Shown here: piece by piece, positions 1-64,000 of the stretch
Layout of the letters: each line of letters opens with the position of its first letter
Numbering within the stretch: position 1 is the stretch's first letter
Assembly (NCBI RefSeq): GCF_963976135.1
Contig: NZ_CAXBKN010000001.1
Span: forward strand, 22,885 to 86,884
Reading direction: 5' to 3'
Source of the DNA: an uncultured Maricaulis sp.
GTDB lineage: Bacteria > Pseudomonadota > Alphaproteobacteria > Caulobacterales > Maricaulaceae
Length of the DNA stretch: 64,000 nt
Notes under the pieces: model-generated
The model's input: the letters and a program-made list of their open reading frames with translations, nothing else
Told to the model about the DNA's origin: nothing
Databases searched by the model: none
Position numbers and translations under genes: made by a program

Positions 1-374
1 AGCCGCGCCATTGCCATCAAGATCGCGCAGGGCCGCCACACCATAAACCGGCTCGACATCGATCGGTTCGGAGCGCGCCAGCAAGTCACCGGCAAAGCTG
101 TGCTGCGTCAGCACCATTTGCGAGGCATAGCCATCCTCGTCGGTGAGATAATCGAGATAGACGAAGCGCTGATCATCGACACGCAGGGCGCAATCGGTGC
201 CGGCGCCCTCGCCCTCCGCGAACTCATCACACCAGGCATCGCCGCCGCGCTCGGAGACTTCTGCTTCGGGCTCAGCCGGCGCCATGGCGGCCAGCGCCAC
301 AGTTTCGGTCGCCGCATCGCAGGCGCCCAGCGCCAGCGCCGCAGCGCAAACCACAGTCAGTTTGTTGATCAGGC

Positions 375-378
<4 letters not shown>
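1..378 (-). CDS. Putative acidic lipoprotein, partial (runs off window start)
   Basis: Hand translation from ATG at 378: [25 protein letters not shown]...[10 protein letters not shown], open to position 1. Signal peptide with lipobox LGAC. ATG overlaps the sufB TGA (ATGA). Not in the ORF track. Confidence 0.75.
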
Positions 379-1850
<1,472 letters not shown>

Positions 1851-1864
1851 ATTTCCTACCGCCT

Positions 1865-3016
1865 TCAGGCGTTCACTGCTGTTTTCAGGGCGATACGGGT
1901 GTGCGCAGCCGTCCAGGCGCGCGCAAACGTATCGATGTCGGTTTCATTCGAGGTCCAGCCAAAGCTGATCCGGATCAGGCCTTCTGCGGCATCGCTGCCA
2001 AGCCCGAGCGCCAGGCCCGCCTTGGATCCGCGCGTCTTGCCGGACGAACAGGCCGAACCGGCGCTGATCGAGATATGGGCCAGATCCATCGCCATCACCT
2101 GCGTCTCGCCCTTCCAGGACGGATGCGCAATGGACAGCGTATTGGGCAGGCGCGGCGCGCCAAGCCCGAGAATTTCGATCTCCGGCGCGGCCCCCTTCAG
2201 GCGGGCCTCAAGGGCATCGCGCCAGCGGGCCAGCGCTGCGAATTGATCCAGCTCGGCGACCGCCAGCTCCAATGCCCGGCCCAGTCCGGTAATGCCGGCA
2301 ACATTGAGCGTGCCGCCGCGGCGGCCCTTTTCCTGGCCACCACCATGATGATGGCGCGAGAGCGGCGCATTGCAGGCCGCGACCAGCGCGCCAATGCCTT
2401 GCGGTCCACCGAATTTATGCGCCGAGATCGCCATATAGTCCGCACCCAGCGCGGCGAAATCGACGGCAATCTTGCCCACCGCCTGGATCGCATCAACGAT
2501 CACCAGGCCATCCTGCGCGTGGATCATCGCCGCCGCAGCCGCGACCGGCTGGATCGTGCCGATTTCGTTATTGGCCAGCATCAGGGCCAGCACAGGACGC
2601 CCGTCCCGCCCGACATCCCAGCTTGCCAGACGCGTTTCCAGCCAGGCCAGGTCGGCAAGCCCCGCTGGCGTCACCGGCAAGGTCTCGACCGGCAGGCCCG
2701 AGGCGCGCGCCGTGGCGGCGATGGCTTCATGTTCCAGCGCCGAAACGATCAGCCGTTTGGCACCGCCCGCATCAATGGCGGAATGCAGGGCGAGATTGGT
2801 CGCTTCCGTGCCGCCGGAGGTAAAGATGACATCCTCGGCCCGGGCGCACAGCAAGCGGCCAATGACACGGCGCACATCCTCGACGGCGCGCGCGGCCTTC
2901 TGGCCATCGCGGTGCACGGAGGACGGATTGGCGGTCTGCGCCATCGCGTCCGCCATTGCCGCAATCACCTGCGGCCGGATCGTCGTGGAAGCATTATGAT
3001 CGAGATAGAGGCGCAT
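1865..3016 (-). CDS. iscS: Cysteine desulfurase (IscS/NifS-like, class V PLP enzyme)
   Basis: [19 protein letters not shown] lysine SAHKFGGP, catalytic Cys in SAGSACSSG; lies between iscR and sufB. Confidence 0.9.
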
Positions 3017-3020
3017 GATA

Positions 3021-3503
3021 TTATTGAGCCGCCTCCTGGTTGAGGCCGGGATCCATCAACCGCTCCAGCCGCCCGATTGCCCCGCTCGCCGAACCCAGCA
3101 GGCGGCGCTCGGTGACGTCTTCCAGCGTGACTGAACTGAGGAAGAGGAAAATATGCCGACCCAGCTCGTCCCACAGATCATGGGTGACGCATCGGCGACC
3201 GTCAGCCAGACAGCCCTTGGCATTGGAACAACGCGTTGCGCGCAAGGGTTCATCGACCGCGGTGATGATGTCGGAAATGCGGATCTCGCCAGCGTGACGG
3301 CTCAGGCGATAGCCCCCGCCCGGCCCGCGAACGCTGGTCACGACCTCCGCCCGTCGCAGCTTGGCGAATAATTGTTCGAGATAGGACAAGGAGATGGATT
3401 GGCGCGAGGCGATCTCTGCCAGGGTCACCGGACCGCCACCGCTCGCCGCTGCAAGGTCGGCCATCGCCATGACGGCATAACGCCCCTTGGTGCTCAGCTT
3501 CAT
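3021..3503 (-). CDS. iscR: Rrf2-family Fe-S cluster transcriptional regulator IscR
   Basis: MKLSTKGRYAV, SLSYLEQLF, SVRGPGGGY; three Cys plus His (RCSNAKGCLADGRRCVTHDLW) as in cluster-binding IscR. Confidence 0.93.
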   Translation of the reverse strand: MKLSTKGRYAVMAMADLAAASGGGPVTLAEIASRQSISLSYLEQLFAKLRRAEVVTSVRGPGGGYRLSRHAGEIRISDIITAVDEPLRATRCSNAKGCLADGRRCVTHDLWDELGRHIFLFLSSVTLEDVTERRLLGSASGAIGRLERLMDPGLNQEAAQ

Positions 3504-3601
3504 GCGTTTGCCTCCTTAAACACTCGCATCTCGCATACCGATCATGCTAAGACCCGCCCCTTCGGAAAGGGCGCGCGCTCATTGGTGGGCATGCGAGTCC
3601 A

Positions 3602-3626
3602 ATATCCGAGTAGGTTAGTCAAGTAT
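3602..3626 (-). promoter_or_regulatory. IscR type-1 binding site overlapping a TTGACT -35 element of the iscR promoter
   Basis: Minus strand reads ATACTTGACTAACCTACTCGGATAT, a close match to the type-1 consensus ATASYYGACTRWWWYAGTCRRSTAT, about 100 bp upstream of iscR. Confidence 0.75.
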
Positions 3627-3713
3627 ATGGCCCCGGTTTCGCACCGTTACAAGGCGCGAATTGCCGCATGGTCACGCGAAAATCAGTGGTACCACCCAGG
3701 AAGGCGAGACTGA

Positions 3714-4397
3714 ATGCCTGACGTAATCATTCCCGGCCCGGCCGGCCGGCTGGAAGGGCGTTACAGCCCAAGCGAAGACCCGACGGCGCCGGTCGCGCTG
3801 ATTCTCCACGCCCATCCGCTCGGCGGCGGGCATATGGAAAACCCGCTGGTGGAGATGATGTATGATTCATTCCGCAAGCGGAATTTCGCGACCCTGCGCT
3901 TCAATTTCCGCGGCGTCGGCCGCAGCCAGGGCAGCTATGACCAGGGTCTGGGCGAATTGTCCGACGCGGCCACCGTGCTCGACTGGGTGCAGGGCTATAA
4001 CGCCACTGCGCGCTATTGCTGGGTTGCGGGCCACTCCTTTGGCGCCTGGGTCGGCATGCAGCTTTTGATGCGGCGTCCGGAGATTGCCGGCTTCGTCTCC
4101 GTCGCCCCGCCGACCAATATGTATGATTTCACCTTCCTGGCCCCCTGCCCGGCCTCCGGCATCATCGTCCATGGCGGCGCCGACAAGATTGTGCCGGCCG
4201 ATGATGTCGAACGGGTGATGTCGAAAGTGCGCGTGCAAAAAGGGATCGAGATCAAACGCGATATCATCCCGGATGCCAACCACCTCTTCACCGAACACCT
4301 GCCCGAGCTTGAGCGGCGGATGAATACCTATCTCGACGAGCGCATCCCGCTTGTGGAGAAGGAACGCTCCGAACGCCAGATCACCGGCAAGCGCTGA
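3714..4397 (+). CDS. Alpha/beta hydrolase
   Basis: LHAHPLGGG, RFNFRGVGRSQG, nucleophile elbow GHSFG, C-terminal ANHLF; divergent from iscR. Confidence 0.9.
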   Translation: MPDVIIPGPAGRLEGRYSPSEDPTAPVALILHAHPLGGGHMENPLVEMMYDSFRKRNFATLRFNFRGVGRSQGSYDQGLGELSDAATVLDWVQGYNATARYCWVAGHSFGAWVGMQLLMRRPEIAGFVSVAPPTNMYDFTFLAPCPASGIIVHGGADKIVPADDVERVMSKVRVQKGIEIKRDIIPDANHLFTEHLPELERRMNTYLDERIPLVEKERSERQITGKR

Positions 4398-4428
4398 CAG
4401 GCGCTTTCGTGCAGACTGAAGATTGACG

Positions 4429-4459
4429 AAACCGCCAGCCTTCGGGCCGGCGGTTTTTT
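4429..4459 (+). terminator. Intrinsic terminator
   Basis: AAACCGCCAGCC-TTCG-GGCCGGCGGTTTTTT hairpin with T tail between the convergent hydrolase and anmK genes. Confidence 0.8.
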
Positions 4460-4470
4460 CATCGCCCGGT

Positions 4471-5580
4471 TCAGGATCGGGGGTGGGCGATCCTGCCGCC
4501 ACAAGTCGGCCGCGACACGCCGGTTGTTGACGGAAGGCTGGTCGGCAGGCCAGCCGCAACCCGGGCAGCAAGCCAGGCAAAGGCCTCCGCCTCCAGCAAA
4601 TCGCCGCGCCAGCCGACCCGCTCGACCGCCTCGGGCCGCACCCCCATCGCCTCGCCCATCATCCGCATCAGCACAGGATTATGCCGCCCGCCACCGGTCG
4701 CGAGAATCCGTCCCGGCTGGCCCAGCTGATCGATCGCGGCAGCGACGGTGCGGGCTGTGAAAGCCGTCAGGGTCGCCGCCCCATCAGCGTCACCAAGATG
4801 TTGGACCGGATCGAGCGAGAAGTCCCAACGATCAAGTGATTTGGGTGGAGTCTTGGCGAAGAACGGATGTTTCATCAGGGCCTTCAATGCTGCCGGGTCA
4901 ATCTTGCCGCGAGCTGCCAGTTCGCCATTACTGTCATGGCTGGTCCCAAGCCGCTGCTGGCACCAGGCATCGATCAAACCATTGGCCGGCCCGGTATCGA
5001 AAGCGACCGGCTCGCTGTCCTTGGCCAGCCAGGTCACATTCGCGACGCCGCCCAGATTGACCACGGCCAGCGGCAATTCGAGCTGGTCCTGCGCCGCCAG
5101 CGCGGCATGGTAGAGTGTCGCCAGCGGCGCGCCCTGACCGCCGCCAGCGACGTCGTCGCTGCGAAAATCATAAACGACATCAATGCCGGTCTTGGCGGCC
5201 AGGGCCTCGCCATCGCCGATCTGGCGGGTCTTGCCCTTGTGCCGGCCCGCCGGGGCCCGGTGCAGGACGGTCTGTCCATGAAAACCGACCAGGGCGATAT
5301 CGCGCGCCTCCAGACCGGACGCGCGGATAACGGCTGCGACCAGATCGCCATGGCTCGACGTCAACACGGCCTCGGCGTCCGAAAAATCGGGCTCTTCCCC
5401 CTCGAAATTCCAGGCCAGCGCCGCATCGACAGCCGCCTGAAGGATAGCGCGTTCGGACCCGGTATAGGCGTGCATGTCTCCGGCGCCGAATTCGGCAATC
5501 CGCTCGCCATCAGTGCGGATCAGGGCCGCGTCAACGCCGTCCAGCGACGTCCCGCTCATCAATCCGATCACGTATTTCAT
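4471..5580 (-). CDS. anmK: Anhydro-N-acetylmuramic acid kinase
   Basis: Starts [19 protein letters not shown] (ATG at 5580); [46 protein letters not shown]. Confidence 0.95.
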
Positions 5581-5643
5581 GCGCGGGCCCTCTTTTCTCG
5601 CATCCAATGTCGACCTAGAAGCCCATGTATCAGGAGAGACGTC

Positions 5644-6897
5644 ATGAGCGAATACAAATCCGATCTGGTCAAGACGCTGGTCGAGCGCGGCTACCACTTC
5701 CAGTCCACCAATCTCGAAGGCCTTGATGAGGCCGCGATGAAAGGGATTGTCACCGGCTATATCGGTTTCGACGCGACCGGCGCGAGCCTGCATGTCGGAT
5801 CACTCGTGCAGATCATGATGTTGCGCCGGATGCAACAGGCCGGCCACAAGCCGATCATCCTGATGGGCGGCGGCACCACCAAGATCGGCGACCCGTCCGG
5901 CAAGGACAAGACGCGCTCCATGCTGACCCACGACCAGATCCAGGCCAACAAGACCTCGATCCTGACCGCCTTCGATGCGCTGGTCAAAATCGGTGATGGC
6001 CCGACGGACGCCATCGTGGTCGATAATGACGAATGGCTGTCGCAATACGGCTATATCGAATTCCTGCGCATGTTCGGGCCGCATTTCACCATCAACCGCA
6101 TGCTGACCTTCGATTCAGTCAAGCTGCGGCTTGACCGCGAGCAGCCGCTGACCTTCCTCGAATTCAACTACATGCTGCTGCAGGCGGTCGATTTCCTCGA
6201 ACTCCTGCGCCGTCATGGCTGCACGCTGCAACTGGGCGGCGGCGACCAGTGGGGCAATATCATCAATGGCGTCGAGCTGTGCCGCCGCGTCGACCAGGCC
6301 GAAGTGTTCGGCTTTACCACACCGCTGATCACCACCGCCTCGGGCACGAAGATGGGCAAGACCGCCGAGGGCGCCGTCTGGCTCAATGCCGACCAGCTCA
6401 GCGCCTATGAGTACTGGCAGTTCTGGCGCAATGCCGAAGATGCCGATGTCGGCAAATTCCTGCGCCTGTTCACCGATGTTCCGATGGCCGAGATCGCAGC
6501 GCTGGAAGCGCTCGAAGGCGCAGACATCAATATCGCGAAAATCCGTCTCGCCAATGAGGCAACGAGTTTGATGCATGGCGCTGCAGCGGCCCGCGAAGCC
6601 GAGCAGACCGCACAACAGACCTTTGCCCAGGGCGGTGCCGGGGCCGGCCTGCCGACGGTTGAATTCGCGGGTCTGGAGGGGGGCGAGGTTTCGCTGGTGA
6701 GCCTGTTCGTCGAGGCCGGCCTGGCCGCCTCGAATGGCGAGGTCCGCCGTCATATCAAGGCCGGTGCGGCCAAGGTGAATGGCGAAACACTGACGGACCC
6801 GATGGCGATCGCGCGCGCTGACATGGTGCAGGACGGGGCCATCAAGCTGTCGATCGGCAAGAAACGTCACGCCCTCGCCAAGCCGGCCGCCGGCTAG
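5644..6897 (+). CDS. tyrS: Tyrosine--tRNA ligase
   Basis: [15 protein letters not shown] (HIGH), [16 protein letters not shown] (KMSKS), S4-like C-terminus; AGGAG SD before ATG 5644. Confidence 0.97.
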
Positions 6898-9800
6898 CCC
6901 GGATCCGGTTCGGCCGGGGCTGCGGTCTCCGGTAGGCTGGCAGGGCCCGGAACCGGTTCGAGCTCGCGCAAGACTTCCTCGGGCAATATCTCCGGGATCG
7001 GCTCGTTCTGCGCATCCGCCCGGTCGCGCGCGGCCCTGTCGGCGGCGCTGCCTTCGAAGATCCGGCGCAGAAAACCCGGGGCCAGGGCCGAAAGCGGGTT
7101 GGCGAAGACAGTGAGGCTGTCGAACGGCCCCTCAACGGAATAGACAATGCCGATAATCCCCTCGCCCGGTCTGGAGACCAGCATATCGCCGATCAGCGGC
7201 AGCTCACCGAGCAGGGAATTGAGGACATAGGACGGGGCGAGATTGCCATCGATCGCGGCGCGTTGATTGGCAAAATCCACCGTCCCGCTTGCCGTTACGC
7301 CGAGCGCGCTGCCGCGGGCCCGCGCTTCGCCAATCGTCAACAGACCATCCTCGAACATCACACTGGCATCAATGGCGTCGAATTCAATTCCCTCACCATT
7401 GAGCAGGGCCGATAATCCCTCGAAGGACCCCGCGGCGAGGATGCGCGCCAGGATAGGCACTTGCACCAGGGTCAGGTCCCGGACCTCAACGCGGGCGGTC
7501 AGCGGGCCCGGCGTGCCCAGAGGTGGAGCTTCGCCCAGTACGGAAACCCGCCCGCCACGGGCATAGCCCTCGCCGCCAAGCATGGCCGCAATCCTTTCAA
7601 CCGACTGGGCCTCGAGGCGCAGCTCGCGCACGCCGCCATCCGGACCGGCGCCAAAACTGGCCTGGAGCGGACCATCGCTGGCCGTTCCGTCCAGCGAAAA
7701 CGCCCTTATGCCCGCCGCCTCGCTGCGCCAGATCAGGTTGAAGTCGTCCAGCTGGCTACGGTCAGACACGATCAAACGTCCGACATCCAGCGTCGCCGAG
7801 AGCGGCATCATCCCGCCCTCACCACCGCCGAGATCGCGCAGATAGGGGGTCCAGTCGCGGATATTGAGATAGCGGCCAGCAATGCGGGCGGTGAAGGCCT
7901 CGCCCGCCTCGACCGGCCCGGTCAGACTGCCGGTGAGATCCATCAACTCATCGACCTGGAACTGCTCGAAATTCGCGGTCACCAGGCGTCCCTCGGGCGA
8001 TAATCGTGCTGTCGCCGCGATCGAGAGCCCGGCCGATTGGGTCTCGAAATCCTCGAGTTGAAAACCGCCCGCTTCCAGCAATCGCAATGTGAAGCCCGCC
8101 TGGCCCGGTTCGCCGGCCTGCTTGCCCCAGACACCGCCGGGCGCCTCAAGACTGGCATCAAGCAAATCGGCATCGACACGGATCTCGCTGACGCCCATGC
8201 CGGCACCGGTAGCCCGCGCCTGCAAATGGATTTCGCCGCCCAGATAACGCCGGGCGGGAATTCCGAGACGGTCAAACGTACGCGCGCCGACGCTGGCCGT
8301 CAGCTCGAATGCGGTCGCGGCCTCATCAGGGCCTGCACGGAAATTCTCGCTCCAGACGAAGTGAACCGGAGTCTCCAGAACGATGCCGTCACTGCTGGCC
8401 GTCAGCCCGTCCTGGTCCGCATGCAGCTGCACACTCGCATCGGCAAACGCCCAGCCCGTGCCAGGGACGACGCCCGAGGCGTCCTCGATCGTGCTGTTGA
8501 TATTGAAGGGGATATCCTCCGGATCGACATCATCGAGCATGGGCCGGCGGAATTCGAATTCGACGACGGCCTGGCCATCAACAATGTCAGAGGGGACGCC
8601 GAAATCGGAGGTCAGAAAGAGTGGCGGCTCATCGATCAGCGCCAGGATATCGCTCGCATGCCCCCGCGCCACGCCGGCGAAGCGCGCCCGGGCGCCTTTC
8701 GGATTCAGGCGCGGGATATCGACGACGCCGTTGGACAATTCGATATCGCCGATACGGCCACTCGTCATGGCGACTTCAAAGGCATTGCCGCGCAAGATGG
8801 CATGGCCACGCCCGTGATCGAGCACGGTCATTTCCGGCACATAGCGCACCACGGCGTCTTCAAAATCGAAACCGAGCGTCAAGCGGTCATCGGCCAGCGC
8901 CCCGGCGGCAATGGATTCCGCATCAATATCGAGGTCGAGCCGGGCGTTGAAATAATGGCCGCCCAGAATACTCTCCCGGATCCACACCCGGGCGGTATCG
9001 GCCAGCAGGACCGGCCAATAGGCCAGCACGGTTTCTGGCTGGACATCGCCCTCGATCGGGCCGCTCAGACGCAGATTGGGGAGCCAGCGTCCATCGTCGA
9101 CTTCCGAGAGTGAGGTCTCGCCGGAGAGCCGCGCCTGGATCGGTCCAAGGTCGACATCGAGCCGTTCCAGCTGGATATTTGCCTGATTGACATCGACCGC
9201 CCCGGCCAGCTCCAGCCCGGTCCAGACCGGCGGCCGCTCGAACACGCCGCCAAGATCGATATGGCCCGGCCCGGCGGTCAGCTGATAACGCCAGCGCATC
9301 GGCAGCGCGCCGAGATAATCGGACAATTCGAACATCCGGCCGCTGAGCTCTGCGGTGAAGACGTCGGAGACGACGCGCGCTTCCGACAGGGTCAGCTCGG
9401 CGGCATCGGGATCGAAGTCCATGCGAATCCGACCGCTTGTGAAGGCCGTCGACTCGCCATCGCGAATGACATTTCCTGCACCGATATCGAGATTGATCGA
9501 CGCGCCGCGAATGCCCGATTCACGGGTCGCATTCAGCAGAAGATCAAGACTGACTGGCGCATCGAGGACGCGCAGGACCGAGAGTGGACCATTGGCCGGC
9601 GCAATCGCTGCTGGCGACAGCTCGGAGACGCGCGCCTCCAGCAAAAGGGTATTGAGCGCCGCACCGGCCTGAATCCTCACCTCCAGCGGCGCAAATCCGG
9701 ACGGCGTCGCCAGCTGGCCCGCGAGCTCGGCGCGAATTCGGCTGTCATCACGGTCGAGTACAACGCTCGCCGCATCGACCAGCCAGGCGATCCCGGTGAT

Positions 9801-10388
9801 ACCATCAATGATGCGAACCGAGGCGTTCTCGATATCCACATGACGCAACTCGCCAAGCATGCCACCCGGACGCGCCGGCTCCTGCAGCAATTGGAACAGC
9901 GAGGCACTGTCATCACCGCCGCGCGCCGGCAGCCGCGCCGTGGCCGAAACCCGCTCGACACTGCCAAGCCCGACCCCGACCGCACCATCGGCGCGGCGCA
10001 CGATCGAGATCGACCCGCCCGAAATGCTGACTGTGACCGGCTCAACCTGTCCGAATAACAGGCTCTGAACGGCAAAGCCGGCTTCCAGGCGCGGTGCCCG
10101 CGCAATCACTTCACCATGGCTTTCGGCAACGGTGACATCACGCGCCAGGATCACCAGGGCACGGGTCTCCGGATCGAATCGCGCCTCCAGTGCCCCGAGC
10201 GCCACCAGCTCGCCCTCGAAGGCCTGGGCGAGCATTTTTTGCGCATCCTCGCGCAGGAAGTCCAGCTCGATCGGACCGTTCGACAAGCGCACCAGAAGCG
10301 CGCCGACGGCGAAGATCGCCAGGGTCAGCAGGACCGCGACCGCCTCAAGGGTATAGATGACGGACAGACGGATCGATCTTCGCAGCAT
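6894..10388 (-). CDS. Large AsmA-like/YhdP (DUF3971) envelope protein
   Basis: 1164 aa, N-terminal TM anchor, beta-rich repeats, C-terminal motif [14 protein letters not shown]...[26 protein letters not shown] typical of AsmA-like C-termini. Confidence 0.75.
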
Positions 10389-10490
10389 CAGGCCAGGCCT
10401 CGCGCAGCGTCAAGACTGGACGCAGGCAGCAGGACGCGCACACTGGGCGGCAGCACAAACGACCGTCCAGGCGGCGGCAGGAGGGGATAG

Positions 10491-10964
10491 ATGAGCGATC
10501 TCAAGACAGGCGACTTGGCTCCACATTTTCGGTTGGCCACCGATGGCGGCGGCGAGGTCGATCTGGGCGAACTCCTCGGCAAAACGATTGTTCTCTATTT
10601 TTACCCGAAGGACGACACCCCGGGCTGCACAACGCAAGCCATCGAATTCTCCCAGGCCAGCGCAGACTTCGCCAAGGCGGGTGCCCTGATCATCGGCGTC
10701 TCCAAGGATAGCGTGAAAAAACATGATAAATTCAAGGCCAAGCATGAATTAGCTGTCATCCTCGCCTCGGACGAGAGCGGCGCAGTGATCGAGGCCTATG
10801 GATCCTGGGTGCTGAAAAAACTCTATGGCCGCGAATATATGGGCATTGATCGCTCGACTTTTCTGATCGGCGCCGATGGCCGGCTCGTGCAGATCTGGCA
10901 CAAGGTCAAGGTCAAGGGCCATGTCGAGACCGTGTTGGCGGCGGTCCAGGCGCTGGCGGAATGA
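10491..10964 (+). CDS. bcp: Thioredoxin-dependent peroxiredoxin Bcp
   Basis: VLYFYPKDDTPGCTTQA peroxidatic motif; GIDRSTFLI. Confidence 0.95.
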   Translation: MSDLKTGDLAPHFRLATDGGGEVDLGELLGKTIVLYFYPKDDTPGCTTQAIEFSQASADFAKAGALIIGVSKDSVKKHDKFKAKHELAVILASDESGAVIEAYGSWVLKKLYGREYMGIDRSTFLIGADGRLVQIWHKVKVKGHVETVLAAVQALAE

Positions 10965-11806
10965 ACGGCCAGGCGGCCGATTTGCGTGAGATGGCCCTTG
11001 CGGTCCTGCAGACCCCTGATCCACGCGCCAAGGCCGCCGCGGCGCGCGCCGTATGCCGCAGCCTGGCGGACGGGGACCGAAGCTGGCCGTCGCCCTGGCC
11101 CGCTGCCGGACCGGCGGAAAATCCGGCCCGCCCCGAACGGCCGCAACGGGTTCCCCCCGGGAAGACGCCACGCCGGCGGCTCGGCTCTCTGGAGGGACGC
11201 ATCGCCCTGCTCCACGCCATCGCCCATATCGAATTCAACGCCATCGACCTGGCTTTCGACATGGCGGTCCGTTTTGGCGCCGATCCGGCGCTGGATGAGG
11301 CCAAGCGTCTCGACTTCCTGAGCGACTGGATCCATGTCGGTGATGACGAGGCGCGCCATTTCGGCCTCATCGCCGACCGGCTCGAAGCGCTGGGCAGTGC
11401 CTATGGCGAGCTGCCCGCCCATGACGGGCTGTGGGACGCCGCGCGCACGACCCGGCACGATCTGGCGGCCAGGCTGGCGATCGCGCCGCTGGTGCTCGAG
11501 GCCCGCGGTCTCGACGTCACGCCCGGCATGATCGACCGGTTGAATTCTGCCGGCGACACAATCAGTGCCGGGATTCTGAAAATCATCTACACCGACGAAA
11601 TCGGCCATGTCGCCACCGGCATGCGCTGGTTCAAACACGTCTGCAACATTGCCGGAGATGCGCCCGAAGCCCGCTATCACAGCCTTGTACAGCAGTATTA
11701 TCAGGGTGGCCTCAAGCCACCATTCAACACCGATGCCCGCGACCAGGCCTGCTTTCCTGCAGATTATTACCTGCCATTGGCAGCAACCGGCGCACCACTT
11801 GCATAA
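10961..11806 (+). CDS. Ferritin-like domain protein (DUF455)
   Basis: LLHAIAHIEFNAIDLA, DEARHF, LEARGLDVTP, DEIGHV di-iron-like motifs; ATGA overlap with bcp. Confidence 0.88.
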   Translation: MNGQAADLREMALAVLQTPDPRAKAAAARAVCRSLADGDRSWPSPWPAAGPAENPARPERPQRVPPGKTPRRRLGSLEGRIALLHAIAHIEFNAIDLAFDMAVRFGADPALDEAKRLDFLSDWIHVGDDEARHFGLIADRLEALGSAYGELPAHDGLWDAARTTRHDLAARLAIAPLVLEARGLDVTPGMIDRLNSAGDTISAGILKIIYTDEIGHVATGMRWFKHVCNIAGDAPEARYHSLVQQYYQGGLKPPFNTDARDQACFPADYYLPLAATGAPLA

Positions 11807-11889
11807 ACAAGAGTTGAAAACTGACGATCTTTTGTGTCACATGCCCGACTTGGGCACCGGGGCAAGCGGAAGTCTGGGCAAAGTAACGC

Positions 11890-13122
11890 ATGTTATCAAG
11901 ACTCAAACTCGCTGTGTGGGGCACAGCTCAACGTTGGTTTCCGGACCGGCAGATCTACCATCGCAGTGATGGTCAGGTTCGCTATTTCGCGATCTCAACC
12001 GCGATCCAGATCAGCGCGCTTCTGAGCGCCGCGGTGCTGGCCTGCTGGCTCTGCTACTCCACCGTTTCCGTTGCCTTTCACGGCCAGGCCCTCGCGGCCA
12101 AGGATGCCGCAATCGAACGCGAACGCATCAATCTCAACCGCATGGTCGCCGAAGCCCAGGCCAGCGAAGCCACCGCCTACTCCTTCATGGAATCGCGGAT
12201 GGAAGAATTCGATCGTGCTGCCTATGAATTCCAGATGCGGCACGAGACCCTCAGCCAGCTGGTCGAGTTTGCCGAACAATTGAGCGGCAATGAGATGGTG
12301 CCCTCGCCAGCCCTGGCCGATGACCGCGTTCTGATGGCCGCCACGCCGGCTGACCCGACACCGCGCATGGCGCGCGATCCCCTGGTCAGCATCGCGGCCA
12401 TGTCGGATGCGCCTGAAGACCAGATTTCCTATCTGATGGGCGAACAGGACTCCGTCCTCGCACAGGCCGAGGACGCCACCGAGGCACGGCTGGAAAATCT
12501 GCGTGCCGTCCTGCGGCTGACCGGCCTGGATATCGACCACGTCGTGAGCAATGGCCAGACGGGCGAGGAACAGGGCGGGCCCTATATCCCGATCAATGAC
12601 GCCCCGCTGTTTTCCGACGGCTGGGATCTGGAAGCCGAATTCTCCTCCCGCATCACACGCGTTGCGGCGCGCATGCTGGAGGTCGAGGAATTGGAACGCT
12701 TCATCGAAACGGGCCCACTGGGCGTCCCCGTTGACGCCGCCTACCGCCGGACCAGCCCGTTCGGTGTGAGGCTCGACCCGTTTAATCGCCGTGCGACACA
12801 ACATCGCGGCATTGATTTTGCAGCCTACCGGCGTGCACCCATCGTTGCGACCGGACCTGGCCGGGTCATTTACGCAGGATGGCGTAACGGCTATGGTCGC
12901 TGTGTTGAAATCGACCATGGCTACGGGTTCGTGACGCGTTATGGTCACATGAATGAAATCGCAGTAAGGCGTGGCGATACAGTCGAGCGTGGACAACAGG
13001 TCGGGGGCATGGGTTCCACAGGACGCAGTACGGCGACGCACTTGCATTATGAAATCTGGTACGAAGGGTCCGCGATCGATCCTGAGCGCCTATTGAGGGC
13101 CGGACAATATGTTCAAGGGTAA
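11890..13122 (+). CDS. Membrane-anchored M23 endopeptidase (LmdC-like)
   Basis: N-terminal FPDRQIYHRS, TM helix, coiled coil, M23 domain HRGID...YGHM...STATHLHYEI; overlaps the bactofilin gene. Confidence 0.88.
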   Translation: MLSRLKLAVWGTAQRWFPDRQIYHRSDGQVRYFAISTAIQISALLSAAVLACWLCYSTVSVAFHGQALAAKDAAIERERINLNRMVAEAQASEATAYSFMESRMEEFDRAAYEFQMRHETLSQLVEFAEQLSGNEMVPSPALADDRVLMAATPADPTPRMARDPLVSIAAMSDAPEDQISYLMGEQDSVLAQAEDATEARLENLRAVLRLTGLDIDHVVSNGQTGEEQGGPYIPINDAPLFSDGWDLEAEFSSRITRVAARMLEVEELERFIETGPLGVPVDAAYRRTSPFGVRLDPFNRRATQHRGIDFAAYRRAPIVATGPGRVIYAGWRNGYGRCVEIDHGYGFVTRYGHMNEIAVRRGDTVERGQQVGGMGSTGRSTATHLHYEIWYEGSAIDPERLLRAGQYVQG

Positions 13123-13654
13123 CAAAGACGTCTCACCATCCGATTCGATGTCACAGTCGACCATGCCGACCAAGAGGACTGCCATGAAATCCAGAGCCCC
13201 ATCCATCCTCTCGGGTGACCTTGTACTGACCGGATCGATCGTGTCCGAAGGTGAAGTTCAACTCGATGGTACCGTAGACGGCGATATTCGCGCCGGTTCG
13301 CTGATCATCGGCGAAGAGGCCGTGGTCACCGGCGAAGTCTATGCCGAGACCGTCGTCATCCGCGGCAAGGTCTCCGGCAGCGTCCGCGCCCGCCAGGTAC
13401 AGCTGGCTGCGACCGCCCGGATTGAGGGCGATATTGTCCATGCCGCCCTGTCGGTCGAAAGCGGTGCCTTCTTCGACGGCCATTGCCGCCACTCGACAGA
13501 TCCGCTTGCCGAAAAGAGCGCTCCCTCGGCACCGAGCGCATCCAGCGCTCCGGCAACATCGAGCGCGCCTAAAATGGATAATCGTCCACCGGCAGCGAAC
13601 AAGCCGGCATCAGTGGAACAACCACCTCTGGCTGCGAATAAATCCAGCCTCTGA
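13109..13654 (+). CDS. bacA: Bactofilin (polymer-forming cytoskeletal protein)
   Basis: PSILSGDLVLTGSIVSEGEVQLDGTVDGDI...GAFFDG bactofilin beta-helix flanked by low-complexity tails. Confidence 0.9.
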   Translation: MFKGNKDVSPSDSMSQSTMPTKRTAMKSRAPSILSGDLVLTGSIVSEGEVQLDGTVDGDIRAGSLIIGEEAVVTGEVYAETVVIRGKVSGSVRARQVQLAATARIEGDIVHAALSVESGAFFDGHCRHSTDPLAEKSAPSAPSASSAPATSSAPKMDNRPPAANKPASVEQPPLAANKSSL

Positions 13655-13678
13655 TCGGCCATTGCCGCGACAAAGAAG

Positions 13679-13709
13679 AAGCCGGCGCCCCATGGGCCGC
13701 CGGCTTTTT
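13679..13709. terminator. Intrinsic terminator between convergent bacA and prfB
   Basis: AAGCCGGCG...CGCCGGCTT stem followed by a T run; A-rich on the 5' side. Confidence 0.75.
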
Positions 13710-13768
13710 CGTGTCCAGAAGCTGGATACCCTATCCCCCCGGGATCACGCCCTTCGGATTGTCCAAAA

Positions 13769-14897
13769 TCAGGACTCGGCCTCTTCGCCCCCGACCCGCG
13801 CCGCGAGGGCCGCGGCCATGAAGGCATCCAGATCACCATCCAGCACACCACCCGTATCGGAGGTCTCCACGCCGGTGCGCAAATCCTTCACCATCTGATA
13901 GGGCTGCAGGACATAGGAGCGGATCTGGTGCCCCCAGCCAATCTCGCTCTTGCTGTCTGCCAACGCCTGGGCCGCGGCCTCGCGGCGTTGCAGCTCAATC
14001 TCGTAGACCCGCGCGCGCAGCATGTCCCAGGCACGCGACCGGTTCTTGTGCTGTGAGCGGTCATTCTGGCACTGAACGACGACCGCCTTCTCCTCGCCGG
14101 GCATGTCATAGGTCAGGCGCACGGCGGAATCGGTCTTGTTGATGTGCTGTCCGCCGGCGCCGGAGGCACGATATGTGTCGGTGCGCACCTTGGACTCATC
14201 AATATCAACCTCGATCGCATCATCGATCTGCGGATAGACACCGACCGAGGAAAAACTGGTGTGGCGGCGGGCGCTGGAATCGAAGGGTGATATCCGCACC
14301 AGACGGTGCACACCGGCCTCCGTCTTCAGCCAGCCATAGGCATTTTCGCCTTTCACAAGGATGGTCGTCGACTTCAGACCGGCCTCTTCACCCGCCTGCT
14401 CTTCCATCGTCTCGACGCTATAGCCCTGCGCATTGGCCCAGCGCATATACATGCGCGCCAGCATGGCAGCCCAGTCCTGGCTTTCGGTGCCGCCAGCGCC
14501 GGAATGAATCTCGACAAAGGCATCATTGCCGTCGGCTTCGCCGGAGAGCAGCGTCTCCAGCTGGGCGCGGCGCATGCGTTCTGCCAGACGGTCAAGGCCG
14601 GCAACAGCCTCTTCCACCATCTCGGAATCGTCTTCCATCTCGGCCAGCTCGATCATTTCGACGCTGTCGGAGAGTTCCTGCTCGGCCTCAATCACCGTGT
14701 TGATCGCGCCTTCCAGCCGGGTGCGTTCCCGCATCAATTCCTGCGCCTTGGCGGGATTGTTCCAGAAGTCGGGGTGCTCGGATCTGGCATTCAGTTCGTC
14801 TAGTCTTTTCTGGGCTGTATCCCAGTCAAAGACGCCTCCTCAGCAGGCCTACGGCCTGCTGGATTTCATCGGACAGGTTCTGGATGTCTGCGCGCAT
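13769..14897 (-). CDS. prfB: Peptide chain release factor 2 with programmed +1 frameshift
   Basis: ATG 14897 gives [23 protein letters not shown], then CTT TGA C (14831-14825) preceded by AGGAGG; +1 frame continues DWDTAQKRL... with SPF and GAGGQ motifs. Confidence 0.97.
14825..14840 (-). other. prfB frameshift site (internal SD AGGAGG plus CTTTGAC)
   Basis: Minus strand reads AGGAGGCGTCTTTGAC. Confidence 0.95.
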
Positions 14898-14997
14898 GGG
14901 GCAAGGGCCCTTCCTGGGTCAACCGGGTCTGTAGTGGAGATAAAGGCCGCGAACCGGTCCGACAAGCCGGGCAGTGCAGACCGTCTGGAGCGGCGCG

Positions 14998-17490
14998 TTA
15001 GTAGAGCCCGCCCAGATCGTCTTCCTCATCATCCTCGCCGGGACCGTCTTCGGCCTCCGCGGCCAGCTGGGACATCGGATCTTCGCTCACCGAATTGCGC
15101 GCAAAACTCAATCCGCTTTCATCCTCACGGGAATGCCGGGCCGGCTCGGTGCCAGGCCGGAAGGCTTCCAGGATCACGCCCGACTGGCCGAGAATGCCCG
15201 GTTCGCCCGTCGTGCGATCAATCGGCACCAGGCGTACGCCCGGCGGCACGCGGAATGGCGCAACCGGGTAGTTCTCGAGCGCCTGAGCGAGAAAGTCGCG
15301 CACGATCGGCGCGGCAACGCGGCCACCTGCTTCGCCCGAGCCCAGCTGGTATGGAGTGTCGAACCCGATATAGGCACCGACGACAATGTCGGGACCAAAG
15401 CCGACAAACCAGGCATCGCGGAAATCATTCGTGGTGCCGGTCTTGCCGCCCAGTGGCCGGCCGAGCGAGCCCAAGGCTGTCCCGGTGCCGCGCTCGACGG
15501 CGCCCTCGAGCATGTGCACGACCTGGTAGGCGGTCACGGGGGAGACGACTTCAATACCGGTTTCCGGGAAGACCGGCTCGGCCAGGCCGGCCTGCCAGTC
15601 TGGATTGTCACAGATTTCGCATTCGAGCTGTTCATGGGCGAAAATCGTCGCCCCGAAACGGTCCTGAACCCGGTCGAGCAGGGTCGGCTCGACGCGGCGG
15701 CCGCCATTGACCAGGGTCGAATAGGCCGAGACCAGCCGGTAGAGCGTGGTTTCGCCGGAGCCCAGCGCCATCGCCAACACCGGCTCAAGCTCGTCATAAA
15801 TGCCGAAGCGCACGCCGTAATCGACGATCGGATCCATGCCCATTTCCTGTGCAAGCCGGACCGTCATGACATTGCGGGACAATTCGAGACCGAGCCGCAG
15901 GGTCGACATGCCGTAATAACGTTCCGAGTAATTCTGCGGCATGTAGAAGCGCTCTTCCGGACCACCGGAGGCGACGAAGGGCGCGTCGAGGATCAGGCTG
16001 GCCGGCGTATAGCCATTGTCCAGCGCGGCAGCGTAGACGAAAGGTTTGAAGGACGAGCCCGGCTGACGGCGCGCCTGGGTGGCGCGATTGAACTGGCTCA
16101 GCTGGAAGCTATAGCCGCCCACCATGGCCAGGACGCGGCCGGTATGCGGATCCATCGCCAGCAGGCCGCCATTGATCGCCGGCACCTGGCGCAGGCCATA
16201 TTCATCCTCGGTTTCGGGCAAGGCCTCGACAATGATCACATCACCGGGGCTGAGCACGGTGCTCGCACGGCTGATTGCAGGGCCCATGGCACCATCGCCA
16301 AGCGATTCGCGCGCCCAGCTCAGCTCGGAGAGTTCAATACGCCCCTCCTCGCCATTGAGCAGGCCAATGCGCGCCTCGCTATCGCCGCTCGCCAGCACCA
16401 GGGCCGGGATCCAGCCCTCATCCATATCGCGCGGCATGTCGACTTCGGCGAGTCGATCCACCCAACCCTCGCCAAGCTCGATCTGAGTCAGCGCGCCATG
16501 ATAGCCATGCCGCCGGTCATAGACTTCAAGTCCGTCGCGCAAGGCCCGGCGCGCGGCCAGCTGCAGAGTCGTATCCAGCGTGGTCCGGATCGACAGGCCG
16601 CCATTGTAGAGCTCTTCATCGCCATACATCGAGAAGACTTCGCGCCGGACATTCTCGACGAAATACTCCGCCGCGGTATAGGTCGCGCCCGACAGGCGGT
16701 CGACTGTGGTCAGGGGCCGGGCTGCGGCCTCGCTGGCTTCCTCTTCGGTGACATAGCCATTGGCGGCCATGCGCGAGAGCACCCAATTGCGCCGGTTGAC
16801 GGCGGCTTCCGGGTGGCGTTCTGGATGGAAGAGGGCCGGCCCGTTGACGACGGCGGAGAGATAGGCGGTTTCTTCCAGCGACAGCTCGTCGATCGATTTG
16901 CCAAAATAATTCAGGGCCGCAGCCGCGATTCCATAGGAGCGGCGGCCGAAATAGATCTCGTTGAGATAAAGCTCGAGAATCTGGTCTTTGGTAAAAGCGC
17001 GCTCGATGCGGCGCGTCAGCACCATTTCCTGCACCTTGCGCTCGAGGCGCTGTTCACTTGAGAGCAGGAAATTCTTCGCGACCTGCTGGGTAATGGTCGA
17101 GGCGCCTTCCAGGTTTTCGCCGCGGATCACATGGCCGACATTGGCCAGCATCGCACGCAGGATGCCCCGGAAGTCGAGCCCGCCATGGTCGTAGAAATTC
17201 TTGTCCTCGGCCGAGATGAAGGCGTGAACGACATTTTGCGGTATATTGTCGATCGGAACGAAGACGCGGTGTTCCCGGGCATATTCGGCAATCAACAGGC
17301 CGTCGCCGGCATGCACGCGGCTCATGATCGCCGGCTCATACTCAGCCAATTGCTGGTAATCCGGCAGATCATCGGTGACGCGGACGACATAGATCGCCAC
17401 GGCAATAAAGCCGACCACGGCGAGCACCACTGCCGCTATCCCGCCCCACAGGGCTGCACGCATGACATTACGCAATGTGAAAATCTTCAT
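14998..17490 (-). CDS. mrcA: Penicillin-binding protein 1A (bifunctional transglycosylase/transpeptidase)
   Basis: EDKNFYDH, GASTITQQVAKN, RQPGSSFKP (SxxK), SRN, GKTGT. Start at ATG 17490 chosen from the GAGG SD. Confidence 0.95.
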   Translation of the reverse strand: MKIFTLRNVMRAALWGGIAAVVLAVVGFIAVAIYVVRVTDDLPDYQQLAEYEPAIMSRVHAGDGLLIAEYAREHRVFVPIDNIPQNVVHAFISAEDKNFYDHGGLDFRGILRAMLANVGHVIRGENLEGASTITQQVAKNFLLSSEQRLERKVQEMVLTRRIERAFTKDQILELYLNEIYFGRRSYGIAAAALNYFGKSIDELSLEETAYLSAVVNGPALFHPERHPEAAVNRRNWVLSRMAANGYVTEEEASEAAARPLTTVDRLSGATYTAAEYFVENVRREVFSMYGDEELYNGGLSIRTTLDTTLQLAARRALRDGLEVYDRRHGYHGALTQIELGEGWVDRLAEVDMPRDMDEGWIPALVLASGDSEARIGLLNGEEGRIELSELSWARESLGDGAMGPAISRASTVLSPGDVIIVEALPETEDEYGLRQVPAINGGLLAMDPHTGRVLAMVGGYSFQLSQFNRATQARRQPGSSFKPFVYAAALDNGYTPASLILDAPFVASGGPEERFYMPQNYSERYYGMSTLRLGLELSRNVMTVRLAQEMGMDPIVDYGVRFGIYDELEPVLAMALGSGETTLYRLVSAYSTLVNGGRRVEPTLLDRVQDRFGATIFAHEQLECEICDNPDWQAGLAEPVFPETGIEVVSPVTAYQVVHMLEGAVERGTGTALGSLGRPLGGKTGTTNDFRDAWFVGFGPDIVVGAYIGFDTPYQLGSGEAGGRVAAPIVRDFLAQALENYPVAPFRVPPGVRLVPIDRTTGEPGILGQSGVILEAFRPGTEPARHSREDESGLSFARNSVSEDPMSQLAAEAEDGPGEDDEEDDLGGLY

Positions 17491-17583
17491 GACGCCCTCT
17501 GGACCCTCGCCCCAACGGTCCGCACTCAAAATCACGACACCGCGGCGGCATTATGGCCACCCGGCGCCGAGGCACAAACCGAT

Positions 17584-18795
17584 TCAGCGGACGGGCAATT
17601 CCCGTGACGGATTTTCCTGCGGCGAACCGATATCGCCGCGCCGGGCAAAATAGGCATCAATCCCGTTCACGACAGCGCCCATCTGGCGGCGGCGCGCGGC
17701 CGCCGAGGTCAAGTTAGCCTCGTCATTGCGATTGGTCACGAAACCCATTTCCAGCAGCACGGCCGGCACCCGCGAATCAAGCAGGACGAAGAGGTTCGCC
17801 TGACGATGCGGATTTTGCAGCAGGGGCCCTGCCGTTGCGAGATGCTCGAGCAAAACCTCGGCGAAGGCTGTCGACTGATTGCGTTTCTCACGCAGTTCCA
17901 GTTCGACGAGAATATTGTTGACGTCGGCCTGGTCGGTCGGCCCGGGACCTTGGTTTGCCCGTTGCCGCGCGCGATTCTCGGCCCGGTCATTCAGCGTATA
18001 GACCGCTGTGCCGTGGACGCTGCTATCGGCCGAGGAATCCGCATGGATCGAAAGGAAGAGATCGGCGCGTTGTTCCACCATCACTCCGACCCGGTCTTCC
18101 CAGGACGGATAGACATCGCGGTCGCGGGTCATGAAGACTTCATATCGGCCCGTCGCCTCGAGCTGACGCCGCAGTTCGCGTGCGGCTTCCAGTGCCACCT
18201 CGCTTTCGCGTGTGCCGCCAGGGCTCATCGATCCGGGATCCCGTCCGCCATGGCCGGCATCGATGACGAGCACACGGCGCGCCCGCGATGGCGGCGGCGT
18301 ATAGACGGCCTCGACGCGCTCGGCGATCAGGGATTCAATGCCGCCGGTCCGGATAAAACCGGATGTGGCGGCGAAATTGCCGGGATTGGCCGGGGCCAGA
18401 TCGATGACGAGGCGATAATTCCCCCCGGCATTCGGTGGCTCCAGGACAAATTGCGACGCGATAACCGCCGGGTCGTCCAGTTCGAACACAACCCGCGATG
18501 TCGTGGCGGAATTATTGAAGAAGCGAAAATTGCCAACCAGGCCAGCGCCAAGCCCTTCGCCCGCGTCCAGTCCGCGAACAGCCCAGGAGGAGGCCGGCAT
18601 GTCGACCACCAGCCGGTCGGTCGGGCCATCCAGCGTGAACGCGCGGAAATCCGCCGGGTCTGAAGTCTCGATCACGATCCGCGTCCGGTCATCCTCGATG
18701 CCGAAACGCACATCGCGAACCTGCGAATCCGCGAACGCTCCCGCGCTAACGAGCAGGCTTCCGAGAAATGCCCAAATAAGCCGTTGAACTTGCAT
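17584..18795 (-). CDS. amiC: N-acetylmuramoyl-L-alanine amidase with AMIN domain
   Basis: Signal peptide, AMIN-like region, VIDAGHGGRDPG, LFLSIHADS, PAVLLEMGFVTN. Start could be 18813. Confidence 0.9.
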   Translation of the reverse strand: MQVQRLIWAFLGSLLVSAGAFADSQVRDVRFGIEDDRTRIVIETSDPADFRAFTLDGPTDRLVVDMPASSWAVRGLDAGEGLGAGLVGNFRFFNNSATTSRVVFELDDPAVIASQFVLEPPNAGGNYRLVIDLAPANPGNFAATSGFIRTGGIESLIAERVEAVYTPPPSRARRVLVIDAGHGGRDPGSMSPGGTRESEVALEAARELRRQLEATGRYEVFMTRDRDVYPSWEDRVGVMVEQRADLFLSIHADSSADSSVHGTAVYTLNDRAENRARQRANQGPGPTDQADVNNILVELELREKRNQSTAFAEVLLEHLATAGPLLQNPHRQANLFVLLDSRVPAVLLEMGFVTNRNDEANLTSAAARRRQMGAVVNGIDAYFARRGDIGSPQENPSRELPVR

Positions 18796-19281
18796 CACCA
18801 CACCATCGCACATACCGTGATTCTGTACACGGCTTTTGATGCACCCTAACCGGTGGAGCTTGACGTTTCGTTGATGAAATCATGCAATCGCGCCTTTATT
18901 TCCGGACCGCCACAAAGGCTTTCCTTAGCGACCCGAATGTTGCATGTTGAAAAGGCCTTGGCTGATGTTCGACTCCAAACGGAGTTGCGATACTTTGCCA
19001 GGCGCGAAGAGGCCGCGTCCGATCCGGACGTGCCGACACGCTCTTCTTTTGCCACGGGACAGATTTCTGGTCCCCCGTGGCCCCGACCGCCGCGCCCTCG
19101 CCCGCATGGATTTCCATGGCCCGGGCGCGTTTTTGAAAACAGCCGACACGTGAGGCTAGCCTGATGCTTACATCTTTGCTGCCAGGCCATAGCTCACCCA
19201 TCGCGCCCCCGCCGCTCCTGATATCTGCGCCCTTCCTTCCGGAAGCCCGCGGTCAGGATGTGCGCGCAGGAGACACCCTTT

Positions 19282-22044
19282 ATGTCAAAGAAAATGCTGA
19301 TCGATGCAGGTCACCCGGAAGAGACCCGCGTCGTAGTCGTCGACGGAACCAAAGTTGAGGATTTCGACTTTGAATCTGCGGCCCGCCGGCCGATTCGCGG
19401 CAATATCTATCTCGCGAAAGTCACGCGGGTAGAGCCATCGCTCCAGGCCGCCTTCGTGGAGTATGGCGGCAATCGCCATGGCTTCCTCGCCTTCAACGAG
19501 ATCCATCCCGACTATTATCAAATCCCCTATGAGGATCGCGCCGCCCTCGCTGCCGAGGAAGCCAGCGCCGTTGATTCGGATTCCGACGATGAGGCGGAAG
19601 CGGCCAGCGAAGCGCCGTCCGTCGAGACCGATGAGTCCGGTGAGCCGATCGAGGCTCCCGAAAGCTTCGGTGATGACAGCGATGATGAAGACGAGATCGC
19701 GGAAGAAAAAGCCGCTCGCCGCAGCCGCCAGCTCTACCGCAAATACAAGATCCAGGAAGTCGTCAAACGGCGCCAGATCCTGCTGGTCCAGGTGGCCAAG
19801 GAAGAACGCGGAAACAAGGGCGCAGCTCTGACGACCTATCTGTCGCTGGCCGGCCGTTATTGCGTCCTGATGCCAAACACCCCGCGCGGTGGCGGTATTT
19901 CGCGCAAGATCGCCAATGTCACCGATCGCAAGCGCCTCAAATCCGTCGTCAGCGAGCTGGACCTGCCCAAGGGCATTGGCCTGATCATCCGCACTGCGGG
20001 TGCCTCGCGCACCAAGATCGAGATTCGCCGCGACGCCGATTATCTGCTGCGCCTGTGGGAGAATATCCGCGAGCTGACGCTGAAATCCGTCGCTCCGGCG
20101 CTGATCTATGAGGAAGGCAATCTCGTCAAGCGCGCGATTCGCGACCTCTATGACAAGGATATCGACGGCGTGCTGGTCGAGGGCGAGGCAGCCTATAAGG
20201 AAGCCAAGGCCTTCATGCGCATGCTGATGCCGAGCCATGCCAAGAAGGTTCAGCACTATAACGAGATCGTGCCGCTCTTCCTGCAGCACCAGGTCGAGAC
20301 CCAGCTCGAGGCGATCTATTCCCCGATCGCACCGCTGAAGTCCGGTGGCTATATCGTCATCAACCCGACCGAAGCGCTGGTCTCGATCGACGTCAATTCC
20401 GGTCGCTCGACCCGCGAACGCAATATCGAAACCACCGCCGTCAAGACGAATATCGAAGCCGCCCATGAAGCGGCGCGCCAGATGCGTCTGCGCGACCTGG
20501 CCGGCCTGATCGTGATCGACTTCATCGATATGGATGAATCGAAGAATGTCCGGGCTGTTGAAAAGGTGATGAAGGACGCGCTGAAACGCGACCGGGCCCG
20601 CCTGCAAATGGGCCGCATTTCCCAGTTCGGGCTGATGGAGATTTCCCGTCAACGCCGACGCACCAGCCTGATCGAAGGCTCCACCGAGCCCTGCCCGCAC
20701 TGTAAGGGAAGCGGTTATATCCGCTCGGTCGAATCGAGCGCGCTGGTTGCCCTGCGCGGCCTTGAAAAAGAAGGCATGCGCGGGCGCGCCAAGCGGGTCC
20801 GTATCTCGCTGCCGACCTCAATCGCCATTTATATGCTCAACGAGAAGCGCGAACACCTTCTGGCGATCGAAGAGCGCTTCCAGATGAATATTTCGGTCGC
20901 ATCCGATGACGCGATCATCGCGCCGGAATTCGTCATCGAAGCCATCGAGCTGCGGGCACCGGGCGAGGAATTCGTCATTCCACGCCAGACCGTCATCGCT
21001 GACGCCGCCGATATCGCCGACGAACTCGTCATGGACGAGGAAGACAGCGAGCCGGAAAGCACTGAAAGCGAAAGTCAGGAACGGGGCCGCTCACGCTCCC
21101 GCAACAATCGCGACGCCGCCTCGGGCCCGAGCCCGGATGCTGCCGATGGCGAAACCGCCGAGGATGGCACACGCCGCCGCCGACGCCGGCGCCGGCGCAA
21201 GGGATCTTCCGAGGAGGGCTCTGCAGAACTCGCGGCCACGAACGATACGGCTGATACCGGCGCGAGCGAAGCCACCGAAGATGAAGACGGACCGGAAAAT
21301 GGCGAACCCGCTCCGGGTGCCACTGCCGCCGAGGATGGCGATTCACCACGCCGCCGCCGCCGCCGCGGTCGCCGGGGTGGACGCTCGCGCCGTCGCACCG
21401 AAGGTCAGAGCGCCGAAGGTCAGACCAATGACCAACCGGGCGAGGACGCGTCATCCCAGGAGGTCGGTGATGCCGGACCGGTCACCGCTGGCGCTGATGA
21501 CCTTGCTCCCGTAGCGGTCGCTCCGGACGCCGCTGGCGCCGAGAAACCTGTGCGTAAGCGCGCGCCTCGCCGCCGCAAGACGGCGGACACCGACACAGCG
21601 ACGGCCAGCGGCGATGTGCCTGATTCGGCTCCCGCTGAGGCTCTTGCCGCGCCAGCCGATGTGGCTGCGGCCACGGATGAAGCGCCCAAGCGCCGCACCC
21701 GCCGCCCACGCAAGACCGCCGAGACCGCGGCGCCCGAGGCTGATGCCGCGGCCACTCCCGTTGAAGCCGAGAAGCCGAAACCCCGCACCCGCCGCAAAAA
21801 GGCCGAAGTCGCACCCGAGACTGCAGTTGAGGCGCCCGCCGCCGAAGCGGCAGCTGCAGCGACGGAAAAGCCGGCGCCAAAGCGTAAACGTGCCACGGCT
21901 GCAAAGCCTGCAGCAGCCCCGGTCGCCGAGGCCGCCGCCGAACCGGCAGCGGACACAGCAGCCGAAACGGCCGATGCCCAGCCCCAGCCCGCCAAACCCG
22001 TCAAGCGCGGCTGGTGGAACCGGACCGGGTTGTTCGGCAAGTAA
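19282..22044 (+). CDS. rne: Ribonuclease E
   Basis: MSKKMLIDAGHPEETRV, S1 domain, IDVNSG, DLAGLIVIDFIDM, CPHC Zn link, long disordered tail ending KRGWWNR; AGGAGA SD. Confidence 0.97.
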   Translation: MSKKMLIDAGHPEETRVVVVDGTKVEDFDFESAARRPIRGNIYLAKVTRVEPSLQAAFVEYGGNRHGFLAFNEIHPDYYQIPYEDRAALAAEEASAVDSDSDDEAEAASEAPSVETDESGEPIEAPESFGDDSDDEDEIAEEKAARRSRQLYRKYKIQEVVKRRQILLVQVAKEERGNKGAALTTYLSLAGRYCVLMPNTPRGGGISRKIANVTDRKRLKSVVSELDLPKGIGLIIRTAGASRTKIEIRRDADYLLRLWENIRELTLKSVAPALIYEEGNLVKRAIRDLYDKDIDGVLVEGEAAYKEAKAFMRMLMPSHAKKVQHYNEIVPLFLQHQVETQLEAIYSPIAPLKSGGYIVINPTEALVSIDVNSGRSTRERNIETTAVKTNIEAAHEAARQMRLRDLAGLIVIDFIDMDESKNVRAVEKVMKDALKRDRARLQMGRISQFGLMEISRQRRRTSLIEGSTEPCPHCKGSGYIRSVESSALVALRGLEKEGMRGRAKRVRISLPTSIAIYMLNEKREHLLAIEERFQMNISVASDDAIIAPEFVIEAIELRAPGEEFVIPRQTVIADAADIADELVMDEEDSEPESTESESQERGRSRSRNNRDAASGPSPDAADGETAEDGTRRRRRRRRRKGSSEEGSAELAATNDTADTGASEATEDEDGPENGEPAPGATAAEDGDSPRRRRRRGRRGGRSRRRTEGQSAEGQTNDQPGEDASSQEVGDAGPVTAGADDLAPVAVAPDAAGAEKPVRKRAPRRRKTADTDTATASGDVPDSAPAEALAAPADVAAATDEAPKRRTRRPRKTAETAAPEADAAATPVEAEKPKPRTRRKKAEVAPETAVEAPAAEAAAAATEKPAPKRKRATAAKPAAAPVAEAAAEPAADTAAETADAQPQPAKPVKRGWWNRTGLFGK

Positions 22045-22052
22045 TACGGCCA

Positions 22053-22084
22053 GCGGGCCGGGCTCCGTTGAGCGCCCGGCCCGC
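22053..22084 (+). terminator. Strong hairpin after rne (terminator or 3' protection structure, no clear U tail)
   Basis: GCGGGCCGGGC...GCCCGGCCCGC 11-bp stem. Confidence 0.5.
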
Positions 22085-22158
22085 CGGTCATATCATTGAA
22101 GTCTGTCCCGCAAGGGTTCAGGGCTTTTCCGAAGCGGGGGCTTGGGAGTGGAAGCTGA

Positions 22159-23520
22159 ATGCGACCTCTGAAAACCATCGTTACGGCCTGCCTCGCATCG
22201 GTCGCCCTGATTGCTCCGGTCGCGGCCCAGTCGCTGATCCGCGATACCGAGATCGAGCACATGCTGCGCGACTATGCCGACCCGCTGCTCGACGCGGCCG
22301 GTCTGACATCTTCGAATGTCGATCTCTACATCATCGCGGACCCGTCGATTAATGCCTTTGTGACCGGTGGCCAGAATATTTTTCTCCACACCGGCATCAT
22401 CATCGAAGCTGAAACCCCCAATCAGCTCAAAGGCGTGATCGCCCACGAAACCGGCCATATCGCAGGTGCCCACCTGGCAAGGGTCGGTGACGGGGTTGGC
22501 GCGGCACAAGTGCCGATGTTCATCTCGCTCGGACTTGGCCTGCTCGCCGCCTTTGCGGGCGAAGGCGGTGCCGCGGGTGCCCTGATGGCGTCCAGCCAGC
22601 AATTCGGCGCCCTCTCATTCATGACTTATAGCCGCGCCCAGGAAGCCTCGGCCGACCAGGCTGCGCTGCAGTATCTGGAAGCCAGCGGGCAGTCCTCGGA
22701 AGGTCTGGTCGAGTTCTTCGAGCGCTTCCGCTACCAGGAAGTGATGTCGAATGCGCGGCGCTTCCCCTATTTCCGCTCCCACCCGCTTTCCTCCGAACGC
22801 ATTTCCATCCTGCGCAATAATGCCGATGCCGCGGCGCACGCGAATGTCGATGACACACCCGAGGAGATCGCCGAGCTGCGACGCTTGCAGGGCAAGATTT
22901 ACGGCTTCCTGACCGAGCCGGAATTCGTGCTTTACCGTTATCCGCGGACCGATCAGAGCCTGCCGGCACGCTATGCCCGGGCCGTCGCCTATTTCCGGGT
23001 AGCGCGGCTGGACGAGGCGCGCGTGGAAATCGGGAGCCTGATTGCCGAGGAGCCGGACAACCCCTATTTCCAGGAACTCTACGGGCAGATGTTGTTCGAG
23101 ACCGGTCATATCCGGGAGTCGATCCCCTACCATGCCCGTTCGGTCGAGCTGGAGCCGACGGCACCGCTGCTGAGGCTGAATCTGGCGATTTCAATGATCG
23201 CCGCCGACGATGACAGCCTCCTCGATGAGGCCGAAGGCCACCTTCAGGTCGCCCTCGATATCGAGCCGGACAATGCCTTTGCCTGGTATCAGCTCTCAAT
23301 CGTGCATGAACGCAAAGGCGATACGGCGCTGGCCCAGCTGGCCGTGGCCGAACAGGCTTTCGCGACCGGTGATGCCGATCGGGCGATGATGTTCGCCGGA
23401 CGGGCGCGTACCGCGCTGGACCAGGGCACGCCGGCCTGGATGCGGGCCACCGAGATCGAAACGATCAGCGCCCCGCTCGCCGCCGATCAACGCCGCCAGC
23501 GGCGCGTCAATCTGCGCTGA
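22159..23520 (+). CDS. M48 family metalloprotease with TPR repeats (BepA/YfgC-like)
   Basis: Signal peptide, INAF, AHETGH (HExxH), EASAD, YFRSHP, TPR-like C-terminal half. Confidence 0.9.
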   Translation: MRPLKTIVTACLASVALIAPVAAQSLIRDTEIEHMLRDYADPLLDAAGLTSSNVDLYIIADPSINAFVTGGQNIFLHTGIIIEAETPNQLKGVIAHETGHIAGAHLARVGDGVGAAQVPMFISLGLGLLAAFAGEGGAAGALMASSQQFGALSFMTYSRAQEASADQAALQYLEASGQSSEGLVEFFERFRYQEVMSNARRFPYFRSHPLSSERISILRNNADAAAHANVDDTPEEIAELRRLQGKIYGFLTEPEFVLYRYPRTDQSLPARYARAVAYFRVARLDEARVEIGSLIAEEPDNPYFQELYGQMLFETGHIRESIPYHARSVELEPTAPLLRLNLAISMIAADDDSLLDEAEGHLQVALDIEPDNAFAWYQLSIVHERKGDTALAQLAVAEQAFATGDADRAMMFAGRARTALDQGTPAWMRATEIETISAPLAADQRRQRRVNLR

Positions 23521-23523
23521 GCA

Positions 23524-24705
23524 ATGGATACAAATGGACAGGCCGACGCGGCGCAGACACCATCATCGCTGACCCTGGCGGCTGTCGAAAGCCTGACCGA
23601 CATCGCGCCGGAAGCCTGGGATGGCATCGCCAATCCTGACGGCGCGGAATATGATCCCTTCCTGAGCTGGGACTTCCTCCAGGCGCTTGAGGAAAGCGGC
23701 TGTGTCGGCGGTGATAGCGGCTGGGCGCCGCACCATCTCCTGGCCCGCGATGCGACCGGGGCGCTCAAGGGTGCCCTGCCCCTCTACCTCAAATTCCACA
23801 GCCAGGGCGAATATGTCTTCGACCATGGCTGGGCGGAGAGTTTCGAGCGGGCTGGCGGGCGCTATTACCCCAAACTCCTGACCGCCATTCCCTTCTCTCC
23901 CGTGACCGGGCGTCGGATCCTGGCGACAGACCGCGCGGTTCGCCACGCACTTGTGAACGGCATGACCGAAGCCGTGCGCCAATGGGGCGTGTCGAGCTGG
24001 CATGTCAATTTTCCCACGCCCGCAGACTGGTCCGAGCTGGGCGAGGCCGGCCTGCTGCAACGCATCGACCGGCAATTCATCTGGTCCAATCGCGGTTATG
24101 CCAGTTATGACGATTTTCTGGGCGCGCTTTCATCGCGCAAACGCAAGGCGCTGCGCAAGGAGCGCGCCTCGGCCCAGGCCGGGCTTGAGATCGAACACCT
24201 CACGGGTGCCGATCTGAGGTCGGAGCATTGGGACGTCTTCTTCGCCTGTTACCAGGACACCGGCGCGCGCAAATGGGGCCGCCCCTATCTCAATCGCGAG
24301 TTTTTTGAGCTGATCCACCAGCGCATGGCCGACCGGGTCCTGCTGGTGCTGGCCAGGAAGGACGGGCGCCACATCGCTGCCGCGCTCAATTTCATCGGCT
24401 CCAATGCCCTCTATGGCCGCTATTGGGGCCTGCTGGAGGAGCACCCTCACCTGCATTTCGAGCTCTGCTACCATCAGGCGATCGAGGTCGCGATCCGGCT
24501 CGGGCTCGACCGTGTCGAAGCCGGTGCCCAGGGCGAGCACAAGCTGGCACGCGGCTATCGCCCGCAACCGGTCTATTCGGCCCACTGGATCGCCCATGAG
24601 GGTTTTCGCGCCGCCGTCGCCGATTATCTGGAGCGCGAGCGCCCGGCGATGCTGGCCGATATCGCCTTGCTGGATGAAGAGAGCCCGTTTAAAGCTCTGG
24701 ATTGA
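23524..24705 (+). CDS. GNAT/FemAB-like protein (DUF482)
   Basis: YLKFHSQGEYVFDHGWA, YYPKL..AIPFSPVTG, LYGRYWG, LHFELCYHQAIE, EAGAQGEHKLARGY. Confidence 0.9.
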   Translation: MDTNGQADAAQTPSSLTLAAVESLTDIAPEAWDGIANPDGAEYDPFLSWDFLQALEESGCVGGDSGWAPHHLLARDATGALKGALPLYLKFHSQGEYVFDHGWAESFERAGGRYYPKLLTAIPFSPVTGRRILATDRAVRHALVNGMTEAVRQWGVSSWHVNFPTPADWSELGEAGLLQRIDRQFIWSNRGYASYDDFLGALSSRKRKALRKERASAQAGLEIEHLTGADLRSEHWDVFFACYQDTGARKWGRPYLNREFFELIHQRMADRVLLVLARKDGRHIAAALNFIGSNALYGRYWGLLEEHPHLHFELCYHQAIEVAIRLGLDRVEAGAQGEHKLARGYRPQPVYSAHWIAHEGFRAAVADYLERERPAMLADIALLDEESPFKALD

Positions 24706-25220
24706 TGAAGCAAATCCCTGCCCCTCAGCTCTCACCCTGGTATAGCCATGCCCGCGTCGCGGTCACGGCACTCGAGGCGGCAGGCATTCCGGCGGCACTC
24801 GCCGACATTCATATGCACCATGCCTATCCGAGCCTCGAATTCGGAGCCTGCCGCACCCGCATTCTGATACCGCCCGCCTGCCAGGCCGAAGCCATCGAAA
24901 TCATGGAGCGGGCCCGCGCCAGCGTATATCCGCCGCTCTACCCCTGTCCGGTCTGTGCCGGCGAGACGCGGCAGCGCAAACGGATTCTGGCGATGATCAT
25001 CATGATCTTGCTGGGTTGCTTTATTCCTTTGAAAAGCGACAAGCGGCGCTGCGGCGCCTGCCAAATCAATCTCGATGCGCCGGCCATCACCCCCTTCACT
25101 GTGGAAGAACTCGGCGAAGAGCCAATCGCGGATGCAGGGCCAGGCGCGGACTGGATGAGGCGTCTGGTCGCCGGGGTGCGGGCGCTTTTCCGCCGGCGGC
25201 GTTACTGGGATACCGAGTAA
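24705..25220 (+). CDS. Hypothetical protein, DUF2007-like N-terminus plus membrane-split Cys4 ribbon
   Basis: TGATG overlap with the upstream gene; LEAAGIPA motif; CPVC, hydrophobic segment, CGAC. Confidence 0.6.
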   Translation: MKQIPAPQLSPWYSHARVAVTALEAAGIPAALADIHMHHAYPSLEFGACRTRILIPPACQAEAIEIMERARASVYPPLYPCPVCAGETRQRKRILAMIIMILLGCFIPLKSDKRRCGACQINLDAPAITPFTVEELGEEPIADAGPGADWMRRLVAGVRALFRRRRYWDTE

Positions 25221-25346
25221 TCCTGGTCGAGATCGGGCCGCGAGATTCTCGCTGGCGCCGAACAGCGATCTCACCGCCACAGGCTGCAGAGGCTGGTCTT
25301 CGAGTGCCGCCTCCACTAGTTTCAATATTCAAGCAGGAGACACGCC

Positions 25347-25778
25347 ATGAGCCTGAACGGCAGCTATGACCCGGACAATATCTTCGCCAAGATCCTGCGC
25401 GGCGAGCTGCCCTGCGTGAAAGTCTATGAAGACGAGGCCGTGCTCTCCTTCATGGATATTTTCCCGCAGGCGCCCGGCCATGTGCTCGTCGTACCCAAGG
25501 AAGCGGCGCGCAACGCGCTGGAGCTGTCGGATGACGCCCTCGCGGCAGCCATGTTGCGGGTCAAGAAGATCGGCAATGCGGTCAAGGCGGCGCTGGCGCC
25601 GGACGGGATCATGATTGCCCAGCTCAATGGCGCCCCGGCCGGCCAGACGGTGTTTCATGTCCATTTTCACATCATTCCGCGCAGCGATGGCGCCCAGATG
25701 GCGATGCATGCCGGCGGCAAGGCCGATATGGCCGAGCTGGAAGCGCAGGCCAGGAAGATCGCCTCGTTTCTGGACTAG
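25347..25778 (+). CDS. HIT family nucleotide hydrolase
   Basis: NIFAKILRGELP, HVLVVPK, VFHVHFHIIPR; AGGAGA SD. Confidence 0.95.
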   Translation: MSLNGSYDPDNIFAKILRGELPCVKVYEDEAVLSFMDIFPQAPGHVLVVPKEAARNALELSDDALAAAMLRVKKIGNAVKAALAPDGIMIAQLNGAPAGQTVFHVHFHIIPRSDGAQMAMHAGGKADMAELEAQARKIASFLD

Positions 25779-27583
25779 GCCCCGGCCTGCTCTTGGATTA
25801 CCGCCAGGAAAGCCTCACCGAGATCGGCGAGCTTTTTCGGGCCGACACCATTGACCGCGGCCATCTGTTCCAGATTGTCCGGCCGCAGATGGCACATGTC
25901 GATCAGGGTCGCATCGGAGAAGATCACATAGGCCGGGACATTGCGCTCGGCGGCGAGATCGCGGCGCAAAGCCTTGAGTGCGGCGAGCAATCCGGCATCG
26001 ACATCGGCCTCGGCGGCCTTGCTGACGGCGCTGCGGCGCGGCTTCTTCTCGCCCTTGGCCGGGACGATTTCACGTAGTTCGAAAGTCTCGCGCCCCTTGA
26101 GTACGGCCTCACCACGCGCGGTGAGTTTGAGACCGCCATATTGATCGATATCGACCACGAGATAGCCGCCCGCCACGGCCTGGCGGACCAGACCCTGCCA
26201 GAAGGGTTTGGGCTTGTCCTTGCCAACGCCCCAGGTCGGCAAGGCGTCATGGCCGCGCGCGCGGATCTTGTCGGTATCACCACCCCTGAGCACATCAATG
26301 ATGTGGCCGGCACCAAAGGCCTGACCGGTGCGCACGATCGCCGAGAACAGCATTTGCGCCTCGCGCGTGCCGTCAAGCAGGACCGGCGGGTCGAGGCAGA
26401 TATCGCAATTGCCGCACGGTTTTGAGCCCGGCTCGCCGAAATAGGACAAGAGCGTGATGCGCCGGCACTGGGTCGCCTCGCAATAGGATAATAGCGCATC
26501 GAGGCGCTGGTGTTCGCGCCGCTTGTGCGCATCATCTTCGCCATCATTGTCGATGAAACGCCGGCGCAGGCTGGCATCGCCGAGACCGTAGAGCATCATC
26601 GCATCGGCTGGCGCACCATCGCGGCCGGCACGGCCGATCTCCTGGTAATAGGCCTCCATCGAGCCTGGCATGTTGAGATGGAAGACATAGCGGATATCCG
26701 GCTTGTCGATACCCATCCCGAAAGCGATCGTCGCCACCATGATCACGGCCTCCTCGGCCATGAAGATTTCCTGGTTTTCGCGCCGCTGCTCCGGCGACAT
26801 CCCCGCATGATAGGACAGGGCGCGATAGCCCTCCCCCTTCAGCATCGCGGCGACCTCTTCGGTCAGCTTGCGCGACAGGCAGTAGACGATGCCCGACTGT
26901 GTCCGGCGCTCGGTGAGAAAACCGAGCAATTGCGGCTTCCACTGGGCCTTGGGCAAGACCGCGAGATTGAGATTGGGGCGGTCAAAGCCGCGCACCACCG
27001 TATCGCCCTCACCGCCAAACAGTTTCTCGGCGATATCGGTGCGCGTGGCGCTGTCAGCGGTGGCGGTGAAAGCGGCCAGGGTCGCGTTCGGGAAATGATG
27101 TTTGAGCTGGGAGAGTTGCTCGTATTCCGGCCGAAAGCTCGCACCCCATTTGGAAATACAATGCGCCTCATCGACCACGAACAGACCCGGATCCACCGGT
27201 TTGAGCGCCTCGAGCATGCGCCCGGTCATCAGCCGCTCCGGCGAGAGGTAAAGCAGTTTTGCCTCGCCCGACTGGAAGGTCCGCCAGGCAGCGACATTCT
27301 GTTCGCGATCACGCCCGGAATGGATTGCTGCCGCCATCACACCATTGGCCGCCAGCCCGGCAATCTGGTCATCCATCAAGGCCACAAGCGGCGAGACAAT
27401 GATTGACGGCCGCTCCAGCATCAAGGCCGGCACCTGGTAGCACAGCGATTTACCGGCCCCGGTCGGCATCACACACAGCGTATGCGTCCCCGCCAGCAGG
27501 CGCTCGACGATGGGCAGCTGGCCGGGCCGGAATTCGGGGAAGCCGAAAACGGATTTGAGGATGGATTGAGGGGATGAGGTCAT
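25775..27583 (-). CDS. recQ: ATP-dependent DNA helicase RecQ
   Basis: MPTGAGKSLCYQ, VDEAHC, ATIAFGMGIDKPD, QEIGRAGRDG, RQC Zn site, HRDC domain. Confidence 0.97.
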   Translation of the reverse strand: MTSSPQSILKSVFGFPEFRPGQLPIVERLLAGTHTLCVMPTGAGKSLCYQVPALMLERPSIIVSPLVALMDDQIAGLAANGVMAAAIHSGRDREQNVAAWRTFQSGEAKLLYLSPERLMTGRMLEALKPVDPGLFVVDEAHCISKWGASFRPEYEQLSQLKHHFPNATLAAFTATADSATRTDIAEKLFGGEGDTVVRGFDRPNLNLAVLPKAQWKPQLLGFLTERRTQSGIVYCLSRKLTEEVAAMLKGEGYRALSYHAGMSPEQRRENQEIFMAEEAVIMVATIAFGMGIDKPDIRYVFHLNMPGSMEAYYQEIGRAGRDGAPADAMMLYGLGDASLRRRFIDNDGEDDAHKRREHQRLDALLSYCEATQCRRITLLSYFGEPGSKPCGNCDICLDPPVLLDGTREAQMLFSAIVRTGQAFGAGHIIDVLRGGDTDKIRARGHDALPTWGVGKDKPKPFWQGLVRQAVAGGYLVVDIDQYGGLKLTARGEAVLKGRETFELREIVPAKGEKKPRRSAVSKAAEADVDAGLLAALKALRRDLAAERNVPAYVIFSDATLIDMCHLRPDNLEQMAAVNGVGPKKLADLGEAFLAVIQEQAGA

Positions 27584-27697
27584 GGGACACGCGAGGCAGA
27601 GGTGCGAGGTCAGTCTGGCACCCCTCCCCGACTAGCACGCGTGACCATGATCAAACAGGGCCGCCGCGCCATTGTGCACAGACGCCGTCCTCCGGCC

Positions 27698-28519
27698 CTA
27701 TAAATGCGGACTCCACATGAACATCCAGGCGCCGAAAATCCCGACCGCCGTGACCAGCGTCAGCAGCAGAACCAGGCCCGCCACAGCCAGTTTGGGGGCC
27801 GCCGATTGCGCGCGCCCGGCCCGGAAATACAGTTCCAGCACGGCCAGGGGCAGGAGATAGCAGGCGAAGGCCAGCGTCAGATCGAAGGGGCCATCGAGTT
27901 GCCGGGTCGATCCGACCGGGCCCTGCATGATGATGATCCAGGCCATGAAGCCGATGCGGAAGAACCAGACGCCATTGACCAGAATGAAGAGCCGCATCGC
28001 CCAGCGCCGGTGCTGGTCAATCCGGCGCTTCATCGCCAGGCGCAGGGCGATCGGCGCGGCGATCAGGATCAGGATGCCGTTGAGGCTCACGCCGAGCGCC
28101 CCGAGATCACTCAGCCGGGCCTCGCGCAACCAGGTCATCCACAGACCGCCAACCGCCAGGACAACGGCGATAACCACAAAGATACGACCATTCCAGCGAT
28201 GCAGGGCCGGCAAACGCTTTCGCAGCACCGGAACCAACTGCAGCGTCCCGCCCATGGTGATGACCGCCGCCAGCAGGACATGGACGCCAAACATCAGATT
28301 GCCGAACCAGTCGCCATCCACATAACCGACCATCAGGCCGGTCTCGTTCCAGTCCTGGGGATTACCAGCGGCGGTGGTGACGCCATAAACATTGAGAATA
28401 TACCAGACGAAGGTCCATTGACCGGCCGCAGCGACCAGGAACCAGGCCAGGCCCGCTCCCCTGAGCAGCCCGCCGGCATCGAAGCGCGTGCGAGATGGTG
28501 TTTGCAAAATATCACTCAT
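27698..28519 (-). CDS. DUF2306-like polytopic membrane protein
   Basis: About 7 TM segments, LHRWNGRIF and HRRWAMR motifs. Start ATG 28519 preferred over 28558. Confidence 0.75.
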   Translation of the reverse strand: MSDILQTPSRTRFDAGGLLRGAGLAWFLVAAAGQWTFVWYILNVYGVTTAAGNPQDWNETGLMVGYVDGDWFGNLMFGVHVLLAAVITMGGTLQLVPVLRKRLPALHRWNGRIFVVIAVVLAVGGLWMTWLREARLSDLGALGVSLNGILILIAAPIALRLAMKRRIDQHRRWAMRLFILVNGVWFFRIGFMAWIIIMQGPVGSTRQLDGPFDLTLAFACYLLPLAVLELYFRAGRAQSAAPKLAVAGLVLLLTLVTAVGIFGAWMFMWSPHL

Positions 28520-28645
28520 GATTGACCCATTTTTCAACGAGACTGGCTCCAGCCTCATTTATCCATTGTCCGGCAAGACCGGCCTCAGCCTCGCCCATCG
28601 CCCCCTGGCATGGATGAAATGCGTCGCCGGGCACCCCGAGGTCTT

Positions 28646-28663
28646 GCCGATTTGGAAATCGGC
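28646..28663. promoter_or_regulatory. Perfect palindrome GCCGATTT-GG-AAATCGGC, candidate operator
   Basis: 8-bp inverted repeat between the divergent DUF2306 and AraC genes. Confidence 0.45.
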
Positions 28664-28758
28664 GACAGTTTTTCGGCTGCCGGCTGCAATCCGGTGCGGG
28701 GTTGCAATCGCGTCCCACTCCAAGCCAGTATGGACGCTTGAGCGCAGGGGATTTGCCG

Positions 28759-29823
28759 ATGGACGTCGCACTGATCACCACCACAGTCCGGCTCGTCGTG
28801 GCTGCCTCGGCGGCGATCGCGCTGATCGTCACCCTGACCCGGCCGAACAAACGCGCCCTGCACATCTACTGGGCGGTGTTCTGCGGCGCGATTTCCCTGA
28901 CCATGCTGCGCTATGCGCTGCCGATCTCGCCTGAATGGCTCTCAAACCTGATGCGAATCGCATCGGGGGCGACGTGCGGCGGTTTCTGGCTGGTTGCGCG
29001 CTGCCTCTTCAGGCCCGGCAATCCGATCAAGCTGCACCACCTCCTCCTGGTCGCCGCGGTGATGACCGGGATTGCCGTCGACATTACCCTGCCCGCCCTG
29101 ATCGACCCGGACGGGTTGGCGGGCCTGCATACGGGGATCTGGCAATTTGTCACGCTGGTCAGCTCCACCGTCATGGTGCTGTCCTTCTGGGAAGGCATCC
29201 AGGGCTGGCCGGACCGCAGCCATCGCAACGAAATCCAGCTGCGATATCTCTATCTGGCGATCATCGGCCTGTGCGTCACCGCCTGCACGGTCTATCCCGA
29301 ACCCGATGCCGCCGCGGCAGCAGCGGCCCGCCTGCTCGAAGCCTGCAGCGCCCTGGCGGTCCTGGCGGTCGCCTCGGTGGCTGTCGCCTTCCGGCTGCGC
29401 TACCCGCTCCTGCCGGCGACCGCCGAAAAGCCCGCCGCCACGGCAGAGGAACATGCCCTTGCCGCCCGGCTGGAGCGGTTGATGCGCGATGAAACACCCT
29501 ATCTGGAGCCCGAACTGAAGGTCGCCGACCTCGCACGCAGCCTGCAAACCCCTGACTACAAGGTGACGCGCGCGATTACGGCCGGCTTGCAGCAACCCAA
29601 TTTCAATCGCTACGTCAACGCATTGAGAGTCGAACATGCCAAGGCCCTGCTGCGCGATCCGCGCGAGGCCAGCCGATCCATCCTGCTGATTGCCCTGGAT
29701 AGTGGATTCGCCTCGCTCGGCCCGTTCAACCGGGCCTTCAAGGCCGATACGGGCATGACGCCGCGTGCCTGGCGAGCCGATGGTGTGGCCAGCACCTCGC
29801 AACCAAAACCGGCACCGGCCTGA
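28759..29823 (+). CDS. AraC-family regulator with N-terminal multi-TM sensor domain
   Basis: About 7 hydrophobic helices, then YLEPELKVADLA, NFNRYVNALRVEHAK, IALDSGFASLGPFNRAFK..TGMTP. Confidence 0.9.
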   Translation: MDVALITTTVRLVVAASAAIALIVTLTRPNKRALHIYWAVFCGAISLTMLRYALPISPEWLSNLMRIASGATCGGFWLVARCLFRPGNPIKLHHLLLVAAVMTGIAVDITLPALIDPDGLAGLHTGIWQFVTLVSSTVMVLSFWEGIQGWPDRSHRNEIQLRYLYLAIIGLCVTACTVYPEPDAAAAAAARLLEACSALAVLAVASVAVAFRLRYPLLPATAEKPAATAEEHALAARLERLMRDETPYLEPELKVADLARSLQTPDYKVTRAITAGLQQPNFNRYVNALRVEHAKALLRDPREASRSILLIALDSGFASLGPFNRAFKADTGMTPRAWRADGVASTSQPKPAPA

Positions 29824-29876
29824 GGCCTGCGCGCCGGAAGCTGCCGGCGGCGCACCCCAACATTCACCCCCACACG

Positions 29877-29906
29877 AAAAACGGCGCCCCGTCGGAGCGC
29901 CGTTTT
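29877..29906. terminator. Bidirectional intrinsic terminator
   Basis: AAAAACGGCGC...GCGCCGTTTT between the convergent araC and clpA genes. Confidence 0.85.
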
Positions 29907-29934
29907 CTGTTCTTCAGAGCGTGAAGACTGAGGT

Positions 29935-32250
<2,316 letters not shown>

Positions 32251-32251
32251 T

Positions 32252-32581
32252 CTATTCCTTTTCCATCGTGCACTGGAGCGGATGTTGAGCCCGTCGTGCG
32301 GCGTCCATAACCTGGGCTACCTTTGTTTCGGCAACCTCATATGTGTACACGCCGCACATTCCGACACCGTTCTGGTGGACATGCAGCATGATCGTCGCTG
32401 CATCCTCGGGGGATTTGCGAAAGATCCGAACCAGGACCTCCACAACAAATTCCATGGGCGTATAGTCATCATTGAGTAGCAGAACACGGTAAAGCGAAGG
32501 TTTCTTGGTCGCTGGCCGCGTCTTCAGAGCGAGGCCATGCTCCTCCTCATTCCCTGCATCATCTTGTTTTCGTTCGGTCAT
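32252..32581 (-). CDS. clpS: Clp protease adaptor ClpS
   Basis: [25 protein letters not shown]; directly upstream of clpA. Confidence 0.97.
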
Positions 32582-32732
32582 ATTAAAATCAGATTCGAAA
32601 GACAGTCAGGGTGATTTCAGGTCAAGGATAGGCGGCGTCGGCCCCTTAGGAAAGGGTTTGCCACCAGCAATCCGGGTTTTGGCGTGCTTGCGATTCTCGG
32701 TTCGACCTGATGAATCTGGGGATGCGAACCCC

Positions 32733-32766
32733 AAAAAGAAAGGGCCCGGTGCAGAACACCGGGCCC
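32733..32766 (-). terminator. Intrinsic terminator after the phasin gene
   Basis: GGGCCCGGTG-loop-CACCGGGCCC followed by TTTCTTTTT on the minus strand. Confidence 0.85.
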
Positions 32767-32797
32767 AGGCGGGGAGAAAATTGTCAGTCTGCGGCGT

Positions 32798-33541
32798 TTA
32801 GCGCTGCGACTGAGCCAGCTCGGCAACGGCGGCGAAGCGGGTGTTCAAAGGCTTCGCGCCATCCTTGACCAGGCCGGAAAAGAGTTCGGTGGTCTTGTTG
32901 AGCTCGGCAAGATAGCTGCCCATCGCCGACTTGGCGTAGTTGGACTGGATCTCGAAGATTTCCTGCATCGACTTGGCGGAAGACAGGGCCTTCGTGGCGG
33001 CAACGCCCTCTTCCATCGCCGTTTTGGCGTAGGCAGCGGCATTGGTGCCGACCGTCTCAAGACCCTTGCCGGTCACAGTGGCGGACTCGATGACAGCTTC
33101 GACCGTGTCTTTGTGGAAGGCCGAGGCTTCATTGACGGCGCTCAGCGTCTTCTCGAAACCTTCCTTGAAGGTCTCATTGGTCGCGGCGGTCATGGATTCG
33201 ATGGAATTATTCATGAGTTTGCTCGTTTTTGTCTGGGCCTTCACAGCGGGCTTGCTGGTGGCCGGTTTCTGTTTGGTCGACGCAGCGGGCTTGCTGGCGG
33301 CCAGTTTTGGCTTTTTCGCCGCAGCAGGCTTGCTGGCGGCGTTTTTCTTTTTTGCGGCCTGCGCCGTGGCAGCAGGCTTGGTGCGCGCCGCTGGCTTGGC
33401 AGCCAGGGGCTTCGCGGAAGCCGCAGATTTCTCGACAACAGCCGGCTGCGCGGCTTTCGGCGCGGCTGCAACAACAACCGGTGCTTTCGCGTCAGCAGCG
33501 ATTGCAGGGGCTTCATCGGATTTGATGCGTGTGTCGGTCAT
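32798..33541 (-). CDS. Phasin family protein with N-terminal Lys/Ala/Pro-rich extension
   Basis: C-terminal ~135 aa phasin-like (ALSSAKSMQEIFEIQSNYAK..PLNTRF); N-terminal AAKP/SKPAA repeats. Confidence 0.8.
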   Translation of the reverse strand: MTDTRIKSDEAPAIAADAKAPVVVAAAPKAAQPAVVEKSAASAKPLAAKPAARTKPAATAQAAKKKNAASKPAAAKKPKLAASKPAASTKQKPATSKPAVKAQTKTSKLMNNSIESMTAATNETFKEGFEKTLSAVNEASAFHKDTVEAVIESATVTGKGLETVGTNAAAYAKTAMEEGVAATKALSSAKSMQEIFEIQSNYAKSAMGSYLAELNKTTELFSGLVKDGAKPLNTRFAAVAELAQSQR

Positions 33542-33626
33542 GGTTCACTTCTTGAATTGCTGCATTGGCTCTTCGCAGTCGCAACATATCTAACCCCGGA
33601 CCTGCCCGGCGTCAAGCGAATTATTG

Positions 33627-33638
33627 TGCAGTGCACCA
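33627..33638. promoter_or_regulatory. Candidate PhaR box TGCAGTGCACCA upstream of the phasin gene
   Basis: Matches the TGCRNYGCA-type PhaR motif as I recall it; further TGC/GCA-rich sites at about 33557-33586. Confidence 0.55.
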
Positions 33639-33705
33639 TTTTCGTTTTTGCCATGCCTGGCAGCCCTTAACCGAGTGGAAACTCTGTGCGGACGAGACTG
33701 CCCGA

Positions 33706-34998
33706 ATGACCTCGCACGCCCCCCGACTTGCCGCAGCCCTCATGCTCGCGCTGACCCTGCTGGCCCCGCTCTCGCCGGCCCGCGCCGACACGTCGCGCTA
33801 TGCCGCCTTTGTTGTCGATCAGACGACAGGGGTGGTGCTGCACTCGCGCCAGTCGGAAGCGACACGTCATCCCGCCTCGCTGACCAAGATGATGACGCTC
33901 TATATGCTGTTTCAGGCGATGGAGGCCGGTGAAATCGGGCTTGGCGACCCGATCCGGATTTCGGCCGATGCCGCCAATGCGCCGCCCTCGCGGCTCGATC
34001 TGCCGATTGGCTCGACGATTTCCACCGAGGAGGCGATCCGGGCGCTGGTCGTTCGCAGCGCCAATGATGTTGCCGTCGCGGTTGGCGAGCGCCTCGGCGG
34101 CACCGAAAGCGGCTTTGCCGCGGCCATGACCGCACGGGCACACGAATTGGGCCTGCCCGGCACCACATTCCGCAATGCCTCCGGCCTGCCCGATAGCCGC
34201 CAGGTGACAACCGCGCGCGACATGGCGCGGCTCGCCATCGCCCTGCAGCGCGACTTCCCGCAGTATTTCCACTATTTCAATGAGACCCGTTTTGTCTGGG
34301 ATGGCCGCACCTACCGCAATCACAATACACTGGTCGGCCGCGTTGATGGCGTTGACGGATTAAAGACCGGCTATATCCGCGCCTCCGGTTTCAATGTCGT
34401 GGTGTCGGCCGAACGGGGTGAACACCGGTTGATCGCCGTCATTATGGGCGGCCCGACAGCGGCGTCCCGCGATGCCCATGCCGAGGAATTGCTCGACGCC
34501 GCATTCTCGACGCTGGAACAGCGCGACGACCGCCTGTTGTTTGCGGCCCTTTCCTCACCGCGCATCAATCCAATCCGCCAGCAGGCACTGATCGCAATGG
34601 ACGTCGCAGCCCTCGGCCTCGCCGCGCCGTCGGAAATGGGGTCGGCGCAAGCCGCACCGCCACTGCGTATCGTGCTGGCCGATGAGAGTTCCGAACTCGC
34701 CGATATCCGCCCGGCCACCACGGACACACAGGTCGAGGCACCGCTGCTGCGCGGTGCCTGGTCAGTGCAGGTTGGGGCCTATAATTCGGCAGAGGCGGCG
34801 CGCGAGCGGCTCGATCGCGTAACGCCCGCCTCCCCCTACCTCAGGCTTGCTCAACCGGCAGCGCGGGCTGTCGAAATCGATGGCAATCGCCTGTGGCGGG
34901 CGCGCTTCGAATCACTCACGGCCGATGAAGCGGCGCATGCCTGTGCCGAGCTCGGCGCCCGCAATGAGCCCTGCTACACAGTCGCCCCCGGACGATAA
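33706..34998 (+). CDS. D-alanyl-D-alanine carboxypeptidase (S11) with C-terminal SPOR domain
   Basis: Signal peptide, HPASLTKMMT (SxxK), SAN, GLKTGY, WSVQVGAY SPOR motif. Confidence 0.92.
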   Translation: MTSHAPRLAAALMLALTLLAPLSPARADTSRYAAFVVDQTTGVVLHSRQSEATRHPASLTKMMTLYMLFQAMEAGEIGLGDPIRISADAANAPPSRLDLPIGSTISTEEAIRALVVRSANDVAVAVGERLGGTESGFAAAMTARAHELGLPGTTFRNASGLPDSRQVTTARDMARLAIALQRDFPQYFHYFNETRFVWDGRTYRNHNTLVGRVDGVDGLKTGYIRASGFNVVVSAERGEHRLIAVIMGGPTAASRDAHAEELLDAAFSTLEQRDDRLLFAALSSPRINPIRQQALIAMDVAALGLAAPSEMGSAQAAPPLRIVLADESSELADIRPATTDTQVEAPLLRGAWSVQVGAYNSAEAARERLDRVTPASPYLRLAQPAARAVEIDGNRLWRARFESLTADEAAHACAELGARNEPCYTVAPGR

Positions 34999-35108
34999 AC
35001 GCGTCGCTGTTTCAGGCCAAAAGCCGCCTGTCGGTTGACTTAGCCTGCCTGCTCGCACACTTTCCGGCGCCCTGACCGCAGCCTGGTCACCCTCATCCCG
35101 CCCCGGAA

Positions 35109-37814
35109 ATGAACCCGATGAATGTTGTCGTCGTAGAATCCCCTGCCAAAGCCAAGACCATCAATAAATATCTCGGCCCGGACTTCATCGTGCTGGCCAG
35201 TTTCGGCCATGTGCGCGATCTGCCGGCCAAGGATGGCTCGGTCAAACCGGACGAAGATTTCGCGATGATGTGGGAAGTCGACCCGGCCTCGGCCAAGCGC
35301 GTCAAGGCGATCGCCGATGCGCTCAAGGACTCTGACCGCCTGATCCTCGCGACTGACCCGGATCGCGAGGGTGAAGCGATTTCCTGGCATTTGCTCGAGG
35401 CGCTGACCAAACGCAAAGTCCTCAAGGACGTCAAGATCGAGCGCGTGGCCTTCAACGCCATCACCAGACAGGCCGTGCTCGACGCGATGGCGCATCCACG
35501 CGCCGTCGACATGGAATTGGTCAATGCCTATCTGGCCCGCCGGGCGCTGGATTACCTGGTCGGCTTCACCCTGTCGCCGGTACTTTGGCGCAAACTGCCC
35601 GGCTCACGCTCGGCCGGCCGCGTGCAATCGGTCTGCCTGCGCCTGATCTGCGACCGCGAGCTGGAAATCGAGAAATTCCGCTCCGAGGAATACTGGTCGG
35701 TGGATGCCGACATCGCCTCGGGCAGCGACAGCTTCCGCGCCCGCCTCGTCACCCATGACGGCAAGAAGCTGCAGAAGATGTCGCTCAAGGATCGCGCCAT
35801 GGCCAATGCGGCCGTCGCGGCGATCGAGGCTGGCAGTTTCACCATCAATGCCGTCGAGGCCAAGCCGACCCGGCGCAATCCGCCGCCGCCCTTCACCACC
35901 TCGACCCTGCAACAGGAAGCGGCGCGCAAGCTCGGCTTCTCGGCAACGCGGACCATGCAGACGGCGCAGAAACTCTATGAGGGTGTCAATCTCGGCGGCG
36001 AGACCACCGGTCTGATCACCTATATGCGGACCGACGGCGTCTCGATGGATGGCAGTGCCATCAACCAGGCCCGCGATGTCATCTCACGCGAACACGGCGC
36101 GCTTTACGTGCCCTCGGCGCCGCGCGCCTATTCCACCAAGGCGAAAAACGCCCAGGAAGCGCACGAAGCCATCCGGCCGACCAGTTTCTCGCGCCTGCCG
36201 GAATCGCTGAGCCTTGATGGTGATATGGCGCGCCTCTACCAGCTGATCTGGCGCCGCGCCATGGCCAGCCAGATGGAAAGCGCCCGCTTTGAGCGCACCA
36301 CAGTCGACATTGACAGCGCCGACAAGAAGACCGCCCTGCGCGCCGTCGGCTCTGTTCTCCTGTTCGACGGTTTCCTGGCCCTCTACCAGGAAGGCACGGA
36401 TGATGAGGAGGACGAGGCCGAAGCCCGTCTGCCAAAGGTCGTCGCCGGCCGCGATGTCGGCATCGCCAAGACCCATGCCGACCAGCACTTCACCCAGCCG
36501 CCACCGCGCTTCACCGAAGCCTCGCTGGTCAAGCGCATGGAAGAACTCGGCATTGGCCGGCCGTCGACCTATGCCTCGACGCTGCAAGTCCTGTCGGCGC
36601 GCGACTATGTCCGGCTTGAGAAGAACCGTTTCTATCCGGAGGACAAGGGCCGGGTCGTCACCGCCTTCCTCGAGAATTTCTTTGCGCGCTATGTCGAATA
36701 TGATTTCACCGCGGCGCTCGAAACCCAGCTCGACAAGGTCTCGGCCGGCGAGCTCGACTGGAAGCAATTGCTGCGCGACTTCTGGACTGATTTCCGCGCC
36801 GCCATCGACGATATCGGCGAGCTGCGCATCACCGCCGTGCTTGATGCGCTGAACGACGCCCTGGCGCCGCACATCTTCCCGGAAAAGGAAGATGGCAGCG
36901 ATCCGCGCCTGTGCCCGTCCTGCAAGGAAGGCACGCTGAGCCTGCGGCTCGGCAAGTTCGGCGCTTTCCTGGGCTGTTCGAACCATCCCGACTGCAAGTT
37001 CACGCGCCAGATGAGCCCGAATGATGAGGGTGCCGGCGATAGTGATCGCGAGATCACCGTCGATCCGGTCACCGGCTCGATGATCATGCTGAAGAATGGC
37101 CGTTTCGGCTGGTATCTCGAAATTCCCGGCGAGGACGAGGACGCCAAGCCCAAGCGCGCCTCCATCCCCAAGGGCTGGGATCCGCACACCCTGAGCGATG
37201 AACAGGCGATCAAACTCATCGCCCTGCCGCGCACCATCGGGGCTCACCCGGAAGACGGCGAGCTGATCACCTCGAATATCGGCCGCTATGGCCCCTATGT
37301 TCATCATGGCAAGACCTATGCGAACATTCCCAATGTCGAGGATGTGTTCGATATCGGGGTGAACCGGGCTGTCGCCGTACTGGCCGACAAAAAGGCCGGC
37401 GGCGGGCGTCAGAACTCCGCCACGACGCTGAAGGATCTCGGCGAACATGATGGCAAGCCCTTGCGGATCATGAGCGGCCGTTTCGGTCCCTATGTGAAGT
37501 ATGAGAAAATCAATGCCACCCTGCCCAAGGGCACCGATCCGGAGACGGTGACCGTCGAGCAGGCCATGGAATGGGTCGAGGCCCGCGCCGCCAAGGGTGC
37601 CAAGCCGAAGAAGAAGCCGGCGGCCAAGAAGCCGGCTGCAAAGAAAAAGGCTCCAGCCAAGAAGAAGGCTCCGGCCAAGGCTGCGGCAGCAGACGCGGAC
37701 GGCACGGCCAAGAAAGCGCCCGCCAAAAAGCCTGCGGCGAAGAAGGCCCCGGCCAGGAAGCCGGCCGCCAAGAAGCCTGCGGCGAAGACACCAGCTGCCG
37801 GAAAGGCGGATTGA
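35109..37814 (+). CDS. topA: DNA topoisomerase I
   Basis: VVVESPAKAKTI, LATDPDREGEAI, SAGRVQS, ITYMRTD catalytic Tyr, one C4 finger, GRFG/GRYG C-terminal repeats. Confidence 0.97.
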   Translation: MNPMNVVVVESPAKAKTINKYLGPDFIVLASFGHVRDLPAKDGSVKPDEDFAMMWEVDPASAKRVKAIADALKDSDRLILATDPDREGEAISWHLLEALTKRKVLKDVKIERVAFNAITRQAVLDAMAHPRAVDMELVNAYLARRALDYLVGFTLSPVLWRKLPGSRSAGRVQSVCLRLICDRELEIEKFRSEEYWSVDADIASGSDSFRARLVTHDGKKLQKMSLKDRAMANAAVAAIEAGSFTINAVEAKPTRRNPPPPFTTSTLQQEAARKLGFSATRTMQTAQKLYEGVNLGGETTGLITYMRTDGVSMDGSAINQARDVISREHGALYVPSAPRAYSTKAKNAQEAHEAIRPTSFSRLPESLSLDGDMARLYQLIWRRAMASQMESARFERTTVDIDSADKKTALRAVGSVLLFDGFLALYQEGTDDEEDEAEARLPKVVAGRDVGIAKTHADQHFTQPPPRFTEASLVKRMEELGIGRPSTYASTLQVLSARDYVRLEKNRFYPEDKGRVVTAFLENFFARYVEYDFTAALETQLDKVSAGELDWKQLLRDFWTDFRAAIDDIGELRITAVLDALNDALAPHIFPEKEDGSDPRLCPSCKEGTLSLRLGKFGAFLGCSNHPDCKFTRQMSPNDEGAGDSDREITVDPVTGSMIMLKNGRFGWYLEIPGEDEDAKPKRASIPKGWDPHTLSDEQAIKLIALPRTIGAHPEDGELITSNIGRYGPYVHHGKTYANIPNVEDVFDIGVNRAVAVLADKKAGGGRQNSATTLKDLGEHDGKPLRIMSGRFGPYVKYEKINATLPKGTDPETVTVEQAMEWVEARAAKGAKPKKKPAAKKPAAKKKAPAKKKAPAKAAAADADGTAKKAPAKKPAAKKAPARKPAAKKPAAKTPAAGKAD
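37604..37800 (+). repeat. Low-complexity KKPAAK/KKAPAK repeats in the TopA tail
   Basis: KKKPAAKKPAAKKKAPAKKKAPAK...KKAPAKKPAAKKAPARKPAAKKPAAKTP. Confidence 0.85.
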
Positions 37815-37819
37815 TCGCG

Positions 37820-40075
37820 GTGAGCGAACACGAAAAACCCTCCGGCTTCAGCCGGGAAACCCTGATCGAGGCCATCAAGCGCGGGGCCGGCGCTCTCGAC
37901 AAGCGCGGCCTGGCCCGCGCGCTCGGCCTCAAGACAGGCGAACAGAAGAGCTTGCTCAGACAGGCCCTCGGCGGTCTTGAAGCCGAGGGTGTGATCCGCC
38001 GCGACGAACAACGCAATTACGCCCTGGCCGGTGAATTGCCGCCGGTCTGCGTCGTCGAGATTACCGGCCGCGATATCGATGGCGAATTGCTCGCCCAGCC
38101 ACCCCGCGCCGATGGCGATACCCCGCTGATCCGGCTTGCGCCGGGCGAAGGCGCCGGCGGGCGCGGCGATGCAGCGCTCGGGGTTGGCGACAAGGCGCTG
38201 GTGCGCCTGACGCCGGACGATGAGGGCGGCTATGAAGCACGCCTGATCCGCAAGCTGGGACATTCGGTCCAGAAGATCCTCTGCGTCCTGCGCAAGCCCG
38301 CCAAGGGCCCCTATCGTTTGATCCCGGTTGATCGCCGCTCGCGGCATGAACTCGTGCCGGCCAAGGGCGAATCCGACAAGGCCAATGATGGCGATCTGGT
38401 GGTGTGCGAACTCGCCAAGGAACGCCGCAACGGGCTGAAGACGGCAACGATTCTGGAAGTCCTCGGCGATGTCGATTCGCCCGGTGCCGGCAGCGTCATT
38501 GCGCTGCACTCGCATGGCGTCCCGATGGGGTTCGCCGATCTGGAGATGCGCGAAGCGGAAACCATCGCCTCGGCGAAACGGCAAGGTCGCGAAGATCTGC
38601 GCGCTTTGCCCCTGCTGACCATCGATCCGGAAGACGCCAAGGACCATGACGACGCCGTCTGGGCCGCTGCTGATACTGATCCAAGGAATGAAGGTGGCTG
38701 GATCGTGATGGTCGCGATCGCCGATGTCGCCGCCTATGTCACGCCCGGCAGCGAGCTAGATCGCGGCGCCTTCAAGCGTGGCAATTCGGTCTATCTGCCC
38801 GACCGCGTCGTGCCGATGCTGCCCGAACGCCTGTCCAATGATTTGTGCTCCTTGCGCGAGGGCGAGGAACGTCCCTGCCTGGCTGTGCGCATGGTGTTCG
38901 ACGCCCGCGGCCAGAAGAAGAGCCATAAATTCCTGCGCGGCTGGATGAAGTCGGCTGCCAAGCTCTCCTATAACGACGCCCAGGCGGCGATTGACGGCAA
39001 GGGCGACGCCAAGGCGAATGCCCTGCTCGACACAGTCCTGCGGCCGCTCTGGAGCGCCTACGCCGCCCTGTGCATCGCTCGCGCCAGACGCGAACCGCTT
39101 GAGATCGACTCGCCCGAACGGCGCGTCCGGGTCGGTGCCGACGGCCAGGTGACGGGGATTGAGCTGCGCGAGCGCTTCGACGCCCACCGCCTGATCGAGG
39201 AATGCATGATCCAGGCAAATGTCTGTGCGGCCGAGACCCTCGAGGAGCGACGCGTGCCCCTGATCTACCGGGTGCATGAAGAACCTTCCCGCGAAAAGAT
39301 CGATGCACTGGCGGACTATCTGCCCAATGTCGGTTTGAAGTGGACGCGCGGCGACAAGATCGCGACCAGCCGCTTCAACCATCTGCTCAAGCAGGCCAAG
39401 GGCGGCGAACATTATGAGACCGTCAATGAGGTCGTTCTGCGCAGTCAGTCACAGGCCGTCTATCACACTGTCAATCAGGGCCATTTCGGCCTGCATCTGC
39501 AGCGCTATGCCCATTTCACCTCGCCGATCCGACGCTATGCCGACCTCACCGTCCACCGGGCCCTGATCCGCGCCCTCGATCTGGGCAATGACGGCCAGAG
39601 CGATGAGGAACGCAGCCGCCTGACCTCGATCGCCGAGGAAATCACCCAGCTGGAACGGCGCGCCATGGCCGCCGAACGCGATGCGGTTGACCGCTTTGTC
39701 GCGCTCTATCTGGCCGATCATGTTGGCGGGGAATTCCCCGGCCGCATCACCGGCGTGACACGCTTTGGCGCCTTTGTCCGCCTCGCCGCCACCGGCGCCG
39801 ACGGGCTGGTGCCGATCAGCCGTCTGGGCGAGGAGCGCTTCGTCCATGATGATCGCGCCCACGCCCTGATCGGCGAACAGACCGGTGGCCGCTACCGGCT
39901 CGGCATGTCTGTCACCGTGAAAATCGAGGAAGCCACCCCGATCACCGGGGGCCTCCTGCTGGACATGGTCACCGAGGCCGAACCGGGCCCTCGCCCCAAG
40001 CGCGGTACGGGCCGCAGCGCTCCGGCTGGCGGCCGCACCGGCGGTCGGCCCTGGAAAAAGGGAAAACGGCGGTGA
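37820..40075 (+). CDS. rnr: Ribonuclease R
   Basis: GTG start at 37820; TIDPEDAKDHDDA, VAIADV, HFTSPIRRYADL, S1 domain. Confidence 0.95.
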   Translation: MSEHEKPSGFSRETLIEAIKRGAGALDKRGLARALGLKTGEQKSLLRQALGGLEAEGVIRRDEQRNYALAGELPPVCVVEITGRDIDGELLAQPPRADGDTPLIRLAPGEGAGGRGDAALGVGDKALVRLTPDDEGGYEARLIRKLGHSVQKILCVLRKPAKGPYRLIPVDRRSRHELVPAKGESDKANDGDLVVCELAKERRNGLKTATILEVLGDVDSPGAGSVIALHSHGVPMGFADLEMREAETIASAKRQGREDLRALPLLTIDPEDAKDHDDAVWAAADTDPRNEGGWIVMVAIADVAAYVTPGSELDRGAFKRGNSVYLPDRVVPMLPERLSNDLCSLREGEERPCLAVRMVFDARGQKKSHKFLRGWMKSAAKLSYNDAQAAIDGKGDAKANALLDTVLRPLWSAYAALCIARARREPLEIDSPERRVRVGADGQVTGIELRERFDAHRLIEECMIQANVCAAETLEERRVPLIYRVHEEPSREKIDALADYLPNVGLKWTRGDKIATSRFNHLLKQAKGGEHYETVNEVVLRSQSQAVYHTVNQGHFGLHLQRYAHFTSPIRRYADLTVHRALIRALDLGNDGQSDEERSRLTSIAEEITQLERRAMAAERDAVDRFVALYLADHVGGEFPGRITGVTRFGAFVRLAATGADGLVPISRLGEERFVHDDRAHALIGEQTGGRYRLGMSVTVKIEEATPITGGLLLDMVTEAEPGPRPKRGTGRSAPAGGRTGGRPWKKGKRR

Positions 40076-40752
40076 GTGACGAGACACGCAAACCCGCGAC
40101 CAAAGCCCTGCGCCCCCGCCTGGCCGCCTCGCTAATCCTGACCCGCGGCAGCCGCCAGACGACGGAAGTGCTGATGGGGCGCCGCTCGGCACGGCATGTG
40201 TTCATGCCAAACAAATACGTATTTCCGGGGGGCCGCGTGGATCGCGCTGATCTCACAGCGCCCCTGGCGAAGGATCTCCCGTCAGACATTCTGACGGTCA
40301 TGAGCCGGGTTATGCCCGAACGCCGGGCGCGGGCGGCCGCCATCGCCGCTGTGCGCGAAACGGCTGAAGAAACCGGTCTTCTGATCGCACGCGAAGCGGT
40401 GATCCGCTCGCGGCACGACAATTGGGCCCCCTTCCGGGCCTCCGGCGTCGCTCCCGATCTGTCAGGCCTGCGCCTGATCACCCGTGCGGTGACGCCACCG
40501 GGGCGATCGCGGCGTTTCGACACCTGGTTTTTTACTGCCGATGCCAGCGCCTTGTGCGATGAACGGGCGCCGGAGCCGAGCTCCGAGCTTGAAGATGTAC
40601 AATGGGTGCCGCTGGACAGGGCCCGCACGCTGGACCTGCCAATGGTGACGCACTTCGTGCTCGACGAGCTCGGCCGTGTCCTGCCGCCATCACCTCAGCC
40701 AACCCGCTGGATACGCGACGTACGTGGCAAGATGGCAATCGAGACTCTGTGA
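40072..40752 (+). CDS. NUDIX hydrolase
   Basis: VFPGGRVD...AAVRETAEETGL Nudix box; GTGA overlap with rnr. Confidence 0.9.
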   Translation: MSDETRKPATKALRPRLAASLILTRGSRQTTEVLMGRRSARHVFMPNKYVFPGGRVDRADLTAPLAKDLPSDILTVMSRVMPERRARAAAIAAVRETAEETGLLIAREAVIRSRHDNWAPFRASGVAPDLSGLRLITRAVTPPGRSRRFDTWFFTADASALCDERAPEPSSELEDVQWVPLDRARTLDLPMVTHFVLDELGRVLPPSPQPTRWIRDVRGKMAIETL

Positions 40753-40809
40753 CCGGCCCAGGTGCACAAATCAACTGACGCACAATGCGGCGCTGCCTAT
40801 AGCTGAGCC

Positions 40810-41988
40810 ATGTTTACGCGTCTGACAGCTCCACAATATGGGAATACCCGCGCCCTGATTGCGGCGATCTGCTGCGCTGCCGTGTGCGGCATCGTATTTG
40901 GCCTGTCCATGCCGTTGATTTCACTACGTTTGGAATCCATGACCGGGTCCGCTCTCGTGATCGGCCTGAACGGCGCAGCCCTCGGCGTTTCGACCCTGGT
41001 GATGGCGCCACTGGTGCCACGCCTGATGGCGATGGTGCCGGCGCGGACGCTGTTGATCGGATCCCTCAGCCTCGCGGCGGTGACTTTTTTGCTCTTCCCG
41101 GCTTTGCCATCCGTCGCGCCCTGGTTCGTCCTTCGCTTCGTCGTCGGTTGCTTCATCACCGTGGTCTTTGTCGTCTCGGAAACCTGGATCAACCAAATCG
41201 TGACGCCGGAACGCCGCGCCTTCATGCTCGGCGTTTACGGCACCGCCTTGGCCGGCGGGTTCGGGATTGGCGGGTTGATCTTCGCCGGCTTCGGCCCGGC
41301 CGGCGATCTACCCTTCTTTCTCGCCAGCGCCGTGTTTCTGATCGGCATCGCTCCGGTTGCCCTGCTCCAGAGCCCTCAGGCCGTCGCCCCGGCGCGGGAG
41401 GACTCCTCGATGAGCGCAATCCTCAATGCAGCCGGATCGGCGCCTGCGGCCATCCTGGCGGGCCTCGCCTTCGGCGCGATCGAAACCTTGATCTTCTCGA
41501 TGCTGCCCGTCTATGCCGAACGTATCACGATTGATCCGGTTTCGATTGGCATGATGGTCTTCGCCGTCGCCATGGGCGTGCTCTCCTTCCAGATACCGCT
41601 CGGCTGGATCGCTGACCGGACCGACCGGCGCGGCACACTGATCGCGATTGCTGCGGTCGCGACGCTGGGACCAGTCCTCGTCTGGATGGCGGGGACACAT
41701 CTCGGCCTGCTTCTGCCGATACTCTTTATCCAGTCCGGTATCGCCAGCGGGCTCTATACGGTGGGCCTATCACTGCTGGGCGAACGCTTCACCGGCGGAC
41801 GGATTGCGGCGGCCAACGCGGCCTTCATTTTTGCCTATGGGCTTGGCTCGCTGCTCTCGCCTCCGGCTGCGGGCGTGGCGATGGACGGCGTTGGGCCGGC
41901 CGGCCTGCTGGTCGTGCTGGCTGCAACCGCGGGCGCCTATCTGCTCTTCCTCGCTGCGACGCACCTGAAAGCGGCGCGTAGCAGTTGA
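40810..41988 (+). CDS. MFS transporter (YcaD-like)
   Basis: About 12 TM segments; VSETWINQIVTPERRA and GWIADRTDRR motifs. Confidence 0.9.
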   Translation: MFTRLTAPQYGNTRALIAAICCAAVCGIVFGLSMPLISLRLESMTGSALVIGLNGAALGVSTLVMAPLVPRLMAMVPARTLLIGSLSLAAVTFLLFPALPSVAPWFVLRFVVGCFITVVFVVSETWINQIVTPERRAFMLGVYGTALAGGFGIGGLIFAGFGPAGDLPFFLASAVFLIGIAPVALLQSPQAVAPAREDSSMSAILNAAGSAPAAILAGLAFGAIETLIFSMLPVYAERITIDPVSIGMMVFAVAMGVLSFQIPLGWIADRTDRRGTLIAIAAVATLGPVLVWMAGTHLGLLLPILFIQSGIASGLYTVGLSLLGERFTGGRIAAANAAFIFAYGLGSLLSPPAAGVAMDGVGPAGLLVVLAATAGAYLLFLAATHLKAARSS

Positions 41989-42012
41989 CACCTGCTGCGC
42001 CTTGCGTATGTT
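41985..42012 (+). promoter_or_regulatory. Sigma70-type promoter for rpmG
   Basis: TTGACA-N16-TATGTT about 60 bp upstream of rpmG, overlapping the MFS stop codon. Confidence 0.7.
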
Positions 42013-42071
42013 CGCGCGCTCTCGCGACGGCATGGGGCCGAGCGCGCGCGCAGCATCAGGACGACTGAGCC

Positions 42072-42239
42072 ATGGCGAAACCTACTACCATCAAGATCCG
42101 CCTGAACTCCACGGCTGGCACGGGATATTTCTACGTGACCAAGAAAAACGCGCGCACCATGACCGAAAAGCTCGTGCTGAAAAAGTACGACCCGGTTGCC
42201 CGCAAGCACGTCGAGTTCAAAGAAGGCAAAATCAAGTAA
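42072..42239 (+). CDS. rpmG: 50S ribosomal protein L33
   Basis: Hand translation [55 protein letters not shown] (55 aa). Below the ORF track cutoff. Confidence 0.98.
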
Positions 42240-42413
42240 GACGGGTTTCTGTCTGACTTGCCAAGCGTAGATCGGGCCGCAGCACACGCTGCGGCCTTCT
42301 GCGTGTTTGGACGACGGGTCGTGCGCAATTGCGGAAAATCGGGTGTCTGAGGCCGGAGCTGCGCGCAGAAACCCCGGCGGCAAGACTGACAGCAATGAGA
42401 TGATCAACCGGTA

Positions 42414-43778
42414 TCAGGCCGCGACGCTGGTGGCCGCCTCGACGCGGTTACGTCCCTCGCCCTTGGCGAGATAGAGCGCTTCATCCGCCCGGCGCAACAG
42501 AGATTCGGCGGTTTCGCCATCCTCGGCCTGGGCACAGCCAATACTCACCGTCACGCTGGTGGTACGGCCGTCACCGATCGCGAACGGCTCGGCCGCAATC
42601 GAGGCCCGCAGACGCTCGGAGGCGCCCCTCGCCTCTGCCAGCCCGGCCCCGGGCATGACAATCACGAACTCCTCGCCGCCATAGCGCGCCGCCAGATCGA
42701 GCGCGCGCAGATCGCGCTGTATCCGCTCGGAGAAACCGCGCAAGACATAGTCGCCGCCTTCATGGCCAAAGCGGTCATTAATGCTCTTGAAGTGATCGAT
42801 ATCGGCGATCAGCAGGGAGACCGGCGCGCCGCCATTATTGGAGCCTTCCATCGCCTGATGCAGGCGCGAGGCGATATAGCGGCGATTATGCAATCCCGTC
42901 AGCGGATCGGTGATCGCCATTTCCAGGCTCTCATCGAGCTGGGTGCGCAATCGATCCGCATAGCGCTTGCGCCGCAACTGGGTGCTCACACGGGCCATCA
43001 TCTCGCCGGCATCGACCGGACGATGGATAATATCATTCACGCCCAGATCGAGAGCGCGCACAGCGCTCGGGGTATCCCCGGGATTGATCACGGCCAGGAT
43101 CGGCATTTGCCGGGTCGCGGCGTCGGCACGGACACGGGCACAAAGCCGCAGGCCGTCAAAGCCCGGCGAGGTCAGGTCGACAATCAGAAGATCGGCGTTT
43201 TTCCGCGCCGCTTCGAGCCCCTTGACCGGGTCCGTCTCGACCTGGGTGCGGACCTGGGCGGGCATCGCCGCGGCATAGCGGGTCGCGGCGCGCGAATCGG
43301 CGCTGATCACGACGGCACAGGCCACGGATTCCAGCTCGCCGAGCGGCTCCGACATCACATGGCTCAGCGCATCGCTCGATTCGCGGTGGCGCAATTCATC
43401 GAGCACTGTCTTCAGGCGCAGAAGGGAGCGCACCCGTGCAAACAGGGTGACATCATCAATCGGTTTGGTGAGAAAATCATCGGCACCGGATTCCAGGCCG
43501 CGGATACGGTCTTCGCGCTGATCGAGCGCGGTCACCATCACAACAGGGATATGCCGGGTGCGCGGCTCGTCTTTGAGCAGCCGACAGGTCTCATAGCCAT
43601 CCATGCCGGGCATCATGACATCAAGCAGAATCAGATCGGGCTGTTCAAGCTTGGCCGCTTCGATGGCCGCGAATCCGTCAACAGCCGTGCAGACGTCGAA
43701 ATATTCGGCCTGAAGCTTGGCCTCAAGCAGCCGGACATTGGCCGGCTGGTCATCAACAACCAGGATTCGCGCGCTCAT
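42414..43778 (-). CDS. pleD: Two-receiver diguanylate cyclase PleD
   Basis: MSARILVVDD, LLDVMMPGMDG, second receiver, RALD I-site, RYGGEEF; follows divK. Confidence 0.96.
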   Translation of the reverse strand: MSARILVVDDQPANVRLLEAKLQAEYFDVCTAVDGFAAIEAAKLEQPDLILLDVMMPGMDGYETCRLLKDEPRTRHIPVVMVTALDQREDRIRGLESGADDFLTKPIDDVTLFARVRSLLRLKTVLDELRHRESSDALSHVMSEPLGELESVACAVVISADSRAATRYAAAMPAQVRTQVETDPVKGLEAARKNADLLIVDLTSPGFDGLRLCARVRADAATRQMPILAVINPGDTPSAVRALDLGVNDIIHRPVDAGEMMARVSTQLRRKRYADRLRTQLDESLEMAITDPLTGLHNRRYIASRLHQAMEGSNNGGAPVSLLIADIDHFKSINDRFGHEGGDYVLRGFSERIQRDLRALDLAARYGGEEFVIVMPGAGLAEARGASERLRASIAAEPFAIGDGRTTSVTVSIGCAQAEDGETAESLLRRADEALYLAKGEGRNRVEAATSVAA

Positions 43779-43789
43779 CGCATCGCCCC

Positions 43790-44155
43790 CTAATCGAGAA
43801 ACTGTCGGACGGTTTCGATAAAGGTGGTCACCGTGATCGGTTTCGACAGATAGGCCTCGCAGCCCCCCTGGCGAATCCGCTCCTCATCCCCCTTCATCGC
43901 GAACGCGGTCACTGCCACAATCGGAATCGAGCACAAGGTCTCGTCATCCTTCAGCCATTTGGTGACTTCAAGGCCGGATACCTCCGGCAATTGAATATCC
44001 ATCAGGATGAGATCGGGCAGATGTTCACGGGCCATTTCCATGGCCTTGAAGCCGTCCTTGGTCTGCAAGGTCTCATAACCATGAGCCTCGAGCAGATCGT
44101 TGAACAGCTTCATGTTCAGCTCGTTGTCTTCGACAATCAGGACCTTTTTGGGCAT
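43790..44155 (-). CDS. divK: Single-domain response regulator DivK
   Basis: [58 protein letters not shown]. Confidence 0.96.
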
Positions 44156-44285
44156 GACCTGCAGCATGTCGATGACGCGCTTCCCGTTGTTTGAGCGCTT
44201 GTAACGCGCCTGTTGAACCCCATCCGCAATAAACCCGATCTTCCTTAACCAACAATGAGTCAGCGGCCACTTTCATCGCCAAAGG

Positions 44286-44300
44286 GAACAAGATAAGAAC
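44286..44300 (+). promoter_or_regulatory. Alphaproteobacterial LexA (SOS) box GAAC-N7-GAAC
   Basis: GAACAAGATAAGAAC, 46 bp upstream of the ROK-dinB operon. Confidence 0.75.
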
Positions 44301-44346
44301 AAATGACGGCCTGGGTAGTATATCGGCACCGGAAAGCGGCGAAAGC

Positions 44347-45252
44347 ATGAATCGAATCGGCATCGATCTGGGCGGCACGAAAATCGAGGCCGTCGCGATG
44401 GACCCGCAAGGGGCGGTTATCGAGCGCCTGCGCGTGCCCGCGCCGCAGGCCTATCGCGACACTCTGGAGGCGATCGGCGGTCTGGTGAATGCGATCGAGC
44501 GCGAATATGGCGACGGCAGCCGCGTCGGTATCGGGCATCCCGGCTCGATCAGCCCGGCGACAGGCCTGATGCGTAACGCAAATTCCACATGGCTCAATGG
44601 CCATCCCTTCGCCCGCGATATCGAGGCCGCACTCGGCCGCCCGGTCCGCCTGGCCAATGACGCCGATTGCTTCACCCTGTCAGAAGCCGTCGATGGTGCC
44701 GGCCAGGGCGCCGGCATCGTGTTCGGGATCATCCTCGGCACCGGCGTCGGTGGCGGCATTGCGGTCGACGGGAAATTGCTGCACGGCGCCCAGGGGATTG
44801 CCGGCGAGTGGGGCCACAATCCCCTGCCCTGGACCAACGAATCGGATCAGCCGGCCGCCTCGTGCTGGTGCGGCCAATCGGGTTGCCATGAAACCTGGCT
44901 CTCCGGACCCGGCCTGGCGCGCGACCACGCGGCGCGCAATGGCGGCGATCTGGGCGCGGCAGACATCTTTGCCGCGGCGGAAGCCGGCGATGCCCCGGCC
45001 CGCCGCAGCGTCGAGCTTCACAGCGACCGGCTCGCCCGCGGCATCGCCAGCGTGCTCAATATTCTCGATGCTGAGGTGGTCGTGCTCGGCGGCGGCGTCT
45101 CCAATGCCCCTGGCCTGGCGGAGCGTGTCACCGCCCGCCTGCCCGATTTCCTGTTCTCCGACATCGTGCGCACCCGTATCGTCACGCATCGTCATGGCGA
45201 CAGTTCCGGCGTGCGCGGAGCGGCCTGGCTGTGGCCGGCCGGGACGCCATGA
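44347..45252 (+). CDS. ROK family sugar kinase (fructokinase/Mak-like)
   Basis: IGIDLGGTKIE, NDADCF, GTGVGGG, GEWGH, CWCG..GCHE Zn site. Confidence 0.92.
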   Translation: MNRIGIDLGGTKIEAVAMDPQGAVIERLRVPAPQAYRDTLEAIGGLVNAIEREYGDGSRVGIGHPGSISPATGLMRNANSTWLNGHPFARDIEAALGRPVRLANDADCFTLSEAVDGAGQGAGIVFGIILGTGVGGGIAVDGKLLHGAQGIAGEWGHNPLPWTNESDQPAASCWCGQSGCHETWLSGPGLARDHAARNGGDLGAADIFAAAEAGDAPARRSVELHSDRLARGIASVLNILDAEVVVLGGGVSNAPGLAERVTARLPDFLFSDIVRTRIVTHRHGDSSGVRGAAWLWPAGTP

Positions 45253-46547
45253 GCGCGCGGGGCTATTGCCGCGTCTGCCTGACACCACTCGCCGAGCCGG
45301 TCGATGCCTGCCCCGCCTGCGGCTCACACCGGCATTTGTTTCACCCCGAACTGGGCACGCTCTCGATTGCGCATATCGATTGCGATGCGTTCTACGCGGC
45401 CGTCGAAAAGCGGGACAATCCCGAACTGGCCGACAAACCCGTCATTATTGGCGGCCGCCAGCGCGGGGTTGTCTCGACCTGCTGCTATGTCGCGCGCATG
45501 TATGGGGTGCATTCGGCCATGCCGATGTTCAAGGCATTGAAGGCCTGCCCGGACGCGGTCGTGATTAGCGGCGATCATGCCAAATATGCCCGCGAGGGCG
45601 GGCGCATTCGCGAGATGATGCGCGATGTAACGCCCTTGGTCGAGCCGCTCTCGATCGACGAGGCCTTTCTCGACCTGACCGGCACGACACGGCTGCACGG
45701 CGCGCCGCCAGCCCTGACGCTGCTCAGACTGCAGCGCCGGATCCAGAACGTGGTCGGGATCACGGTTTCGGTCGGACTGTCCTTCAATAAATTCCTCGCC
45801 AAGACCGCTTCCGATCTCGACAAGCCAGACGGTTTCGCAGTGATTGGCGAGGCCGAGGCGATGGACTTCCTCGGCCCCCGGCCGGTGCGGTCAATCTACG
45901 GCGTCGGCCCGGCCTTCGCGGCCAAGCTGGAGCGCGACGGCCTGCGCACGCTCAATGATATCCGCCGCCACAGCGACAGGGACATGGCCAGACGCTATGG
46001 CGATTTCGGTTATCGCCTGGCACGGCTGGCGCGCGGCGAGGATCATCGCCGGGTCGAACCGGAGAGCGAGCGCAAGAGCGTCTCCTCGGAGACGACATTC
46101 AATGCCGATTTCAGCGAGTTGAAGCCTTTGGAAGATCAGCTCTGGCGCCAATGCGTCAAGGTCGCCGACCAGATGAAGGCCAAGGCAATTTCCGGCTCCG
46201 TCGTGACGCTGAAACTGAAGACGTCTGACTTTCGCAGCCGCACCCGCCGTCGCACCCTGAACGAGCCGAGCCAGCTGGCCGATACGCTGTTCAAGGTCGG
46301 CCGCGAGCTGCTCGCGCCAGAGGTTGATGGCACCCGCTTTCGCCTGATCGGGATCGGCTTCTCCGCCTTGCAGGCCGCGGTCGGCGATAGCGGCGACCTG
46401 CTCGATCCGAATGCGATCCGCCGCGCGACCGCCGAGCGGGCCATGGACAAGGCGCGGGCCAAGTTTGGCGGCGACGCGGTGGTCAAGGGGCGGATGTTGA
46501 AGCCACGCCCCGATCCTGGCCCTGCAAAACCTGATCGAACCAGTTGA
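45249..46547 (+). CDS. dinB: DNA polymerase IV with N-terminal C4 motif
   Basis: AHIDCDAFYAAVEKRD, CYVAR.YG, LSIDEAFLD, NKFLAK; ATGA overlap with ROK. Confidence 0.95.
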   Translation: MSARGYCRVCLTPLAEPVDACPACGSHRHLFHPELGTLSIAHIDCDAFYAAVEKRDNPELADKPVIIGGRQRGVVSTCCYVARMYGVHSAMPMFKALKACPDAVVISGDHAKYAREGGRIREMMRDVTPLVEPLSIDEAFLDLTGTTRLHGAPPALTLLRLQRRIQNVVGITVSVGLSFNKFLAKTASDLDKPDGFAVIGEAEAMDFLGPRPVRSIYGVGPAFAAKLERDGLRTLNDIRRHSDRDMARRYGDFGYRLARLARGEDHRRVEPESERKSVSSETTFNADFSELKPLEDQLWRQCVKVADQMKAKAISGSVVTLKLKTSDFRSRTRRRTLNEPSQLADTLFKVGRELLAPEVDGTRFRLIGIGFSALQAAVGDSGDLLDPNAIRRATAERAMDKARAKFGGDAVVKGRMLKPRPDPGPAKPDRTS

Positions 46548-47385
46548 ACGGCATCGGCCAGAAGCCCTGCGCCGCCTGTTTGAACGCTCCGAAATGGCCG
46601 ATCTGGCCGGCACCGACCTCGGCCGGTGCAAGCCGCAGCAATTGCGTCTCGGCCGCGCTGTAGATCGCCAGCAGGTCCTCGGCCGCGCGCCGGCTCGCCA
46701 GGGTGTCGTCGGCGAAGGTCCAGTCGATGATCGGCGCGGTGATGCGATCGAAGACATGCGGTCCGAGAGCCGCCAGCTCATCGCCGAAATAGCCCGGTTT
46801 GAAAGCCCAGCGGCGCCATTGCTTGAACACACCGCGCGGCAGGGCCATCCCGCCCCAGGCGCCGCCCGAGGGAATATGGCCCGTCAGCGCCAGGCAGGCC
46901 GGTCCGTAGGCGAGCCAGAAGAAGAGCGCCGTCGGCCGGTAGCTCGGCTCGTGGGCGCCCCAATAGCCGGTACCGGCGCAGACAATGGCATGCGCCGCCG
47001 GCTTGAGCCCGTTATCGGCAAAGCCCAGCAAATGCCCGCCTACCGAATGGCCGAGCGTATAGAGCGGGCCGTCCGGGACCAGAGCCTGCGCCCGGTCGAG
47101 CGCGGCGGCGAAATCGAGCCGCCCCCAATCGACGATATCGGCCTGAAAGCCCCTCATCTGCTGCGGTGCCGAACCGCCAATGCCGCGATAATCATAGAGC
47201 AGGCAGGCATAGCCCATGGCGGCACCCTGGCGCGCGATGCGGCGGTAGAGTTCCTTGGGAAATCCCGTACCCGATGAGATCAGCACGGCGGCTTTCGGCG
47301 CTTCGGGCGCGATGATGAGGCCGGATAGCTGATAGCCGTCACGGGCGTCGAACCGGATGTCTGATTCGTGGATCATTGTGCTCAT
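46483..47385 (-). CDS. Predicted alpha/beta hydrolase
   Basis: LYDYRGIGGS, DWGRLD, GHSVGG nucleophile, FADD, IGHFGAF. Start ATG 47385; 65-bp convergent overlap with dinB. Confidence 0.85.
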   Translation of the reverse strand: MSTMIHESDIRFDARDGYQLSGLIIAPEAPKAAVLISSGTGFPKELYRRIARQGAAMGYACLLYDYRGIGGSAPQQMRGFQADIVDWGRLDFAAALDRAQALVPDGPLYTLGHSVGGHLLGFADNGLKPAAHAIVCAGTGYWGAHEPSYRPTALFFWLAYGPACLALTGHIPSGGAWGGMALPRGVFKQWRRWAFKPGYFGDELAALGPHVFDRITAPIIDWTFADDTLASRRAAEDLLAIYSAAETQLLRLAPAEVGAGQIGHFGAFKQAAQGFWPMPFNWFDQVLQGQDRGVASTSAP

Positions 47386-47401
47386 CGCCGCATCTTGCCT
47401 G

Positions 47402-47417
47402 ATGACGTGCACGTCAA
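47402..47417. promoter_or_regulatory. Palindrome TGACGTGCACGTCA, LiuR-like (MerR family) operator candidate
   Basis: Perfect 14-bp palindrome just upstream of the hydrolase ATG, overlapping TTGAC elements on the minus strand. Confidence 0.55.
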
Positions 47418-47487
47418 GTCAAGACTTGCCGTTTGCATGCCGCCAATACGCCGCTAGTCTCGCGCGAACCTACTGAATGGAGCCCCC

Positions 47488-47949
47488 ATGTCCGCCTTCG
47501 AAACCCGCCTTGCCGAATTGGGCATCACCCTGCCCGAGCCCGTCGCACCGGTTGCCAATTACGTGCCCTTCGTGCGCACCGGTGACCAGGTCTATATCTC
47601 CGGTCAGGTCTCCATCGGCCCCGAGGGGCTGGTCAAGGGCACACTCGGTCTGGATATGGATGTCGAGGCCGGCCAGGCGGCAGCGCGGCTGTGCGCGATC
47701 AATCTGATCGCCCAGCTCAAACTCGCCTGTGGCGGCGACCTGTCGCGGCTGAAACGTGTCGTCAAGCTGGGCGGATTCGTCGCCGCCGTGCCCGGCTTCA
47801 CCGACATCCCCAAAGTCATCAATGGCTGTTCCGACCTGATGGTCGAAGTCTTCGGCGATGCGGGCCGGCATGCCCGCTCGGCGGTATCCTGTCCGGTCCT
47901 GCCGCTGGGTGCTGCAGTCGAGATTGATGGCGTATTCGTGATCGCCTGA
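47488..47949 (+). CDS. RidA/YjgF family protein
   Basis: PVANYVP, VYISGQ, NGCSDL..VFG..GRHARSAV, LPLGAAVEI. Confidence 0.92.
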   Translation: MSAFETRLAELGITLPEPVAPVANYVPFVRTGDQVYISGQVSIGPEGLVKGTLGLDMDVEAGQAAARLCAINLIAQLKLACGGDLSRLKRVVKLGGFVAAVPGFTDIPKVINGCSDLMVEVFGDAGRHARSAVSCPVLPLGAAVEIDGVFVIA

Positions 47950-48029
47950 CCGGCAGTCATTGCACCTTCCCCCCTCGCGCCTCTGCCCGCTCTCGTCTAG
48001 ACAGGGCGGCAGGAAAAAGGATTTGTCCC

Positions 48030-48773
48030 ATGTTGCGTCTGATTGCGATCTCTACTGCCGCCACCCTCATGCTCGGATGCCAGCAGGCCCCGGCCGATGC
48101 GCAATTGAATGACCGTTCCCGCGAGGAAGTCGGCGAGATCGTGCGCGCCTATATTCTCGAGAATCCGGAAATCATCGAAGAAGCACTGATCGAGTTGCAG
48201 CGTCGCGCCCAGGCCCGCGAGATGGAAAATGTTTATGCCGCGATCGAACGCAATGTGTCGGCGATTTACGGCGATGCCCGCGATCCGCGTTTCGGCGGCG
48301 CCGAGCCGGACGTCACCATCGTCGAATTCATGGATTACAAATGCTCCTATTGCCGCGTCGCCAATGAATGGGTGACCGACGTCAATGAGCGCTATGGCGA
48401 CCGCGTCCAGTTCATTTTCAAGGAATATCCCATCCTCGGTCCCGATTCGCTGGAAGCCTCCCGCGCCGCGCTGGCGGCGCTGCGTCAGGGTCCGGAACTC
48501 TATGAGGTCTTCCACCGCTCCATGATCAATGCCAGCGGCCCGCTGCCGGCAACACGGATCGACCAGCTCGCTGCGCTGGCCGGGGTCGATGTGGCGCGGA
48601 TGCGAGCCGATATGGAAGACGAGGCGATCATGAATCACATCCTCGATGTACGCGCGCTGGGCCAGGCGCTCGACGTCACCGGCACGCCCTTCTTCATCGT
48701 CGATGGTGTGGTTGTGGCAGGCGCCAATGAGCTGGCTCTGGAAGCAGCGCTGCAGACCGGGCTGGGCGGCTAG
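48030..48773 (+). CDS. DsbA family thiol-disulfide oxidoreductase, probable lipoprotein
   Basis: Lipobox MLGC, YILENPE, EFMDYKCSYC, VTGTPFF. Confidence 0.9.
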   Translation: MLRLIAISTAATLMLGCQQAPADAQLNDRSREEVGEIVRAYILENPEIIEEALIELQRRAQAREMENVYAAIERNVSAIYGDARDPRFGGAEPDVTIVEFMDYKCSYCRVANEWVTDVNERYGDRVQFIFKEYPILGPDSLEASRAALAALRQGPELYEVFHRSMINASGPLPATRIDQLAALAGVDVARMRADMEDEAIMNHILDVRALGQALDVTGTPFFIVDGVVVAGANELALEAALQTGLGG

Positions 48774-48780
48774 GAGGCCG

Positions 48781-49584
48781 TCAGATCAGGCCGGAAAGCG
48801 GGCTGGACGGGTCGGCATAGCGCTTTTTCGGCATGCGGCCGGCGAGATAGGATTGCCGGCCGGCGATGACGGCATGCTTCATCGCTGACGCCATCAGCAC
48901 CGGGTCCTTCGCCTCCGCGATGGCCGTATTCATCAGCACGCCATCACAGCCCAGCTCCATCGCGACGGTCGCGTCCGACGCCGTGCCGACGCCGGCATCG
49001 ACGATGACCGGCACCGATGATTGTTCGATGATCAGGCGGATATTGACCGGATTCTGGATCCCCAGGCCCGAGCCGATCGGGGCACCAAGCGGCATGATGG
49101 CGCAACAGCCGATCTCTTCCAGCTTCTTTGCGAAGACCGGATCATCGGAGCAATAGACCATGACGTCGAAGCCGTCCCTGATCAGCAGCTCGGCGGCGCG
49201 CAGGGTCTCGACCATGTCGGGATAGAGATGTTTGGGATCGGACAGGACTTCCAGCTTGACCAGGTTCCAGCCACCGGCCTCGCGGGCCAGACGCAGGGTG
49301 CGCACGGCATCCTCGCCGGTGAAACAGCCCGCCGTGTTCGGCAGGAAAATATATTGTTCCGGATCGATGAAATCGACCAGCCGCGGCTCGTCGGGATTGG
49401 ACAGGTTCACGCGCCGGATCGCGACGGTGATCATCTCGGCGCCGGACGCTTCCAGGGCGCGGGCATTTTGCTCATAGCTGGCATATTTGCCGGTGCCGAT
49501 GATCAGGCGCGATGAGAGTGTGCGGCCGGCGACCACCAGCGGTTTGTCCTGCAAGGCCTGCGTCATGATTGATCCGTCTTCCAT
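48781..49584 (-). CDS. thiG: Thiazole synthase ThiG
   Basis: [44 protein letters not shown]. Start 49584 or 49566. Confidence 0.96.
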
Positions 49585-49585
49585 T

Positions 49586-49789
49586 TTATCCACCTCCGAC
49601 GAAGGCGACGATTTCGATGCGGTCACCCTGGGCCAGCGCATCGAGGCTGTAGCGCGAGCGGGGCACGATTTCCAGATTGCGCTCGACAGCGATCTTGCGC
49701 CCGTCCAGCCCGAGGGCATGCACCAGATCGGCGACAAGACTGCCCGCTGGCATGTTTCGCGCCTCACCATTGACTGTCAGTTGCAACAC
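49586..49789 (-). CDS. thiS: Sulfur carrier protein ThiS
   Basis: 67 aa, [17 protein letters not shown], ends [10 protein letters not shown]. Confidence 0.96.
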
Positions 49790-49861
49790 GGCTTCCGCTC
49801 ACTCCGCTTGTAAGTGGGATGGCTGACGTCGTAGAACTTATGCGGGCTGTAAGGCAAGGCC

Positions 49862-50302
49862 ATGACGAAACCGATCTACATTCTCAACGGGCCGAACCTG
49901 AATCTCCTCGGCAGTCGCGAGCCGGAAATCTACGGAGCCATGACGCTCGATGATATCGCAGCTGCCTGCGCCGCCCATGCCGGCAAGCTGGGCCAGGTAA
50001 TCGAATTCCGGCAATCCAACCATGAAGGCGTGCTGGTTGACTGGCTGCACGAGGCGAATCTCAAGGCCAGCGCCATCGTCTTCAACCCGGGTGCCTACAC
50101 ACATACATCTGTGGCTTTGCATGACGCGGTTCGCGCGATAGAACCCCCTGTCATTGAAGTTCACTTGAGCCAGACCGCCGCCCGGGAATCTTTCCGGCAC
50201 CACTCCTTCGTCGCCTCTGCAGCCAGAGGCAGCATTACCGGACTTGGTCTGGCAAGTTATCTGCTGGGAATCGACGCAGCATTGCATTGCCTGCATCACT
50301 GA
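49862..50302 (+). CDS. aroQ: Type II 3-dehydroquinate dehydratase
   Basis: [38 protein letters not shown]. Confidence 0.97.
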
Positions 50303-50323
50303 CGGATCCAAAAGGCCCAAATC

Positions 50324-50809
50324 ATGAGTTCTGAGACCCGAAGCCGTTCGCCTATCGACCCTGAAATCGTGCGCGAGCTCGCCGATATCCTGCGCGAAAC
50401 CGATCTGTCGGAAATCGAGGTTGAGCGCGGCGATCTTCGCCTGCGCATCGCCCGCCAGCTGCAGGCCGCCCAAGTGGTGCAGGCTGTCGCCGCACCGGCC
50501 GCCGCCGCTGCCCCGCCAGGCTATGCTGTCGAGACGCCGGGACCGGTCGCCGGCGCCGGTGACCTCAGCGCTCATCCCGGCGTCATCAATTCGCCCATGG
50601 TCGGCACCGCCTATCTGAAACCCAATCCGGAATCAGACAATTTCGTCAAAGTCGGCGAAATGGTAAAAAAGGGCGACACCATCCTGCTGATCGAAGCGAT
50701 GAAAACCTTCAATCCGATCATTGCGGAAAAATCAGGCAAGATTTCGGAAATTCTTGTCGAAGAAGGCCAGCCGGTCGAATTCGGCGAGCCGCTCTTCATC
50801 CTGATCTAA
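50324..50809 (+). CDS. accB: Acetyl-CoA carboxylase biotin carboxyl carrier protein
   Basis: SPMVGTAY, IEAMKTFN biotinylation site, VEFGEPLF. Confidence 0.97.
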   Translation: MSSETRSRSPIDPEIVRELADILRETDLSEIEVERGDLRLRIARQLQAAQVVQAVAAPAAAAAPPGYAVETPGPVAGAGDLSAHPGVINSPMVGTAYLKPNPESDNFVKVGEMVKKGDTILLIEAMKTFNPIIAEKSGKISEILVEEGQPVEFGEPLFILI

Positions 50810-50836
50810 CGCTCACCCCTGCCGCGAGCGCCAAAC

Positions 50837-52183
50837 ATGTTCGATAAAATCCTGATCGCCAATCGCGGCGAAATCGCCCTTCGCATCCACCGGGCGTGCC
50901 GTGAAATGGGCATTCGCACCGTCGCCATCCATTCGGAGGCCGACGCCAATGCCATGCATGTGCGCCTCGCCGACGAGAGTGTCTGCGTCGGCCCGGCTTC
51001 GGCCGCCAAGAGCTATCTCAACATACCCTCCATCATCGCGGCGGCGGAAGTCACCGGCGCCCAGGCGATCCATCCGGGTTATGGCTTCCTGTCTGAAAAT
51101 GCCCGCTTCGCCGAAATCGTCGAGGCTCACGACCTGACCTTTATCGGCCCGACGGCCGCGCATATCCGGATGATGGGCGACAAGATCACCGCCAAGAAGG
51201 CCGTGATGGCTGCCGGGATCCCCGTCGTGCCCGGCTCGGAAGGCGGCGTTTCCAATATCAAGGAAGCCAAGGAAATCGCGGGCGGGATCGGCTACCCCGT
51301 GCTGGTGAAGGCGGCATCGGGTGGCGGCGGTCGCGGCATGAAGGTCGCGGAAAACGAGGAAAAGCTCCAGGAAGCCATGGAGACCGCTTCGGCGGAAGCT
51401 GCGGCGGCCTTTGGCGATGGCACCATTTATCTCGAGAAGTATCTCGGCCGGCCGCGCCATATCGAAATCCAGATCCTCGCCGACATGCACGGCAATGTCG
51501 TGCATCTGGGTGAGCGCGATTGTTCCTTGCAGCGCCGTCACCAGAAAATCCTCGAAGAGGCCCCCTCGCCGGCCCTGACGGCCGAGGAGCGCGCCACGAT
51601 CGGCGAGACCGTGCGCAAGGCGATCGAGGTAATCGGCTATCGCGGCGTCGGCACGATCGAATTTCTCTACGAGAACGGCGAGTTTTATTTCATCGAGATG
51701 AATACGCGCCTGCAGGTCGAACACCCGGTGACCGAAATGATCACCGGCATTGATCTGGTGCGCGAACAGATCCGTGTCGCCGATGGTGCGCATCTCGATA
51801 TCCGCCAGGAAGACATCACGTTTGAAGGCCATTCGATCGAATGCCGGATCAATGCGGAAAACCCCCGCACCTTCGCGCCCTCGCCGGGCAAGATCACCGA
51901 TTTCCATGCGCCAGGCGGGCTCGGTGTGCGGCTCGATTCGGCGCTCTATACCGGCTATTCCGTGCCGCCCTATTATGACAGCCTGATCGGCAAGCTGATC
52001 GTGCATGGCCGCACCCGCGCCGAGGCGCTGCTGCGTCTGCGCCGCTCGCTGGAGGAAATGGTCGTCGGCGGGATTGAGACCTCGATCCCGATCTTCCTCA
52101 ACCTGCTTGAGGAACCGGAATTCGTGAATGGCGATTACCATATCCGCTGGCTGGAAGACTGGCTGGCCAGCCGCGAGGCCTAG
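50837..52183 (+). CDS. accC: Acetyl-CoA carboxylase biotin carboxylase
   Basis: ILIANRGEIA, HPGYGFLSEN, GGGGRGM, EMNTRLQVEHPVTE. Confidence 0.98.
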   Translation: MFDKILIANRGEIALRIHRACREMGIRTVAIHSEADANAMHVRLADESVCVGPASAAKSYLNIPSIIAAAEVTGAQAIHPGYGFLSENARFAEIVEAHDLTFIGPTAAHIRMMGDKITAKKAVMAAGIPVVPGSEGGVSNIKEAKEIAGGIGYPVLVKAASGGGGRGMKVAENEEKLQEAMETASAEAAAAFGDGTIYLEKYLGRPRHIEIQILADMHGNVVHLGERDCSLQRRHQKILEEAPSPALTAEERATIGETVRKAIEVIGYRGVGTIEFLYENGEFYFIEMNTRLQVEHPVTEMITGIDLVREQIRVADGAHLDIRQEDITFEGHSIECRINAENPRTFAPSPGKITDFHAPGGLGVRLDSALYTGYSVPPYYDSLIGKLIVHGRTRAEALLRLRRSLEEMVVGGIETSIPIFLNLLEEPEFVNGDYHIRWLEDWLASREA

Positions 52184-52198
52184 ACAGGCGGAGACTTG

Positions 52199-52867
52199 AT
52201 GCGCGGATTCGGGGCCACAGAACTTCTCGAATGCTACGCCCGCGGGGTCTTCCCGATGGCGGAAGGTCGCGACGATCCACGCATCTACCTGCTCGATCCG
52301 GACGAGCGCGGCATCCTGCCGCTCGATGATTTTCATATCCCGCGCCGATTGCAGCGCACGGTGCGCCAGGAAGTGTTCCAGGTCAGCATCAATCTCGACT
52401 TCCACGCCGTGGTCGCAGGCTGTTGCCAGTCGGCACCGGGCCGCGAGGAGACCTGGATCAATGACGGGATTTTCAGCCTCTATGCCGAGCTGCATCGCCA
52501 GGGCCATGCCCATAGCGTCGAGTGCCGGCGCGGCGGCGAGCTGGTCGGTGGCCTCTATGGCGTCTCACTTGGCGGCGCCTTCTTTGGCGAGAGCATGTTT
52601 TCGCTGGAACGTGATGCCAGCAAAGTCGCGCTGGTACATTTGCTCGCCCGTTTGAACGCCGGCGGCTATGCCCTGCTCGACACCCAGTTTACGACAGAAC
52701 ACCTGGAAACCTTCGGCGCCCACTCGATCACGCGCGATGACTACAAGGCGCGGCTCGCCCGGGCATTGAAACTGGATGGGGATTTCCTGGCGTTACCGGC
52801 GCAGGTCAATGGCCAGGTGGCGCTGCAGCAGGCTCAAGCCTTGCAGTCGAGCACCCAGACATCATAG
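52199..52867 (+). CDS. aat: Leucyl/phenylalanyl-tRNA--protein transferase
   Basis: YARGVFPM, TWIN, LVGGLYGV.LGGAFFGESMFS, DASKVAL, LLDTQF.T.HL. Confidence 0.95.
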   Translation: MRGFGATELLECYARGVFPMAEGRDDPRIYLLDPDERGILPLDDFHIPRRLQRTVRQEVFQVSINLDFHAVVAGCCQSAPGREETWINDGIFSLYAELHRQGHAHSVECRRGGELVGGLYGVSLGGAFFGESMFSLERDASKVALVHLLARLNAGGYALLDTQFTTEHLETFGAHSITRDDYKARLARALKLDGDFLALPAQVNGQVALQQAQALQSSTQTS

Positions 52868-53298
52868 ATCGCGTGCTCAAGTGGGTTTTGTGCCGGCCGC
52901 GAGGCGAACATCCAGCCGGAGAAGACCATCTCGCCCGCAATATCGACGCCAAAGCCATCGGTCCGGCGATCGACGACCTGCAGGAAGGCATAGGTCTCGG
53001 GCGTCTCTTCCGGCGGCCGGCGGCGGCAATACCGGGCTGTGATGGTCAGGGCGCCGAAATCGACACTGTCGCCAATGCGCACTTCAAAATCGCGCGTCCG
53101 CGCTGTCACCTTGTCGAGGCCGCGCAGCACAACAATTGAGCCGGGCTGGCTCGACAATTCCTGGCTTCCCCGCGCCCCGGGATCATCGCCGCGCAGACTG
53201 GCTGCGGGGTCAGACAAATTCCCGGAATTGCCATCCTGGGCCTGCAGGCCAAACGGCAGGCAGGCGGCGAGAGTCAGGGCTGTGAAAAAACGCATCAT
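52834..53298 (-). CDS. DUF2155 domain exported protein
   Basis: Signal peptide, LRGLDKVTART, FSGWMFASRP..NPLEHAIYDVWVLDC. Confidence 0.88.
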   Translation of the reverse strand: MMRFFTALTLAACLPFGLQAQDGNSGNLSDPAASLRGDDPGARGSQELSSQPGSIVVLRGLDKVTARTRDFEVRIGDSVDFGALTITARYCRRRPPEETPETYAFLQVVDRRTDGFGVDIAGEMVFSGWMFASRPAQNPLEHAIYDVWVLDCKA

Positions 53299-53360
53299 GG
53301 CTTGAAACTGCCCCGCGATTAAGGCGCTGTCGAGGCGGTTCGCCCGACAGGCGAACCGTT

Positions 53361-53765
53361 TTATTCCGGCGACCAGGCTTCGTAATCGCCGGTCGAGGAC
53401 TGGCGCTTGCTCGCGGTGACGAGGCTGCCACTGGGCCGGTAGGCATACACCGTACCGGTCAGATTGGGATGATGATCCTTTTCCCAGACCTGACGCGGCA
53501 GCGGCGCTTCGCTGGGTGGCTGATCGAAAGTGTGGTGCAGCCAGCCATGCCAGTCGGACGGCACGCGCGAGGCGTCGGCATAACCCTTATAGATCACCCA
53601 GCGGCGCTTATTGCCGTCCGGACCGGTCACGCCGCTCTCTTCGAAATAGCGATTTCCGTAATCGTCTTCGCCAACCTTTTTGGCACCGCGACGCGAAAGC
53701 GTCAGCAAGGTGCCCGGCGTGGCATCATTCCACCAGATGAAAATCTTGGAGATAAAACCCAACAT
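53361..53765 (-). CDS. NADH:ubiquinone oxidoreductase subunit NDUFA12-like protein
   Basis: VGEDDYGNRYF, RRWVIY.G..DASRVP..WHGWLHH, PNLTGT, GDYEAWSPE. Confidence 0.92.
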   Translation of the reverse strand: MLGFISKIFIWWNDATPGTLLTLSRRGAKKVGEDDYGNRYFEESGVTGPDGNKRRWVIYKGYADASRVPSDWHGWLHHTFDQPPSEAPLPRQVWEKDHHPNLTGTVYAYRPSGSLVTASKRQSSTGDYEAWSPE

Positions 53766-53923
53766 GGCGTGCGGCTCCGAGTCGGTCGCGGCGAGGAATT
53801 CCACCGTATATGCCTTCGCATGGCCATCGGGTCCAGTCTTGAACACTGCGGGGTTATGACGCGCAGCCCGGCGCGGTAGACTGAGGCCAGCTCCGGGCGA
53901 TTCGGGGACCAGAGGGTGGTGTC

Positions 53924-56893
53924 ATGAAACTCAATCGTCGCTTTGCCGAAGCGCTTGCTGCCGCTGGTGACCGCTATGCTTTCGTGTCGCGCGCGGCCGA
54001 TGCCTATGGTGACCCTGACAGCGAGAAGGACGGCGATACCGCCCGCCCGATTACGGTGCCGCAGGACTGGAGCCCGGCGGCCATCCACGCCCTCGCCGAT
54101 CTGCTCGACCAGCCCCGCCCTGTATCGACCCGTCCGCGCCCCGGCCTGCAGGCCTTTGGCGGCCTCTCACCACAGCTGGCCGAAGGCAGCGAGCTGGCGG
54201 CCGAGACGGGTTATGATGCCGTCATCGCGCGCATTGCCGGCTCGCTGACCTGGTCGGTCGCCCGGCATGGCGGGCTCGACAGCCCGGACGAGGCCCCGGT
54301 CTTTCTCGGGGAACTCGCCGCCAGCCTGCGCGGCCGCTATGTCATTCCCGACGCGGAATTATGCCGTCATGGCGGCATTGACTGGGCCTACGGCCTGTCA
54401 GTCCCGGCGGCGGCAATCCGGCCACAAGCCACGACCATTCACGCCGGCAGCGCCGCCGCCCCGGCGCAATTGCGGGGCGTCGCAGAAAGCGCATTGCGCG
54501 GCGGTATGCTCGATGTCGGTGCCCGCGTCACGCGCGACCGGCTGGATGCGATTGCCCAGGCCTGTCACCGCTGCTCCGGTGAGGCCAATGAACGCTTTGA
54601 CCCGCGCCGCAATGCCGCCCTCGCCCGCGCCATGCGGGCCGCCTTGCGTGATGGCGTGGCGGAGGAGGCGGTTGAGCGCGCCCTCGCCCTGGCCCGCCAA
54701 GGCGTCGCTGAAGATGCGCTGACGGATCTGCAGCCGCAGAGCCAGAACCAGCCGGTCACCATACTGCAAATCCCGAACGCGCTGGGCCGCGCCATCGAGG
54801 CCGACGAGACCTGGCAGTTCGGCGGCGATGATGATCCCGGGCGCACCAGTATTCGCGCCCGCGAGCTACGCGACAATATCGCCCGCACGGTGTGGAGTTT
54901 CGGTGCTCCCTCGCTCGCTTTCCAGGCCGGCCCGGCCGCCAGCGGCCCGGCCCTGCATATCAATCTTCCCGCCTTCCTTGAGCCACAGACGGGTTTCCGC
55001 GCCGACCTGCTGGCCGATGCGATGCGGCTCTGGTCCCATGCTCTGACCCTGAGCACCGCCCGGACAGCCGAGACCGCCGGAACGCTTAATCTGACGGGCC
55101 TTGGCGCACTGTTGAGCGCCGGCGGCATGGCCTATGGCAGTCGCGAAGCGCGCGCGGTCGCGGCTGCGATCGGACGGCTGGCCAGCCTGTGCCTGCGCGA
55201 AACCGGCGGCGAGCTTGGTGCCCAGGCCCCCGGCCTCGGCCCCGATCCGGAAACGGGTGAGCTGCCCGGCCCCTTTGCCACACTGACCGCCGAGCTGGAA
55301 CGGGCCTCCTCCCGCTTTGCTCCGCGTTCCGCCCTTGCCCGTCCCGGCCTGACCCTGACCAGCAGCCGGCCCGACCCGGCGATTGCCGGCCTGTTCGACA
55401 ATGACAGCCAGGGTGCGGCCGCGGTCGAAGGCGCGATCATCGCCGATGGCGGCATTTCCGGCGGCCACCGCTTGCGCGATTGTGTACGCGCCGGCCTGCG
55501 CCAGCTCGGCGCCAGTCCGACAGAAATCGAAATCGCCGAGGACCATGCTGCCGGGCACGGCACATTGCGCGGTGCGCCCGGCATATCCGTCGCGGCGCTG
55601 CAACGTGCTGGCTTGCCCGACGCCGCGATTGAACGGGTGGAGGATATAATCGGTGACGGCGCCTCCGTGCGCCATGCGCTCAATCGCTGGACGCTCGGCG
55701 AAGGGGTCTGCCGCGAACAGCTGGGGCTGTCGAGCGCTGTGCTGGAGGCCGAAGGGCGCTCGCTGGCGCGCACGCTCGGCTTTGGCGAGGCCGAGATCGC
55801 TGCGGCCGACCGCCATGCTCATGGCAGCGGCACGCTGGAGGATGCGATTGATCTGCCGCTGGACTGGCGCGCCGTCTTCGCACCGGTCACGCCGCAGGAT
55901 CAGCTGGCCATGAGCGCGGCGCTCGAGAGCCAGATCAACGGGAGTGTCGAGACCCAATTGGCGCTTGATGGCGAGCACACGATTGATGATGTCGCCGCGA
56001 TTCTGGACCGGGCCTCGGCGCTCGGCCTGCGCCAATTGGAAATTCGCCGGACCCGTTCGGGTCTGCTCGACCTCTTGCCGGCGATCGATTTCGACAAGGG
56101 TGATTACACGACCGAGCCGGTCAAGGAACGCCTCATCGAGCGCACGGTCGAGCGCACTGTGGAACGCGTGGTCGAACAACCGGCGGCACGGCGCAAACTG
56201 CCCGACCGGCGCAAGGGCTATATCCAGAAAGCCACCGTCGGCGGCCACAAGGTCTATCTCCACACCGGCGAATTCGATGATGGCGAGGTCGGCGAGATCT
56301 TCATCGACATGCACAAGGAAGGCGCCGCCTTCCGCTCGCTGATGAATAATTTCGCCATCGCCATCTCGATCGGACTGCAATACGGCGTCCCGCTCGAGGA
56401 ATTCGTCGACGCCTTCGTCTTCACCCGCTTCGAGCCGGCCGGCGCTGTGACTGGCAATGATTCCATCCAGCACGCGACTTCGATCCTGGACTATCTCTTC
56501 CGCGAGCTGGGCGTGTCCTATCTCGGACGTGAGGATCTGGCCGAACTCGCGCCGGATACCGCTGATCATGGCGGTATCGGCAAGGGCGTCGCGGAGGAAA
56601 AACTCTCGCAGACCGATGCCGCCCGATTTATTTCCAAAGGCTTCAGCCGCGGCCAGGTGCCCGACAATATCGTGATGTTCGCCAATGCCGCGCGCAAGCT
56701 TGCCAGCGGTCAGGCCGGGGGACCGGATATGGGCGAGATCGAGATGCATCATGCCGAGCCCGCATCGCGGGGCTCGAAGCGTCAGGATGTCAGCCTGTAT
56801 TCCGGCGATCCCTGTCCGGAATGCGGTCATTTCACCGTCGTGCACAGCGAAAATGCGCATCGTTGCGATGCCTGCAACTGGACCTCGGGCTGA
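53924..56893 (+). CDS. Class II (B12-type) ribonucleotide reductase homolog lacking catalytic motifs, with conserved C-terminal TSCPD-type domain and Zn ribbon
   Basis: NrdJ-like remnants (VPQDWS, DWAYG, ACHRC..FDP..N.AL, ARELRDNI..W); RRKLPDRRKGYIQKATVGGHKVYLHTGEFDDGEVGEIFIDMHKEGAAFRSLMNNFAIAIS; CPEC..CDAC. No NPCxE anywhere in the protein. Confidence 0.85.
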   Translation: MKLNRRFAEALAAAGDRYAFVSRAADAYGDPDSEKDGDTARPITVPQDWSPAAIHALADLLDQPRPVSTRPRPGLQAFGGLSPQLAEGSELAAETGYDAVIARIAGSLTWSVARHGGLDSPDEAPVFLGELAASLRGRYVIPDAELCRHGGIDWAYGLSVPAAAIRPQATTIHAGSAAAPAQLRGVAESALRGGMLDVGARVTRDRLDAIAQACHRCSGEANERFDPRRNAALARAMRAALRDGVAEEAVERALALARQGVAEDALTDLQPQSQNQPVTILQIPNALGRAIEADETWQFGGDDDPGRTSIRARELRDNIARTVWSFGAPSLAFQAGPAASGPALHINLPAFLEPQTGFRADLLADAMRLWSHALTLSTARTAETAGTLNLTGLGALLSAGGMAYGSREARAVAAAIGRLASLCLRETGGELGAQAPGLGPDPETGELPGPFATLTAELERASSRFAPRSALARPGLTLTSSRPDPAIAGLFDNDSQGAAAVEGAIIADGGISGGHRLRDCVRAGLRQLGASPTEIEIAEDHAAGHGTLRGAPGISVAALQRAGLPDAAIERVEDIIGDGASVRHALNRWTLGEGVCREQLGLSSAVLEAEGRSLARTLGFGEAEIAAADRHAHGSGTLEDAIDLPLDWRAVFAPVTPQDQLAMSAALESQINGSVETQLALDGEHTIDDVAAILDRASALGLRQLEIRRTRSGLLDLLPAIDFDKGDYTTEPVKERLIERTVERTVERVVEQPAARRKLPDRRKGYIQKATVGGHKVYLHTGEFDDGEVGEIFIDMHKEGAAFRSLMNNFAIAISIGLQYGVPLEEFVDAFVFTRFEPAGAVTGNDSIQHATSILDYLFRELGVSYLGREDLAELAPDTADHGGIGKGVAEEKLSQTDAARFISKGFSRGQVPDNIVMFANAARKLASGQAGGPDMGEIEMHHAEPASRGSKRQDVSLYSGDPCPECGHFTVVHSENAHRCDACNWTSG

Positions 56894-56956
56894 TCAGCCG
56901 TCCGGCCCGGCGCGCAGCTTGCATCGGCCCCTGTATCTGGCTCGGAGCGCCTCATT

Positions 56957-57445
56957 ATGAAACGAATTTTGGCTGCCATCGCGATCTTATTGTCGGCATC
57001 CGCAGGTGCCCACGCCCAGGACGCGGCCCAGATTGCTCGCGTTCAGGCGGGCCAGTCCTGCCCGGGCTGCAACCTATTCCAGGCCGAACTCGGCTATCTT
57101 GACCTGCCGGGTATTGACGTTTCCGGCTCGCGATTGCGCCAGGCCAATCTCGCCCTTTCGACGATGAACCGTGCCAATTTCGACAATGCGAACCTGTCGC
57201 TCGCCAATATGTTCGGCGGCCGTTTCACCAGCGCCAGCTTCCGCAATGCGGATCTCACCGGCGCAGTCCTGGTCGGCGCCTATTTCGGCAGCGCCAATCT
57301 GAGCGGCGCCCAATTGAGCGGCGTCAACATCTCCGGTGCCGAAATGACCACCGCGATCGGCCTGACCCAGAGCCAGCTCAACGGCGCCTGCGGAGACCCG
57401 TCGACCCTGCTCCCGGCCGGATTGCATGTGCGCCCCTGCCGCTAG
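56957..57445 (+). CDS. Exported pentapeptide-repeat protein
   Basis: Signal peptide (AxA), CPGC, A(D/N)LxxA repeats, ACGD...PCR C-terminal cap. Confidence 0.92.
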   Translation: MKRILAAIAILLSASAGAHAQDAAQIARVQAGQSCPGCNLFQAELGYLDLPGIDVSGSRLRQANLALSTMNRANFDNANLSLANMFGGRFTSASFRNADLTGAVLVGAYFGSANLSGAQLSGVNISGAEMTTAIGLTQSQLNGACGDPSTLLPAGLHVRPCR

Positions 57446-57533
57446 ACCATGACCGGCGCGTTGGCCGGTGATGACAGTGGGATTACTGTGATTTAAGTCG
57501 TCACCAGCTGGATCGTGCTTTATCTCTGAACCC

Positions 57534-58772
57534 ATGCGGAACCCCGCCACCATATTGGCTCTCGCCCTGTTGAGCCTCCTGATCGGCACCCAGCCAGGAT
57601 GGGCCGTGGGCGATGACCATCCACGACGCGGACTGGCCATCGGCGGCGAGTGCGAATCCTGTGACTTTTCGGACAAGAATCTCGCGGGAGCGATCTTCAT
57701 CGGCGCCAATTTCGAAGGCTCGACCTTCGCGAATTCGGAGCTGGGCGGCACGACCATTGTCGAGAGCCGCTTTACCGATACCGAATTCACCCACACCATC
57801 TTGACCCATTCCCGGTTAAGTGGCGTCACCTTCCTGCGCGCCGATATGAGTGATGCCGACTTTACCGGTAGCCATATCGAACGCGTCAACTTCTCCGCCG
57901 CCTCGCTGGAAGATACGAATTTCACCGATACGCAAATGGCCTTTGCGACCTTTATCGGCAGCTCGCTGGAAGATGCGGTGTTTGCCAATGCGGTCCTCAA
58001 CCAGGCCAATTTCTTCCGCTCCCAGATCGGCGACGCAAACTTTCGCGGCGCTTCCCTGCGCGGCGCCAACTTCACGGAAACCACCGGCAGTGACACAAGC
58101 TTTCTTGATGCCGACCTGCGCGGGTCGAGTTTCGAGGATGCGGTGCTCGACAACGTCAACTTCACCGGCGCCAATTTGCGTGGCGTCAATTTCACGGCGG
58201 CCGTAATCACCAATGTAACGGGCCTGTCCAAAGAGGCCATGCGCGGCGCCTGCGGCGACGAGGCGACCCGGCTCGATGGCGGTTACGAACTGCCAACCTG
58301 CAACCCGAGCCGCAGCGTCACGGTCGGTGGCGGCGATAATGTCCGCTTTGGCTGGCGCGTCAGCCGTGGCGGCGATCATGGCTCCACAATCCGCCTGGAA
58401 GCCGAGGATGGCCGGATTGTCGAACTCCTGTCAGGCAATGGCGCGGTGCCGAATGTTCGTGGCGAGACCTTCGACGAGGAGACGCTGCGCGGCGTCTCGG
58501 CGGCGGCCTTGCGCGATATTGCCCGCGCTGAGCGTGAAATCCAGCGCGCCCGGATAGAGCAGAGCGAAGCGATCGCCCACACCGAGCGCGAACGCAGCCG
58601 CGCCCTGGCGCTGGCCGAAGCCCGTGCGGAAGCCCATGTCCAGGAAATGGAACGACGTGTGGAAGAATCCCGCCGCCGGGATAGAATGATGATCGAGCTT
58701 CAAGGCGATGGCGAGCACCAGATCTGGCTGAGCCCCAATCCTCACCGTCCACCTCCGCCGCCGGACCATTAA
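57534..58772 (+). CDS. Exported pentapeptide-repeat protein with C-terminal charged helix and polyproline tail
   Basis: Signal peptide, CESC, long run of pentapeptides, ACGD..PTC, E/R/A-rich helix, HRPPPPPDH end. Confidence 0.9.
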   Translation: MRNPATILALALLSLLIGTQPGWAVGDDHPRRGLAIGGECESCDFSDKNLAGAIFIGANFEGSTFANSELGGTTIVESRFTDTEFTHTILTHSRLSGVTFLRADMSDADFTGSHIERVNFSAASLEDTNFTDTQMAFATFIGSSLEDAVFANAVLNQANFFRSQIGDANFRGASLRGANFTETTGSDTSFLDADLRGSSFEDAVLDNVNFTGANLRGVNFTAAVITNVTGLSKEAMRGACGDEATRLDGGYELPTCNPSRSVTVGGGDNVRFGWRVSRGGDHGSTIRLEAEDGRIVELLSGNGAVPNVRGETFDEETLRGVSAAALRDIARAEREIQRARIEQSEAIAHTERERSRALALAEARAEAHVQEMERRVEESRRRDRMMIELQGDGEHQIWLSPNPHRPPPPPDH

Positions 58773-58796
58773 CGCCGGGCGGCGCGCCTGCCCCAT

Positions 58797-58830
58797 AGAA
58801 ACGGCCGGAGTTTGCGCTCCGGCCGTTTCT
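58797..58830. terminator. Bidirectional intrinsic terminator
   Basis: AGAAACGGCCGGAG-TTTGCG-CTCCGGCCGTTTCT 14-bp perfect stem between convergent genes. Confidence 0.88.
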
Positions 58831-58853
58831 CATCCTGGTGCGGGCAAGCCGGC

Positions 58854-60671
58854 CTAACTGGTCTTCTTGGCTTCCGGAATCACATTGCGAATATGCAGTT
58901 CGCGCAATTGCTTCATCTCGACCTCGGCCGGCGCATTCATCATCAGATCGCGCGCCTGCTGGTCTTTCGGGAACATCACGATTTCGCGCAGATTATCGAC
59001 ACCGGCGAGGATCATCACAATGCGGTCGACGCCCGGAGCGATACCGGCGTGCGGCGGCGCGCCATAGCGGAAGGCATTGAGCATGCCGCCGAATTCCTCT
59101 TCCACGGTCGCGGCATCATAACCGGCATGGGCGAAGGCTTTCAGCATCACATCGGGACGGTGGTTGCGCACCGCGCCGGAGGACAGCTCGATACCATTGC
59201 AGACAATGTCATACTGGAAGGCCTTGAGACCGAGCAGGGTCTCATCATCGCCCGCCTCGATCGCCAGAAATTCCTCGGCCGAGATTTGCGGCATCGAGAA
59301 CGGGTTGTGCGAGAAGTCGATCTTCTTGTTGTCTTCATCCCACTCATACATCGGGAAATCGACGATCCAGCAGAATTTGAAGACATTCTTCTCGCAAAGA
59401 TCGAGTTCCTTGCCGACGACATCGCGGGCGCGTCCGGCAAAGCTGGCAAAGGCTTTCGGCTCGCCAGCGGCGAAGAAGACGGCATCGCCGGCCTTGAGGT
59501 CGAGTGAAACCCGCAGGGCTTCGGTGCGTTCCTCACCGATATTCTTGGCGACCGGGCCAGCGGCCTCGAGCACGCCATCGGTCTCGCGCCAGAAGATATA
59601 GCCCATGCCGGGCTGACCATCCTTCTGGGCCCAGGAATTCATCCGGTCACAGAAGGCGCGGCTGCCGCCGGTCGGCGCCGGGATCGCCCAGACGGCGATT
59701 TTCGGATTCTTCTCGATCATGCCGGCGAAGACCTTGAAACCGGAACCGCGGAAGGTCTCGGTGACATCGCTCATCTTGATCGGATTGCGCAGGTCCGGCT
59801 TGTCGGAACCGTACCAGGCCATGGAATCGGCATAGGTGACGCGCTCGAAGGCGGTATTGGGCACGGTGCGACCATCGGCAAATTCGTCGAACAGGCCTTT
59901 CAGCACCGGCTCGATGACATTGAACACGTCTTCCTGGGTCGCGAAGCTCATTTCCATGTCGAGCTGGTAGAATTCGCCAGGTGCGCGGTCGGCGCGGGCG
60001 TCTTCATCGCGGAAACAGGGTGCGATCTGGAAATAGCGATCGAAGCCGGAGACCATGATCAGCTGCTTGAACTGCTGCGGTGCCTGCGGCAGGGCGTAGA
60101 ATTTGCCCGGGTGCAGACGCGAGGGCACGAGGAAATCGCGCGCGCCTTCCGGCGAGGAGGCGGTCAGGATCGGCGTCTGGTATTCGACGAAATCCTCATC
60201 GACCATGCGGCGGCGGATCGAGTCGATGATCTTCGAGCGCAGCACGATGCGCTTGTGCAGGCTTTCACGGCGCAGATCGATATAGCGGTGCTTGAGGCGA
60301 ACCTCTTCCGACCAGTCCGGCTCACCGAAGACGGGCAGCGGCAGCTCCTCCGCTTCCGACTGCACGGCGAGATCGCGCACCCGCACTTCAATCCCGCCGG
60401 TCGGCAGGTTTTCATTGAGCGCCTCGGCATCGCGGGCGACGACATCGCCGGTAATGGTGACGACGCTTTCAACGCGCAAGCGCTCAAGCCGTTCGAAATG
60501 CTCGCTTTCCGGCTCGAGCACGCACTGGGTGATGCCGTAATGATCGCGCAGATCGATAAAGAGCAGGCCGCCATGATCGCGCTTGCGATGGATCCAGCCG
60601 GAAATCCGGGCCGTCTGACCGACTTCACTCGGGCGAAGCTGGCCACAGGTATGGGAGCGATAAGCGTGCAT
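58854..60671 (-). CDS. aspS: Aspartate--tRNA ligase, probably non-discriminating Asp/Asn type
   Basis: [29 protein letters not shown] (His typical of the ND type), [31 protein letters not shown]. Confidence 0.97.
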
Positions 60672-60735
60672 GGTTTTCAAGGTCCGCAATGAGCGTGAAT
60701 GGAGTTGCCGCGACATGCCTGTGGCGGGGCCTCAA

Positions 60736-60741
60736 TGTCAA
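60736..60741 (-). promoter_or_regulatory. Probable -35 element (TTGACA) of the aspS promoter
   Basis: Perfect TTGACA 65 bp upstream of the aspS ATG; the -10 element is weak. Confidence 0.4.
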
Positions 60742-60787
60742 GGATTTGGGGGGAAATGGTGCAGTTGTGACACGCCGCGCATACCCA

Positions 60788-60916
60788 AATCTCCACGCGG
60801 CTGACCGCTGGAGGTTTGAGTGGATCACCTCGCAATGGGAGGTGTGTGGGACGCCGGCGAATGCCGGAGTTGTCGTAAGTTCAGTGGGACATCCATGACG
60901 TCCCACACGTGGAGAT
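60788..60916. ncRNA. Candidate structured RNA or palindromic element (unassigned)
   Basis: Nested inverted repeats and several hairpins between a terminator and the aspS promoter; not recognised as a known family. Confidence 0.35.
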
Positions 60917-60944
60917 GTGGTCGCGCCCCCTTCCCCCAAAACAA

Positions 60945-60973
60945 AAGGCGGCGCCGGGTTCCGGCGCCGCCTT
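60945..60973 (-). terminator. Intrinsic terminator after the His-rich gene
   Basis: AAGGCGGCGCCGG-GTT-CCGGCGCCGCCTT perfect stem; TTTTGTTTT tail on the minus strand. Confidence 0.88.
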
Positions 60974-60994
60974 CGTCATTCAGCTCGGCAAACG

Positions 60995-61369
60995 CTATTC
61001 CTGCGGCTGGTCAACCTCGTGCATATTGTGCTCGCCATGCGGCATATCATCGGCGGCTGAAGCCTCGTCAGCATGGTGTTCGGCATGGGATTCCGGTGCT
61101 GCCCCGGGATGGCGAGCAGCGTGGATCATGTCGTGGCAAGCATCGAACTTGACGCGGGTTTCGTCGTCCATGGCCGCCAGAACGGCGTCGTGAGCGGCCT
61201 GGTCGCCTTCGGCAACATCCGCCATCATTCCATCATACAACGCCAGACACTCTTCCTGTGTCGGTGCTGCGGCAGCCTCGCCGGCCATGTGGTGGTCGAT
61301 GGCAAATGCCGAGGTGCCAATCAGGCTCAGGCTCGACGCTGCCATCATGGCCAAAACGAACTTATTCAT
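60995..61369 (-). CDS. Exported His/Met-rich acidic protein
   Basis: AGGAGA SD, MNKFVLAMMAASSLSLIGTSAFA signal, mature part with 12 His, 7 Met and 2 Cys; own terminator. Confidence 0.85.
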   Translation of the reverse strand: MNKFVLAMMAASSLSLIGTSAFAIDHHMAGEAAAAPTQEECLALYDGMMADVAEGDQAAHDAVLAAMDDETRVKFDACHDMIHAARHPGAAPESHAEHHADEASAADDMPHGEHNMHEVDQPQE

Positions 61370-61542
61370 GGGGGTCTCTCTCCTGGATGACCGATGGGGC
61401 TCGCGCCCCGGATAACCGCCCCGGCCAGTTGCAACGCGGTGTCCGCGCCGACGGTCAGGGCGAGTCACCATGCGCCCGCTCCCGGCCCGGTGACAAGGTC
61501 GATCCGCATACCCACACGAGGCATCACGGCGAAATCGGTGAT

Positions 61543-61607
61543 GTAAGTAACTATTCACTTGCAGTTACGGTCACGCTATGACAAACAGCTTGTGAATGAA
61601 CACTTAC
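61543..61607. promoter_or_regulatory. Pair of inverted 16-bp sites, candidate TetR operators
   Basis: GTAAGT-AACT-ATTCAC (61543-61558) and GTGAAT-GAAC-ACTTAC (61592-61607) are mutual reverse complements outside the 4-bp spacer. Confidence 0.6.
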
Positions 61608-61631
61608 TTCCATGCCAGGCGAGGCCCAGCC

Positions 61632-62258
61632 ATGACCGGAAAACTTCGAGAAGACCTGTTTGAAGGCACCGACCCGAATGTCGGCGTCACGGCGGCGCGC
61701 GGCACGACCAAGGCGCGGATCGAGCGGGCAGCGCTGAAACTCTTCGCCTGCCAGGGCATGGACGGGGTCTCCATCAAGCAGATCGCCCAGGCCTGTGAAA
61801 TCTCGGATGGCGCCATGTATCGCCATTTCAAGAGCAAGGATGCGCTCGCCCGTCTGATGTTCGAGGCGATCCATGCGCGCCTGCTGCAACTGGTCGACGC
61901 CAATATCCGGCCCGATGCCAGCCTGGAAGAAACCGTGCATGCCGTCGTCACCGCCTATTGCGAACTGGCCGAGAACGATCCGGCGCAATTCACTTATCAT
62001 CTCACGCATCGCAACTACTTCCTCGCCGCCTCCGGCGATGGCGGTGCCAATCCGTCAGATGTGATGAGCGCGCGCGTAACCGCCGCGATGGCCAGCGGGG
62101 AAATCCCGGCCCGCGATCCGGAACTGGCCGCCGCAATGGCGCTCGGTCTGGTGATGCAGCCGGCCGAATACCGGATTTTCGGCCGCATCGCACAGCCCAT
62201 GACCGAACTCATCCCGGTTTTCACAACCGCCATCATGGCCGTGCTGCGCGCCGCCTGA
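61632..62258 (+). CDS. TetR/AcrR family transcriptional regulator
   Basis: IERAALKLFACQGMDGVSIKQIAQACEISDGAMYRHFKSKDAL HTH. Start 61632 or 61596. Confidence 0.93.
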   Translation: MTGKLREDLFEGTDPNVGVTAARGTTKARIERAALKLFACQGMDGVSIKQIAQACEISDGAMYRHFKSKDALARLMFEAIHARLLQLVDANIRPDASLEETVHAVVTAYCELAENDPAQFTYHLTHRNYFLAASGDGGANPSDVMSARVTAAMASGEIPARDPELAAAMALGLVMQPAEYRIFGRIAQPMTELIPVFTTAIMAVLRAA

Positions 62259-62303
62259 GCGCCCTGCCGCCGCCCCTTTTTGCCCCAGCTTTCGGAGATC
62301 ATC

Positions 62304-63077
62304 ATGCGTTCTCTCCTCTTCAACCTCGCCTATTATTTGATCACCGCCATTTATGCCTTGGTTTGCGCCATCCTCGCACTCTTGCCGGATCGGCGGATCC
62401 TGATGCACGGGATCCGCTCCTATGCCCGGCTGACCGTGCTGCTGATGCGCTGGATATGCGGGATCCGGGTCGAGGTGCGAGGCACGCCGCCGAAGAACCA
62501 GGCGGTCATCCTGGCCGCCAAACACCAGTCCTGGGGCGATGGGCTGGTAATGATGGCCAAGTGCGGCAACGTCAATTTCATCTGCGGCGACCATATGCTG
62601 AACTATCCGCTGATCGGGTGGGTGCTGAATCGCTGCGGCGCGATCATTGTCTCCAACAAGGGCGGTGCCGCAGCGGCAGCCAGCTTGCGCGCCGGCGTGC
62701 AACGCTCCCACGGTGAAGGCCGGCCGCGCCCGATCCTGATTTATCCGGAAGGCCATCTGACCCCGGTCGGATCCGGTCTGCGCTATCGTTCCGGCGCCTG
62801 GCAGCTCTCCTCCCAGCTAGACCGGCCCGTCGTGCCCGTGGCAACCAATCTGGGCCAGTGCTGGCCGCAGCAGAAATGGACCAAATTCGCCGGCACGGCC
62901 GTGATTGAATTCCTTGATCCCATGGCACCCAGCTCTGATCGGGACACATTTCTCGCCGAACTGGAACGCCGCGTCGAAACCCGTTCCCGGCGCCTCGAGG
63001 CGGAGAATTCGGTGGCAGCGACAGAATCGGTCTTTGATCCCGAAAATGCAGGTCAAACCGACCCGGCCATGCATTAA
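62304..63077 (+). CDS. PlsC-like (lysophospholipid) acyltransferase, paralog 1
   Basis: N-terminal TM, AAKHQSWGD (HX4D), IYPEG, VVPVATNLG; GGAG SD. Confidence 0.88.
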   Translation: MRSLLFNLAYYLITAIYALVCAILALLPDRRILMHGIRSYARLTVLLMRWICGIRVEVRGTPPKNQAVILAAKHQSWGDGLVMMAKCGNVNFICGDHMLNYPLIGWVLNRCGAIIVSNKGGAAAAASLRAGVQRSHGEGRPRPILIYPEGHLTPVGSGLRYRSGAWQLSSQLDRPVVPVATNLGQCWPQQKWTKFAGTAVIEFLDPMAPSSDRDTFLAELERRVETRSRRLEAENSVAATESVFDPENAGQTDPAMH

Positions 63078-63117
63078 CACCTGGTCTGAATGAGCAACCA
63101 ATAGCGGGAGTCGAGCG

Positions 63118-63825
63118 ATGCGATCGCTGGTTTTCAATATCCTGTTCTGGGGCCTGTCGGCGCTGTTCGCCCTCGCCTGTTATGCCGCCGCCTGGCTGCC
63201 CTGGCGCGGCCCGCTTATGGCCGTCATAATCGCCTACGGTGCCACGACCCGTTTTTGCATGCGCTGGGTGGCGGGAATTGCCGTTGAAGTGCGCGGCCAG
63301 CCGCCGCGCGGTGAACCGGTCATCATAGCCGCCAAACACCAGGCCTATGCCGACGGCCCGTTGATGATGGCGATCGCCGGTGACCTCAATTTCGTCATTG
63401 GCAACGGGATCGAGAAATTCCCCCTGGTCAATCGCATCGTCCAGCGCGCCGGTGCGACCATGGTCGATGCCCAGGGCCATAACCGGGCCCAGGGCGCACT
63501 CAAGGAGAGCATCAGGCAGATCGCCGACGATCATCGCCCTGTCCTAATCTATCCGGAGGGGGGGATGGCGGCAGTCGGCGTAACCCGGCGTTACCGCAAA
63601 GGTGTATACATGCTCTATGCTGAGCTCGGCCGGAGCGTGGTACCGGTCGCAACCAATCTGGGCCTTCGATGGCCTGAAGAGGAATGGGACAAGCATCCCG
63701 GACCGGCCGTCATTGAATTCCTCGAACCGATCCCGCCCGGTCTGCCGCGCGAGATATTCATGCAACGCCTGCAGGATACCATCGAGACGCGCAGCCGCGA
63801 GCTCGAATCGGAGGGACGATCATGA
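63118..63825 (+). CDS. PlsC-like (lysophospholipid) acyltransferase, paralog 2
   Basis: MRSLVFNILFW, AAKHQAYAD (HX4D), IYPEG, VVPVATNLG; clearly similar to paralog 1. Confidence 0.88.
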   Translation: MRSLVFNILFWGLSALFALACYAAAWLPWRGPLMAVIIAYGATTRFCMRWVAGIAVEVRGQPPRGEPVIIAAKHQAYADGPLMMAIAGDLNFVIGNGIEKFPLVNRIVQRAGATMVDAQGHNRAQGALKESIRQIADDHRPVLIYPEGGMAAVGVTRRYRKGVYMLYAELGRSVVPVATNLGLRWPEEEWDKHPGPAVIEFLEPIPPGLPREIFMQRLQDTIETRSRELESEGRS

Positions 63826-64000
63826 GCGCCAAGATCGCAGGCGAGCTGATGACACAGCGGCGTTTCCTGCCGCTCTTGCTGGCGCAGTGCCTTGGCTCGC
63901 TCAACGACAACCTCTTCCGCTACGGGCTGGTGACCATGGTCACCTATAGCGGGCTGAGCCTGTTTGGACTCGAACGCGATATTCTCGTGCCGATCGCCGC
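63822..64000 (+). CDS. MFS transporter, LplT/Aas-associated type, partial
   Basis: ATGA overlap; MSAKIAGELMTQRRFLPLLLAQCLGSLNDNLFR matches the RRFxPLFxxQxxGAxNDNxFK N-terminus; runs off the window end. Confidence 0.7.
   Translation, partial: MSAKIAGELMTQRRFLPLLLAQCLGSLNDNLFRYGLVTMVTYSGLSLFGLERDILVPIA

Follow-up and report, generated by a model that had tools for sequence, protein, structure and literature searches.

Ribonucleotide reductases (RNRs) are among the best-studied enzymes, and the stretch of Maricaulis DNA analysed here (64,000 nucleotides, the window) raises the question of what is encoded by a gene that occupies the usual place of nrdJ, has an uninterrupted reading frame and had been described in a first-pass annotation as a catalytically gutted class II RNR. 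Gene and product are called pseudo-nrdJ and pseudo-NrdJ in the following. The frame had been placed at 53924-56188; its start and its 989 uninterrupted amino acids were found again, but the true end is at 56893, and 56188 marks the onset of the well-conserved C-terminus. The ATG start codon is preceded by GAGGGTGG, which is Shine-Dalgarno-like, and in 300 shuffles of the pseudo-nrdJ DNA the longest stop-free frame amounted to 528 aa. The codon style had been called normal, which is true for the third position (GC3 0.76, matching the neighbours), but GC1 (0.76) and GC2 (0.56) are elevated compared to aspS (0.64 and 0.41) because residues 1-720 contain 18% Ala and are rich in Gly and Arg. G+C is 0.70 over 54000-56000 versus 0.62 in the flanks. 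A frame of 664 aa is open on the antisense strand of the locus. The string WSFGAPSLAFQAGPAASGPALHINL (residues 324-348, nt 54893-54967) and the decapeptide PDAELCRHGG (residues 142-151) were both present as quoted. The parts of the protein and of the locus are compiled in Table 1.

Table 1. Parts of pseudo-NrdJ and of the surrounding locus. Positions are those of the window; a dot marks a feature without strand.
Feature	Residues	Position	Strand	Basis
Whole pseudo-nrdJ ORF (P0001)	1-989 + stop	53924..56893	+	Maricaulis orthologs, dN/dS 0.05-0.19
N-terminal domain, weak class II RNR N-domain remnant; PNSPQWFNTG replaced by PDAELCRHGG	1-160	53924..54403	+	PF08471 E 0.007, below cut-off
Scar of ~135-aa deletion; lost PQPHACFIQ (first redox Cys), KYGSGTG, KSGGTTRRAAK, DHPD	161-195	54404..54508	+	Alignment A1
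Helical insert I, GARVTRDRL..C..C....FDPRRNAALARAMRAALRDGV..ERALALARQG, common to true long NrdJ	196-262	54509..54709	+	Alignment with 7b9p residues 307-455
Barrel remnant, ~strands C-E; ends WSFGAPSLAF versus W..ADPG.QF in true NrdJ	263-340	54710..54943	+	Alignment, AF2
Finger-loop scar, FQAGPAASGPA	333-343	54920..54952	+	Alignment A1
Barrel remnant, ~strands F-H; ALHINLPAF, LNLTGLGALL; SRPDPAIAG	341-480	54944..55363	+	Alignment, AF2
Insert II, duplicated LG....I..A..HA.G.GTL..AP motif and NRWTLG; long-NrdJ-specific	481-650	55364..55873	+	7b9p residues 676-916, best sequence match
Barrel remnant, strands I-J; NGSVETQLALD, LEIRRTRSGLLDLLP for SGAISKTINMP, ALYRDGSKLSQPL	651-720	55874..56083	+	Alignment, AF2
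Disordered linker, VER[TV] repeats	721-754	56084..56185	+	pLDDT <50
TSCPD domain	755-880	56186..56563	+	PF12637 51.3 bits vs cut-off 22.8, residues 768-862
Linker with conserved ISKGFSRGQVPDN motif	881-955	56564..56788	+	Conservation, AF2
Four-Cys zinc ribbon CPEC..x13..CDAC	956-989	56789..56890	+	Cys counts across degenerate vs true sequences
77-bp intergenic region, NDUFA12 to pseudo-nrdJ		53847..53923	.	No match in NrdR-box, Rfam and sigma-70 scans
aat		52196-52867	+	Pfam; conserved upstream neighbour
DUF2155		52834-53298	-	Pfam; conserved upstream neighbour
NDUFA12-like		53361-53846	-	Pfam; conserved upstream neighbour
Two pentapeptide-repeat genes, downstream, co-oriented		56957-57445, 57534-58772	+	Pfam

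The neighbourhood of aat, DUF2155 and NDUFA12, read correctly at first sight, was identified by Pfam, and the same three genes are also located upstream of true nrdJ across Alphaproteobacteria. The HMMER alignment to long alphaproteobacterial NrdJ was collinear, as had been claimed. Judged by synteny and sequence, pseudo-nrdJ is the positional ortholog of true long nrdJ, at the ancestral position. With the long NrdJ of the NrdJd type (NF005736/PRK07562; 7B9P/7B9Q) it shares the locus, the domain order, both inserts, the TSCPD domain and the ribbon, but it lacks the strand with the first redox Cys, the effector loop, the finger loop, APTGTIG, two of the six tail Cys and the NrdR-like box. The pentapeptide-repeat genes were rejected as specific partners because such genes also lie downstream of true nrdJ (family f6, Hellea).

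The losses were mapped by setting 65 true long NrdJ sequences against pseudo-NrdJ (alignment A1; 123 sequences in all were used for invariance). The landmarks of NrdJ had been called unrecognizable; indeed no catalytic landmark is left, but most are deleted and not drifted, and pseudo-NrdJ is for that reason ~250 aa shorter than true NrdJ. It is thus not kept at full length, as had been assumed: it has 989 aa compared to about 1210-1260 aa, and what was excised is barrel. The largest gap, ~135 aa, comprises GPxQGH..PQPHACFIQ..KYGSGTG..KSGGTTRRAAK..DHPD and hence the strand with the first Cys of the active-site redox pair as well as the specificity-effector region (loop 1). Another 19 aa are absent from the finger loop, among them the second redox Cys and Asn-Pro-Cys-Ser-Glu, so that the SNPCSE motif, in which Asn and Glu flank the thiyl-radical Cys, is gone; the site reads ..LAFQAGPAASGPALHINL, and the finger loop is missing in every degenerate sequence aligned. 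A further ~40 aa are absent after residue 440. Where true NrdJ has APTGTIGLVMDCDTTG, pseudo-NrdJ has SRPDPAIAGLFDNDSQG; SGAISKTINMP is changed to NGSVETQLALD and the substrate motif APTGTIG to SRPDPAIAG. The scores with RNR models are far below the cut-offs: 459.6 bits (cut-off 1737) with the NrdJ equivalog NF005736, 19.3 bits (cut-off 399.95) with TIGR02504 and 10.3 bits (cut-off 23.9) with the barrel model PF02867. NF005401 (PRK06948, "ribonucleotide reductase-like protein"), a family of RNR-like proteins not named reductases, matched residues 647-712 with an E-value of 1.4e-5 and 24 bits at a cut-off of 906, and pseudo-NrdJ is no member by score. Since each defining catalytic element was looked for and found absent, the earlier statement that the protein cannot be an RNR is borne out at the level of sequence. 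An RNR whose catalytic residues have moved elsewhere, or which runs on a new radical mechanism, could be imagined, given the RNR-like fold and the three Cys of insert I (C..C.......C) that are kept in most family members. However, these Cys are shared with true NrdJ, and R. sphaeroides NrdJ is active without them. Pseudo-NrdJ has physically lost the phosphate-binding motif, the finger loop and two strands of the barrel, no RNR model reached threshold and the C-terminal redox pair is gone, which leaves such an enzyme hardly conceivable.

What remains is predicted to fold. The AF2 model has a mean pLDDT of 81 and a pTM of 0.74, with most of residues 1-720 above 90, including the N-terminal domain, which is only 23% identical to true NrdJ. 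Foldseek found R. sphaeroides NrdJ (7b9p) as top match (E 2.3e-28, TM 0.50-0.54) and T. maritima NrdJ at ~1e-13; these matches, the collinear HMMER alignment and the synteny show that pseudo-NrdJ has the alpha/beta-barrel fold of RNRs and shares their descent. Two strands of the barrel are deleted and leave it incomplete; as modelled, pseudo-NrdJ is still a well-folded RNR-like scaffold. For insert I, identity amounts to 76% between distant Maricaulis, 50% with other degenerate forms and 36% with true NrdJ, and N230, L233 and A240 are invariant in 123 of 123 sequences. Insert II (32% identity to true NrdJ, pLDDT 87-97) is presumably the "HUG domain" of R. sphaeroides NrdJd. Such a scaffold could act as a ligand sensor, its dead barrel signalling bound adenosylcobalamin or a bound (deoxy)nucleotide to a partner, and this would agree with the good fold, with the purifying selection on the barrel remnants described below and with the use of B12 by the genome, in which a short NrdJ is present. 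In RNRs, the canonical effector site (the region of alphaA/alphaB and loop 1) is assumed to lie in the KSGGTTRRAAK stretch. Because this whole stretch is deleted, dNTP sensing via the canonical specificity site, which the first proposal of a nucleotide sensor would have allowed, is untenable. The deletion of the finger loop from the lining of the active site, the failure to identify any ligand-binding motif in pseudo-NrdJ and the restriction of B12-dependent RNRs of any kind to 8 of 25 Maricaulis also count against a sensor, which we regard as unlikely.

Orthologs of pseudo-nrdJ were found in all 24 other Maricaulis genomes, with 48-85% identity and without internal stop; 23 of them are full-length (56-85% identity) and share the ATG, and one is cut by a contig end. 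The dN/dS values (NG86) amounted to 0.05-0.19 overall and to 0.07-0.28 in the barrel remnants, no region exceeded 0.28, and all values are approximate because dS is near saturation in many pairs; in a true NrdJ clade, 0.09-0.14 was found for the core and 0.01-0.03 for TSCPD. By these estimates, purifying selection on pseudo-NrdJ is about as strong as on true NrdJ. The gene is maintained and not decaying, as the first reading had supposed. A decaying pseudogene, kept open by chance, would fit the G+C-rich DNA, the Ala/Gly/Arg-rich composition and the antisense frame, a sign that long frames readily stay open in this DNA, but the comparative data rule it out: frames remain open down to 48% identity, the start codon is conserved and dN/dS is low. 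Furthermore, the frame by far exceeds the shuffled maximum, the fold is confident and GC3 lies above GC2, a pattern of real genes, so that practically nothing is left in favour of decay. Pseudo-NrdJ is thus an enzyme homolog whose catalytic residues are gone and which is under purifying selection, the operational definition of a pseudoenzyme. Frames of less than 1100 aa with the same C-terminal module were found in 107 of 150 Caulobacterales genomes from four families, and selection probably preserves pseudo-NrdJ in several related families as well. Within the order, 11 of 161 genomes do without the gene, including seven of eight in one sister genus, and it is therefore dispensable in some relatives. 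None of the sampled genomes combines the dead form with a true long NrdJ. In both trees one change suffices for the dead form, which may have a single origin or, in view of long branches, composition bias and a mixed state in family f1, several.

The most constrained part of pseudo-NrdJ is the TSCPD domain, with a dN/dS of 0-0.05 and identities of 93% among distant Maricaulis, 85% to other degenerate forms and 77% to true NrdJ. TSCPD domains (PF12637) are described by the name-giving motif and conserved cysteines. Pseudo-NrdJ has TSILD in place of the motif and a Cys-free domain, and so has true alphaproteobacterial NrdJ. The C-terminal module was modelled with a pLDDT of 65 and had no significant match in the PDB; IscU (2l4x, 1q48) appeared at E 1.3-1.6, and the topology of three strands followed by helices is compatible. 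TSCPD-type domains are called IscU-like, and IscU-like plus zinc-finger C-termini occur in class II RNRs (Burnim et al. 2022, PMC9669993). The ribbon has four Cys in 91 of 91 degenerate sequences and six in 28 of 28 true NrdJ; in all 91, the four proposed Zn ligands are kept and the two proposed redox-shuttle Cys are gone. The lost Cys, assigned by aligning CDAC with CDTC, correspond to Cys-933 and Cys-945 in S. nassauensis NrdJd, in which all six tail Cys are required for TCEP-supported turnover (PMC5704485). The sequence data suggest that constraint sits mainly on the TSCPD/zinc-ribbon module and one long-NrdJ-specific helical insert, and not on the former active site; with this location of the constraint, the "repurposed scaffold or regulator" of the first-pass annotation stays the best general reading. 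Most dimeric class II RNRs terminate in an IscU-like/TSCPD domain and a zinc ribbon; to our knowledge, no role beyond re-reduction and oligomerisation is established for this module. A search with a 126-aa TSCPD piece for stand-alone TSCPD genes returned thousands of short proteins with 75-91% identity, but the two cases checked, both on long contigs, were fragments from long-read assemblies full of frameshifts, with neighbouring genes split too; this search gave no evidence for the module as a separate gene.

Other RNRs are indeed encoded in the genome: a complete class I enzyme, NrdA and NrdB, on contig C54, with a CLAC pair at the C-terminus of NrdA, and a separate intact NrdJ of 767 aa on contig C11, with NPCGEQ and a 6-Cys tail. 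An active long NrdJ was not found when the same genome was searched. The class I RNR is present in 41 of 41 relatives; among the 25 Maricaulis, only 8 have the short NrdJ. NrdR is encoded in the genome, and tandem NrdR-like boxes lie upstream of class I nrdA. In a crude consensus scan (match at at least 11 of 16 positions), NrdR-like boxes were found upstream of 33 of 71 true long nrdJ genes versus 0 of 27 pseudo-nrdJ genes; judged by these matches, the NrdR-type operator is lost from pseudo-nrdJ and kept by its class I counterpart. The loss of the NrdR-like box and the 4-Cys ribbon without the proposed redox pair in all 91 degenerate proteins are new observations. Rfam matches were found neither in 52000-61500 nor near the other two RNR genes, and no sigma-70 or terminator consensus was found at the locus. 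The locus occurred in no RNA-seq run; in one candidate run of unknown type, contigs were of low depth, came from mixed relatives and peaked on conserved segments only.

In true NrdJd, the cysteine-rich end formed by TSCPD domain and ribbon (CRD) mediates oligomerisation and can reduce the active site in a different subunit (PMC5704485), and pseudo-NrdJ has the same TSCPD-type domain and CxxC...CxxC ribbon as the CRD of S. nassauensis NrdJd (2017, PMC5704485) and the C-terminal ends of class II enzymes (PMC9669993). In the split class II RNR of Pseudomonas aeruginosa, NrdJa+NrdJb, the TSCPD/zinc-finger module is separable from the barrel (PMC4520616, via PMC9669993); as far as described there, it serves an active barrel encoded next door, whereas in pseudo-NrdJ the attached barrel is dead and an active long NrdJ is absent from the genome. 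The properties of the CRD and its occurrence as a separate polypeptide in split enzymes would allow pseudo-NrdJ to be a non-catalytic accessory subunit of a working RNR that provides oligomerisation or delivers electrons in trans, in the manner of NrdJb or of the cross-subunit transfer in S. nassauensis. However, the electron-shuttle role cannot apply because the proposed redox pair is absent, true long NrdJ and the dead form share none of the genomes sampled, the short NrdJ, which most Maricaulis lack, brings its own 6-Cys tail, class I NrdA ends in a Cys pair of its own, and the NrdR-like box that precedes the class I operon is missing from pseudo-nrdJ. An accessory subunit is therefore very unlikely, while the oligomerisation role of the CRD as such could, by analogy, apply to pseudo-NrdJ.

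In sum, pseudo-NrdJ is in our opinion probably a pseudoenzyme that descended in place from a long (NrdJd-type) alphaproteobacterial NrdJ, lost ribonucleotide reduction and kept another job, likely exerted by binding. Selection keeps a catalytically dead NrdJ intact; therefore another job must exist, and since the accessory modules are kept and the catalytic core is hollowed out, pseudo-NrdJ would act by binding and not by chemistry. Most likely this non-catalytic role is exerted via the TSCPD/zinc-ribbon module. Going by conservation, the long NrdJ may already have had a second, catalysis-independent activity in its accessory modules, presumably to bind a conserved partner or assemble with it, or to self-oligomerise. 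Class I NrdAB would then have taken over dNTP supply, aided in some species by the separately acquired short NrdJ, and the catalytic core would have been hollowed out afterwards while the second job was retained. That a module remains nearly unchanged although the barrel is gutted and the module's own proposed redox Cys are gone argues for a function apart from ribonucleotide reduction. We tentatively extend this, with less than even confidence, to the possibility that alphaproteobacterial long NrdJ is bifunctional, its near-invariant, cysteine-free TSCPD domain, zinc ribbon and inserts doing a job unrelated to ribonucleotide reduction, for example with a conserved partner in replication, repair, redox or metal homeostasis, and that the pseudo-NrdJ proteins of Caulobacterales are natural separation-of-function mutants in which this job alone survives. 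Betaherpesvirus R1 homologs of the M45/UL45 type have also lost their catalytic residues and are kept for non-enzymatic protein binding; being class I, viral, eukaryote-directed and without TSCPD domain or zinc ribbon, they represent an independent case. A dead bacterial NrdJ was not described in the literature searched.

JGI and some GenBank records label such genes "ribonucleoside-diphosphate reductase" or "ribonucleotide reductase" and annotations and metabolic models with these labels wrongly credit Maricaulis and its relatives with B12-dependent, oxygen-independent dNTP synthesis, while most Maricaulis genomes have only the oxygen-dependent class I enzyme. Pseudo-NrdJ is a natural system for finding the function of the TSCPD domain and zinc ribbon, and if Caulobacter crescentus carries the dead form, as our census suggests, the role of the domain would be testable by genetics.

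The sole Pfam model above threshold in P0001 (pseudo-nrdJ), the long NrdJ-derived candidate pseudoenzyme, was the TSCPD domain PF12637 (51.3 bits, residues 768-862); the barrel model of ribonucleotide reductases (RNR), PF02867, gave 10.3 bits and stayed below its cut-off of 23.9. With the long-NrdJ equivalog model NF005736, 459.6 bits were obtained against a cut-off of 1737, and nearly all of this score came from residues 519-989. A HMMER search against PDB sequences revealed a collinear but weak match to the NrdJ of Rhodobacter sphaeroides (7B9P/7B9Q). P0001 was then compared in an alignment (A1) of 123 sequences, comprising 58 family members and 65 true long NrdJ of Alphaproteobacteria, the intact class II enzymes. 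At P0001 residues 160-196 about 135 aa are absent, a deletion that took out the PQPHACFIQ strand with the first redox Cys, KYGSGTG, the effector loop KSGGTTRRAAK and DHPD. The finger loop has lost 19 aa, among them SNPCSE and the TACNL cysteine, which leaves LAFQAGPAASGPALHINLPAF; a further stretch of about 40 aa is gone past residue 440, SRPDPAIAGLFDNDSQG is found at the place of APTGTIGLVMDCDTTG, and SGAISKTINMP and ALYRDGSKLSQPL have turned into NGSVETQLALD and EIRRTRSGLLDLLP. The first-pass annotation, whose quoted strings and coordinates were correct, had rightly called these landmarks lost but described several as unrecognizable or drifted, where most are excised; "kept full-length" was imprecise, as P0001 is about 250 aa shorter than true NrdJ. 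Its suggestion of nucleotide sensing is unsupported and a function of P0001 as a ligand sensor is disfavoured, because the canonical effector site is gone.

The cysteine tail at the C-terminus was changed as well. In true long NrdJ the tail is CxxC-x11-CxxCxxC-x5-CS and holds six cysteines in 28/28 sequences; all 91 degenerate proteins examined have CxxC...CxxC only. In the NrdJ of Stackebrandtia nassauensis, TCEP-supported turnover requires all six tail cysteines, of which Cys-920, 923, 936 and 939 are the proposed Zn ligands and Cys-933 and Cys-945 the proposed redox shuttle (PMC5704485). If CDAC is aligned with CDTC, the two cysteines missing from the degenerate tails correspond to Cys-933 and Cys-945. 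Judged from these sequences, the degenerate tails have retained the structural Zn site and lost the electron-delivery pair, a second sign of lost RNR function that is independent of the barrel.

The ATG start of P0001 is located eight bases downstream of GAGGGTGG. The G+C content amounts to 0.68-0.72 across window positions 54000-56000, compared to approximately 0.62 in the flanking DNA, and GC1 (0.76) and GC2 (0.56) are above those of aspS (0.64 and 0.41) because the body is rich in Ala, Gly and Arg (18% Ala); GC3 (0.76) is normal. The longest open frame in shuffled DNA was 528 aa, against 989 aa in P0001. An antisense open frame opposite P0001 was rejected as a gene and judged to be a by-product of the G+C-rich coding sequence.

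A Maricaulis MAG encodes an ortholog 78% identical to P0001, and degenerate forms of 845-867 aa are encoded in Glycocaulis and Marinicauda. The aat-DUF2155-NDUFA12 trio upstream of P0001 also adjoins true nrdJ in many other bacteria, among them Bradyrhizobium, Niveispirillum and Methylobacterium. Since the trio stands beside both forms, P0001 is a positional ortholog of nrdJ, in agreement with the "usual nrdJ position" assigned to it before. Throughout Caulobacterales, one or two pentapeptide-repeat genes lie behind nrdJ, dead or alive, with aspS beyond them in the opposite orientation if the locus extends that far. The pentapeptide genes were considered as specific partners of the dead form and rejected, since Hellea and family f6 have them downstream of true nrdJ too.

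Features of the P0001 locus and of the other RNR genes of the source genome; identities compare P0001 with distant Maricaulis orthologs / other degenerate proteins / true NrdJ
Feature	Position (window unless a contig is named)	Strand	Residues	Identity	Remark
aat		+			upstream of P0001
DUF2155		-			upstream of P0001
NDUFA12-like		-			upstream of P0001
P0001 ORF	53924-56893	+	989 aa		one uninterrupted frame
Helical insert I			196-262	76% / 50% / 36%	
Cys cluster in insert I	54551-54600		210-226		ACRRCSGD...CFDPRRN
Insert II			481-650	55% / 32% / 32%	
TSCPD domain	56186-56563			93% / 85% / 77%	
Zn ribbon				63% / 41% / 43%	
Other body parts				38-57% / 24-34% / 18-26%	five regions
Antisense open frame	54866-56860	-	664 aa		rejected as gene
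Pentapeptide-repeat genes	56957-58772				two genes, downstream of P0001
aspS		-			after the pentapeptide-repeat genes
Short NrdJ	contig C11, locus L001 853-3156	-	767 aa		intact class II RNR
NrdR-like boxes	contig C54, locus L002 ~1009-1060				two boxes upstream of class I nrdA

Orthologs without internal stop were present in 24/24 other Maricaulis genomes (48-85% identity); 23 are full-length (56-85%), with a common aligned ATG and lengths of 978-994 aa, and one is truncated by a contig end. For 14 closer pairs, Nei-Gojobori dN/dS was 0.05-0.19 over the whole gene; the individual parts of what was once the catalytic body gave 0.01-0.28 and the TSCPD domain 0-0.05, figures that are approximate since dS is near saturation. 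By the same approximate measure, three true NrdJ genes of a sister family gave 0.09-0.14 for the core and 0.01-0.03 for TSCPD; because these values are similar, the dead body is constrained about as strongly as live NrdJ. AlphaFold2, with A1 as input, modelled P0001 with a mean pLDDT of 81.4 and a pTM of 0.74; pLDDT exceeded 90 for most of residues 1-720, and disorder was predicted for the linkers 722-754 and 881-959. In Foldseek the model retrieved 7B9P (E 2.3e-28, TM 0.50-0.54), followed by the NrdJ of T. maritima (~1e-13) and class I R1 proteins (~1e-8). P0001 combines an NrdJ-like fold with missing catalytic elements, and the earlier view of a dead enzyme maintained by selection was right. 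That P0001 is a decaying gene, or has a cryptic RNR activity, is effectively excluded.

The TSCPD domain is the most conserved region, followed among the degenerate forms by helical insert I (Table). Outside the C-terminus, the columns invariant across the 123 sequences of A1 are confined to the two inserts specific for long NrdJ and the last barrel strand. Insert I carries a cysteine cluster, C-x2-C-x7/8-C, which is kept in most degenerate forms and many true long NrdJ and is possibly a metal or redox site; in P0001 its third Cys is Arg, and the R. sphaeroides enzyme is without the cluster. In most close Maricaulis pairs, synonymous divergence in the TSCPD coding region was below that of the rest of the gene (e.g., 0.32-0.45 vs. 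0.37-0.89), and a consistent drop of this kind was not seen in the true NrdJ clade; codon bias, recombination or nucleotide-level constraint could account for it.

A search for other RNRs in the genome revealed a class I NrdA (707 aa, contig C54) with NrdB just downstream and, separately, a short NrdJ that has NPCGEQ, IAPTGTIS and a six-Cys tail of its own. Class I RNR was present in 41/41 relatives sampled; true long NrdJ was found among them in family f6 only, plus a fragment in f5. The occurrence of short NrdJ in 8/25 Maricaulis and its patchy distribution in sister families suggest an accessory, B12-dependent RNR that was possibly acquired horizontally. NrdR is encoded in the genome, and in front of class I nrdA there are two NrdR-like boxes, CCACTATATGTTGGGT and ACACTATACAGGATTT, 33 bp from each other. 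Because the longest ORF called for this nrdA extends across both boxes, translation probably begins further downstream, at MTTMTPP. In a crude consensus scan (at least 11/16 matches, within 300 nt of the gene), an NrdR-like box was found near 33/71 true long nrdJ genes and near 0/27 pseudo-nrdJ genes; around the P0001 gene, a search for Rfam elements, a sigma-70 consensus and a terminator found none. P0001 could alternatively serve another RNR as an accessory in trans, but the redox Cys pair is gone, a partner long NrdJ does not exist and the gene is not co-regulated.

The C-terminal module (TSCPD domain and Zn ribbon) was used as query against 161 genomes of the order and was found in 150. 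With frame length as proxy for the dead or true state, the module lay in a stop-free frame of less than 1100 aa in 107 genomes (families f1, 15; f2, 32; f3, 28; f4, 32), those of f1 spanning five genera including Maricaulis, and in a frame of at least 1190 aa in 41 (f6, 31; f1, nine from six other genera; f3, one). Two matches were left unclassed, a partial match in a 1117-aa frame (f1) and a contig-end fragment (f5). In the 41-genome sample, all short frames were without a PF02867 match and NPCSE was absent from every short frame read through; all long frames had both. The module was absent from 11/161 genomes, each at least 90% complete (7/8 of the f1 genus g13, genus g21 and three f3 genomes of g3), and therefore the gene is dispensable in some lineages. 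In a control search of Caulobacter vibrioides, no match reached the NF005736 cut-off. In the whole-protein tree (SH-aLRT 100) and in a tree based only on the C-terminal module (84), one branch set off 29/29 degenerate sequences. The degenerate branches are several-fold longer, and because of these long branches and the mixed state inside f1, one ancient inactivation and a few parallel ones are indistinguishable.

In databases, the degenerate proteins are named "hypothetical protein", "TSCPD domain-containing protein" or "ribonucleoside-diphosphate reductase alpha chain" (JGI), and one M. maris record is labelled "ribonucleotide reductase". Many "stand-alone TSCPD proteins" are pieces of nrdJ or pseudo-nrdJ broken up by frameshift errors, as in the public long-read assemblies L125 and L126, where neighbouring genes such as aspS and accC are split likewise. 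Such fragments inflate the apparent TSCPD domain architectures in databases. The CRD and zinc finger of class II RNR (PMC5704485) as well as IscU-like and zinc-finger C-termini and a split NrdJa/b enzyme (PMC9669993) have been described; a conserved, catalytically dead bacterial NrdJ was not found in the literature searched.

In sum, P0001 represents, by its sequence, a class II RNR pseudoenzyme spread across a bacterial clade, whose predicted losses comprise catalysis, effector control, electron delivery and NrdR-type control, and in which fold, selection, TSCPD domain, Zn ligands and both inserts were shown to be retained. We propose that the accessory modules of long NrdJ would have had a catalysis-independent role, either in binding a conserved partner or in self-assembly, and that this role may have outlasted the enzyme after class I NrdAB took over dNTP supply.

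What the first reader, a model, noticed from the sequence alone, without database searches (positions are those of the whole stretch)
56189..56893. Selective conservation of the TSCPD-type domain and Zn ribbon on the dead RNR scaffold
Seen: unlike the eroded Ala/Gly-rich core, residues from RRKLPDRRKGY to FRELGVSYLGREDLA look nearly canonical for the NrdJ C-terminal domain, and CPEC/CDAC survive. The protein ends ...WTSG*, without the terminal GCS Cys, and SENAH replaces the usual RNGTC. Established: this region corresponds to NrdJb/TSCPD modules that shuttle reducing equivalents to the catalytic subunit. Inference: purifying selection acts on this module even though the redox-shuttle Cys are gone, pointing to a protein-interaction or metal-dependent role, possibly in trans with another RNR or an unknown partner.
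Basis: partly seen in the sequence, partly recalled or inferred. Interest (0 to 1): 0.7.

Follow-up and report, generated by a model that had tools for sequence, protein, structure and literature searches.

The report
Conserved tail of dead B12 reductase
The stretch encodes the C-terminal domain and zinc ribbon of a catalytically dead vitamin-B12 ribonucleotide reductase; selection keeps this tail almost unchanged across Caulobacter-type bacteria while the enzyme core has lost its active site, so the tail must do a job other than making DNA building blocks.

Summary
Window 56189-56893 encodes residues 756-989 of a 989-aa ORF (53924-56893, +).

- **Origin.** The ORF is the positional ortholog of the long alphaproteobacterial NrdJ, but it lacks all three catalytic Cys and the Asn/Glu of the finger loop.
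- **Conservation.** The TSCPD (IscU-like) domain is 88% identical to active NrdJ; barrel remnants are 20-30% identical.
- **Selection.** dN/dS is 0-0.03 in the TSCPD domain and 0.1-0.6 in the barrel. Synonymous sites between dead and active genes are near saturation, so this is old purifying selection, not recent transfer.
- **Cysteines.** Of the six tail Cys, 101 of 102 family clusters keep the four assigned in the literature as Zn ligands. None keeps the two assigned as the redox pair.
- **Spread.** The family covers Maricaulaceae and Caulobacteraceae. In the Caulobacteraceae sample, 134 of 151 genomes carry it and none has an active long NrdJ. It very probably includes C. crescentus CCNA_01966, published as "NrdJ".

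The function is unknown. My best inference is a non-redox docking or oligomerisation module inherited from a second role of the NrdJ tail. A role in trans with another NrdJ is unlikely. No paper found describes this family.

The parts
53924..56893 (+). Whole ORF of 989 aa: a catalytically dead positional ortholog of the long-type class II ribonucleotide reductase NrdJ
   Evidence: NCBIfam PRK07562 scores 460 bits against a cut-off of 1737, and only Pfam TSCPD passes its threshold. The protein is collinear with R. sphaeroides NrdJ 7b9p. It sits in the same slot as active nrdJ (accC-aat-DUF2155-NDUFA12-[nrdJ]-pentapeptide-aspS). Whole-gene dN/dS is 0.07-0.23.
53854..53923 (+). Promoter-like and 5' leader blocks conserved in Maricaulis orthologs: TTATGA (53854-53859), 17 nt, TAGACT (53877-53882); CCGGGCGATTCGGG (53893-53906); Shine-Dalgarno GAGGGTGG (53912-53919)
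   Evidence: Alignment of 12 upstream regions and the sequence itself. No NrdR-type box was found at 3 mismatches or fewer anywhere in the window or at 11/16 matches or more upstream. No Rfam family matches.
54407..54412 (+). Junction (aa 162/163) where about 100 residues of active NrdJ are missing; these hold the PHACFIQ strand with the first redox Cys and the GSG..FS..R loop region
   Evidence: Alignment of dead and active proteins. The column is a gap in 102 of 102 dead-family clusters and Cys in 19 of 19 active ones.
54509..54709 (+). Insertion 1 (aa 196-262): a helical module with CxxCxG..(C)FDP..N..L, 51% identical to active NrdJ
   Evidence: dN/dS is 0.01-0.10. There is a weak Pfam TACO1_YebC_N echo (E 0.075). 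The third Cys is Arg in this genome.
54911..54958 (+). Junction (about aa 330-345) where the finger loop NPCSEYMF.DTAC is missing; that loop carries Asn, the thiyl-radical Cys, Glu and the second redox Cys
   Evidence: a gap in 102 of 102 dead clusters at N, C and E, and no Cys at the following redox position.
55514..55894 (+). Insertion 2 (aa 531-657): two helical repeats each holding HG(T/S)L; 38% identical to active NrdJ and deleted in Hyphobacterium members
55895..56071 (+). Degenerate end of the barrel (aa 658-716): ISKTINMP has become SVETQLAL, and YRDGSK has become RRTRSG
56072..56188 (+). Linker with ER(I/V)VER repeats (aa 717-755), predicted disordered
   Evidence: pLDDT below 50 for aa 712-765; dN/dS 0.005-0.15.
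56189..56548 (+). TSCPD / IscU-like domain (aa 756-875), free of Cys and 88% identical to active NrdJ
   Evidence: Pfam PF12637 scores 51.3 bits against a cut-off of 22.8. Identity is and dN/dS 0-0.03. Between dead and active genes dS is 0.66-1.41 and dN/dS 0.06-0.14. 74% of positions are shared invariants. The model has a three-stranded sheet followed by helices.
56627..56668 (+). Linker motif FISKGFSRGQVPDN (aa 902-915), conserved in dead and active proteins; it is the last conserved element in family members that lack the Zn ribbon
   Evidence: S904, G906, R909 and N915 are invariant in 69 sequences. Proteins of Caulobacter sp. S45, Asticcacaulis and Caulobacter sp. BE254 end shortly after this motif.
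56789..56893 (+). Four-Cys Zn ribbon (C964, C967, C981, C984) lacking the redox pair: Ala978 stands in place of Cys 3, and the stop codon comes before Cys 6
   Evidence: 101 of 102 dead clusters keep C1, C2, C4 and C5, none keeps C3 or C6, and 19 of 19 active proteins keep all six. The Cys assignment is from Loderer 2017, PMC5704485. pLDDT is 92-93 in the tail-only model. A Trp after the last Cys (W986) is conserved in the dead family only.

Best explanation
Shown:
- The stretch is the C-terminal module of a pseudo-enzyme. The module has four parts: an ER(I/V)VER linker, a Cys-free TSCPD/IscU-like domain, an ISKGFSRG..PDN motif, and a Zn ribbon that keeps its four metal ligands.
- The gene is the in-place descendant of the long B12-dependent ribonucleotide reductase NrdJ.
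- On present sampling, one ancestor within Caulobacterales lost the active-site segments, and the redox Cys pair of the tail was lost with them. Class I RNR, present in nearly all these genomes, supplies deoxynucleotides.
- The gene has since been kept under purifying selection across Maricaulaceae and Caulobacteraceae. Selection on the TSCPD domain is about as strong as in active enzymes.

Inferred:
- The tail of long NrdJ has a second function that needs neither catalysis nor disulfide exchange, and this function is why the gene survives.
- The most likely mechanism is docking or oligomerisation. A folded remnant of the barrel would carry, on two disordered tethers, an interaction domain (TSCPD) and a structural Zn ribbon that bind a conserved partner or each other. 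This would match the tail-dependent tetramers and hexamers reported for an active NrdJd.
- The partner is unknown.
For: - **Dead enzyme.** PRK07562 scores 460 bits against a cut-off of 1737. The catalytic Cys, Asn and Glu columns are gaps or non-Cys in 102 of 102 clusters.
- **Descent in place.** Active nrdJ of Marinicaulis genomes occupies the same slot. The dead family forms one clan with 100% SH-aLRT support on a long stem.
- **Selection.** dN/dS values by region; identity by region; dS between dead and active TSCPD of 0.66-1.41.
- **Cys pattern.** The four Zn ligands are kept and the two redox Cys are lost, matching the assignment in PMC5704485.
- **Independence from other NrdJ.** A short intact NrdJ is found in only about a third of the relatives. 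Class I NrdA is in 40 of 41.
- **Breadth.** 146 of 147 top 50%-identity cluster representatives lack both NPCxE and SKTIN. In the Caulobacteraceae sample 134 of 151 genomes have a match and none exceeds the cut-off. Named Caulobacter species carry dead-type proteins.
- **Architecture.** The N-terminal 710 aa are predicted folded, and the linkers at aa 712-765 and 878-955 disordered.
- **Literature.** The tail of active NrdJd is needed for oligomerisation as well as for electron transfer (PMC5704485). The IscU-like domain has no known role and may mediate oligomerisation (PMC9669993).
- **Expression.** CCNA_01966, the probable Caulobacter ortholog, has ribosome-profiling values of about 1,020 and 1,209 in the paper's units, against 3,730 and 6,732 for NrdB.
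Against: - No partner, oligomer or phenotype is known, so docking is an argument by elimination.
- The Zn ribbon is dispensable in some Caulobacteraceae. The ribbon's part in any docking therefore cannot be universal.
- The barrel remnant and insertion 1 are also under selection, so the function need not reside in the tail alone.
- IscU-likeness was not significant in my own fold search (E 0.5-0.9).
- Expression of the Maricaulis gene rests on one 180-nt metatranscriptome contig.
- I never fetched the CCNA_01966 sequence. Its dead status rests on the control line and on named relatives.
Confidence: 0.5

Rival explanations
1. The tail works in trans as an electron-delivery or regulatory subunit, like NrdJb, for another ribonucleotide reductase in the cell.
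For: NrdJb-type split enzymes exist, and electron transfer between subunits was shown for NrdJd (PMC5704485; PMC9669993). This genome holds a second, intact NrdJ and a class Ia NrdA.
Against: Both redox Cys are absent in every dead-family cluster, so disulfide exchange is impossible. The short NrdJ has its own TSCPD domain and six-Cys tail and is missing from most genomes that keep the dead gene. A non-redox regulatory contact with class I RNR is not excluded.
Confidence: 0.12
2. The protein binds nucleic acid and acts as a regulator, using the Zn ribbon, the basic RRKLPDRRKGY and ISKGFSRG segments, and the YebC-like insertion 1.
For: There is a weak Pfam TACO1_YebC_N echo in insertion 1 (E 0.075), and precomputed PF20772 hits occur in several family members. 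The ribbon resembles the Zn site of tRNA-modifying TiaS (PMC5704485). An RNA polymerase I Zn-ribbon subunit appears among the fold hits, at probability 0.8 but E 0.37.
Against: All these signals are below significance. The ribbon is lost in some lineages. Active NrdJ carries the same modules with no known nucleic-acid role.
Confidence: 0.13
3. The remnant barrel still binds a ligand, such as cobalamin or a nucleotide. The protein is then a sensor or carrier, or a new kind of enzyme, and the tail transmits or oligomerises in response.
For: The barrel remnant is under purifying selection (dN/dS 0.1-0.6) and is predicted folded. In NrdJd, dATP and dGTP drive tail-dependent oligomerisation.
Against: The roughly 100 residues that include the loop-1 region next to the effector site are deleted. 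The PTGT phosphate loop and the SKTIN strand are degenerate. The structural match to NrdJ is only TM 0.50-0.55. Cobalamin contacts could not be assessed with these tools.
Confidence: 0.12
4. The functional product is a standalone C-terminal protein made from an internal start, and the upstream ORF is a decaying leader.
For: Standalone NrdJb and TSCPD proteins exist elsewhere. Short representatives of 260-420 aa appear in the representative search, but many are likely fragments.
Against: No in-frame start codon with a Shine-Dalgarno sequence is conserved between aa 664 and 795 in 12 orthologs. The upstream part has dN/dS 0.1-0.3 and no stop codons in 40 genomes. Insertion 1 is itself strongly constrained.
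Confidence: 0.04
5. The gene is a pseudogene in decay, and the tail looks conserved only because of recent transfer or gene conversion from an active nrdJ.
For: None beyond the loss of the active site.
Against: Intact ORFs are found in 40 of 41 relatives and in 134 of 151 Caulobacteraceae genomes. Whole-gene dN/dS is 0.07-0.23. dS between dead and active TSCPD is 0.66-1.41. Most of these genomes have no active long nrdJ to convert from.
Confidence: 0.01

Closest known systems
Long dimeric class II ribonucleotide reductase of Alphaproteobacteria (NrdJd type; NCBIfam PRK07562; R. sphaeroides structure 7b9p)
   Same: Collinear homology over the whole length, the same genomic slot, the same accessory modules (insertion 1, the HGTL repeats, the ER(I/V)VER linker, the TSCPD domain, the ISKGFSRG motif and the Zn ribbon), and a TSCPD domain 88% identical.
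   Different: The first redox Cys strand and the NPCSE finger loop are missing, and the PTGT, SKTIN and YRDGSK motifs are degenerate. Only four of the six tail Cys remain. The score is 460 bits against a cut-off of 1737. It cannot be a ribonucleotide reductase.
[quoted passage not shown] 2017, PMC5704485), and the IscU-like domain plus zinc finger of long class II C-termini and NrdJb (Burnim et al. 2022, PMC9669993)
   Same: The same two-part module. The four Cys proposed to bind Zn are kept at the same spacing (C-x2-C, about 13 residues, C-x2-C).
   Different: The two Cys proposed as the electron shuttle (third and sixth) are absent. The module is attached to a dead barrel, whereas NrdJb is encoded by a separate gene. 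The family therefore acts as a natural mutant that separates the structural Zn site from the redox pair.
Catalytically dead ribonucleotide reductase large-subunit homologs of betaherpesviruses (M45/UL45 type; from my own knowledge, not tested here)
   Same: An RNR large-subunit fold that lost its catalytic residues and is retained for a non-catalytic, protein-interaction role.
   Different: Those derive from class I, are viral, and owe their new function to an added N-terminal motif. The protein here derives from class II, is chromosomal in free-living bacteria, and its best-conserved part is an ancestral C-terminal domain.
Standalone TSCPD-domain proteins (Pfam PF12637)
   Same: The domain passes the Pfam threshold.
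   Different: According to the Pfam description as I recall it, typical members carry four conserved Cys, including the one in the TSCPD motif. Here the motif reads TSILD and the domain has no Cys.

Membership tests
Class II ribonucleotide reductase NrdJ (as an enzyme; NCBIfam PRK07562) | Score above the curated family cut-off | tested here: not met
   459.6 bits against a cut-off of 1737. The best stretch covers only model positions 713-1222. TIGR02504 scores 19 bits against 400.
Class II ribonucleotide reductase NrdJ (as an enzyme; NCBIfam PRK07562) | Finger loop with Asn, the thiyl-radical Cys and Glu (NPC[SG]E) | tested here: not met
   The segment is absent. These columns are gaps in 102 of 102 dead-family clusters and N/C/E in 19 of 19 active proteins.
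Class II ribonucleotide reductase NrdJ (as an enzyme; NCBIfam PRK07562) | Redox-active Cys pair in the barrel | tested here: not met
   The PHAC Cys column is a gap. The second Cys column holds G, P, A or E.
Class II ribonucleotide reductase NrdJ (as an enzyme; NCBIfam PRK07562) | Adenosylcobalamin binding and nucleotide reduction | not testable with these tools
   This needs purified protein.
NrdJ lineage (descent, not activity) | Collinear homology and orthologous genomic position | tested here: met
   Four collinear alignment pieces to 7b9p; Foldseek top hit 7b9p at E 1e-29; the same neighbours as active nrdJ in two Marinicaulis genomes.
NrdJ C-terminal cysteine-rich domain (CRD; Loderer 2017) | Four Zn-ligand Cys (first, second, fourth and fifth of the array) | tested here: met
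   C964, C967, C981 and C984 are present, and are kept in 101 of 102 clusters. Zn binding itself was not tested.
NrdJ C-terminal cysteine-rich domain (CRD; Loderer 2017) | Redox-active pair (third and sixth Cys) | tested here: not met
   Ala978 stands at the third position, and the stop codon comes before the sixth. Both Cys are absent from all dead-family clusters.
TSCPD domain (Pfam PF12637) | Score above the Pfam gathering threshold | tested here: met
   51.3 bits against 22.8, over aa 768-862.
IscU-like fold (Burnim 2022) | Structural similarity of the domain to IscU | tested here: inconclusive
   The tail-only AlphaFold model has pLDDT 72-88 in the domain. IscU entries (1q48, 1wfz, 8rmc_D, 5wlw_D) appear only at E 0.5-0.9 with target-normalised TM scores of about 0.3.
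NrdJb (split class II subunit) | Encoded as a separate gene or product | tested here: not met
   The module is fused in one 989-aa ORF, and no internal start is conserved.
Pseudoenzyme (general category) | Loss of catalytic residues together with long-term purifying selection | tested here: met

The most novel reading that the evidence does not exclude
The IscU-like tail of all long alphaproteobacterial NrdJ proteins has a second, selected function that is independent of ribonucleotide reduction and of thiol chemistry. One example would be docking to a conserved partner in DNA-precursor or replication machinery. The dead orthologs of Caulobacterales, including the 'NrdJ' of the model organism C. 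crescentus, would then be natural separation-of-function alleles that isolate this function.
Probability: 0.35. Interest if true: 0.8.

Novelty: new variant of a known kind. Interest (0 to 1): 0.62.

Why it matters
- **An open question becomes testable.** RNR specialists state that the role of the IscU-like domain in class II enzymes is unknown (PMC9669993). This family shows that the domain is constrained about as strongly without catalysis as with it, so its role is not just electron delivery.
- **Independent support for a proposed Cys assignment.** Loss of exactly the third and sixth Cys, with the other four kept in about 100 lineages, supports the Zn-ligand versus redox-pair assignment. 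That assignment rested on a homology model and partly ambiguous mutants (PMC5704485).
- **Annotation.** These proteins are labelled 'ribonucleotide reductase', 'vitamin B12-dependent ribonucleotide reductase' or 'ribonucleoside-diphosphate reductase alpha chain' in NCBI, UniRef and JGI. CCNA_01966 is drawn as the B12-dependent RNR of C. crescentus in published pathway maps (PMC6538847; bioRxiv 10.1101/2024.08.20.608768). If it is dead, B12-dependence inferences for Caulobacterales need correcting.
- **Tractability.** A member very probably sits in a genetically tractable model organism, so the function can be tested directly.

Tried and rejected
- **B12 binding by the TSCPD domain.** I considered this early and dropped it. 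NrdJd without the tail is active with DTT (PMC5704485), and the 7b9p structure lacks the tail.
- **NrdR control.** No NrdR-type box was found in the window at 3 mismatches or fewer, or upstream of the dead gene at 11/16 matches or more. Active nrdJ of Marinicaulis has a 12/16 box, CCCTATATATAGCGG.
- **Riboswitch or known RNA.** Nothing in Rfam for 50000-62000.
- **Expression.** Public runs gave only a 180-nt metatranscriptome contig at 56468-56647 with one mismatch. The depth peak at 56220-56350 in all runs comes from other organisms' conserved TSCPD sequence.
- **Internal start.** None is conserved.
- **Fetching C. crescentus CCNA_01966 itself.** Two related-locus scans, one DNA-pattern scan and two protein searches returned many Caulobacter species, but not strain NA1000 or CB15.
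- **Literature.** Searches for 'TSCPD', 'pseudoenzyme' plus RNR, 'Caulobacter nrdJ', CCNA_01966 and CC_1889 found no paper that recognises the dead state.
- **Apparent split nrdJ in genome G028.** The gene lies at two contig ends, so this is most simply an assembly break and not a true split.


Full report
**What is at the coordinates**

The window holds one long ORF, 53924-56893 on the + strand, of 989 aa. The finding covers its last 234 codons plus the stop.
- RRKLPDRRKGY begins at aa 756 (nt 56189).
- FRELGVSYLGREDLA ends at aa 873 (nt 56542).
- CPEC is at aa 964 and CDAC at aa 981.
- The ORF ends ...WTSG*.

Only the TSCPD domain passes a Pfam threshold (PF12637, 51 bits, aa 768-862). The RNR N-terminal and barrel models give sub-threshold traces. 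The NCBIfam model of the long alphaproteobacterial NrdJ (PRK07562) scores 460 bits against a cut-off of 1737, and most of that comes from model positions 713-1222. The protein is collinear with the solved R. sphaeroides NrdJ, 7b9p.

**The enzyme is dead**

I aligned 18 relatives of this protein with 8 active NrdJ of related bacteria. The ORF and its relatives lack three sets of features:
- About 100 residues that hold the PHACFIQ strand (first redox Cys) and the adjoining loop region.
- The finger loop NPCSEYMF..TAC (Asn, thiyl-radical Cys, Glu, second redox Cys).
- Recognisable PTGT, SKTIN and YRDGSK motifs.

Over 102 dead-type and 19 active 90%-identity clusters the pattern is absolute.

| Region | Identity to active NrdJ | dN/dS among 12 Maricaulis orthologs |
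|---|---|---|
| TSCPD (aa 756-875) | 88% | 0-0.03 |
| Insertion 1 (aa 196-262) | 51% | 0.01-0.10 |
| Zn ribbon | 49% | 0-0.26 |
| HGTL-repeat insertion | 38% | 0.10-0.28 |
| Barrel remnants | 20-30% | 0.1-0.6 |
| Whole gene | not computed | 0.07-0.23 |

- Among active NrdJ the TSCPD domain is also the best-conserved part (93%).
- 74% of TSCPD positions are at least 90% conserved and identical in dead and active proteins, against 2-5% in the barrel.
- Between dead and active genes the TSCPD region has dS 0.66-1.41 and dN/dS 0.06-0.14. The identity therefore reflects old purifying selection, not recent transfer or conversion.

It was tested and is not met.

One correction is needed. The core is not simply eroding. 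It is under moderate purifying selection, and AlphaFold predicts it folded, with block-mean pLDDT mostly 80-98 over aa 1-710. The linkers at aa 712-765 and 878-955 are predicted disordered. That alignment included active NrdJ sequences, which may inflate the confidence.

**The cysteines**

Loderer et al. (PMC5704485) described six conserved Cys at the end of NrdJd. They proposed that the first, second, fourth and fifth bind Zn, and that the third and sixth form the electron shuttle. Active relatives here read CPEC-x10-C-x2-C-x2-C-x5-C-S.

The ORF keeps the first, second, fourth and fifth Cys. It has Ala978 in place of the third and stops before the sixth. Of 102 dead-type clusters, 101 keep the four proposed ligands and none keeps either shuttle Cys. 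Loss of the shuttle together with the active site, with the metal site retained, is what that model predicts.

**Origin and spread**

- **Gene order.** The order accC-aat-DUF2155-NDUFA12-[this gene]-pentapeptide protein(s)-aspS is conserved. In two genomes of a neighbouring family an active 1,270-1,280-aa nrdJ sits in exactly that slot. One of these genomes is a Marinicaulis MAG, identified by its record. The dead gene is therefore the ortholog of nrdJ, not an extra copy.
- **Single clan.** On a tree the dead proteins form one clan with 100% support.
- **Relatives.** 40 of 41 relatives have an intact copy.
- **Representative library.** I searched the tail against 1.84 billion cluster representatives. 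Of the top 147, 146 (mostly 600-1,000 aa) lack both NPCxE and SKTIN. 119 have a four-Cys twin CxxC, and about a dozen end after the ISKGFSRG..PDN motif with no ribbon.
- **Named records.** These place the proteins in Caulobacteraceae: Brevundimonas, Asticcacaulis, Phenylobacterium and many Caulobacter species, among them C. segnis, C. henricii, C. soli and a C. vibrioides MAG.
- **Caulobacteraceae sample.** Of 151 genomes, 134 match PRK07562 at E<=1e-40 and none passes the cut-off.
- **Alphaproteobacteria at large.** 231 of 401 genomes have an active long NrdJ.
- **C. vibrioides.** The tool's control genome of C. vibrioides matches at E<=1e-40 but never passes the cut-off.

**The Caulobacter link**

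C. crescentus CCNA_01966 (CC1889) is annotated 'vitamin B12-dependent ribonucleotide reductase' (PMC5869019). It is drawn as NrdJ in a B12 pathway map (PMC6538847) and is listed among RNR genes in a 2024 preprint. Its neighbours' numbering (CC1883-CC1892) fits the conserved gene order. The ribosome-profiling supplement lists it at about 1,020 and 1,209 in the paper's units, against 3,730 and 6,732 for NrdB.

I could not fetch the strain's own sequence, so its dead status is an inference.

**Other reductases in this genome**

- Contig 54 encodes a class Ia NrdA. This protein is present in 40 of 41 relatives, including those with active NrdJ.
- Contig 11 encodes an intact short NrdJ of 767 aa, with NPCGE, SKTIN, its own TSCPD domain and a full six-Cys tail. 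It is found in only about a third of the relatives.

The dead gene therefore does not depend on another NrdJ. Class I RNR is the common supplier of deoxynucleotides.

**How it most likely works**

Shown: the gene is a dead ortholog; it has been under long purifying selection, strongest on TSCPD; the Zn ligands are kept and the redox pair is lost; and it does not depend on another NrdJ.

Inferred: the tail of long NrdJ has a second role that needs neither catalysis nor thiol exchange. The literature offers one candidate. The tail is required for dATP/dGTP-induced tetramers and hexamers of NrdJd, and the IscU-like domain has been proposed to mediate oligomerisation.

The predicted architecture is a folded body with two disordered tethers that carry a compact domain and a small ribbon. 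This suits a docking or scaffolding protein. I put this reading at about 0.5. Rival readings are a non-redox partnership with class I RNR, nucleic-acid binding, and ligand sensing by the remnant barrel. Each has weak or no direct support.

**What did not work**

- My fold search did not significantly confirm the IscU-like fold.
- There is no NrdR box, known RNA family or conserved internal start.
- Transcript evidence for this organism is a single short contig.

**Earlier notes of this scan**

I read these after my own family-wide searches. They describe the same family in other genomes and reach the same reading. They are not independent evidence. One of them reports NrdR sites in another genome; I found none here.

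**Verdict**

Its suggestion of action in trans is unlikely. I classify the protein as a new variant of a known kind, a pseudo-enzyme derived from class II RNR. I found no paper that describes it.

Noticed in passing
Own genome, contig 11 (locus L002:394-2694, minus strand): An intact short-type NrdJ of 767 aa, with NPCGE, SKTIN, its own TSCPD domain and a six-Cys tail. It is present in only about a third of 41 relatives, at 50-93% identity, which suggests gain by transfer or patchy loss.
   Followed up: partly
window 53893-53906: CCGGGCGATTCGGG in the 5' leader of the dead gene is nearly invariant in 12 Maricaulis orthologs and can form a short hairpin. No Rfam match; function unknown.
   Followed up: partly
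window 56957-58772, and loci L021-L031: One or two exported pentapeptide-repeat genes follow nrdJ in the same orientation across the order, behind active as well as dead nrdJ. The linkage therefore predates the loss of catalysis.
   Followed up: partly
window 54560-54600 (aa 214-226): Insertion 1 carries C-x2-C-x-G..CFDP in active NrdJ and in most dead proteins. In this genome's clade the third Cys is Arg (ERFDP; 16 of 102 clusters), and the first Cys is Val or Ile in 30 of 102 clusters. This is a possible second, decaying metal site.
   Followed up: partly
Loci L112/L057 (Caulobacter sp. S45), L040 (Asticcacaulis), L209 (Caulobacter sp. BE254): These family members end shortly after the ISKGFSRG..PDN motif and have no Zn ribbon, so the ribbon is dispensable in some lineages.
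   Followed up: partly
Proteins P0056, P0062, P0075, P0125 (Hyphobacterium, 703-770 aa): In these members the HGTL-repeat insertion (aa 531-657 here) is deleted, while insertion 1 and the tail are kept. The family is being trimmed step by step around a constant core.
   Followed up: no
window 56072-56188 (aa 734-755): The ER(I/V)VER repeat linker before the TSCPD domain has one more repeat here (ERLIERTVERTVERVVEQ) than in most relatives.
   Followed up: no
Class-wide sample (genomes G048, G232, G118, G411, G154, G312, G427, G183, G332, G184, G340, G348): Several other alphaproteobacterial families, some with genomes of 1.2-1.6 Mb, have only sub-cut-off matches to PRK07562 (E 1e-49 to 1e-128). 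These may be further, possibly independent, dead NrdJ lineages or other NrdJ subclasses.
   Followed up: no
window 54866-56860, minus strand: A 664-aa antisense open frame overlaps the gene. This is the usual artefact of high G+C content and is not evidence of a gene.
   Followed up: no
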